A DNA stretch of 13,853 nucleotides, taken from assembly GCA_025965875.1 (NCBI GenBank), contig JAOPWD010000338.1, positions 1 through 13,853 of the forward strand, in the 5' to 3' direction. The notes below the pieces were generated by a model, which ran no database searches, had not been told where the DNA came from, and worked only from the letters and a program-made list of their open reading frames with translations. The DNA comes from Pseudonocardiales bacterium (GTDB taxonomy: Bacteria > Actinomycetota > Actinomycetes > Mycobacteriales > Jatrophihabitantaceae). This document shows positions 1 to 13,853 of the stretch, piece after piece. A program made the position numbers and the translations under genes. How positions within the stretch are numbered: the stretch's first letter is position 1; each line of letters starts with the position of its first letter.

Positions 1-69
1 GGTTGGCTTCACAAAGGAGTCGGTCGAGCCCTCGTTTTGTGCGGCGACCGCGCGGGCGGTGCGCTCCGC

Positions 70-111
70 TGAGCGTCTGGACTTGTATTGAGTAATACGG
101 CGACGGGTTAC
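70..111 (-). promoter_or_regulatory. Copy 4 of the conserved GTAACCC-N7-TATT promoter-like module, oriented leftward (its target gene would start at or beyond the window's left edge)
   Basis: The reverse complement of 70-111 reads GTAACCCgtcgccgTATTACTCAATACAAGTCCAGACGCTC. This nearly matches the site at 7336-7376 (GTAACCCgccgctcTATTAGTCAGTACAAGTCCAGATGCTC) over about 40 nt. Confidence 0.45.
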
Positions 112-179
112 AACATGAGCGCTGAAACAAATCCGGGAGCGTGAACATCGCAGGCAAGGTCACGGCGCTGCGCTCGTGC

Positions 180-193
180 GCGCGATATCGCGC
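180..193. repeat. Perfect 14-bp palindrome GCGCGATATCGCGC just 3' of the anti-sigma gene
   Basis: Checked base by base; the flanking positions 179 and 194 do not pair. There is no U-tract, so it is a weak terminator or protein-site candidate only. Confidence 0.3.
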
Positions 194-259
194 ACAGCGC
201 GCCGCGCTCGACAGACGCGAGCTGGGGTGACCGGAGTGGTCAGCAGGTGGCGGTCGCGG

Positions 260-931
260 TCAGGCGGCGAAGGTCGCGTCGGCGACGGGGGACCCTGTCG
301 GCGTGACGAGCTTGGCGCCCCGCAGATGGCCGACGTCCACGGAGCCGATGCTCTTGGCGAACTGTCCGGTCCCACCCTGGACGGTGAAGGTGCCGAAGGC
401 GACGGTCGAGCCGTCATCGACCTGGAGCATGCACTTGACTTTTCCGTTGTAGTTGGGGACAGCAACGTTCATGAACACCCAGGACGGGCTGCCGCGATAG
501 GCCACGATCTGCCCCAACACCTGGCCGTCGTCGGTCAGGAACGTTCCGGTGCGCAGCGCGTCGGCCTGCGGTACCTGCACGGCGCTGTGCGCCGGCGCCC
601 GGCTGGTCAGTGCCTCGGTAGCCGCAGCCGTTCCACCCACCAGCGCCACGACCGCGGCGGCGGCCAACAGCGCCGTCCGCGCTCTCGGTCGAGTTGCCGC
701 CCGGATCGGCGTCGGCTCCTGCCGTTGCTCTCCCTGCTTGGTCTGCTCGGACAGCTGCCGGAACAGGCCCTCGGTGAACGCGGTGCTCGGCTCGGCCTCA
801 CCCGGTCGGGCTGCTCGTAGGTCGATGGCGGCGCGCAGAATCTCGACGTCCTCGAGGCTGGCCCGGAACCGCTTCGGGCGCCGACCGGTGGCGATGGCGT
901 CGATGAAGGCGGACAGTTTGCGACCGGTCAT
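260..931 (-). CDS. Membrane-spanning anti-sigma factor. It has an N-terminal cytoplasmic sigma-binding region, one TM segment (ALLAAAAVVALVGG) and a C-terminal extracytoplasmic domain of about 115 aa.
   Basis: 223-aa ORF. Its ATG overlaps the stop of the upstream ECF sigma gene (ATGA at 928-931 on the minus strand), the classic sigma/anti-sigma arrangement. Architecture is read from the translation. GGAG lies about 8 nt upstream of the ATG. Confidence 0.75.
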   Translation of the reverse strand: MTGRKLSAFIDAIATGRRPKRFRASLEDVEILRAAIDLRAARPGEAEPSTAFTEGLFRQLSEQTKQGEQRQEPTPIRAATRPRARTALLAAAAVVALVGGTAAATEALTSRAPAHSAVQVPQADALRTGTFLTDDGQVLGQIVAYRGSPSWVFMNVAVPNYNGKVKCMLQVDDGSTVAFGTFTVQGGTGQFAKSIGSVDVGHLRGAKLVTPTGSPVADATFAA

Positions 932-1521
932 AGTTCCAACTCCACGGCGAGGGTCGCTGCCATTCGCAACGCGCGGTGCTGGAGCACTTTAGCGTTGCTG
1001 ACACTGATGTGCATGGCTTGCGCTGCTTCCTTGATCGAGCAGGCCTCCAGAAAACGCAGTTCGAGGATGCGCCGGTACCGCTCAGGGAGTCCACCCAGGA
1101 TCTTGCTCGCTCGGGCCGGCGCGTCGCTGGGCGGTTCGGACCCGGAGGGTTCGCTGAGGTAGCGGAGATCGGTGTCGGGGTCGATCATCGTCACCGGCTG
1201 ACCGAGGCGCCGCCGCCAGTGGGAGGCGAGCACGGTCTTGGCGGTGACCAGCAGGTAGGCCCGCACCTCGCCCTTTGACGATGACAACCGCAACGGCGGC
1301 AACGCCGTGCTGAAAACCTCCGAGGTGAGGTCCTCGGCGTCAGCACGGTTCCCGACGCGGGCGTACATCAGGCGGTACAGCCGGTCGATGTTGTCCCGGT
1401 ACACCGACTCCCAGTCGGTGTACCCGTCGTCGTCAACCATGTGCAGATACGCGACGCGGCCACCGCTCAGCGCGGGTGGTGGCTGGGCGGTTCGTCTCGA
1501 GCATCGCGATGCATTAATCAT
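928..1521 (-). CDS. ECF-type RNA polymerase sigma-70 family factor
   Basis: The translation has a region-2-like segment (DWESVYRDNIDRLYRLMYARVGNRADAEDLTSEVF) and a region-4 HTH (LPERYRRILELRFLEACSIKEAAQAMHISVSNAKVLQHRALRMAA). The start is either ATG 1521, which could be leaderless because it abuts the promoter-like motif, or ATG 1441 (MVDDDGYTDW...). No clear SD at either. Confidence 0.85.
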   Translation of the reverse strand: MINASRCSRRTAQPPPALSGGRVAYLHMVDDDGYTDWESVYRDNIDRLYRLMYARVGNRADAEDLTSEVFSTALPPLRLSSSKGEVRAYLLVTAKTVLASHWRRRLGQPVTMIDPDTDLRYLSEPSGSEPPSDAPARASKILGGLPERYRRILELRFLEACSIKEAAQAMHISVSNAKVLQHRALRMAATLAVELEL

Positions 1522-1549
1522 GTCACCTAGGAATAGGAGGAGGGGTTAC
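1521..1549 (-). promoter_or_regulatory. Copy 2 of the GTAACCC-N7-TATT module, immediately upstream of the ECF sigma gene (candidate autoregulated promoter)
   Basis: The minus strand reads GTAACCCctcctccTATTcctagGTGACATG. GTAACCC is at 1549-1543 and TATT at 1535-1532. The -35-like element and the 7-nt spacing match the copies at 4560 and 7336. Confidence 0.5.
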
Positions 1550-2093
1550 ACCACGGCAGCCGGCGCTGAGTTCCAGTTCGCCTGCGGCTGCGTGTCACCG
1601 GTGCGGGCGGAGCCTGCGCGCATCAGCTCAACGGTGTCGGGTCTTGAGTTCGCGGCGGAGACCGCCTGCGCCCGTCGAGCCGAGGACATCCCGACGATCA
1701 TCGCGACCTGATCGTGATCAGAGTGGCCTCGACAATCAAGGCCAGGGTGCCCACCCAGTCGGAGGCACTGGAAGCAATAGGCGTCGCCGCGGCAGCTGTC
1801 CGGCGGCGCGTCGGCCCGCTCGGGCCGCCACTGGCCATGGCGATGACCATTGCCAGCGAACTACTGCACCCACTGCGCACATGATCAACGCGACCCGCCG
1901 CGGAACAACTCTGCGCTGAATCCATCGACAACGTGATGACGACGGCGACGCCGTGCGCACGAAGGCGTTTGTCACCGCTGGCGAGCCGCGGCCCCATCAT
2001 CACACTGTCGCCGTCGTCGTCACCGTGCCGCCCGATTCGCCCGACCTTCGTCCTCACACTGAACGTCGCCGTCGTCCTCATCCAGCGTGTCGG

Positions 2094-2708
2094 TCAGCAG
2101 TGGCGAGTAGGCCCGATACGCCATCCAAGGTCGGTGCTCTCGGGCTGGGTGGTGACGGCGATTAGCGGTGCGCGCCACAACGATCGTGGCTGGGCGTTGG
2201 CGTCCGAGTCTCCGGTCGCCCGCATGGTGGCCCGTAGCAACCTTGTCGAGATCGCCGCGAGGACGATTGCAATGGGAATCTCGCCGAACAGCGCGGTCAC
2301 GCTGCTCACGAGAAGGTCGCCGCCGCGATGCGCGGTAAGCAGGTCGAACCACGCGTCGCACATCAACAGCACGCTCGTGACCATCGCTGCCGGCAAGGCG
2401 ATTTGGCGCTGCTTCCACAGCGCCCATGCGGTGACCGAGAAGCAGCCGATGAGCACGACATCGAACCCGGTCCAGGTGAGCGTCCACGTGCCGACCACGT
2501 AGCGCTGCGGCAGCGTCGCGGCCAGTCCTACCGTCCACGGAATCATGCTGACGGCACAGGCCAGGAAGAAGAGCACTGTTCGACGGCGAGTAGCGACGCC
2601 GGGTTGGCCGGCTGGCTTTGCTCGCGGTACCGGGGCTGCACCGCGAGAGGGCCGCGACGGTTCGCTGCGGCTCCCTCGCAGCGTTGTGCTTGTGCTGCTC
2701 GCAGCCAT
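2094..2708 (-). CDS. Hypothetical integral membrane protein (about 4 predicted TM helices)
   Basis: ORF with four hydrophobic stretches (VLFFLACAVSMIPWTVGLAA; FDVVLIGCFSVTAWALW; AAMVTSVLLMCDAWFDLL; LFGEIPIAIVLAAISTRLL). GC3 is high from about codon 45 onward, so the true start may be GTG 2576 or ATG 2546 rather than 2708. No family recognised. Confidence 0.55.
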   Translation of the reverse strand: MAASSTSTTLRGSRSEPSRPSRGAAPVPRAKPAGQPGVATRRRTVLFFLACAVSMIPWTVGLAATLPQRYVVGTWTLTWTGFDVVLIGCFSVTAWALWKQRQIALPAAMVTSVLLMCDAWFDLLTAHRGGDLLVSSVTALFGEIPIAIVLAAISTRLLRATMRATGDSDANAQPRSLWRAPLIAVTTQPESTDLGWRIGPTRHC

Positions 2709-2966
2709 CTCGTCTGCCTCTCAGGTGTCCTGTTCGCGGGGGTCAGTAGCCGTAGCTCGTGCCGGGCGTGGTGGTCGCGCACGGTGCATCGATAGATAGG
2801 GCCTCGCGTTACATCGACGATTTAGCAGGCAGGAGTTGGCACGCGGGTAGTTCGTGTATCTCCGTCGCGTATCTGTCCACGACGGCTCACCGGAGTCGCT
2901 GGCGTCCCGGACTTTGGCGGGACGCGCCCCTCGCTCGGCGTCGCCACGCCTCGAAGGAGAAACATC

Positions 2967-3572
2967 ATGACGACGGACACCTCCGCTGTTCGGGCAGCAA
3001 AGCCCGACCAGTCCGCTGTGCCCGTCGGCGACTGGCGCGTCGACCCGGTGCGATCGCACGCATCGTTTACGGCACGCGTCGCCGGCAGGTCTGTTCGGGG
3101 TCGGTTGCCCTTGAGCGGAGCAGCGATCGTGACCGCTTCGGTCGAGGACTCAGCAGCACATCTGACTGCCATGACCAGCGAGGTGAGCACTGGGAATCGC
3201 ATGCTTGACCGGCTGCTCGCCGGTCCTGGCTTCCTAGACGTCGAGGATCACCCGGAGATCAACTTCCGGACGCAGATGCTGGTCTGCGTCCCGACCGGGT
3301 GGAGGGCCATCGGACACCTGCAGGTCAAGGGAACCGACCACCCGATCGTGTGTGAGCTCGACGCCGACCTGCGCCACCCGAAACCAGGAGAGGCTGGGGT
3401 GACGCTCACTGGCCGGTGGGTACTTGACTCGACCTGGATCACCAGCCAACGGATTCCGGCGATGTCCCGCCGCGTCGCCATGAGCTGCTCGGTCGTCCTC
3501 GACCGCGCGATCGAGGTCGCTGACAGCGAACTCGCATCTGCGCATAGATGGCTTTGCCGCAGATGCGACTAG
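2967..3572 (+). CDS. YceI-like family protein (polyisoprenoid-binding beta-barrel)
   Basis: SD GAAGGAG lies 6 nt upstream of the ATG. The translation carries the YceI signature: W.VDP..S...F......G..V.G......A....S..TG....D..L.....FLDVEDHPEI.F. Confidence 0.8.
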   Translation: MTTDTSAVRAAKPDQSAVPVGDWRVDPVRSHASFTARVAGRSVRGRLPLSGAAIVTASVEDSAAHLTAMTSEVSTGNRMLDRLLAGPGFLDVEDHPEINFRTQMLVCVPTGWRAIGHLQVKGTDHPIVCELDADLRHPKPGEAGVTLTGRWVLDSTWITSQRIPAMSRRVAMSCSVVLDRAIEVADSELASAHRWLCRRCD

Positions 3573-3988
3573 GGCATCGCCGAATGCTCGGGGCGGGGGC
3601 CGCTGGCAGTGACCCCTCCGGACAGCGCCCGACGGGCACCGCGACGTCCGATCATCGAACTGAGCCGGCCGAGCAGTCGGACGGAAGACCTGAGGATCCG
3701 GTCATTCGGCGGTGCTGGCGGGCGTTTCACAGTCTGACCCAGCTTGGCTTTCCGCGGCGCTTTCCGATCGTTCAGTTCCCGAACGTCCCGCTCCTGACGG
3801 CCTGGATCGCTGGCTGGGCTCAGCACTTCGTAGCCGCAGCTGGCCGTCCGTACCTGACCTCGGTGGTCTATCTGGCGATGACCGTGTGGGCCTACGAAGA
3901 ACTTGTCCACGGCTCCAACTGGCTCCGTCAGCTGCTCGGCGGTGCGTTCATGATCATCCTTACGGTCCGGGTTGCGTACGCCGTGTGA
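3548..3988 (+). CDS. Possible small membrane protein (start uncertain; only the C-terminal roughly 90 aa shows strong coding bias)
   Basis: High GC3 and hydrophobic segments (LLTAWIAGWAQHFVAAAG; LTSVVYLAMTVWAYEEL; LLGGAFMIILTVRVAYAV) in the 3' half. The N-terminal third has weaker GC3, so the start is probably internal. Confidence 0.35.
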   Translation: MALPQMRLGHRRMLGAGAAGSDPSGQRPTGTATSDHRTEPAEQSDGRPEDPVIRRCWRAFHSLTQLGFPRRFPIVQFPNVPLLTAWIAGWAQHFVAAAGRPYLTSVVYLAMTVWAYEELVHGSNWLRQLLGGAFMIILTVRVAYAV

Positions 3989-4074
3989 GGTCAACAATGA
4001 CGAGTGAGTTCGATCTGTCGCGGCGTGTAGCCATGCCGCGAGCAACGTGTCTTGGACAGTGGTAGCCGTAACTT

Positions 4075-4459
4075 TTCGTGTCCGCTGCCGGCCGTACAAG
4101 CCGCGAGCTTGGCGGCCCGCAGGTGGCCGACGTCGACGGAGCCGATGCTCTGGAGAATTGTCCGGTCCCGCCCTGGACGGTGAAGGTGCGAAGGCAACCG
4201 TCGAGCCGTCGTCGGCCTGAAGCATGCGTTTGACCGGGCCGTTGTAGTTGGGAACGTCAGCGTTCATGAACACCCAGGACGGGTTTCCGCGGTACGCGAC
4301 GATCTGGCCCAGGACCTGACCATCGGCGATTTGGAAGGTTCCGGTGCGCAGCGCGTTGAGGCCGCCTGACGCCCCGTATGACGTACTTCGTCGCACTCCC
4401 GGTCTCCCGGCGCGGGCACGCTGACGGGCACCGCCGCGGTTGACCGCGACTTCCTGCAC
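4075..4459 (-). pseudogene. Decayed paralogous fragment of the anti-sigma factor's C-terminal extracytoplasmic domain (frameshifted)
   Basis: Minus-frame translations show LNALRTGTFQIADGQVLGQIVAYRGNPSWVFMNADVPNYNGPVKRMLQADDGSTVAF (frame A) and SIGSVDVGHLRAAKLAAC (frame B). Both match DALRTGTFLTDDGQVLGQIVAYRGSPSWVFMNVAVPNYNGKVKCMLQVDDGSTVAF...SIGSVDVGHLRGAKLV of the 260-931 gene. The DNA aligns at about 80% to 300-560 with at least two 1-nt deletions (for example cttggcgaa versus ctggagaa). Confidence 0.7.
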
Positions 4460-4548
4460 ACCTCTCGTTCATCGTGATCCCGATCGAAGACGGATGAGAT
4501 CGGCGAGTCATGCAGTGCTGGCGAGCTATCGGCCAAACCAATGCGAGG

Positions 4549-4590
4549 AGTTACGCCGCGTAACCCGCGGCCGTATTAGTCAGCGAACAC
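4549..4590 (+). promoter_or_regulatory. Copy 1 of the GTAACCC-N7-TATTAGTCAG module upstream of the PAP2-like gene, overlapped by a 15-bp palindrome GTTACGCcGCGTAAC (4549-4563)
   Basis: GTAACCC at 4560-4566 and TATTAGTCAG at 4574-4583; the ATG is 80 nt downstream of GTAACC. The palindrome was verified base by base. Confidence 0.5.
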
Positions 4591-4639
4591 CAAGCGAGTT
4601 GCCACCTGTCTCCTATCCACAGCACAGAAAAGAGGACGC

Positions 4640-5953
4640 ATGCGCACAAGGACAAGAGCCCTCACCGGGCTCGCCGCCGCGGTGCTCGTCGGAACCACCG
4701 GAACCGCCTACGCAGCCACTCAGGGCGGCCATCCGTCTCCGGGCAAGGCGACTGGGTCATCGGCCCACGGATCCGGGCAGTCGATCGTCGACTGGAACCG
4801 GGAGCTCATTACTCTGCTCGGTACGCCGGGCCTGCAACCGGCGACGATCCAACCGACCCGAAGTTTCGCGATCCTGCAGGCGGCTGAGTACGACGCTGTG
4901 GTCTCCACGACACACATTGGCCAGCCGTACCTGTTCAAGGTGCCGGCGCCGCGCGACGCGCGAGCGGACGCGGCCGCCGACCAGGCAGCGCACGACGTAT
5001 TGACGGCGCTCTACCCGGCGGCTACGAGCCGCATCGACCAGCAACTCAGCACCGAACTCGCAGCGATCCCAGACAGCCATGGCAAACGCGACGGGCGCCG
5101 TGCCGGCGCGACGGTGGCACAGCTCCTCGTCGACCTACGGGCCTTCGACGGGTCCGCGGCGCCCCCGCCGCCGTTCGTCGCCGGCACCCAGCCGGGCGAC
5201 TACCGGCCGACACCGCCGAACTTCCCGACACCGGTCTTCACCGCCTGGGGCTCGATCACACCGTTCCTGCTCACCAGCGGTTCCCAGTTCCGTCCGACCG
5301 CGCCTGCGCCGGTGAGCAGCCCGACCTACGCCACCGCCCTGAACCAGGTCAAGGCCCTCGGGCAAGACAGCAGCACCGTCCGTACGGCTGATCAGACGAC
5401 GGTGGCCAAATTCTGGGGCTCGGCACCGATCTGGAACACCTGGAACCAGATCGCGCAAACGTTGCTGACTGACCAACACGCCAACCTGCAGCGCGCCGCC
5501 ACTGTGTTCGCGAACCTCGACCTCTCCGTCGCAGACGCGACCATCGCGCTGTACGACGCCAAGTACGTCTACCACGTGTGGCGACCAGTGACCGCGATCC
5601 GGGCCGGAAACAGCGGCTACAACTCGGACATCGCCTTCGACCCCAACGCACCCACCTGGAACCCGTTGGCGGTCACCGCCGCCGATCCTTCCTACCCCGG
5701 CGCACACAGCACGATCAGTGCAGCGGCCGCAACCGTGCTCGTCGCGTCCTTCGGCAAGCACCAACCGATCACGGTGACGTCGGACAAGATGCCCGGTGTG
5801 GTCCGCACCTTCACCAACGTGCAAGCAGCGGCGGTCGAGGCAGGATTTAGCCGCATCCTCGCCGGCCAGCACACCGCCCTCGAGGACCAAGCCGGCCAGC
5901 AGCTCGGCCACCGGGTCGCCACGTTCGCACTGCATGAACTAAACGCGGGTTAG
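4640..5953 (+). CDS. Secreted PAP2-superfamily / vanadium-dependent haloperoxidase-like (acid phosphatase-like) protein
   Basis: SD AAGAGGA. N-terminal signal peptide (MRTRTRALTGLAAAVLVGTTGTAYAA). Three PAP2 motifs are present: K-x6-RP (KYVYHVWRP), a PSGH-equivalent (SYPGAHS) and SR-x5-H (SRILAGQHTALED). The roughly 250-aa N-terminal extension is typical of bacterial V-HPO-like proteins. Confidence 0.85.
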   Translation: MRTRTRALTGLAAAVLVGTTGTAYAATQGGHPSPGKATGSSAHGSGQSIVDWNRELITLLGTPGLQPATIQPTRSFAILQAAEYDAVVSTTHIGQPYLFKVPAPRDARADAAADQAAHDVLTALYPAATSRIDQQLSTELAAIPDSHGKRDGRRAGATVAQLLVDLRAFDGSAAPPPPFVAGTQPGDYRPTPPNFPTPVFTAWGSITPFLLTSGSQFRPTAPAPVSSPTYATALNQVKALGQDSSTVRTADQTTVAKFWGSAPIWNTWNQIAQTLLTDQHANLQRAATVFANLDLSVADATIALYDAKYVYHVWRPVTAIRAGNSGYNSDIAFDPNAPTWNPLAVTAADPSYPGAHSTISAAAATVLVASFGKHQPITVTSDKMPGVVRTFTNVQAAAVEAGFSRILAGQHTALEDQAGQQLGHRVATFALHELNAG

Positions 5954-6035
5954 GCCGACATCGGCTGACCCACTTCCTGAGCGGGTGGGTGGGCCGCTGA
6001 TTCCTAGCAAGCCAACCAATTCACGAGGAGCAACT

Positions 6036-7175
6036 ATGAAATCCGTCACACGCCTGGCGTCCGCGCTTGCAGTAGTCGCCGCCGTCTCCGTCGGCCTGTC
6101 CGCAGCGGCGACACCCGCCTCCGCCAGGCAAGCCATCGCCAAGCGGGTTTACAAGCAGACCAACCTTGTCTCCGACATTCCCGGACTGGCCGCCCACACC
6201 GACCCCAACCTGCGTAACGCGTGGGGCACCTCCACCGGCCCGGGCCTGCCGATCTGGGTTTCCGACAATGCCTCCGGGGTCGCCACGCTCTACGACGGGC
6301 AGGGCAACCCGGAGCCGGGGTCAGGCGCCAAACAGCTTGTGGTCACGATCCCGGCGCCCCCGTCCGCAGGAACTGGAGCTGTCGGCGCACCGGACGGCAC
6401 GGTCTTCAACCCGACGGCCGGTGGCTTCGTTGTGTCGAAGGACGGCGTGTCCGACTCGGCCCGATTCCTGTTCGCTACCGAAGACGGCACGATCGCCGGC
6501 TGGTCGCCGAACGTCGACCCCACCCACGCGGTGCTCGCCGTGGACAGGTCGACCATGACCGATCCCGCCGGGGACGTCGGCGCGTTGTACAAGGGTCTCG
6601 CCCTCGTCAACACCGCAGCGGGCAAGTTCCTCTACGCCACCAACTTCCGGTTCGGCACCGTCGACGTGTTCGACAGCAACTTCGAATTGGTGACCAGTTT
6701 TACCGATCCCACCATCCGTGGCGGCTTCGCGCCCTTCGGCATTCACAACATCGGCGGCGACCTGTACGTCACCTTCGCCAAGCAAGATGCCGCCAAGCAC
6801 GATGACGCCGCGGGACCCGGCCGCGGCTTCGTGGACGTCTTCTCACCTAACGGAGATCTGTTGAAGCGGCTTGCCAGTCGAGGCACACTCAACTCACCCT
6901 GGGCCGTGACGCTCGCGCCGTCCACGTTCGGAGCGTTTGCTGGCGACATCCTTGTCGGCAACTTCGGTGATGGTCGGATCAATGCCTTCAAGCCGACGAC
7001 CGGTCGGTTCCTCGGTCAGCTTCGAAGCTCTCACGGCGCGATCACGATTCCTGGGCTCTGGGGCTTGCGATTCCCGACCGGCTCACTCAACGTCACGCCC
7101 AACGCGCTGTACTTCACCGCAGGGCCCAACGACGAGGCCGATGGGCTGTTAGGAGTCATCACGCCGGCCGCGTGA
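6036..7175 (+). CDS. Secreted beta-propeller protein (NHL/YncE-like repeats), probably TIGR03118 family
   Basis: SD GAGGAG precedes ATG 6036, and the signal peptide is MKSVTRLASALAVVAAVSVGLSAAATPASA. The listed ORF start at 5985 is probably an over-extension. The N-terminal NLVSD...DPNLRNAWG motif and repeated Gly/aromatic blade-like segments are visible. Family assignment is from memory only. Confidence 0.75.
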   Translation: MKSVTRLASALAVVAAVSVGLSAAATPASARQAIAKRVYKQTNLVSDIPGLAAHTDPNLRNAWGTSTGPGLPIWVSDNASGVATLYDGQGNPEPGSGAKQLVVTIPAPPSAGTGAVGAPDGTVFNPTAGGFVVSKDGVSDSARFLFATEDGTIAGWSPNVDPTHAVLAVDRSTMTDPAGDVGALYKGLALVNTAAGKFLYATNFRFGTVDVFDSNFELVTSFTDPTIRGGFAPFGIHNIGGDLYVTFAKQDAAKHDDAAGPGRGFVDVFSPNGDLLKRLASRGTLNSPWAVTLAPSTFGAFAGDILVGNFGDGRINAFKPTTGRFLGQLRSSHGAITIPGLWGLRFPTGSLNVTPNALYFTAGPNDEADGLLGVITPAA

Positions 7176-7188
7176 TCCGGGTCCAGCT

Positions 7189-7232
7189 GAATGTGCAGGG
7201 TGCGGCTGCTCAACGCCGCACTCTGCACATTC
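7189..7232 (+). terminator. Strong stem-loop 14 nt after the stop at 7175 (18-bp stem with one G-U, 8-nt loop); candidate intrinsic terminator without a U-tract
   Basis: GAATGTGCAGGGTGCGGC-tgctcaac-GCCGCACTCTGCACATTC; the pairing was checked position by position. Confidence 0.55.
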
Positions 7233-7335
7233 GTGGCGTCGAATCCCGCGGTCGAGCACTTCTGCCCAGCCCGATCTCAGTGGCGCGATATCGGCTGTCG
7301 CAGCCGGTTCCGGGTCACCCTCGGGACTCGGCCCT

Positions 7336-7391
7336 GTAACCCGCCGCTCTATTAGTCAGTACAAGTCCAGATGCTCCGCTCCGAGCGGGCG
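7336..7391 (+). promoter_or_regulatory. Copy 3 of the GTAACCC-N7-TATTAGTCAG module plus a conserved leader, upstream of the Lipoprotein_15-like gene
   Basis: GTAACCC at 7336-7342 and TATTAGTCAG at 7350-7359. The following TACAAGTCCAGATGCTC is shared with the left-edge copy. The ATG is 94 nt downstream. Confidence 0.5.
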
Positions 7392-7429
7392 GCCAGTCCC
7401 CGCCGCATCATTGCGAAGGAATTGAGGTC

Positions 7430-7957
7430 ATGATGATCAGAACCAAACGACTCCCGCTGTATGTCGCCGGCGGTGCTGGGCTCAGCGCGCTAGCGGTTCT
7501 CGGGCTCACGCTGAGCCAATCCGGCTCGAGTGCCGCCGGGGTGTCCGCGTCGCCGTCCTCGACCGTGGTTCAGACCCGCGCCAGCAACCTCGGGCAGATC
7601 CTCGTCGATGCCCAGGGCCGCACGATGTACCTGTTCGCCAAGGACACCGGCCCCGCCTCCACCTGCGTAGGCGCCTGCACGTCAGCCTGGCCACCGGTGC
7701 CAGTGTCGGCCGCGCCGCACGCCGCCGGCGGGGCGTCGGCTTCGGCACTCGGGGTGATCGGCTCGGGCAGTCGGCGGCAACTGAGCTACGCCGGGCACCC
7801 GGTGTACTACTTCGCCGGAGACAGCAAGGCCGGACAGACCCACGGCCAGGCGCTTAACGAGTTCGGCGCCAAATGGTACGTCCTGAACTCAGCAGGAGCC
7901 GCGATCGTCAAAGCCCCAAGCAACGCCGGCAACAGCGGCGGAGGGTACGGCTACTAG
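7430..7957 (+). CDS. Secreted protein with two copies of the Lipoprotein_15-type 'secreted repeat of unknown function' (COG4315-like)
   Basis: Signal peptide, no lipobox Cys. Two repeats are visible: LGQILVDAQGRTMYLFAKDTGPASTCVGACTSAWPPV and LSYAGHPVYYFAGDSKAGQTHGQALNEFGAKWYVL. A GAAGGA-like SD precedes the ATG. Confidence 0.8.
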   Translation: MMIRTKRLPLYVAGGAGLSALAVLGLTLSQSGSSAAGVSASPSSTVVQTRASNLGQILVDAQGRTMYLFAKDTGPASTCVGACTSAWPPVPVSAAPHAAGGASASALGVIGSGSRRQLSYAGHPVYYFAGDSKAGQTHGQALNEFGAKWYVLNSAGAAIVKAPSNAGNSGGGYGY

Positions 7958-7984
7958 CCAGCGGTCTCGACCACGGGCCAGGCC

Positions 7985-8227
7985 ATGACCTGGGCTCATG
8001 ATTCTCCGATCGGCCTCGCCGGCCGGATTGTCACGGCAACCCGGGGCGGGCAGGGCACCGGTGAGGTTGAGCTTCACATCCGGGGCGGCACGGAGGTTTT
8101 CATCGCCCACTCAAACGACCCACTGCCGGTCGGCGCCGCAGTGATCGTGTTTGCCACCTTGGGCCCGCGCACGCTCGTGGTCTTTCCCTGGGCTGACCCC
8201 CTCGACAACATCCTCGACCTGAAATAG
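7985..8227 (+). CDS. NfeD-like C-terminal OB-fold protein (short form without a TM segment)
   Basis: 80 aa. GRIVTATRGGQGTGEVELHIRGGTEVFIAHSNDPLPVGAAVIVFATLGPRTLVV matches the NfeD/YuaF beta-barrel pattern. It is in frame with the upstream gene and starts right after its TAG, so no upstream extension is possible. Sits directly upstream of the flotillin gene. Confidence 0.65.
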   Translation: MTWAHDSPIGLAGRIVTATRGGQGTGEVELHIRGGTEVFIAHSNDPLPVGAAVIVFATLGPRTLVVFPWADPLDNILDLK

Positions 8228-8257
8228 CCATCACCGAAAATAAGGAGTAGTACGCCA

Positions 8258-9592
8258 ATGTTCGGATACCACGTTCCCGCTCCAGACGAAGCGATGCTGA
8301 TCTCGGGAGGCAAGGCCACAGCCTCCGACGCACCGTTCAGGGTGGTCACCGGACGAGGCGCCTACGTCACGCCAATGTTTCGCAAGGCCCGATTCATCAC
8401 CTTGTCCATGTCCGAAGCCGAGGTCGAAGAGAACTGCGTGACGAAACAGGGCATCGCGCTCAAGGTCAAAGCCGTCATCGCCTTCAAGGTGGGCAACGAC
8501 ACGGAGTCCATCGTCAACGCCTCGCAGCGATTCCTATCCGACCAGTCCCAGATGTCGGTACTGACCGGCCGGATCTTCTCCGGCCACCTTCGCTCGATCA
8601 TCGGCTCGATGACCGTCGAGGAGATCGTCACCGAGCGGCAGAAGCTCGCGTCCGAGGTGCTGGACGGATCCAAGGGAGAGATGGCCAAGATCGGTCTCAC
8701 GGTCGACGCGCTCCAGATCCAGTCCATCGACGACATGGGTCTCGGATACGTCGCGGCCATGGCAGCGCCGCACAACGCGGCTATCCAGCGAGCAGCAAAG
8801 GTCGCAGCCTCCCAGGCCGATCAAGCCGCCGCCGAGGCCCACCAGGCGTCCCTGCGAGCTCAGGCCGAATACGCCCGCCAAACCGAAGTAGTCCAAGCCC
8901 AATACGCGGCCGACGTGGAAGCAGCGAAGTCCGCGGCTGCAGCTACGGCGGCGGCCGCCGCCCAGGCGTCGGCTCGAAACCTTGCCAACTACGAGGCCGA
9001 GACCGCAGTCACCCGGTCCAAAGCTGCCCAGATAGCCGCCGAAGCACAGCAGGAATCCGACCGCAACCAGGCCGACTTCGCCCGCCAAACCGCGGTCGCC
9101 AAAGCCACGTTCGCAGCCGAAACCCAAGCGGCTCAAGCCAAAGCAGACCAATCAGGACCCCTCGCCCACGCCGTGGCGCAGCAGCAGGTAATCGACGCCC
9201 AAACGGGCCTAGCCCAGCAGGAGGCCGAACTGACTCGCCAAACGCTGGTCTCCACCGTCGTACGCCCGGCCGAAGCCGACGCGGAGAGAGTCAAGATCCT
9301 GGCCGCAGCCGACGCCGAGCGGACCAAGATCTTGGCCGAGGCGGCCCAGTCGCACAACCGCGTTGCACTCGATCAACAACTCATCGCCCAACTCCCGCTC
9401 ATCGTGGAGAAGGCCGCACAGGGTTTGGCCGGCTCCCACCTGACCGTGCTCAACGGATCTGAGGGAGTTACGGAAGTCGTGTCATCGCTGGTCGGTCAAG
9501 GTCTGGCCATCCTGGACTCGATCCGGCATGGCGTAGCCGGCTCGAGTTCATCCAATGGCCTCCGACCGACCTCGCCGGCAATCAAGGCATGA
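8258..9592 (+). CDS. Flotillin-like SPFH/band-7 domain protein with an Ala/Gln/Glu-rich coiled-coil C-terminus
   Basis: Strong SD AAGGAG 7 nt upstream. The N-terminal PDEAMLISGGK...YVTPMFRKARFITLSMSEAEVEENCVTKQGIALKVKAVIAFKV aligns to the flotillin (FloT/YuaG-like) SPFH domain. An in-frame stop 33 nt upstream means the usual N-terminal membrane hairpin is absent. The C-terminal EA-rich repeat region is typical of flotillins. Confidence 0.85.
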   Translation: MFGYHVPAPDEAMLISGGKATASDAPFRVVTGRGAYVTPMFRKARFITLSMSEAEVEENCVTKQGIALKVKAVIAFKVGNDTESIVNASQRFLSDQSQMSVLTGRIFSGHLRSIIGSMTVEEIVTERQKLASEVLDGSKGEMAKIGLTVDALQIQSIDDMGLGYVAAMAAPHNAAIQRAAKVAASQADQAAAEAHQASLRAQAEYARQTEVVQAQYAADVEAAKSAAAATAAAAAQASARNLANYEAETAVTRSKAAQIAAEAQQESDRNQADFARQTAVAKATFAAETQAAQAKADQSGPLAHAVAQQQVIDAQTGLAQQEAELTRQTLVSTVVRPAEADAERVKILAAADAERTKILAEAAQSHNRVALDQQLIAQLPLIVEKAAQGLAGSHLTVLNGSEGVTEVVSSLVGQGLAILDSIRHGVAGSSSSNGLRPTSPAIKA

Positions 9593-9689
9593 TCCTCGGC
9601 TGGTGCCCCCATGATCATCTTGACGCTGATGAGACCTGATTCCGTCGATATGACCGCGAGTTTCGTCGGCTCGCTCACCAGGGTGTGTG

Positions 9690-10022
9690 CGGAAGTACCA
9701 GCGCGAGGGCGAGGAGCGGCGTGGTGATCGAGCTTTGCCTGCAGCTTTGATCTGAACAACGCAGAGTTCGCGCGAACGGGACACGACTGCCTGCGCTTGG
9801 GCGCCGTCCGGGTCAACGGGTGCTTGCCGACCTCGCCGCGCTCCAGCGCGTACGTGACACCCCGAACAACAGGCCGTGGTAGTTCGCCTTCGTCTTCAAC
9901 GAACGCGGCCAGCCGATCAGCCACGCCTTGACATCGTCTTCACTCACCTGGTCGATCCGCGTATCGAATGGCCGATAGAGCCCGCCACGGCCCTGAACCT
10001 GCACGGCACGCAGCGTCCGCAA
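9690..10022 (-). pseudogene. Remnant of a tyrosine recombinase/phage-type integrase (N-terminal core-binding region only, frameshifted and truncated)
   Basis: The minus frame gives IDQVSEDDVKAWLIGWPRSLKTKANYHGLLFGV. After a +1 shift it continues as VTYALERGEVGKHPLTRTAPKRRQS. Together these follow the integrase N-terminal pattern (...V..W......SL.P.T.....LL..VL..A...G.I..NP......PK.RR). No catalytic domain follows. Local GC is lower than the surroundings. Confidence 0.5.
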
Positions 10023-10046
10023 CTGCCCCTTGTCGTTGGTTCCAGA

Positions 10047-10492
10047 TCAACGTCTGGCCAGTCGGGCGAATGTCAGTGCTAGCAGGAACAGCGCGACATC
10101 GCGCATCAGGATGTCCCAGTAGCCACCGATCATGGCGAGGTTCACGATGATCCCGGCCAACCACAGCGCGACGAGGTAGCCGCCGCCGCGGGGCAGTAGC
10201 AGCACGACGATGCCGGCGAAGATCTCCACGGCGCCGACGACGTACATCGTCTGATGCACACCGTATGGAACGGGCTGAGCCATCGCTGCACATCCGGGGC
10301 GAGGTGCTTGTCCCAGTTCACTATCACGTGCGCGAACTTGTCCGCGCCGTACAGGATCGGCACCAGCGTGAAGCCGTGCCGCATCAGCCAGAACGCCTGG
10401 AACGTGGGGTCGGTCTTCAACCGCACTGCCGGCGATCGGTGATCGGGTTGCAGCGCCGCCTGAGTGGGTGCGGCGCTGGTCGTCATAGCCAT
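10047..10492 (-). pseudogene. DoxX-family membrane protein gene interrupted by a frameshift (or a sequencing error)
   Basis: The N-terminal part (FQAFWLMRHGFTLVPILYGADKFAHVIVNWDKHLAPDV) is in one frame. The C-terminal part (PVPYGVHQTMYVVGAVEIFAGIVVLLLPRGGGYLVALWLAGIIVNLAMIGGYWDILMRDVALFLLALTFARLA) is in the -1 frame. The switch lies near 10265-10290. The two parts together give a normal DoxX of about 140 aa. Confidence 0.6.
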
Positions 10493-10501
10493 CTCTTCTT
10501 G

Positions 10502-10563
10502 TATCGGATACTGTCGTGTACGTTAGACCGGTGACGCACTAACATAAACTCATGTGTCCGATA
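10502..10563. promoter_or_regulatory. Extended imperfect dyad (about 62 bp, centred 10532/10533) in the divergent intergenic region between the DoxX-like gene and the regulator gene; candidate operator
   Basis: The outer arms TATCGGA/TCCGATA (10502-10508, 10557-10563) and the inner arms GTTAG/CTAAC (10522-10526, 10539-10543) share one centre. 19 of 31 positions are symmetric overall. This is the most AT-rich stretch of the window. Confidence 0.35.
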
Positions 10564-10585
10564 GACTTTCGCCGGAGGAGCCACC

Positions 10586-11338
10586 ATGCGAGACATCGAC
10601 GGTGACGAGGGATTCGACCGGCAGGTCGGGCGAATCGCGGCACTGGCCGAGCCGATCCGACGTGCCCTGTACCGCTACATCAGCACCGAACCAGGTCCGG
10701 TCGGCCGCGAACAGGCGGCCTCGGCGGTCGGTGTGGCGACGCACGTAGCGAAGTTCCACCTCGACAAGCTCGAAGCCGGCGGGCTTCTCGACAGCGAGTA
10801 CAGCCGACCTCCGGGGCGGAGCGGACCCGGAGCGGGGCGTCCGGCCAAGCGCTATCGACGCTCCATTCGCGAGGTGTCGGTCAGCTTGCCTGAACGCCGC
10901 TACGACCTGGCCGGCCGCATCATGGCACAGGCGATCGACGCGGCTACTGACTCCGGGACACCCCTGGCCGACGCGTTGCACCAGGCTGCCGCCGAACACG
11001 GCCGCCACCTAGGCGATCGCGTCACCGCCCGCCTCGGTCGTCGCCGCAGCCCGGCAGCGTTCGGCCAGGCAATCAACGGCGTGCTGACTGACTACGGGTA
11101 CGAACCTCGCGCAGGCGATGACGACGCCGTCACCCTGACCAACTGTCCTTTTCATGCCTTGGCACAGGAACACACCGAACTGGTGTGCGGCATCAACCTC
11201 GACCTGTTCAGCGGCATGCTCGAGACGTGCGAGGGCAGCGGCATGCATGCCCGTCTCGAACCGGCTCCCGACCGATGCTGCGTCACGCTAAGCCGGGATC
11301 GACAGGCCGGGGCCCGCGCAGGACAGGCAACGGCATGA
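10586..11338 (+). CDS. Winged-helix (ArsR/HTH_20-like) transcriptional regulator with a Cys/His-containing C-terminal domain
   Basis: SD GGAGG 7 nt upstream. The N-terminal segment IAALAEPIRRALYRYIS...VGREQAASAVGVATHVAKFHLDKLEAGGLL is wHTH-like. The C-terminal segment LTNCPFHALAQEHTELVCGINLDLFSGMLETCEG carries C/H/C/C candidate ligand residues. Its stop overlaps the folE start (ATGA at 11335-11338). Confidence 0.75.
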   Translation: MRDIDGDEGFDRQVGRIAALAEPIRRALYRYISTEPGPVGREQAASAVGVATHVAKFHLDKLEAGGLLDSEYSRPPGRSGPGAGRPAKRYRRSIREVSVSLPERRYDLAGRIMAQAIDAATDSGTPLADALHQAAAEHGRHLGDRVTARLGRRRSPAAFGQAINGVLTDYGYEPRAGDDDAVTLTNCPFHALAQEHTELVCGINLDLFSGMLETCEGSGMHARLEPAPDRCCVTLSRDRQAGARAGQATA

Positions 11339-11967
11339 CCATGTTGCGGAGCTCGAGCATCGAGGCCGATATCGCACCGGCCCGCCCGTTACGTGTCGCG
11401 GCATCCGGCAGCACGGTCGATCTCGACGCGGCGGAGCGGGCTGCCGCCGCGCTGCTGCACGCGCTGGGAATCGACACCGACAGCGAAGGCCTTCGTGGTA
11501 CCCCGCGGAGGGTGGCTCGCGCTTACGCCGAGCTGTTCACCCCGAGCGCCTTCGATGTGACGACCTTCGCCAACGACGAGGGCTATGACGAGCTCGTGCT
11601 CGTGCGCGACATCCCGCTGCGCTCGGTGTGTGAACACCACCTGTTGCCGTTCATCGGCGTCGCACACGTCGGGTACCTGCCTGGGCAACGCATCGTCGGT
11701 CTGTCCAAGCTGGCGCGAGTGGTGGAGCACTTCGCAAGCCGACCGCAGGTGCAGGAACGGTTGACCAAACAGGTCGCGGACTGGCTTGACCAGTCTCTGC
11801 AGCCGGAGGGCGCTGGCGTCGTGATCGAGGCTGAGCACACCTGCATGACATTGCGAGGTGTACGTGCCTCGGGCACGTCGACGATCACGTCGGCCCTCGT
11901 GGGCACGGTCCGCGACGACCCGCGGACGCGACAGGAATTCCTCGCACTCACCAACCACCGCAGCTGA
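11335..11967 (+). CDS. folE: GTP cyclohydrolase I (type IA, FolE)
   Basis: The translation carries GLRGTPRRVARAYAELF...VCEHHLLPF.G.AHVGYLP...VGLSKLARVVEHFASRPQVQERLT.QVADWL...GVVIEAEHTCMTLRGV. These are diagnostic FolE motifs, including the Cys-His-His zinc site. The start is chosen at the ATG that overlaps the upstream stop, and the length of 210 aa is typical. Confidence 0.9.
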   Translation: MTMLRSSSIEADIAPARPLRVAASGSTVDLDAAERAAAALLHALGIDTDSEGLRGTPRRVARAYAELFTPSAFDVTTFANDEGYDELVLVRDIPLRSVCEHHLLPFIGVAHVGYLPGQRIVGLSKLARVVEHFASRPQVQERLTKQVADWLDQSLQPEGAGVVIEAEHTCMTLRGVRASGTSTITSALVGTVRDDPRTRQEFLALTNHRS

Positions 11968-11989
11968 CGGCAAGTCGGAGGAGACCGAC

Positions 11990-13246
11990 ATGAGCCCTAC
12001 GACCATCAACGTCGTCATCATCGGCGGTGGCCTCGGCGGAGCAAAAGCGGCCGAGGCGCTCCGCGCGCAAGGCTTCGCCGGGTCGATCACGCTGATCAGC
12101 AACGAAGCAGACGCACCCTACGAACGCCCGCCGCTGTCCAAGGGTTACCTCGCCGGCCGCTCGCCGTTCGAGGATGCTGTGGTTCATCCGCCGCAGTGGT
12201 ATGCCGAGCATGACGTGGATCTACGGCTGTCAACGACCGCGACGGCATTCGACAAGGACGAGCACACCGTCACGCTCAGCGACGGCACGACGCTGCCCTA
12301 CGACAAGCTGCTGCTGGCTACCGGTGCGGTGCCCCGCAAGCTGTCCGTACCGGGCGCGACTGCGGATAATGTGCTGTACCTGCGGCGACACGACGATGCC
12401 GACGCCATCCGCGCGACGTTCGGGGCGGGGAAGCGGTTGGTGATCATCGGCGCCGGGTGGATCGGGCTCGAGGTGGCGGCCGCCGCGCGTGACGCGGACA
12501 CCGAGGTCGCCATCGTCGAGATGGCGGAGCTGCCACTGTTAGGCGTCCTGGGGCCAGAGATCGCGAGGGTGTTCGCCGACCTGCACACCAGCCACAGCGT
12601 GCAGCTCCATCTGGGAGCCACCCTGGAAGAGATCACCCTTGACGACACTGGCCGGGCGAACGGGGTTCGGCTCGCAGACGGCACACTGATCTGCGCCGAT
12701 GCCATGGTCGTTGGCGTCGGCGTCAGCCCCGATATCGCGCTCGCCGAGGCAGGCGGCTTGGCCATCGACAACGGTGTGCTCGTCGACGCTTCACTTCGCA
12801 CCAGTGACCCGGACATCTACGCGGTCGGAGACATCGCCAACCAAGCACACCCCAGCATCGGTGTCAGAGTGCGGGTCGAACATTGGGCCACCGCGCTCAA
12901 GCAACCGGACGTCGCCGTCGCCGCGATGCTCGGCTCTGAGGATGAAGACCGCATCTACTCCGAGCTGCCGTACTTCTTCAGCGATCAGTACGACCTCGGA
13001 ATGGAATACATCGGCCACACCGTCAGGAATGTAGAGCATCGGGTGATCGTTCGCGGCGACCTTGCGAGCCGAGAATTCGTCGCGTTCTGGCTGGACGGGA
13101 CAAACCGGATCAAGGCCGTGATGAACGTCAACGTCTGGGACGTCATCGACGCAGTCAAGCCTTTGATCCTTGCCGGGACCGCTGTCGAGCCCGCCAGGCT
13201 GTCCGACCCGCAGGTCGCCTACCGCGAACTTGCGGGCGCTCGCTGA
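11990..13246 (+). CDS. FAD/NAD(P)H-dependent ferredoxin (putidaredoxin/rubredoxin-type) reductase family oxidoreductase
   Basis: SD GGAGGA 9 nt upstream. The FAD-binding motif is VVIIGGGLGGAKAAEAL. The NAD-binding motif is RLVIIGAGWIGLEVAAAA. The second FAD motif is IYAVGDIA. The protein is 418 aa, and the listed ORF start at 11858 is an over-extension. Confidence 0.85.
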   Translation: MSPTTINVVIIGGGLGGAKAAEALRAQGFAGSITLISNEADAPYERPPLSKGYLAGRSPFEDAVVHPPQWYAEHDVDLRLSTTATAFDKDEHTVTLSDGTTLPYDKLLLATGAVPRKLSVPGATADNVLYLRRHDDADAIRATFGAGKRLVIIGAGWIGLEVAAAARDADTEVAIVEMAELPLLGVLGPEIARVFADLHTSHSVQLHLGATLEEITLDDTGRANGVRLADGTLICADAMVVGVGVSPDIALAEAGGLAIDNGVLVDASLRTSDPDIYAVGDIANQAHPSIGVRVRVEHWATALKQPDVAVAAMLGSEDEDRIYSELPYFFSDQYDLGMEYIGHTVRNVEHRVIVRGDLASREFVAFWLDGTNRIKAVMNVNVWDVIDAVKPLILAGTAVEPARLSDPQVAYRELAGAR

Positions 13247-13662
13247 CGGAGGCCGGCAGGTGTCGACCCGACGGGGCGCCGCCCGCCACATACGCGCAGG
13301 CTTGAGGCTTGCGTTGGGCAGCATGCCGCAGCGGGCGCGGGGAGCGACCTGATCGCGCCGCAGCACAGTGCGGACCGACCGGCGCTAGCATGGATCTGTA
13401 CCGCCCCCACAAGGCGGGACGCTCGTCTTGCGACGAACTCGCGTGTGCGGTCGTCGATCCGCCCGTCAACCGGCGGCTGAGGGCGGCCGCAGTGGGCGGC
13501 CCGTCCGGTCCCGCGGTGTCGATCTCGCGGAGTTCGGTTGGGCCAGCAGCGTCTCGGAGCAGCCGCCCGGGGCTCTCTTGGCGGAACATTCATAGTCCGA
13601 CCGCGGGTATGTGTGCGGAATTCTCGCCCGGCCAGCGTGCCGGGCGTTCAGAGGAGGAGTCT

Positions 13663-13853
13663 GTGGCTCGACCAGGCCGGCGTCAGATGGGCGCTCGCCG
13701 TACCGCTTCCCGGAAGCAGCGACGCGTCCCCGCCCCCGAGGACGTCTTCTCGGTGCTCGCCCGCGCCGTGCGTGAGGTGGAAGCAGCTGTCCAGCGTCGC
13801 CGCGTGACACCCGCGGTGCGCACGAAGTTCCAGGTCGTCGCACTGCTTGCACG
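13663..13853 (+). CDS. 5' part of an unidentified protein-coding gene running off the window (GTG start)
   Basis: GAGGAGGAG at 13651-13659 precedes GTG 13663. The frame is open to the window end with high GC3 (about 80%) and a plausible composition (VARPGRRQMGARRTASRKQRRVPAPEDVFSVLARAVREVEAAVQRRRVTPAVRTKFQVVALLA). The antisense ORF 13466-13852 is Arg/Pro-rich junk. Confidence 0.35.
   Translation, partial: MARPGRRQMGARRTASRKQRRVPAPEDVFSVLARAVREVEAAVQRRRVTPAVRTKFQVVALLA

Follow-up and report, generated by a model that had tools for sequence, protein, structure and literature searches.

Which protein reads the short sequence module that recurs in front of several genes of this actinomycete locus, and how does it do so? 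In the window, i.e., the whole 13,853-nucleotide stretch of DNA that was analyzed, the string GTAACCC-N7-TATT has four exact matches, at 94-111 and 1532-1549 on the minus strand and at 4560-4577 and 7336-7353 on the plus strand. These are the four copies listed in a first, sequence-only reading of the locus, which had considered a chance origin unlikely, a view borne out by dinucleotide-preserving shuffles of the window (0/200 with any match). The total, however, rises to five or six once the window is scored with a weight matrix derived from orthologous copies. With motif positions counted from the G of GTAAC as position 1 (G1), the matrix returned a fifth copy, TGTAACGCGAGGCCCTATC, on the minus strand (G1 = 2812; score 21.5, best shuffle 12.5), and a weak sixth, TGTATCTCCGTCGCGTATC, on the plus strand (G1 = 2856; score 16.6), which points toward a YceI gene. 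The copies and the genes around them are as follows.

94-112, minus strand: copy 1, TGTAACCC-GTCGC-CGTATT, exact match, matrix score 32.0, predicted transcription start (+1) at ~86; faces a Lipoprotein_15 paralogue past the left window edge
260-931, minus strand: gene for an anti-sigma-like membrane protein, 223 aa, weak NCBIfam matches to the anti-sigma models NF052375 and PRK13920
928-1521, minus strand: ECF sigma factor gene, 197 aa, Pfam Sigma70_r2, r4 and r4_2
1532-1550, minus strand: copy 2, TGTAACCC-CTCCT-CCTATT, exact match, top matrix score of 34.4, predicted +1 at ~1524 (G)
2094-2708, minus strand: gene for a 204-aa protein, probably a membrane protein and a probable target of copy 5, which lies ~104 nt upstream of its ATG at 2708
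2795-2813, minus strand: copy 5, TGTAACGC-GAGGC-CCTATC, found by the weight matrix only, predicted +1 at ~2787, directed toward ORF 2094-2708
2855-2873, plus strand: copy 6, degenerate, TGTATCTC-CGTCG-CGTATC, predicted +1 at ~2881
2967-3572, plus strand: gene for a YceI-like protein (Pfam YceI), possible target of the weak copy 6
4559-4577, plus strand: copy 3, CGTAACCC-GCGGC-CGTATT, exact match, matrix score 31.0, predicted +1 at ~4585 (G) with a leader of ~55 nt
4640-5953, plus strand: gene for a secreted PAP2-superfamily protein, putative target of copy 3
6036-7175, plus strand: gene for a TIGR03118-family protein, putative target of copy 3 as second member of the PAP2/TIGR03118 pair
7335-7353, plus strand: copy 4, TGTAACCC-GCCGC-TCTATT, exact match, matrix score 29.3, predicted +1 at ~7361 (A) with a leader of ~69 nt
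7430-7957, plus strand: gene for a Lipoprotein_15 (PF03640) secreted protein, putative target of copy 4

Orthologous sites define the general motif as Y-GTAACC(C)-N5-C-(C/G)-TAT-(C/T). The AGTCAG tail, previously regarded as part of the module, is common to copies 3 and 4 only and is not conserved elsewhere. Spacing within the motif is rigid: TAT begins at exactly position 15 in 218 of 382 GTAACC sites, with at most 10 sites at any other offset and 0-3 for control hexamers, and the gap between the two halves measures 6 nt in 188 sites, 5 nt in 6, and any other length in none or one. Among 83 sites collected without pre-selection for TAT, T15, A16 and T17 occur in 80, 81 and 77 (2.1-2.4 bits), and positions 22 to 31 each carry at most 0.55 bits; TAT is as invariant as GTAAC. 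Upstream of the motif, no conservation was found anywhere from -69 to 0. This short and invariant gap confirms the earlier remark that TATT lies too near GTAACC for a standard -35/-10 pair. Nor does the downstream half correspond to a housekeeping TAnnnT -10 element, since position 20 is depleted of T (2/185).

The sequence-only reading had taken the module for the candidate cognate promoter through which a local ECF regulon is controlled, and comparison across genomes strongly supports this proposal. The module lies upstream of 85 of 100 copies of sigma-gene homologues of 49-94% identity, which come from Actinomycetes and Acidimicrobiia. Orthologous loci totalling 878 kb contain 266 sites versus 1.7 ± 1.1 in Markov simulations, a ~150-fold enrichment in which site counts overstate independence, as many sigma-proximal sites share descent. 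Sites are densest in the first kilobase upstream of sigma (1.79 per kb), followed by the stretch immediately beyond the anti-sigma gene (0.58 per kb), and number 0.06-0.17 per kb elsewhere. When metagenomes were scanned with the motif alone, a sigma homologue lay beside the hit in 22/34 high-GC and 0/86 low-GC contigs. Of the conserved families examined in these loci, sigma is also the only one that binds DNA. A co-oriented gene start follows 163 of the 266 sites, and 17 sites lie inside confidently called genes. Computationally, the reading of the module as a cognate ECF promoter with a local regulon is thus well supported.

The presumed reader of the module is the ECF sigma factor, product of the gene at 928-1521. 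Its fast-evolving N-terminal extension of ~27 aa ends in a conserved (Y/R/H)L(R/H)VV peptide and is translated, because its frame contains no in-frame stops, while the two others have 12 and 9. The best NCBIfam match is the BldN family at 76.9 bits, so far below the cut-off of 206 bits that the protein is not a BldN orthologue. Its closest PDB entry is 6dxo, and similarity to 9isn, the ECF40-type comparison, is distant (E = 1.8e-5). The σ4 helix AKVLQHRALR resembles IKTLQYRAVR of BldN in a common K-x-L-Q-x-R-A-x-R pattern; the σ2 specificity-loop region is unlike that of BldN. The gene for the anti-sigma-like protein overlaps the sigma gene by 4 nt (928-931) and is translationally coupled to it. 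Its family was called in 45 loci with a crude GC3-based caller that recovered sigma itself in only 56. None of 49 tblastn copies of anti-sigma homologues has a motif of its own upstream, which fits an operon with sigma. Copy 2 is predicted to be the autoregulatory promoter of this sigma/anti-sigma operon.

Across loci, sites face genes for secreted or envelope proteins. Recurrent targets encode Lipoprotein_15, PAP2, cupredoxin lipoprotein and LPG-synthase-type membrane proteins as well as metallophosphoesterases, ABC1 kinases and Tat-signal proteins. The motif accompanies 22 of 32 Lipoprotein_15 family members and, outside this locus, lies upstream of 15 of 18 PAP2 homologues. In the window, as described before, all four exact copies point toward genes: copy 2 toward the sigma ATG at 1521, copy 3 toward the PAP2 ATG at 4640, copy 4 toward the Lipoprotein_15 ATG at 7430, and copy 1 toward a gene outside. 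This last gene, read on the near-identical contigs L001 (at 4839-5357), L002, L004 and L005, is a second Lipoprotein_15 paralogue. Since copies 1 and 4 precede paralogous genes, they have another ~18 nt in common beyond the module. Copy 3 would be the promoter of a presumed PAP2/TIGR03118 operon, and copy 4 a putative Lipoprotein_15 promoter whose transcript possibly includes the downstream gene at 7985-8227 and the SPFH gene. Copies 5 and 6 are arranged back to back. ORF 2094-2708, toward which copy 5 points, has no Pfam or NCBIfam match. A predicted membrane-protein family encoded just upstream of sigma in other loci carries the motif in 13 of 20 members, and tblastn homologues of the ORF itself have a matrix site within 300 nt in only 1 of 10 cases. 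The assignment of copy 6 to the YceI gene is tentative; elsewhere, the motif precedes 3 of 5 YceI homologues.

Distances from the motif to gene starts indicate where transcription might begin. Gene starts were taken from the crude GC3-based caller. In 64 of 321 sites, a coding-like ORF has its farthest-upstream start codon at motif positions 24-31 (0.8% for control anchors), with peaks at 26 and 29. Start codons at 32-39 are at background level (3/321; a single site at 33-39), and leadered starts reappear from ~43. Fourteen non-sigma starts at 24-28, from Amycolatopsis, Kribbella and unrelated metagenomic contigs, lead straight into a signal peptide or transmembrane segment, with signal-peptide N-termini at positions 25-27. 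In ~50 loci, the sigma ATG lies at positions 28-31 ahead of (Y/R/H)L(R/H)VV and is often the only usable in-frame start. The 238 sites with leadered starts only are enriched in Y25 (74%), R26 (87%) and R27 (82%). The start codons at 24-31 point to transcription starting near position 26, which would make TAT part of a -10 element at -11 to -9 and place TGTAACC at -26 to -20 rather than at -35. Counting against a +1 at 26 is the sigma ATG, which in the window copy lies at position 29 and would require either a leader of 3 nt or a displaced start; the mRNA from copy 2 is accordingly predicted to be leaderless or to carry a 3-nt leader (predicted +1 ~1524; ATG 1521-1519). These offsets favor the earlier suggestion that TATT acts as a -10 with a leaderless start at ATG 1521. 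The companion suggestion of a -35-like GTAACC stands as to its sequence and probable σ4 reader, but not as to its position.

We therefore consider the module, at a probability of roughly 65%, to be a compact core promoter used by RNA polymerase with the ECF sigma encoded at 928-1521; its dependence on this sigma is inferred because motif and sigma co-occur. In such a promoter, C13-S14-T15-A16-T17-Y18 would form the -10 element read by σ2, with TAT in the register of G-11 T-10 T-9 of σH, and transcription would begin at the Y25/R26 step ~7 nt past the -10 block. T0-GTAACC-C7 would be an upstream element most probably read by σ4, since the recognition helix resembles that of BldN, a reader of CGTAAC. 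Judged by the motif, the two halves are ~9 bp closer than in every characterized ECF promoter. For σ4 to touch the DNA at -26 to -20 would be structurally unprecedented, because the positions of σ2 and σ4 on RNA polymerase are described as fixed (PMC11156646) and ECF sigmas require a rigid spacer of ~17 bp (PMC6411747). Partial precedent for a shortened distance comes from group 3 sigmas of the σB/σF type, whose conserved '-10' block lies nearer the -35 than it does for σ70 (PMC11156646). There, however, the shortening amounts to only ~3 bp and results from duplex DNA being co-read by σ3, a domain that ECF sigmas lack.

Related sigmas read the GTAAC word with a longer spacer. BldN, from the ECF121 promoter system of Streptomyces and the closest sequence relative of the present sigma, reads CGTAAC-N16-CGTTGA (PMC2375139). 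Both systems share the upstream word (C/T)GTAAC, a -10 beginning C-(G/C)-T, a similar σ4 helix pattern, and a sigma with N-terminal extension and membrane anti-sigma partner (PMC7826278). They differ in the spacer from GTAAC to C-S-T (7 nt here, 16 in BldN), in the -10 word (CSTATY versus CGTTGA), and in the regulon, which comprises envelope and secreted proteins here and chaplins and rodlins for BldN. The resemblance to SigD-type -35 elements pointed out previously is real (GTAAC-N17-18-CGAT for σD of M. tuberculosis and C. glutamicum; PMC12019637), although BldN is closer. The GTAAC(C) word and the autoregulated sigma/anti-sigma logic also recur with σShbA (CGTAAC-N16-CGATGA), grouped with σD in ECF40, and with Caulobacter σF (GTAACC-N16-CGAA), yet these promoters have a 16-18-bp spacer and a CGA-type -10, and the present sigma is only distantly related.

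Such precedents raise the alternative, which we regard as unlikely, that the module is a cognate ECF promoter of canonical geometry. YGTAAC would then be a true -35 separated by a 16-bp spacer from a weak BldN-like -10 (C-R-G-Y-G-A) at positions 22-27, with +1 at ~34, and CSTATY a part of the spacer conserved to an unusual degree, which sigma or another factor would read as duplex in a manner comparable to the double-stranded co-reading of the -10 by σB. A 16-18-bp spacer follows GTAAC(C) in the promoters of BldN, σShbA, σD and Caulobacter σF, and the fixed placement of sigma domains on polymerase favors a canonical spacer. N16 is indeed the best of the registers tested for CGWTGA (mean 2.56/6 matches), the best-conserved bases downstream of TAT are G26 and A27, and the weak C-R-G-Y-G-A at 22-27, in the N16 register of the BldN CGTTGA, counts against the compact promoter. 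On the other hand, an ECF -10 is normally the best-conserved block and tolerates little variation, whereas CGWTGA is matched at 5/6 or better in only 12 of 308 sites and at 6/6 in none, and the σ2 specificity-loop region differs from that of BldN. A +1 at ~34 would moreover exclude the start codons at 24-31 of 64/321 target genes, including the only usable start of sigma in ~50 loci and the 14 signal-peptide N-termini, and would predict starts at 32-39, which are not in excess. Three leadered genes with a Shine-Dalgarno sequence starting at 32-35 also argue against it, by a ruler that is weakly informative.

Quite improbable, in our view, is that CSTATY is the -10 while the upstream block is recognized not by σ4 but by a distinct DNA-binding adaptor or activator docked on the holoenzyme, with this ECF or another sigma. 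The model is sigma adaptation by PafBC at the '-26 element' of mycobacteria, where promoters combine an element at ~-23 to -28 with a -10 and lack a -35 (PMC8635444). If +1 is at 26, the block at -26 to -20 coincides with this element, the actinobacterial geometry is alike, and the steric problem of a σ4 so near σ2 would vanish. PafBC, though, recognizes a GTC-containing word as a heterodimer with WYL domains and works with the housekeeping sigma and a canonical -10, while the module has no TAnnnT element. No transcription-factor gene is co-conserved in the examined loci, though an adaptor gene might lie in another part of the genome; GTAAC is a classic σ4 target matched by a BldN-like σ4 helix, and the motif follows the sigma family through two classes. 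The possibility considered earlier of an activator or repressor site, here taken as an operator that overlaps promoters of co-regulated envelope genes and is bound by a regulator without relation to sigma (a repressor or a conventional activator), is very improbable: the non-standard spacing would suit it, and short conserved words before co-regulated genes are typical of regulator sites, but the consensus has neither dyad symmetry nor a helical-repeat direct repeat, the fixed offset to leaderless start codons is a core-promoter property, the motif co-occurs with the sigma gene and not with any regulator gene, and no anti-sigma gene carries a copy of its own.

As a compact promoter, the module would allow the sigma factor to switch on its own sigma/anti-sigma operon in positive autoregulation and to activate its neighbors, namely the two Lipoprotein_15 paralogues, PAP2 with TIGR03118, the predicted membrane protein, and perhaps YceI. 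The mRNA of the sigma gene, and in other genomes those of several lipoprotein genes, would be leaderless or nearly so. The membrane-bound anti-sigma-like partner would presumably keep sigma inactive until an envelope signal arrives.

Exactly four copies of the GTAACCC-N7-TATT module occur in the 13.9-kb window, at 94-111 and 1532-1549 on the minus strand and at 4560-4577 and 7336-7353 on the plus strand (copies 1 to 4), as the sequence-only reading had described, and 200 dinucleotide-preserving shuffles returned no match. While the four exact copies stand, this tally was incomplete, as a weight matrix built from orthologous sites adds a fifth copy (score 21.5; the G of GTAAC, position 1 of the motif, at 2812, minus strand) and a weak sixth (score 16.6; position 1 at 2856, plus strand), against a best shuffle score of 12.5. 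The AGTCAG tail that had been counted as part of the module is specific to copies 3 and 4. The genes concerned are the following.

260-931, minus strand: anti-sigma-like membrane protein, overlapping the sigma gene
928-1521, minus strand: ECF sigma factor
2967-3572, plus strand: YceI-like protein
4640-5953, plus strand: PAP2 protein
6036-7175, plus strand: TIGR03118 protein
7430-7957, plus strand: Lipoprotein_15 protein

Between a putative membrane-protein ORF (2094-2708) and the YceI gene, in the interval 2709-2966, copies 5 and 6 point away from each other; their first positions are 44 bp apart, and they are predicted to form a divergent promoter pair. Near-identical contigs that reach beyond the left edge of the window, from soil metagenomes and one Pseudonocardiales MAG, reveal that copy 1 faces a second Lipoprotein_15 paralogue. 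The two paralogous proteins share only 32% identity; near identity is seen in the promoters and over the initial ~18 nt of the predicted transcript. This 5' segment, TA[C/G]AAGTCCAGA[C/T]GCTC, is found at 7360-7378 and 69-87 (minus strand) of the window and at 4720-4738 of L001, one of the near-identical contigs, and Acidimicrobiia Lipoprotein_15 leaders carry a similar AGTCC(G/A) word. The common leader word may be an extra regulatory element at the mRNA 5' end. Close behind Lipoprotein_15, on the same strand, come a small ORF of 80 aa and an SPFH/Band-7 gene (7985-9592), which may, given this arrangement, be co-transcribed from copy 4. At another locus, L074, an SPFH gene has its own motif copy, with the Shine-Dalgarno sequence starting at about motif position 28-32.

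The stretch 4090-4380 (minus strand) is a decayed, frameshifted copy of the DNA for the anti-sigma C-terminal domain (compare 300-590), with ~84% identity and 1-nt deletions; it is what remains, as a pseudogene, of a local duplication. The region 10586-13246 has no motif copy and appears unrelated to the regulon; its three ORFs resemble, by eye, a transcription regulator, a GTP cyclohydrolase I and a ferredoxin-reductase-type flavoprotein. An Rfam search of the window gave no RNA family, and scans for terminators and sigma-70 promoter consensus sequences gave nothing exceeding shuffles.

For comparison, 80 loci from species-representative genomes were chosen via alignment of close sigma homologues (59-94% identity) and examined over ±6 kb around the sigma gene; they include Amycolatopsis, Kribbella, Pseudonocardia, Frankia, Streptomyces and many Acidimicrobiia MAGs. 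A (T)GTAACC(C)-N7-TAT(T/C) sequence lies upstream of the sigma gene in about 70 of the 80 loci, and a matrix site is present at most 300 nt upstream in 85 of 100 homologue copies, i.e., the motif in front of the sigma's own gene, the placement expected of autoregulation, is kept in orthologues. A relaxed form of the motif, GTAAC[CT]-N8-TA[TC], occurs 266 times in the 878 kb made up by the 80 loci and the window, compared with 1.7 ± 1.1 in first-order Markov simulations. Sites are densest in the 1 kb upstream of the sigma gene (1.79 per kb), fewer just past the anti-sigma gene (0.58) and sparse elsewhere out to 6 kb (0.06-0.17). The association also holds in reverse: a metagenome scan with the motif only (TGTAACCCNNNNNCCTATC) returned 120 contigs, and a sigma homologue (49-80% identity) was found on the same, often short, contig in 22 of the 34 with at least 60% GC and on none of the 86 low-GC contigs, which are chance matches. 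Chance or a mobile repeat is excluded as the origin of the module, and no other DNA-binding protein or regulator family was co-conserved among the locus gene families examined. In comparative sequence analysis, the earlier proposal of a cognate promoter and local regulon is borne out by orthologue placement, site excess and the reciprocal scan, and the module is very probably the cognate promoter of this sigma's regulon. In Pseudonocardia yunnanensis (locus L075), two tandem paralogous sigma genes (5343-5950 and 6001-6498) have one motif copy each; the ATG of the first falls at motif position 26, which would make its transcript leaderless.

The anti-sigma-like protein (223 aa) is encoded with a 4-nt overlap with the sigma stop codon, and its family was found in 45 loci with a crude caller. 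It matches anti-sigma models weakly (36 bits vs a cut-off of 100), has no Pfam match and gave nothing significant in a PDB search. None of 49 tblastn homologue copies of its gene has a motif copy of its own, as expected if it forms an operon with the sigma gene. Among the 266 sites, 163 have a co-oriented gene start downstream and only 17 fall inside confidently called genes. Targets recur by family: the motif accompanies 22 of 32 Lipoprotein_15 members and 12 of 16 PAP2 members by clustering (15 of 18 by tblastn), together with two membrane-protein families, a cupredoxin lipoprotein, an LPG-synthase-type membrane protein, a metallophosphoesterase, an ABC1 kinase and Tat-signal proteins. Envelope proteins of copper or redox type abound in the regulon at several other loci (among them L055, L060, L066, L067, L070, L079 and L081): besides the cupredoxin lipoprotein, these are ~423-aa Tat-signal proteins encoded divergently from the sigma gene and a metallophosphoesterase whose N-terminus is His-rich. 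The cupredoxin, Lipoprotein_15, PAP2 and Tat-exported targets hint at an uncharacterised envelope or metal (stress) response.

The consensus consists of Y0-GTAACC-C7, five variable bases and C13-S14-T15-A16-T17-Y18, with no conservation anywhere from -69 to 0, which rules out GTAACC as a -10 element with a -35 further upstream. Spacing within the motif is rigid. TAT starts exactly at position 15 in 218 of 382 GTAACC sites, every other offset accounting for at most 10; for five control hexamers the count was 0-3. The two blocks are separated by 6 nt in 188 sites and by 5 nt in 6, and the one further site that deviates has 10 nt. In 83 sigma-proximal YGTAACY sites, selected without requiring TAT, T15, A16 and T17 are kept in 80, 81 and 77 cases (2.1-2.4 bits). 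Position 14 is C or G, and T is rare at position 20 (2 of 185 sites; 9 of 238 leadered sites), so that the CSTATY block is not a housekeeping TAnnnT -10, a candidate for positions 15-20 that this depletion rules out. The features of an ECF promoter are present in that the motif is bipartite and rigidly spaced, with an AAC-containing upstream block and a -10 block of the C-G/C-T type. However, the spacer from hexamer to TAT is 8 bp, in place of the canonical 16-18 bp with a -35 at about -34 to -29.

Where transcription starts can be read from the genes downstream. Every clade has a conserved (Y/R/H)L(R/H)VV peptide in front of the sigma core, which requires translation to start upstream of that peptide. 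About 50 loci, the window among them, offer a single in-frame start for the sigma gene, an ATG at positions 28-31 that often comes directly after an in-frame stop at position 20. The resulting extension of ~27 codons has no in-frame stops, vs 12 and 9 in the other frames (24 unique sequences), and differs in length by multiples of three; its weak codon periodicity suggests fast evolution. That the extension is non-coding is ruled out by these stop counts, by the peptide lying upstream of the alternative GTG and by loci without an alternative start. Other targets give a second line of evidence. In 115 high-GC loci, the most upstream start codon of a coding-like ORF falls at positions 24-31 in 64 of 321 sites, with peaks at 26 and 29, compared with 0.8% of 4,407 control TAT anchors. 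Starts at 32-39 number only 3, a background level, with just one site at offsets 33-39; starts behind a leader with a Shine-Dalgarno sequence appear again from about position 43 onwards. Fourteen non-sigma starts at 24-28 open directly into a signal peptide or transmembrane segment (e.g., MTKTLGPTILLIAAALGLAAC at locus L065, and at L068, L076, L079, L083, L117, L158 and L159), which marks them as real N-termini rather than ORF run-on; together with the 0.8% control, the signal peptides rule out an artefact of ORFs running upstream into the AT-rich motif. A metagenomic sample independently gave the same peak, with 8 sites at position 26. At locus L163, a 61% GC contig without a sigma homologue, a motif at 1020 (minus strand) has an ATG at position 26 that opens a DNA polymerase I-like ORF (MADTPANTLYLVDGSSYLYRAFHAL); this copy either arose by chance or marks a distant member of the regulon. 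Third, the 238 sites with leadered starts only have the usual start signature, Y25 in 74%, R26 in 87% (G in 68%) and R27 in 82%. The Shine-Dalgarno position, as a second ruler, offers only three informative cases. The sigma ATG, the other gene starts and the leadered-site signature are independent observations that each point to a +1 near position 26, leaderless target genes being predicted to fix the start site by themselves. We consider it probable that transcription starts at positions 25-29 and that TAT is the -10 element. With +1 at position 26, TAT would occupy -11 to -9 and TGTAACC -26 to -20.

The boldest reading, to which we assign a probability of roughly 0.4, is that the promoter of a widespread actinobacterial ECF family has a compact -26/-10 layout and that σ4 itself reads TGTAACC only 8 bp upstream of the -10 TAT. 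The characterised ECF sigma factors that read GTAAC all use a canonical spacer, whereas this family would use the same half-site words about 9 bp closer together.

Promoters of GTAAC-reading ECF sigma factors and of the present family
BldN: CGTAAC-N16-CGTTGA (PMC2375139)
σShbA: CGTAAC-N16-CGATGA (PMC12019637)
σD of M. tuberculosis and C. glutamicum: GTAAC-N17-18-CGAT (PMC12019637)
Caulobacter σF: GTAACC-N16-CGAA, from 5'-RACE of two promoters (PMC3511200)
This sigma's family: YGTAAC-N7-CSTATY (present analysis)

The sigma appears nearest to BldN, its best NCBIfam model being the BldN family TIGR02952 (76.9 bits vs a cut-off of 206) and its best PDB match 6dxo. With this score and PDB matches that are remote, an orthologue of BldN, ShbA or SigD is ruled out. 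The σ4 recognition helix (AKVLQHRALR here, IKTLQYRAVR in BldN) shares the pattern K-x-L-Q-x-R-A-x-R, unlike the usual ECF helix, which argues for σ4 reading YGTAAC; the σ2 loop region differs from that of BldN, in keeping with a -10 word unlike BldN's. The putative TAT at -11 to -9 lies in the same register as the G-11 T-10 T-9 of M. tuberculosis σH (PMC6411747). An AlphaFold model of the sigma (mean pLDDT 58) is confident in σ4 only. From the protein and promoter sequences, we place recognition of the -26 block by σ4 itself at slightly short of an even chance. Its difficulty is geometric: a 17-bp spacer gives σH its highest activity, and a rigid spacer has been described as necessary for ECF sigmas (PMC6411747), on the grounds that the positions of σ2 and σ4 on the polymerase are fixed; sigma domains have likewise been described as fixed in place, and the "short" spacers of σB are only about 3 bp shorter (PMC11156646). 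As σ4 could not read so close to the -10 from its usual beta-flap seat, the compact geometry would mean that σ4 is repositioned or flexibly tethered, or that a sigma-70-family holoenzyme grips promoter DNA in a further way not yet described.

The serious rival keeps the canonical geometry: GTAAC would be a genuine -35, positions 22-27 would hold a weak -10 (C-R-G-Y-G-A), and transcription would start near position 34. N16 is indeed the best of all registers for CGWTGA, yet the word averages only 2.56 of 6 matches there, reaching at least 5 of 6 in 12 of 308 sites and 6 of 6 in none, and in the 83 sigma-proximal sites positions 22-31 carry at most 0.55 bits each. With such a start, one fifth of the targets, the sigma gene among them, would also have their start codons outside the transcript, and we regard this rival as unlikely. 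Natural spacing variants, only six of which exist (all -1), do not discriminate between the two registers. Somewhat less likely still is a separate adaptor protein, possibly encoded elsewhere in the genome, that reads the upstream block. Among Actinobacteria, the sole precedent for a specific element so placed is the "-26 element" of PafBC promoters (-23 to -28), which depends on the housekeeping sigma together with a canonical -10 and an adaptor of the WYL-domain type (PMC8635444); the module shares none of these three traits. If +1 is position 26, the module resembles these promoters in placing its upstream block at -26 to -20 without a -35, but it lacks a TAnnnT -10, its word differs from the GTC-containing one, and no regulator family is co-conserved among the locus gene families examined. 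A plain transcription-factor operator is very improbable, given asymmetric blocks, a consensus without dyad, a fixed offset to gene starts and no linked regulator among the same gene families. A sigma-54 -24/-12 promoter (TGGCAC-N5-TTGC, with GG at -24 and GC at -12) is ruled out by the different sequence of the module. Actinobacteria are not known to carry rpoN.

An autoregulated ECF sigma factor with a local regulon of secreted and envelope proteins is routine, and here the basic idea of the sequence-only reading is confirmed. New would be the compact -26/-10 architecture, about 9 bp, or nearly one helical turn, shorter than that of BldN-like relatives. We found no paper on this sigma group, its motif or a short-spacer ECF promoter in the searchable literature; ECF Hub may already predict the motif. 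If the compact geometry is true, this family, which has thousands of members in soil Actinomycetota, would be a natural, testable example of a factor of the sigma-70 family that works on a -26/-10 promoter without a known adaptor. Bipartite-motif searches limited to canonical spacers could miss such promoters, and the family could provide short orthogonal promoters for synthetic biology.

Follow-up and report, generated by a model that had tools for sequence, protein, structure and literature searches.

A promoter-leader cassette shared by two Lipoprotein_15 genes points to regulon growth by promoter copying under a putative actinobacterial ECF sigma factor promoter

The window, a stretch of 13,853 nt from a Pseudonocardiales bacterium, has the composition of GC-rich actinobacterial DNA. 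Its minus strand encodes an ECF sigma factor of 197 aa with Sigma70_r2 and r4_2 domains (928..1521) and the cognate anti-sigma factor of 223 aa (260..931), the start of which overlaps the stop of the sigma gene. The best family model for the sigma factor was the NCBIfam BldN-family model, but at 76.9 bits against a cut-off of 206 bits the match was sub-threshold; its best PDB match was the BldN structure 6dxo, and the lengths of its domains and linker were ordinary. The anti-sigma factor has one transmembrane segment and a conserved C-terminal extracytoplasmic domain, gave weak matches to NCBIfam anti-sigma models and always adjoins the sigma gene. Comparison with PDB and Pfam gave no informative match for this protein, and it is unrelated to RsbN or RsdA. 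All of its 531 homologues were from metagenomes or MAGs; members of the sigma family were all uncultured MAGs or metagenome contigs as well, from soil Actinomycetia and Acidimicrobiia. A frameshifted copy of the 3' end of the anti-sigma gene, approximately 250 nt long, was present at 4104-4356, representing another segmental duplication at this locus.

The plus strand carries a PAP2/vanadium-haloperoxidase-like gene (4640-5953), with a gene for a TIGR03118 protein downstream of it (5985-7175), and a gene here termed lipoR (7430..7957), encoding a Lipoprotein_15/COG4315 protein of 175 aa with two repeats (Pfam PF03640, E 2.2e-26). lipoR is probably co-transcribed with an 80-aa ORF (7985-8227) and a flotillin-like gene (8258-9592). 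The gene order lipoR-80aa-Band_7 was conserved in L037, L041, and L043-50 (related loci and contigs are numbered with the prefix L).

A preliminary description of this DNA, made from the sequence alone, held that the left edge of the window matches the region upstream of lipoR far beyond a core motif. This was borne out by the alignment: the reverse complement of 71-111 (GTAACCCGTCGCCGTATTACTCAATACAAGTCCAGACGCTC) and 7336-7376 (GTAACCCGCCGCTCTATTAGTCAGTACAAGTCCAGATGCTC), both matching the sequences quoted in that description, have 35 of 41 bases in common. A 41-nt pattern with six free positions fits both blocks, and such a pair was found in 0 of 200 dinucleotide-preserving shuffles of the window. 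A repeat search returned inverted arms of 45 nt at 68-112 and 7335-7379 (84% complementary), and the same 45-nt block was recovered by local alignment. Positions within the shared block are given below as index 1-41.

Both blocks start with the same core promoter motif, which on the left (89..112, minus strand) consists of T-GTAACC (112; 111-106), N8, TATT (97-94) and ACTCA, and on the right (7335..7358, plus strand) of T-GTAACC (7336-7341), N8, TATT (7350-7353) and AGTCA. The left extended block, TACAAGTCCAGACGCTC (71..87, minus strand; index 25-41), is identical at 16 of 17 positions to the right one, TACAAGTCCAGATGCTC (7360..7376, plus strand). The sequence GTAACCCGNNGNNNTATTANTCA occurs three times in the window (89-111 minus, 4560-4582 plus, and 7336-7358 plus), against an expectation of 0, and a shorter core, GTAACCCG-N6-TATTA-N-TCA, is likewise present at 4560-4582. 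This third site (4559..4582, plus strand) has the core motif only; it lies 5' of the PAP2 and TIGR03118 genes, is predicted to drive the PAP2 gene and is kept in L001, L003, L007, and L008. A fourth, looser copy, GTAACCCCTCCTCCTATTCCTAG, was found at 1549-1527 on the minus strand, directly 5' of the sigma gene, where the full motif (1527..1550) reads T-GTAACC-CCTCCTCC-TATT-CCTAG, followed by GTGAC-ATG. All four window copies of the TGTAACC(C)-N8-TAT(T/C) core are sense-oriented upstream of a gene or operon. No sigma-70-type promoter was detected at the left or right cassette, and no intrinsic terminator (GC-rich stem-loop with U-run) in 1-400 or 7100-7500 on either strand. An 11-mer, GCGCGATATCG, that is shared upstream of both cassettes was attributed to chance, with an alignment score of 22 compared to a shuffle mean of 19 and a maximum of 29.

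The region beyond position 1 could be read from contigs of the same organism (L001-L006), retrieved by an exact-protein look-up of the anti-sigma factor. The paralogous gene that had been suspected there does exist: a minus-strand gene, here termed lipoL, encodes a Lipoprotein_15 protein of 172-178 aa (annotated PF03640 in L001, L002, L004, and L005) and is followed by Abhydrolase and ABC1 genes. The lipoL and lipoR (7430-7957) proteins are 32% identical (E 4e-15), and both have a GYGY C-terminus. The remainder of the lipoL 5' leader occupies 1..70 on the minus strand (L001 4696-4821, L002 1332-1457), including the hairpin CGCTC-AGCG-GAGCG (75-62), and extends approximately 15 nt past position 1 to a ribosome-binding site, GAAATGAGGAATC, and the lipoL ATG.

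Using an alignment of the anti-sigma factor, 28 related loci were collected, one genome per species, from Jatrophihabitantaceae, Frankiales, and Pseudonocardiales MAGs and from Acidimicrobiales MAGs. A GTAAC(C/T)-N7/8-TAT(T/C) motif was present 5' of the sigma gene in essentially all 28 loci and in front of several neighbour genes. TAT(T/C) was located exactly at index 15 after 85 of the 224 GTAACC hexamers in these loci (61 TATT, 24 TATC). The copy at the sigma gene ends 5 nt 5' of the sigma ATG, an arrangement found wherever the upstream region of a related locus was intact, and the motif was absent at lipoR loci lacking this sigma factor. Because the motif co-occurs with the sigma/anti-sigma pair and holds an autoregulatory position before the sigma gene, we infer from these sequences that the adjacent ECF sigma factor recognises TGTAACC(C)-N8-TAT(T/C) as its promoter.

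By tblastn, lipoL orthologues (46-88% identity) with the motif of 89..112 upstream were found in nearly all 28 loci, including those of Acidimicrobiia. Since the orthologues carry the motif nearly everywhere, lipoL appears to be a core target of the regulon and the left-edge copy to be the lipoL promoter. Actinomycetia lipoL promoters were compared in L007, L008, L011, L014, L015, L021, and L116, together with L065 and L102, which came from a metagenome-wide pattern scan for the cassette (65 matches, of which these two were genuine and the rest AT-rich chance matches). They share TATTA(C/G)TC(A/G)..A(C)AAG(T)CC and a homologous leader. Acidimicrobiia lipoL promoters have the core only, without the extended block, and among lipoL orthologues A28, G30, and C32 are the only invariant positions of that block. 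In L009 and L012, the cassette precedes a different membrane-protein ORF, with an apparent decayed lipoL ribosome-binding site.

The distribution of lipoR is different from that of lipoL. The lipoR protein has many orthologues (53-96% identity), none of them near this sigma factor in the 28 genome loci. The exact lipoR protein of the window had no database record, and a near-identical cluster member was used in its place. In most of the orthologue loci that were examined, an operon ends with lipoR, which has no promoter of its own. The operon order is PAP2-Abhydrolase-ABC1-lipoR-Band_7 in L041 (81%), ABC1-lipoR in L037/38 (82%), L039/40 (75%), and L136 (72%), and sigma-partner-Abhydrolase-lipoR in Jatrophihabitans sp. 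DSM 45814 (L035, 71%); the gap between ABC1 or Abhydrolase and lipoR is approximately 10 nt, or the genes overlap (L035-41, L136). In L135 (74%), lipoR lies 186 nt after the Band_7 gene, and the gap sequence is unrelated to the cassette. The motif was absent from the lipoR loci of L035, L037-41, L135, and L136. In L042 (90%), lipoR is preceded by an upstream region of its own, but the promoter there is another one, TTGAACGT-N5-GTCTACTA-N3-GTGTTAGTAGTC, which, except for one base in the middle box, is the leaderless autoregulatory promoter of a second ECF family. This second family adjoins lipoR, PAP2, and Abhydrolase genes in L035, L039, and L135. The sigma factors of the two families have generic ECF similarity only (E 0.025) and their partner proteins share none.

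The lipoR leader of the window is composite. Its 5' part is lipoL-like, and its 3' part is collinear with L042 (GAGCGG..GTCCCCGCCGCA..AGGAATTGAGGTC). Past the shared block, the rest of the leader (7377..7429, plus strand) is lipoL-homologous to about 7410 (...GTCCCCGCCGCA), and the ribosome-binding region AGGAATTGAGGTC is native to lipoR orthologues. Given a near-universal lipoL promoter and lipoR orthologues without the cassette, the lipoR cassette is best seen as a lineage-specific copy of the lipoL promoter-leader. The direction of copying, from lipoL to lipoR, and its mechanism are deduced from these sequence comparisons. The lipoL cassette may have been copied to lipoR first and then replaced in L042 by a promoter of the second ECF family, or the events may have followed the reverse order. 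Homology of the copied unit runs from approximately 27 nt upstream of GTAACC to approximately 75 nt downstream, in line with the duplicated promoter-leader cassette that the preliminary description had proposed, and the lipoL version is conserved in relatives. The copied unit showed no sign of a mobile element, terminal repeats, or target duplications; recombination at a shared TTAGT..TCAGT microhomology is one possibility.

Over a unit of 108 nt (30 nt upstream plus 78 nt), the lipoR cassette matched the lipoL cassettes of L065 (83/108) and L021 (81/108) better than that of its own genome (73/108). The copied upstream flank, CCGGgTC...CTCGGCCcT (7306..7334, plus strand), resembles the lipoL-promoter flanks of L065, L021, and L007, with 20-22 of 30 positions identical to the lipoL of other lineages vs. 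16 of 30 to the window's own lipoL. Ancestral states are kept in the lipoR cassette, for example CTCGGCCT before GTAACC and the GCTCCGCTC..GAGC leader. Its closer match to other lineages' lipoL indicates that ancestral states were preserved and that the cassette is not a fresh intragenomic duplicate. Between the window's two copies, index 1-24 are identical at 19 of 24 positions and index 25-41 at 16 of 17, compared to 16 of 30 in the upstream 30 nt and 22 of 37 at index 42-78. Retention of index 1-41 (85%) while the flanks decayed (53-59%) points to selection on the promoter and start region that has maintained the 41-nt block as the remainder of the copied unit diverged.

These comparisons bear on a neutral origin, in which a recent local duplication or gene conversion without function would simply not have decayed yet. 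The copy of the anti-sigma 3' end at 4104-4356 shows that other segmental duplication took place at the locus. A neutral copy is nevertheless hard to reconcile with flanks that have already diverged next to a conserved block, or with ancestral states lost from the lipoL promoter of the same genome. The lipoR cassette was moreover identical in seven of eight contigs of the window population, from different samples, with three substitutions in the eighth, and it lies 94 nt, a reasonable distance, upstream of an intact lipoR gene that has its own ribosome-binding site. We therefore regard a neutral origin as very improbable. A different proposal concerns index 19-41, which might be the operator of a second DNA-binding regulator co-controlling only the Lipoprotein_15 genes. 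The block is specific to the lipo-type promoters, being absent from the sigma and PAP2 promoters, and its extended part survived almost unchanged between the paralogous copies while the flanks decayed, as an operator would. However, it has neither dyad symmetry nor a direct repeat, no regulator gene consistently co-occurs with it, and an operator would hardly be reduced to three invariant positions among lipoL orthologues or be missing altogether from the Acidimicrobiia lipoL promoters, so that this explanation seems unlikely.

Similarly unlikely is that the extended block acts as a cis-regulatory RNA (a 5' stem-loop, riboswitch-like element, or translational attenuator) in both Lipoprotein_15 mRNAs, related to the conserved 5'-UTR RNA element suggested earlier. 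A GC hairpin had been drawn in both copies. The left one (75-62, minus strand) is feasible as a 5-bp stem, but the pairing drawn on the right, CGCTC-C-GAGCG, would leave a single nucleotide in the loop and is not possible; CCGCU-CCG-AGCGG (about 7376-7388) is a feasible alternative. A GC hairpin can in fact be drawn shortly after AAGTCCAGA in most cassettes, its sequence differing by lineage, which would suit an RNA element, but L102 has no hairpin at all. Folding of the left and right hairpins was no better than that of dinucleotide shuffles, with z-scores for the leaders and 38-nt start-proximal windows of -2.0 to +0.8 (mean -0.57). Rfam returned no match for the whole window at the gathering threshold or for 7250-7460 at E <= 1, and one chance match only (E = 0.91) for the lipoL leader. 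RNAalifold gave no consensus pairs across 12 cassettes, and two invariant 4-bp hairpins only for nine full lipoL leaders. The expected covariation of the hairpin across related leaders did not emerge either: 65.5% of cells were paired vs. 61.5% after shuffling, and 106 of 500 shuffles reached the observed pairing. In support of an RNA element, GUCCAG of the lipoL leader can pair with CUGGAC approximately 55 nt downstream (81.5% vs. 20-40% with a slid partner), L102 has a GUCCAC/GUGGAC double change, and a pyrimidine tract (CCUUCUC / ACUCCUU) could mask the Shine-Dalgarno sequence. Covariation in this long-range helix was not significant (122 of 500 shuffles reached the observed pairing), and the lipoR leader has kept the block yet lacks both the distal helix partner and the anti-Shine-Dalgarno tract. 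With fold stability, consensus structure, and covariation all unsupportive, an RNA element in the shared block is not supported.

Start codons at related promoters gave an indication of where transcription begins. All 18 distinct sigma-gene promoters have the sigma ATG at motif index 28-30, with an ORF of 195-198 aa where intact. No other in-frame ATG, GTG, or TTG precedes the conserved YL(H/R)xVD in the window lineage or the Acidimicrobiaceae loci, and the variation in sigma codons 19-27 is concentrated at third positions (entropies 0.54, 0.78, and 1.15). Judging from these sequences, the sigma factor is probably translated from a leaderless mRNA starting at or near the ATG (1521). Starts 12-13 nt after TAT were also found in at least three further gene families: one zinc-finger anti-sigma-like, one encoding a sigma-4-only protein, and one represented by an ATG/GTG orthologue pair. 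First starts of long ORFs had a sharp peak at TAT+12..15 and no peak near +20, and the sigma gene and several TAT+12..15 regulon genes have no Shine-Dalgarno sequence. By analogy with these leaderless start codons in the same promoter class, transcription of lipoL and lipoR would start at index 27-30 (about 85-82 on the minus strand and 7362-7365 on the plus strand; A28/A29 of CAAG). With this start, TACAAGTCCAGAYGCTC would span the discriminator, +1, and approximately 13 transcribed bases. TAT would lie at about -14 to -11, a normal position, like that of CGTAT-type ECF -10 elements, and TGTAACC would occupy about -29 to -23, nearer to the start by 7-8 bp than the -35 element of characterised ECF promoters.

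Of 83 unique sites, 76 have 8 nt between GTAACC and TAT and seven have 7 nt. Provided that TAT is the -10 element, which rests on the leaderless-start argument, the canonical -35/-10 spacer of 16-18 nt is not present. The distance from AAC to the leaderless ATG is 33 nt in the second ECF family, which has canonical geometry, vs. 26 nt here, and index 22-28, the canonical -10 position, carries 0.3-0.6 bit per position. Given the short spacing, either the start-site assignment or the role of GTAACC as the sigma-4 site may be wrong. Under canonical geometry, GTAACC would be the -35 element, a weak xG..RA at index 22-28 the -10 element (AGGTGA at the sigma gene, AGCGAA at PAP2, AGTACA/AATACA at the lipo genes), and the start would be at index 34-36; TAT(T/C) would then be an unusually conserved spacer and the 41-nt block would cover -35 to about +5. 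This fits the (C)GTAAC(C)-N16-18-CG(A/T)(T/A)(GA) promoters used by the related ECFs BldN, ShbA, SigD, and Caulobacter SigF, the ordinary domains and linker of the sigma factor, the G at index 24 in 52 of 76 sites, the purines dominating index 27-29, and the end of lipo cassette conservation near index 41. On the other hand, a start at index 34-36 would remove the only available start codon of the sigma gene, leaderless-type starts are missing at about +20, and GTGA at index 24 is largely limited to sigma-gene promoters. The canonical -10 position is also poorly conserved, yet TAT is coupled to GTAACC in 85 of 224 cases. Canonical geometry is thus somewhat doubtful, and with its invariant TAT spacer element it would be almost as unusual. 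The short-spacer model is favoured over it by roughly two to one, although we hold only tentatively, at a little short of even odds, to a non-canonical architecture in which TGTAACC stands 8 nt before a (C/G)TAT(T/C) -10 element, about one helical turn closer than usual. If true, the short spacer would mean either that sigma domain 4 is positioned in an unusual way or that GTAACC is read by something else as well, for which the conserved, Arg-rich N-terminal extension of the sigma factor (27 residues) is one candidate.

Taken as a whole, the data suggest, with a probability of about 75%, that the shared block comprises the promoter of the adjacent ECF sigma factor, the start region, and the 5' bases of the leader, and that a unit of approximately 100 nt was copied from lipoL to lipoR. 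A signal sensed by the membrane anti-sigma factor (260-931) would release the sigma factor, and RNA polymerase carrying it would bind TGTAACC(C)-N8-(C/G)TAT(T/C) and start transcription approximately 13-14 nt after the first T of TAT, at A28/A29 of CAAG. The sigma operon, PAP2-TIGR03118, lipoL, and lipoR would be induced together. The original cassette would drive lipoL, a core regulon member to the left of the window, and copying of the unit before lipoR, an anciently diverged Lipoprotein_15 paralogue, would have recruited lipoR to the regulon, probably along with the downstream 80-aa and flotillin-like genes. TACAAGTCCAGAYGCTC would have been kept for its role in a tuned promoter, to which it supplies the discriminator, the start site, and the first transcribed bases, and not for any RNA fold. 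Promoter escape or 5'-end stability are guesses as to why +1 to +13 are conserved in both copies. The cassette itself is a case of ordinary regulon growth by promoter copying; it is the promoter layout that is odd.

The analysis defines a putative target promoter and a minimal regulon for a widespread, unstudied family of soil-actinobacterial ECF sigma/anti-sigma pairs. Besides the sigma operon, this regulon comprises the genes for a secreted COG4315 protein, a PAP2/vanadium-haloperoxidase-like protein, and a TIGR03118 protein. The locus is also a natural case of regulon rewiring, as lipoR occurs in three states among close relatives: promoterless as the final gene of an operon, controlled by the promoter of one ECF sigma factor, or behind the copied promoter-leader of another. 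TGTAACC-N8-TAT can be used in annotation to predict further targets, and the odd spacing, if confirmed, would be of interest for promoter recognition by ECF sigma factors.

The Streptomyces BldN promoter is CGTAAC-N16-CGTTGA, that of ShbA and of Mycobacterium and Corynebacterium SigD is GTAAC-N16-18-CGAT, and that of Caulobacter SigF is GTAACC-N16-CGAA. A literature search for the TGTAACC-N8-TAT motif or its spacing returned canonical GTAAC(C)-N16-18 ECF promoters only. The motif described here resembles those of the BldN, ShbA, SigD, and SigF regulons in being bipartite with a GTAAC(C) upstream element, but its second element, (C/G)TAT(T/C), follows after 8 nt rather than 16-18, and, unlike in those regulons, the canonical -10 position carries little information. 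The sigma-gene promoter has AGGTGA at N16 from GTAAC, but the lipo and PAP2 promoters fit poorly to the pattern of BldN, ECF40 (SigD, ShbA), and ECF16 (SigF) promoters. The sigma factor also scores far below the cut-off of the BldN-family model (76.9 vs. 206 bits), and its anti-sigma factor is of other descent than RsbN and RsdA. As in ECF group IV regulons, a copy of the motif precedes the sigma-anti-sigma operon and a few genes for envelope or secreted proteins.

The -10 element of Bacillus subtilis SigW-type promoters is CGTA/CGTAT, and SigW promoters have TGAAAC 16 nt upstream of it. Many of the present sites similarly read C(G/C)TAT(T/C), such as CCGTATTA before lipoL and PAP2, and their TAT element is at a normal distance, approximately 7-10 nt, from the predicted start, but the AAC-containing element is about one helical turn closer than in SigW promoters. 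In leaderless mRNAs of Actinobacteria, the start codon follows the -10 element by 6-9 nt. The sigma gene and several regulon genes, with ATG or GTG 12-15 nt after TAT, are comparable to these, in contrast to the two Lipoprotein_15 genes, which have leaders of approximately 65-95 nt and clear ribosome-binding sites. The placement of a unit of approximately 100 nt from one regulon member before another gene corresponds to regulon expansion by promoter duplication or swapping, as does the position of lipoR under the promoter of a different ECF sigma factor in the sister lineage L042; a point of difference is that the recipient here, lipoR, happens to be a distant paralogue of the donor's gene.

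Two related loci from other genomes, L009 (1767-1900) and L012 (11386-11220, minus strand), carried promoter-leader cassettes of the type found at lipoL, the Lipoprotein_15 gene just left of position 1. There, the cassette was followed by an apparently decayed lipoL ribosome-binding site and start region (gaacgaggaac..., without the ATG) and, beyond this remnant, by an unrelated conserved membrane-protein ORF. In L012, the extended block was missing from the short promoter of the true lipoL. The cassette thus seems to have been reused here as well.

The distant paralogue lipoR has changed its promoter among close relatives. A second ECF sigma family, unrelated to that of the window, was found with BlaI/BlaR-like, PAP2, Abhydrolase, ABC1, and lipoR genes as neighbors. 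Its promoters (L035 3750-3880; L039 2481-2600, minus strand; L135 5180-5300) were canonical and leaderless, with the pattern TTGAACGT-N5-ATCTACTA-N3-GTGTTAGTAGTC followed by the ATG. The promoter predicted ahead of lipoR in L042 (455-565) was near-identical to these, indicating that among closely related genomes lipoR has been exchanged between two ECF regulons, with the junction near a common TTAGT..TCAGT stretch.

In the lipoL leaders (L002 1360-1460; partly within 1-85 of the window, minus strand; and likewise in orthologous leaders), a 5' GUCCAG was complementary to a CUGGAC located approximately 55 nt downstream, and the L102 leader showed a double change (GUCCAC/GUGGAC). Masking of the GAGGAA Shine-Dalgarno sequence by a conserved pyrimidine tract (CGCCUUCUCG / ACUCCUUUG) is also possible. 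With nine sequences, statistical support was found neither for this masking nor for the pairing.

A partial copy of the anti-sigma gene at 4104-4356 (minus strand), within the ORF 3569-4459, shows that other segmental duplications have occurred at this locus. It matched 307-561, in the 3' portion of that gene, at 82-94% identity and was broken up into three segments with offsets of 3797, 3796, and 3795; these 1-nt shifts identify it as a frameshifted pseudogene fragment. The fragment adjoins the PAP2 promoter and is divergent from it. The palindromic 11-mer GCGCGATATCG occurred upstream of both cassettes (180-192 and 7283-7295), at different distances (about 75 vs. 46 nt), but is probably there by chance, since the local alignment score of the sites fell inside the shuffle range. 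Internal direct repeats in the flotillin-like gene (8828-9120, 86 nt at 72% identity; 9265-9330, 33-nt tandem units) probably mirror the Ala/Gln-rich repeat region in its product.

In Acidimicrobiaceae, the anti-sigma gene was directly followed by a leaderless ORF with an HxxxCxxC motif (zinc-binding anti-sigma-like; L019 10691, L022 10688, L023 4108, L032 10689, L033 10689), which had its own promoter-motif copy with the ATG at index 28, counted from GTAACC. The ECF sigma factor encoded next to the anti-sigma gene has an Arg-rich N-terminal extension of 27 residues, conserved in length. The motif of the sigma gene itself lay at 1527-1550 (minus strand; ATG at 1521), an arrangement shared by L007-L033, L116, and L125. 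The sigma mRNA is apparently leaderless, and the 18 unique sequences without exception place its ATG at index 28-30. With this ATG position and a gap of only 8 nt from GTAACC to TAT(T/C) in this promoter class, the -35-like element would sit 7-8 bp nearer to the start than the -35 of canonical ECF promoters.

Follow-up and report, generated by a model that had tools for sequence, protein, structure and literature searches.

A decayed partial copy of an anti-sigma factor gene beside a PAP2-like gene in soil actinobacterial DNA

A short minus-strand segment at positions 4104-4356 of the window (the whole stretch of 13,853 nucleotides analyzed here) is very probably a non-functional remnant of the 3' part of an anti-sigma factor gene. 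It comprises about 84 codons, running from NALRTGTF to GHLRAAKL, and covers the C-terminal, extracytoplasmic (sensor) domain only; the start codon, the cytoplasmic domain and the membrane helix are all missing. By its sequence, the fragment comes from a lineage of the gene that we call type B, rather than from the intact, type A copy in the same window. It is located in a variable spacer between the sigma/anti-sigma region and a PAP2/vanadium-haloperoxidase-like (VCPO-like) gene at 4640-5953 (plus strand).

The window is high-GC actinobacterial metagenome DNA (66% GC), and its nearest named relative is a Jatrophihabitantaceae MAG, L007; other related contigs are also denoted by L numbers, and proteins by P numbers. 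Near its left end, on the minus strand, the window contains an ECF sigma factor gene (928-1521; Pfam Sigma70_r2 and r4_2, TIGR02937) whose stop overlaps the start of its partner, the intact type A anti-sigma gene (260-931; 223 aa, one transmembrane helix, weak NCBIfam anti-sigma matches). The sensor domain of the latter, at 263-561 on the same strand, is the in-window homologue of the fragment. Between the sigma gene and the fragment lie genes for a membrane protein of 204 residues (2094-2708, minus strand) and a YceI-like protein (2967-3572, plus strand), and a 146-codon ORF (3548-3988, plus strand). A TIGR03118 protein and a Lipoprotein_15 protein (7430-7957) are encoded in the same window, and for a neighboring protein of 134 residues an exact look-up gave no match.

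The fragment and its lesions

By local alignment and by blastn, 4104-4356 matches 307-561 with 217 of 255 columns identical (85.1%), two 1-nt gaps and an E value of 5.4e-79. The alignment score of 316 is far above background, as 200 dinucleotide shuffles gave a mean of 24 and a maximum of 39. An initial annotation of this DNA had proposed a frame-broken, decayed copy of the extracytoplasmic domain only, with at least two single-base deletions and with neither a sigma gene nor an N-terminal anti-sigma part beside it. All of this is borne out: the alignment contains exactly two 1-nt deletions, and searching the window by tblastn and blastn revealed no sigma relic and no N-terminal or transmembrane anti-sigma relic elsewhere in it. 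The homology had been placed at 4085-4360 against 300-560 with about 80% identity, which is close, the true block being slightly shorter and slightly more similar. Of the annotated interval 4075-4459, the part at 4357-4459 is not derived from an anti-sigma gene.

The first deletion, at 4150-4151, reduces TT to T (CTCTTGG in the parent, CTCTGG in the copy), and the second, at 4188-4189, reduces CC to C (GGTGCCGAAGG in the parent, GGTGCGAAGG in the copy). Thus, the sensor domain reads in three minus-strand frames, with ALRTGTFQIADGQVLGQIVAYRGNPSWVFMNADVPNYNGPVKRMLQADDGSTVAF in the first, TFTVQGGTGQFS in the second and SIGSVDVGHLRAAKL in the third. The first frameshift is specific to the window population, with CTCTTGG kept in L006, L086 and L087; the second is common to the window and L006 and is absent from L086 and L087.

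Both deletions shorten a 2-nt homopolymer, as might be expected if sequencing or assembly error had broken an intact small sensor-domain gene, or if the contig were chimeric. We give this explanation practically no weight. Both frameshifts are identical in six of six assemblies (the window and L001, L002, L005, L108 and L110), and the latter five, which come from other samples, align with 4040-4500 without gaps and with only 2-3 substitutions each. Because the same gaps are found in five contigs from different samples, the lesions are real rather than sequencing errors. Nor is there a start codon or signal peptide upstream from which a small gene could be read, and the two sides of the junction are each found in other contigs, one side in L007 and L085 and the fragment side in L006, L086 and L087.

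An ORF of 296 codons (3569-4459, minus strand) runs through the fragment and is antisense to the 146-codon gene. The part of it that lies beyond the relic shows no coding signature, with a GC3 of 0.65 versus 0.74-0.85 in real genes. This ORF is spurious, an artefact of high GC combined with an in-frame relic. In annotation it should be suppressed, along with any 'sensor-domain gene' call, or else marked as a pseudogene, and 4361-4639 should be described as the regulatory region of the PAP2 gene.

Orthologous fragments occupy the same place in L006, L086 and L087/L088, each with a different set of lesions. In addition to its two deletions, the window copy has Arg in place of a Cys that is invariant in the family (C167, alignment A3), and its last ~12 codons, stop codon and flank have been replaced. 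L006 has the 4188/4189 deletion in common with the window, plus a +1 insertion; it lacks the DNA corresponding to window 4245-4414 and keeps its own stop codon. L086 has no frameshift, but PSWVF has become QSSVF and the counterpart of 4330-4498 is gone. In L087/L088 there is a 1-nt deletion, a 21-nt tandem duplication, a change of the stop codon from TGA to TGG, and loss of the counterpart of 4295-4370. These deletions at the sister loci measure 76, 169 and 170 bp. Finally, L004 lacks 4050-4480 entirely (a 431-bp segment), which is kept in L110 from the same sample, 3300044816. As the deleted DNA is retained by the outgroups L007 and L085, the deletions are secondary losses, that in L004 included. 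Rather than an intact, different gene, which the initial annotation had envisaged as evidence against its proposal, the related genomes contain at this position the same fragment with other lesions, or nothing.

The four deletions cluster over the junction at 4357-4370, but by a rough estimate this is not statistically remarkable for deletions of such size in a dispensable interval of ~490 bp. Differences extend beyond the fragment: L087 lacks both the YceI gene and the 146-codon gene, L086 has truncated versions of the two, and L006 retains YceI next to a truncated 146-codon gene. These differing neighborhoods mark the spacer as a rearrangement hot spot.

Substitutions within the fragment can be compared with those in intact genes. 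Between intact genes dN/dS is 0.12-0.21, and among the fragment copies it is 0.64-1.8. The ratio between the neighboring type A gene and the fragment is also low (0.11-0.28), since the differences it measures arose mostly between two lineages that are both functional. When each derived change is counted once with type B as the reference, the fragment clade has 25 nonsynonymous and 14 synonymous events, a ratio of 0.63. For this small total of 39 events neutrality fits (p=0.20), and intact pairs differ (Fisher p=0.019 and 0.003). Two invariant residues are affected, Cys having become Arg in the window copy and the Trp of PSWVF having become Ser in L086 and L087. By these measures, the fragment appears to be decaying neutrally.

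Junctions, flanking DNA and the promoter motif

At the 3' side of the fragment, the window is rearranged at 4050-4103, where the last ~12 codons, the stop codon and the flank are missing. L006, L086 and L087 retain the 3' flank that the window has lost here, and in these three contigs the element at window 4059-4083 is found in the opposite orientation.

The 5' junction lies at 4357-4369. Here the minus-strand fragment meets, at its N-terminal end, the last 9 nt of an older sensor-domain relic that points the other way: GCCGCCTGA at 4361-4369 (plus strand) is the final 'AA-stop' of that relic. Related contigs retain more of it. In L007 it spans ~115 nt (9619-9735) and reads GTGQFSKTIGDVNVGHLRGAPLVTPP…(frameshift)…IATFAA-stop, also containing GHLRGAPLVTPP; in L085 only ~30 nt (about 9700-9735) are left, encoding IATFAA-stop. 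The plus-strand relic lies ~265 nt upstream of the PAP2 start codon and is ~37% diverged from all other copies, which marks it, judging from the sequence, as the older of two anti-sigma 3' ends captured at this spot. In-place inversion of this relic was considered as a source of the minus-strand fragment and rejected. L006 and L086 keep the fragment's own minus-strand stop codon and the window keeps the plus-strand AA-stop, so that two separate copies are needed.

To the right of the junction, 4361-4639 (plus strand) is the conserved upstream region of the PAP2/VCPO-like gene; it is not anti-sigma-derived and contains a promoter-like motif at 4560-4582. Window 4361-4700 is 89.6% identical to L007 and 91.3% identical to L085, and 1698-4360 has no counterpart in either. 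In L007 and L085 the sigma/anti-sigma operon is instead only ~0.55-0.65 kb from the conserved PAP2 upstream region, in divergent orientation. Divergence between the window and these two contigs is a mosaic, with dS of 0.11-0.16 for PAP2, 0.21 for the TIGR03118 gene and 0.39-0.45 for the sigma and anti-sigma genes; against L007 alone it is 0.16 for PAP2 and 0.45 for sigma. The switch falls at window position 4361. The mosaic makes recombination among these lineages plausible and suggests a recent exchange of the PAP2 cluster among them. A block duplication that took in the genes for the membrane protein, the lipoprotein and the anti-sigma and sigma factors has no support, and the data do not require one. 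In every window-type contig the gene at 2094-2708, which encodes the membrane protein, adjoins the sigma region, and it is only 73% identical to the L007 gene, with a dS of 1.1.

The fragment has its N-terminal side facing PAP2, in agreement with the arrangement in L007 and L085. It may be all that is left of a second sigma/anti-sigma operon formerly located beside PAP2 in the L007/L085 orientation, or it may have come with the inserted block at 1698-4360. Starting from the L007/L085 arrangement, a single deletion with one end within the anti-sigma gene and the other at the plus-strand relic would produce the right-hand junction seen in the window.

The motif upstream of PAP2 is one of three copies of a 23-nt sequence, GTAACCCGnnGCnnTATTAnTCA, of which none would be expected in the window by chance. 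The copy at 89-111 (minus strand) faces an off-window Lipoprotein_15 gene that can be seen in L108, among longer contigs of the same population, that at 4560-4582 (plus strand) is in front of the PAP2/VCPO-like gene, and that at 7336-7358 (plus strand) is in front of the second Lipoprotein_15 gene. It is conserved in L007, L085, L090 and L091, and is probably the target promoter of the ECF sigma factor encoded at 928-1521; no copy was found upstream of the sigma gene itself.

The initial annotation had the fragment abutting this promoter module and possibly marking where the module was copied. The first description is loose, as the motif at 4560-4582 is ~200 nt from the end of the homology, and the second is not supported. 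In L006, L086 and L087, homology to the 3' flank of the anti-sigma gene stops ~15 nt past the stop codon and never reaches the motif. When the spacers from stop codon to promoter at the three motif sites are aligned, they have only the 23-45-nt motif in common. Copying of the promoter together with the fragment was rejected on the evidence of both the spacers and the sister-locus flank. The PAP2 promoter region is also conserved in L007 and L085, both of which are without the minus-strand fragment.

The spacer upstream of the PAP2/VCPO-like gene might instead be a recurrent landing site for the 3' ends of anti-sigma genes, although we consider this unlikely. The clues are the minus-strand type B fragment in the window group and the older plus-strand relic, whose ATFAA-stop end has one common position in L007, L085 and the window. 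In another lineage, with contigs L093, L094 (1305-1922), L095 and L106, a VCPO/PAP2-like ORF runs directly into residues 19-99 of the sensor domain of an L007-type anti-sigma factor; this fusion retains the downstream promoter motif and has lost the sigma gene along with the anti-sigma N-terminal part. Such landings could arise if the promoter motifs of the sigma regulon, which are near-identical, recombine with one another; one copy of the motif is ~150 nt downstream of the anti-sigma stop and another upstream of PAP2. If so, recombination at the motif would move sigma/anti-sigma modules beside new targets or swap sensor domains, and the fragment would be a scar of that process.

Parentage and alternative explanations

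Scanning metagenomes, along with two protein searches, identified two contigs (L090 and L118) with intact genes whose sensor domains are 93-94% identical to the fragment at the nucleotide level. The type B protein in L118 is full length (P0023, 221 residues). That in L090 (P0102, 171 residues) has an in-frame deletion, bounded by two TDAL repeats, that removes the linker and membrane helix; comparison of L090 120-635 with L118 139-804 shows 50 residues lost. If real, this deletion would yield a soluble protein with the sigma-binding part fused to the outer domain. Type B is rare, as no other full-length protein in the collection searched exceeds 85% identity to P0023. It may be a paralogue within the same genomes or an allele that belongs to a different lineage. 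Stand-alone 'sensor proteins' of 135-140 residues from the first protein search were dismissed as anti-sigma genes cut at contig ends.

In L118, a tRNA-Arg(CCG) gene at 972-1044 lies ~170 nt past the type B anti-sigma stop and replaces the usual promoter motif and Lipoprotein_15 gene; by its position, this site appears to be another breakpoint at the 3' end of an anti-sigma gene. L089 has a frameshifted anti-sigma gene at the parental locus.

We placed the fragments in a neighbor-joining tree with pairwise deletion and bootstrapping. The four fragments (window, L006, L086 and L087) form one clade with 99.6% bootstrap, and they group with the type B genes of L090 and L118 with 98.6%, leaving the neighboring type A outside. 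Jukes-Cantor (JC) distances from the window fragment are 0.057-0.066 to type B and 0.162 to type A, and its dS is 0.077 to L090 versus 0.55 to the neighbor. The tree and dS values indicate that the fragment descends from a type B gene by one truncation, and is not a copy of the adjacent gene.

The initial annotation had favored an ancestral duplication of the sigma/anti-sigma locus, or of a sensor-domain gene, followed by decay, and a direct partial duplicate of 260-931 or of the local locus, decayed in place, does account for a fragment on the same strand and of the same family as its neighbor, 3.8 kb away and 85% identical to it. Types A and B are also weakly grouped against the L007 group (68% bootstrap), as would be possible after an old A/B duplication within the lineage. 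Even so, we find direct duplication very unlikely. In addition to the much closer match to L090 and L118 by both measures, the fragment is without the derived states that the neighbor shares with its orthologues, and it and the neighbor have no private derived states in common; the homology also leaves out the promoter and N-terminal parts. Conversion of the L090 and L118 genes by the fragment would be another route to their similarity, but their N-terminal and sigma parts are only ~83-88% identical to those of the window.

A type B fragment could nonetheless have been kept for a function, either as a silent donor cassette for gene conversion of the sensor domain or as a source of antisense RNA. 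In the latter version, transcripts of the 146-codon gene (3548-3988) are proposed to read through into the fragment and act against the anti-sigma mRNA. There is no terminator-like site between 3988 and the fragment, and RNA transcribed from the plus strand would match the anti-sigma mRNA for pairing at 85% identity, including perfect stretches of up to ~23 nt. Sensor-domain pieces recur beside PAP2/VCPO-like genes (the L007/L085 relic and the L093-L095 fusion), and the type B domain occurs in expressed-type genes elsewhere. Three further observations count against an inert remnant: L086 has an uninterrupted 70-codon ORF (P0012), the fragment has lasted in several lineages that differ by dS of ~0.05-0.12, and none of the six window-type assemblies has lost it. 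A retained function is nevertheless highly improbable given the neutral substitution pattern, disabling lesions that vary by strain, and four independent deletions, including complete loss in a co-occurring strain. The fragment is single-copy in the window and in each related locus, with no cassette array, and no conversion tracts link it to its neighbor. Scans of the fragment and its surroundings gave no Rfam match and no promoter-like or terminator-like site; the only terminator-like site scanned, at 4656-4672 (minus strand), is inside the PAP2 gene.

Silent-cassette systems that act by gene conversion include pilS/pilE in Neisseria and vls in Borrelia. The fragment resembles these cassettes in being a promoterless, 5'-truncated partial copy of a domain exposed at the cell surface, on the same strand as its expressed homologue and a few kb away. 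Unlike them, it is single-copy, frameshifted, neutrally decaying and deleted in some strains, and the type A anti-sigma gene has no mosaic tracts. Thirteen contigs encode an anti-sigma protein identical to the type A protein of the window; the identical protein is also encoded in MAGs GCA_032160325.1 and GCA_032160525.1, whose contigs exceed 99% nucleotide identity to the window. Type B genes differ from type A in the N-terminal and sigma parts too.

Neutral decay and repeated loss make inert DNA the best reading. A single truncation in the ancestor of the window, L006, L086 and L087 removed the start, the sigma-binding part and the membrane helix. Neutral drift has since brought frameshifts, an internal duplication, stop loss, changes at invariant residues, nested deletions and one full loss. 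The fragment would be an inert by-product of illegitimate recombination or deletion in a rearrangement-prone region.

Compared with bacterial gene remnants in general, the fragment differs in nothing essential. It has homology to a functional gene, has lost the start and N-terminal part, and contains frameshifts in short homopolymers; its dN/dS is near 1, its lesions differ in sister strains, and it is polymorphic for presence and absence. As far as sequence comparison can tell, then, it is a gene remnant by homology, real lesions, relaxed selection and dispensability. The unusual aspect is that its closest intact relative is a rarer allele, from two short metagenome contigs, rather than the neighboring paralogue. 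Gene remnants are well known as a kind, and the fragment itself carries no new biology. It does provide a small, clean case of pseudogene decay traced across co-occurring soil actinobacterial strains, in which one frameshift is shared and others are private, deletions are nested and the loss is in one case complete.

The parent anti-sigma family

The fragment also draws attention to an uncharacterized family of ECF anti-sigma factors with more than 500 members (531 homologues at E<=1e-3), and with at least two divergent sensor-domain alleles in closely related organisms. Among the 120 homologues listed, nearly all have 217-223 residues, and those named in the source are called 'hypothetical protein'. 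The parent matches no Pfam family: RskA_C reaches 16.3 bits versus a cut-off of 29.4, and is matched by only 2 of 50 family members. The NCBIfam anti-sigma model NF052375 gives 36 bits, below its cut-off of 100.

Like RskA of Mycobacterium and RsbN of Streptomyces, the anti-sigma gene at 260-931 overlaps an ECF sigma gene and encodes an N-terminal part in the cytoplasm, a single membrane helix and an outer domain at the C-terminus. A further similarity is that the best NCBIfam match of the sigma factor (928-1521) is the BldN family model, below its cut-off. Unlike RskA and RsbN, the parent reaches no curated family, and it has no sequence match among solved structures, RsbN included. In the AlphaFold2 prediction the ~100 residues at the C-terminus form an eight-strand beta sandwich with a pLDDT of 82-86. 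A Foldseek search with this domain gave nothing beyond matches to the Cu/Zn superoxide dismutase fold, all of them insignificant (E>=5e-3). Within the family, this outer domain has an invariant Cys and an invariant Trp.

In another part of the window, the Band_7/SPFH gene at 8258-9592 contains imperfect internal direct repeats at 8828-9120 and 9265-9330 (86 nt at 72% identity and 33 nt at 79%), which are probably repeated coiled-coil segments.

Follow-up and report, generated by a model that had tools for sequence, protein, structure and literature searches.

An actinobacterial flotillin and its NfeD-like OB-fold partner lack membrane anchors and form a widespread two-gene operon

The window analyzed here is a 13,853-nucleotide stretch of DNA from a Pseudonocardiales bacterium (GCA_025965875.1, JAOPWD010000338.1:1-13853), in which three co-oriented open reading frames code for a Lipoprotein_15-repeat protein (ORF1), an NfeD-like protein consisting only of an OB-fold (ORF2), and a flotillin (ORF3; Table 1). 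The gaps between them are 27 nt (ORF1-ORF2) and 30 nt (ORF2-ORF3), exactly the tight spacing that an earlier note on this DNA had reported. All three are in one frame and both internal stops are TAG codons, but stop-codon read-through or fusion is rejected, as the OB and flotillin genes of relatives are in-frame with each other in only about one-third of loci and their stops are variable; the shared frame of ORF1 to ORF3 is probably coincidental. An extracytoplasmic function (ECF) sigma factor gene followed by an anti-sigma gene, a PAP2-like gene, and a TIGR03118 gene are also present in the window, and PADLOC defense models gave no matches.

Table 1. Positions of genes and sequence elements in the window, counted from its first nucleotide
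Feature	Position	Strand	Basis or remark
Anti-sigma gene, after the ECF sigma gene	260-931		NCBIfam
ECF sigma factor gene	928-1521	-	Pfam Sigma70_r2/r4, NCBIfam ECF
Motif copy, just upstream of the ECF sigma gene	1532-1549
Motif copy, 62 nt 5' of the PAP2-like gene (4640-5953)	4560-4577	+
Hairpin, perfect, 19 bp, 3' of the upstream TIGR03118 gene	7188-7233	+	-36.4 kcal/mol, z -7.4
Motif copy, candidate ECF-sigma-dependent promoter element, 76 nt 5' of ORF1	7336-7353	+
ORF1, Lipoprotein_15-repeat protein, 175 aa	7430-7957	+	Pfam PF03640
ORF2, OB-fold-only NfeD-like protein, 80 aa	7985-8227	+	No TM helices
Shine-Dalgarno sequence AAGGAG of ORF3	8242-8247	+	10 nt 5' of the ORF3 ATG, read from the sequence
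ORF3, flotillin, 444 aa	8258-9592	+	Band_7/SPFH; without N-terminal membrane hairpin
Internal duplication in the ORF3 coiled coil, 86-nt copies 8828-8913 and 9035-9120	8828-9120	+	Repeat search

ORF1 is matched twice by the Pfam Lipoprotein_15 family (E 2e-26) and has a hydrophobic N-terminal segment at residues 10 to 28 by Kyte-Doolittle hydropathy. There is no lipobox cysteine, the signal region MMIRTKRLPLYVAGGAGLSALAVLGLTLSQSGSSAAG being free of Cys, and the SCO0930 equivalog score is 93.5 bits, below the cut-off of 275. ORF1, a protein of two Lipoprotein_15 repeats, is either secreted or signal-anchored, and its N-terminal signal sequence places the bulk of the protein outside the cell, on the side of the membrane opposite the flotillin.

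The identity of ORF2 is less readily seen, as there is no match above threshold in either Pfam or NCBIfam. Pfam NfeD (PF01957) scores 13.6 bits against a gathering threshold of 29.1, and it is weakly matched by 21 of 29 ORF2 relatives (best E 2e-4), with no other family matched by ORF2 or by these relatives. Alignment with hhalign places the ORF2 family on residues 103 to 164 of the 177-aa NfeD of P. megaterium, and the same approach gives no meaningful alignment with E. coli YqiJ. A search of PDB chain sequences with the OB profile recovers no NfeD and only chance-level biotinyl-domain matches, so a fold comparison was needed for ORF2. The C-terminal five-stranded OB barrel of NfeD, which is its partner-binding domain, is present in ORF2, and the lone hydrophobic stretch of the protein (residues 49 to 67, maximum 1.88 in a 19-residue Kyte-Doolittle window) corresponds to strands 4 and 5 of the confidently predicted barrel. 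Sequence by itself supports this identity weakly; ORF2 is an NfeD-type OB-fold without the N-terminal helices.

The N-terminal TM helices of NfeD are missing not only from this one protein. An exhaustive profile search with the OB profile yields 402 clusters at 50% identity, and among the best 148 of these the median protein is 87 aa long and none shows a credible TM segment. Longer calls in the family carry N-terminal extras that are non-hydrophobic and evidently over-called, and the OB-only form is native to the ORF2 family. The family also shares a conserved acidic C-terminal tail, PW.DPLD..L.L, which could be a docking peptide.

ORF3 is matched by Pfam Band_7/SPFH (PF01145; E 9.7e-15, 55.5 bits against a cut-off of 23.6). 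The NCBIfam FloT profile aligns to it only from profile position 21, and its FloT equivalog score is 123 bits against a cut-off of 700; ORF3 is a member of the flotillin family and not a FloT ortholog. BLASTP against P. megaterium FloT (E 5e-37, spanning residues 4 to 430) pairs residue 4 of ORF3 with residue 28 of FloT and continues through to the C terminus, and therefore only the 27-residue N-terminal hydrophobic hairpin of FloT is missing from ORF3. Using phmmer, residues 4 to 428 are collinear with residues 4 to 411 of human flotillin-2. The AF2 model has helices at 171 to 298 and 301 to 392, its top Foldseek matches are flotillin complexes (PDB 9bq2 and 9l3g), and PF15975 is found in many ORF3 homologs. 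ORF3 is thus collinear with flotillins over their full length and is a complete flotillin, in which an SPFH domain is followed by a coiled-coil wall some 220 residues long and by a cap region at the C terminus. The two copies of the internal duplication in the coiled coil lie 69 codons apart and correspond to an insertion of about 70 aa relative to family members of about 375 aa.

We measured hydropathy in 19-residue Kyte-Doolittle windows using E. coli YqiK and YqiJ as controls. The maximum for ORF3 is 1.29, with no window at or above 1.6, and the TM-containing controls are clearly positive by the identical measure (YqiK, 2.98; YqiJ, 2.87). ORF3 has no TM segment, lipidation site, or strongly amphipathic helix, and it lacks the N-terminal TM or hairpin anchor of bacterial flotillins. 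The start codons are similarly constrained. An in-frame TAG (7955 to 7957) lies 30 nt 5' of the ORF2 ATG with no start codon in between, and another (8225 to 8227) lies 33 nt 5' of the ORF3 ATG, which is preceded by its Shine-Dalgarno sequence and opens directly onto the conserved PDEA-LI-GG segment. The earlier note had proposed that both proteins are without membrane anchors, that the NfeD-like frame cannot be extended upstream, and that the flotillin starts at this segment, and all three proposals hold.

These short N termini are shared by the relatives of both proteins. The sequence M[FL]GY.VP.PD.AMLISGG opens all of the N-terminally full-length sequences (113 of 113) among the best 120 of more than 6,500 flotillin homologs, the other seven being calls that begin further downstream, and no hydropathy window reaches 1.6 in any of these 120. 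The codon aligned to the flotillin start Met is ATG or GTG in the 80 genome loci, and many genomes have in-frame stops 0 to 12 codons 5' of it. Normal, TM-containing N termini arising from alternative starts would have refuted the initial proposal, and neither the flotillin nor the OB alignments reveal any. We also considered that the genes are truncated pseudogenes, or normal TM-containing NfeD and flotillin genes with mis-called starts, given that a few database entries are longer (116 to 155 aa) or chimeric and that an M. branderi plasmid copy has a stop codon inside the OB gene. This is extremely improbable, as hundreds of species share these N termini residue for residue, stop codons close the upstream frames, the extra residues of longer calls are non-hydrophobic, and both proteins are under evident purifying selection (55 to 98% identity across orders). 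Conserved starts, upstream stops, and non-hydrophobic extensions refute artifact or decay, and the short N termini are real.

The OB gene is immediately upstream of the flotillin gene in 77 of the 80 genome loci, with gaps of mostly 4 to 15 nt; this is the NfeD-type arrangement, in which the partner gene is directly upstream of and co-oriented with an SPFH gene. A genome scan shows that the flotillin is carried by at least 569 species genomes, many of them Streptomyces, and the best 80 loci are from Actinomycetota, including Streptomyces, Streptosporangiaceae, Amycolatopsis, Jatrophihabitans, Trebonia, and Solirubrobacterales. One metagenome-assembled genome with the flotillin is labeled Melainabacteria and has a GC content of 70%. 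Neighbor clustering identifies no third conserved gene beside the pair, with no neighbor family present in more than 14 of the 80 loci, and long contigs carrying flotillins 88 to 92% identical to ORF3 have entirely different neighbors. As nothing besides the pair is conserved, the module is a mobile two-gene operon. ORF2 and ORF3 together are a self-contained, translationally tight operon that is widespread in Actinomycetota, and the functional unit comprises these two genes and not three.

Among 87 loci, the pair is preceded by the Lipoprotein_15 gene only in L005 and L006, near-identical contigs of the same population; the gene is present in none of the 80 genome loci and in none of three long contigs with flotillins 88 to 92% identical to ORF3. 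ORF1 is a lineage-specific neighbor, a local addition to the ORF2-ORF3 pair, and the Lipoprotein_15 protein was rejected as a conserved third partner on this distribution. The three-gene string of the earlier note is thus only partly upheld: ORF2 and ORF3 are tightly linked, but ORF1 falls outside the unit conserved across the 80 genome loci. Its suggestion that the upstream protein supplies membrane targeting to the pair is unsupported, because ORF1 is exported, with a mostly extracytoplasmic product, and its gene is not conserved.

Regulation may likewise be particular to this lineage. The motif GTAACCC-N7-TATT occurs as four exact copies in the window, compared to 0.01 expected, and the copy 5' of ORF1 shares about 120 nt of promoter/leader sequence with the fourth copy, at the left edge of the window. 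The copy 5' of ORF1 has a counterpart preceding the ECF sigma gene, which agrees with the putative ECF promoter noted earlier, as a sequence motif and candidate. The motif is absent from other loci of the OB-flotillin pair, there is no conservation of a promoter upstream of the OB gene in relatives, and a scan for sigma-70 promoters and intrinsic terminators returned nothing useful. The hairpin 3' of the TIGR03118 gene is likely a terminator that isolates this gene from the ORF1-3 transcription unit, and there is no hairpin in the ORF1-ORF2 gap. On sequence grounds, the motif supports lineage-specific ECF control, and the combined motif and hairpin pattern fits an ECF-controlled ORF1-ORF2-ORF3 transcript, with co-transcription of ORF1 and the pair suggested by a gap of only 27 nt that lacks a hairpin. 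At about 14 nt, the distance from AAC to GTC is short and atypical for a classical ECF promoter, so the motif could instead be a regulator-binding site. With the motif of ORF1 also present at the neighboring ECF sigma gene, the scaffold, whose two genes lie closely behind ORF1 in this lineage, is probably co-induced by envelope stress. SigW controls yuaF-floT in B. subtilis, and the ECF control proposed here is analogous.

An anchor-free scaffold raises the question of how, or whether, the membrane is reached. We favor, with a probability of roughly 60%, an anchorless version of the flotillin-NfeD system in which an oligomeric cage is peripheral on the cytoplasmic face of the membrane and is stabilized by the OB protein. 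By homology with solved SPFH complexes, ORF3 would oligomerize through its coiled coil and C terminus into a dome or cage, which would rest on the membrane through its N-terminal SPFH1 surface and without a TM helix or lipid modification. This surface is conserved and locally basic and aromatic (PFRVVTGRGAYV.P.FRK.RF), with a net charge of +4 over residues 20 to 50 compared to -7 for the whole protein, and it is the sole candidate membrane contact in ORF3. SPFH1-mediated peripheral membrane binding is described for a eukaryotic flotillin (PMC11260169). Counting against peripheral binding, residues 1 to 50 (SPFH1) are the least confident region of the AF2 model (pLDDT 38 to 49), and the segment has neither the hydrophobic surface rich in Trp and Cys nor the lipidation on which membrane association of eukaryotic flotillins depends. 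In S. aureus, the OB domain of NfeD binds FloA and has a stabilizing or bridging role (PMC11222466); by analogy, the OB protein most plausibly binds the coiled-coil/SPFH region of ORF3 and stabilizes or bridges its oligomers.

The absence of a TM segment, lipobox, or strongly amphipathic helix from ORF3 and its overall acidity would also suit a soluble cytoplasmic cage, in which the flotillin and its OB partner form a free vault- or chaperone-like particle that is never membrane bound. Such a particle might hold unfolded proteins, as proposed for FloA-NfeD. The major vault protein, which has an SPFH-like domain, is among the Foldseek matches, and the classification of prokaryotic SPFH proteins by Hinderhofer (2009) accepts SPFH8 and SPFH9, and only these, as probably soluble. 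We consider a free particle unlikely, however, as every solved cage of flotillin, HflK/C, stomatin, prohibitin, or erlin lies against a membrane, the N-terminal SPFH1 segment of ORF3 is conserved, basic, and aromatic, and ECF (envelope-stress) control, itself putative, points towards the envelope. In another reading, an integral membrane protein whose gene lies elsewhere in the genome would recruit the flotillin in trans; the OB protein could be the adaptor and its C-terminal tail the docking peptide. A precedent is YdjI/SamI, an SPFH protein of the B. subtilis cytosol that SamG/SamH bring to the membrane. Yet no membrane-protein gene is conserved beside the pair in the 80 loci, nothing in the window links any specific candidate, and the adjacent ORF1 is non-conserved and mostly extracytoplasmic, all of which makes such recruitment quite improbable.

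Beyond the peripheral cage that we favor, we advance only tentatively, as a doubtful but conceivable proposal, that this is a flotillin free of both TM and lipid anchors for which a soluble OB-only NfeD is the assembly or targeting factor, with the cage either associating with membranes in a reversible way, such as during envelope stress alone, or working free in the cytoplasm. If true, SPFH scaffolds would have a novel way of operating, and the pair would provide a minimal, fully soluble model for the effect of the NfeD OB domain on flotillin.

The literature surveyed treats bacterial flotillins, and the NfeD proteins that accompany them, as integral to the membrane, and we found no description of an anchorless flotillin/OB-only NfeD variant in the literature searched, although this coverage is incomplete and an earlier account is possible. 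The anchorless pair is real and widespread. Both partners are without any anchor in a clade that at least 569 species genomes carry, which shows that retention of the pair requires neither the anchor nor the TM domain of NfeD. Its persistence without them points to the OB-flotillin contact, itself a predicted one, as the conserved core of the system. ORF2 and ORF3 are small and predicted to be soluble, and they could make both the NfeD-flotillin interaction and membrane recognition by SPFH1 testable in vitro.

Among known systems, the ORF2-ORF3 pair is homologous to the Bacillus yuaF(nfeD2)-floT(yuaG) operon; the P. megaterium NfeD/flotillin pair (L093) served as its representative. In that system, FloT has the N-terminal hairpin and NfeD about 100 residues of TM helices that are missing from ORF3 and ORF2, respectively. 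We note that P. megaterium FloT is plasmid-borne and annotated beside an 'NfeD family protein.' The pair resembles the YuaF-FloT and YqiJ-YqiK operons but lacks the membrane-anchor feature of each bacterial family, and ORF3 is 25% identical to E. coli YqiK (E 4e-7). The partners in S. aureus FloA-NfeD, E. coli QmcA-YbbJ, and YqiJ-YqiK are all integral membrane proteins, unlike ORF2 and ORF3, and the NfeD partners in the prokaryotic SPFH classification measure 140 to 150 aa and have three hydrophobic stretches each. B. subtilis YdjI/SamI and the SPFH8 and SPFH9 proteins are likewise without predicted TM segments, but they are not of the flotillin type and have no long coiled coil, flotillin C terminus, or NfeD OB partner. 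For SamI, recruitment is by SamG/SamH, membrane proteins that are its neighbors; beside ORF2-ORF3, no such neighbor is conserved.

Eukaryotic flotillin-1 and flotillin-2 are similarly devoid of a TM segment and have the same N-terminal start as ORF3 (residue 4 aligned with residue 4) in a full-length alignment. In contrast to ORF3, they use myristoylation, palmitoylation, and a Trp/Cys-rich surface, all of them absent from ORF3, and they have no NfeD partner. Human flotillin-2 is matched much better by the TM-anchored Firmicute FloT (36.6% identity, 271 bits) than by ORF3 (26.9%, 97 bits), and the loss of the anchor in ORF3 therefore looks independent; an origin of eukaryotic flotillins in the actinobacterial family is disfavored for the same reason. 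The eukaryotic flotillins are nonetheless the top fold matches of ORF3 and the model for peripheral attachment through SPFH1.

The motif GTAACCC-N7-TATT occurs in four exact copies in the window, where 0.01 would be expected, and the genes that lie behind these copies likely constitute a small ECF regulon. The copies at the left edge and upstream of ORF1, the gene for a secreted Lipoprotein_15-repeat protein, have in common a promoter and leader of ∼120 nt with 77% identity. Another copy precedes the genes for the PAP2/haloperoxidase-like and TIGR03118-family proteins, which are apparently transcribed as a single operon. A perfect hairpin lies 13 nt past the point where the TIGR03118-family reading frame stops; it lacks a U-tract and probably serves as the terminator of that gene.

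Motif copies, upstream genes, and hairpin in the window
Feature	Position	Strand	Details
GTAACCC-N7-TATT	94-111	-	Precedes gene beyond the window's left edge
GTAACCC-N7-TATT	1532-1549	-	Upstream of ECF sigma gene
GTAACCC-N7-TATT	4560-4577	+	Upstream of PAP2-like gene
PAP2/haloperoxidase-like secreted protein	within 4640-7175		437 aa; upstream of ORF1-3
TIGR03118-family protein	within 4640-7175		396 aa; E 6e-109; upstream of ORF1-3
Hairpin	7188-7233		Perfect, 19 bp; -36.4 kcal/mol; z -7.4
GTAACCC-N7-TATT	7336-7353	+	Upstream of ORF1

We note that the region coding for the anti-sigma C-terminal domain (307-561) has a degraded and frameshifted second copy at 4104-4356, on the same strand, 3.8 kb away and with 82-94% identity, which looks like a pseudogenised paralogue.

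ORF1, ORF2 (the OB-fold-only NfeD-like gene), and ORF3 (the anchorless flotillin gene) share one reading frame across 7430-9592, with TAG at both internal stops. Judged from sequence comparison, this arrangement is a coincidence, because relatives share the frame at about the chance rate of one third and their stop codons differ.

In the Mycobacterium branderi plasmid pJCM12687 (locus L092, 2186-2489), a stop codon interrupts the OB gene upstream of a plasmid-borne anchorless flotillin, and the annotation calls the interrupted gene a hypothetical protein of 49 aa; the OB gene is wholly absent from two other loci with anchorless flotillins (L010 and L011). The actinobacterial-type OB-flotillin pair is also present, at 70% GC, in a metagenome-assembled genome labelled Candidatus Melainabacteria (locus L018), on a contig that is probably mis-binned or mislabelled.

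The coiled coil of the flotillin itself contains an internal 69-codon duplication (8828-8913 versus 9035-9120), which explains the ∼70-aa gap between this 444-aa protein and family members of ∼375 aa. In SPFH cages, the number of subunits is reported to scale with coiled-coil length (PMC12624060).
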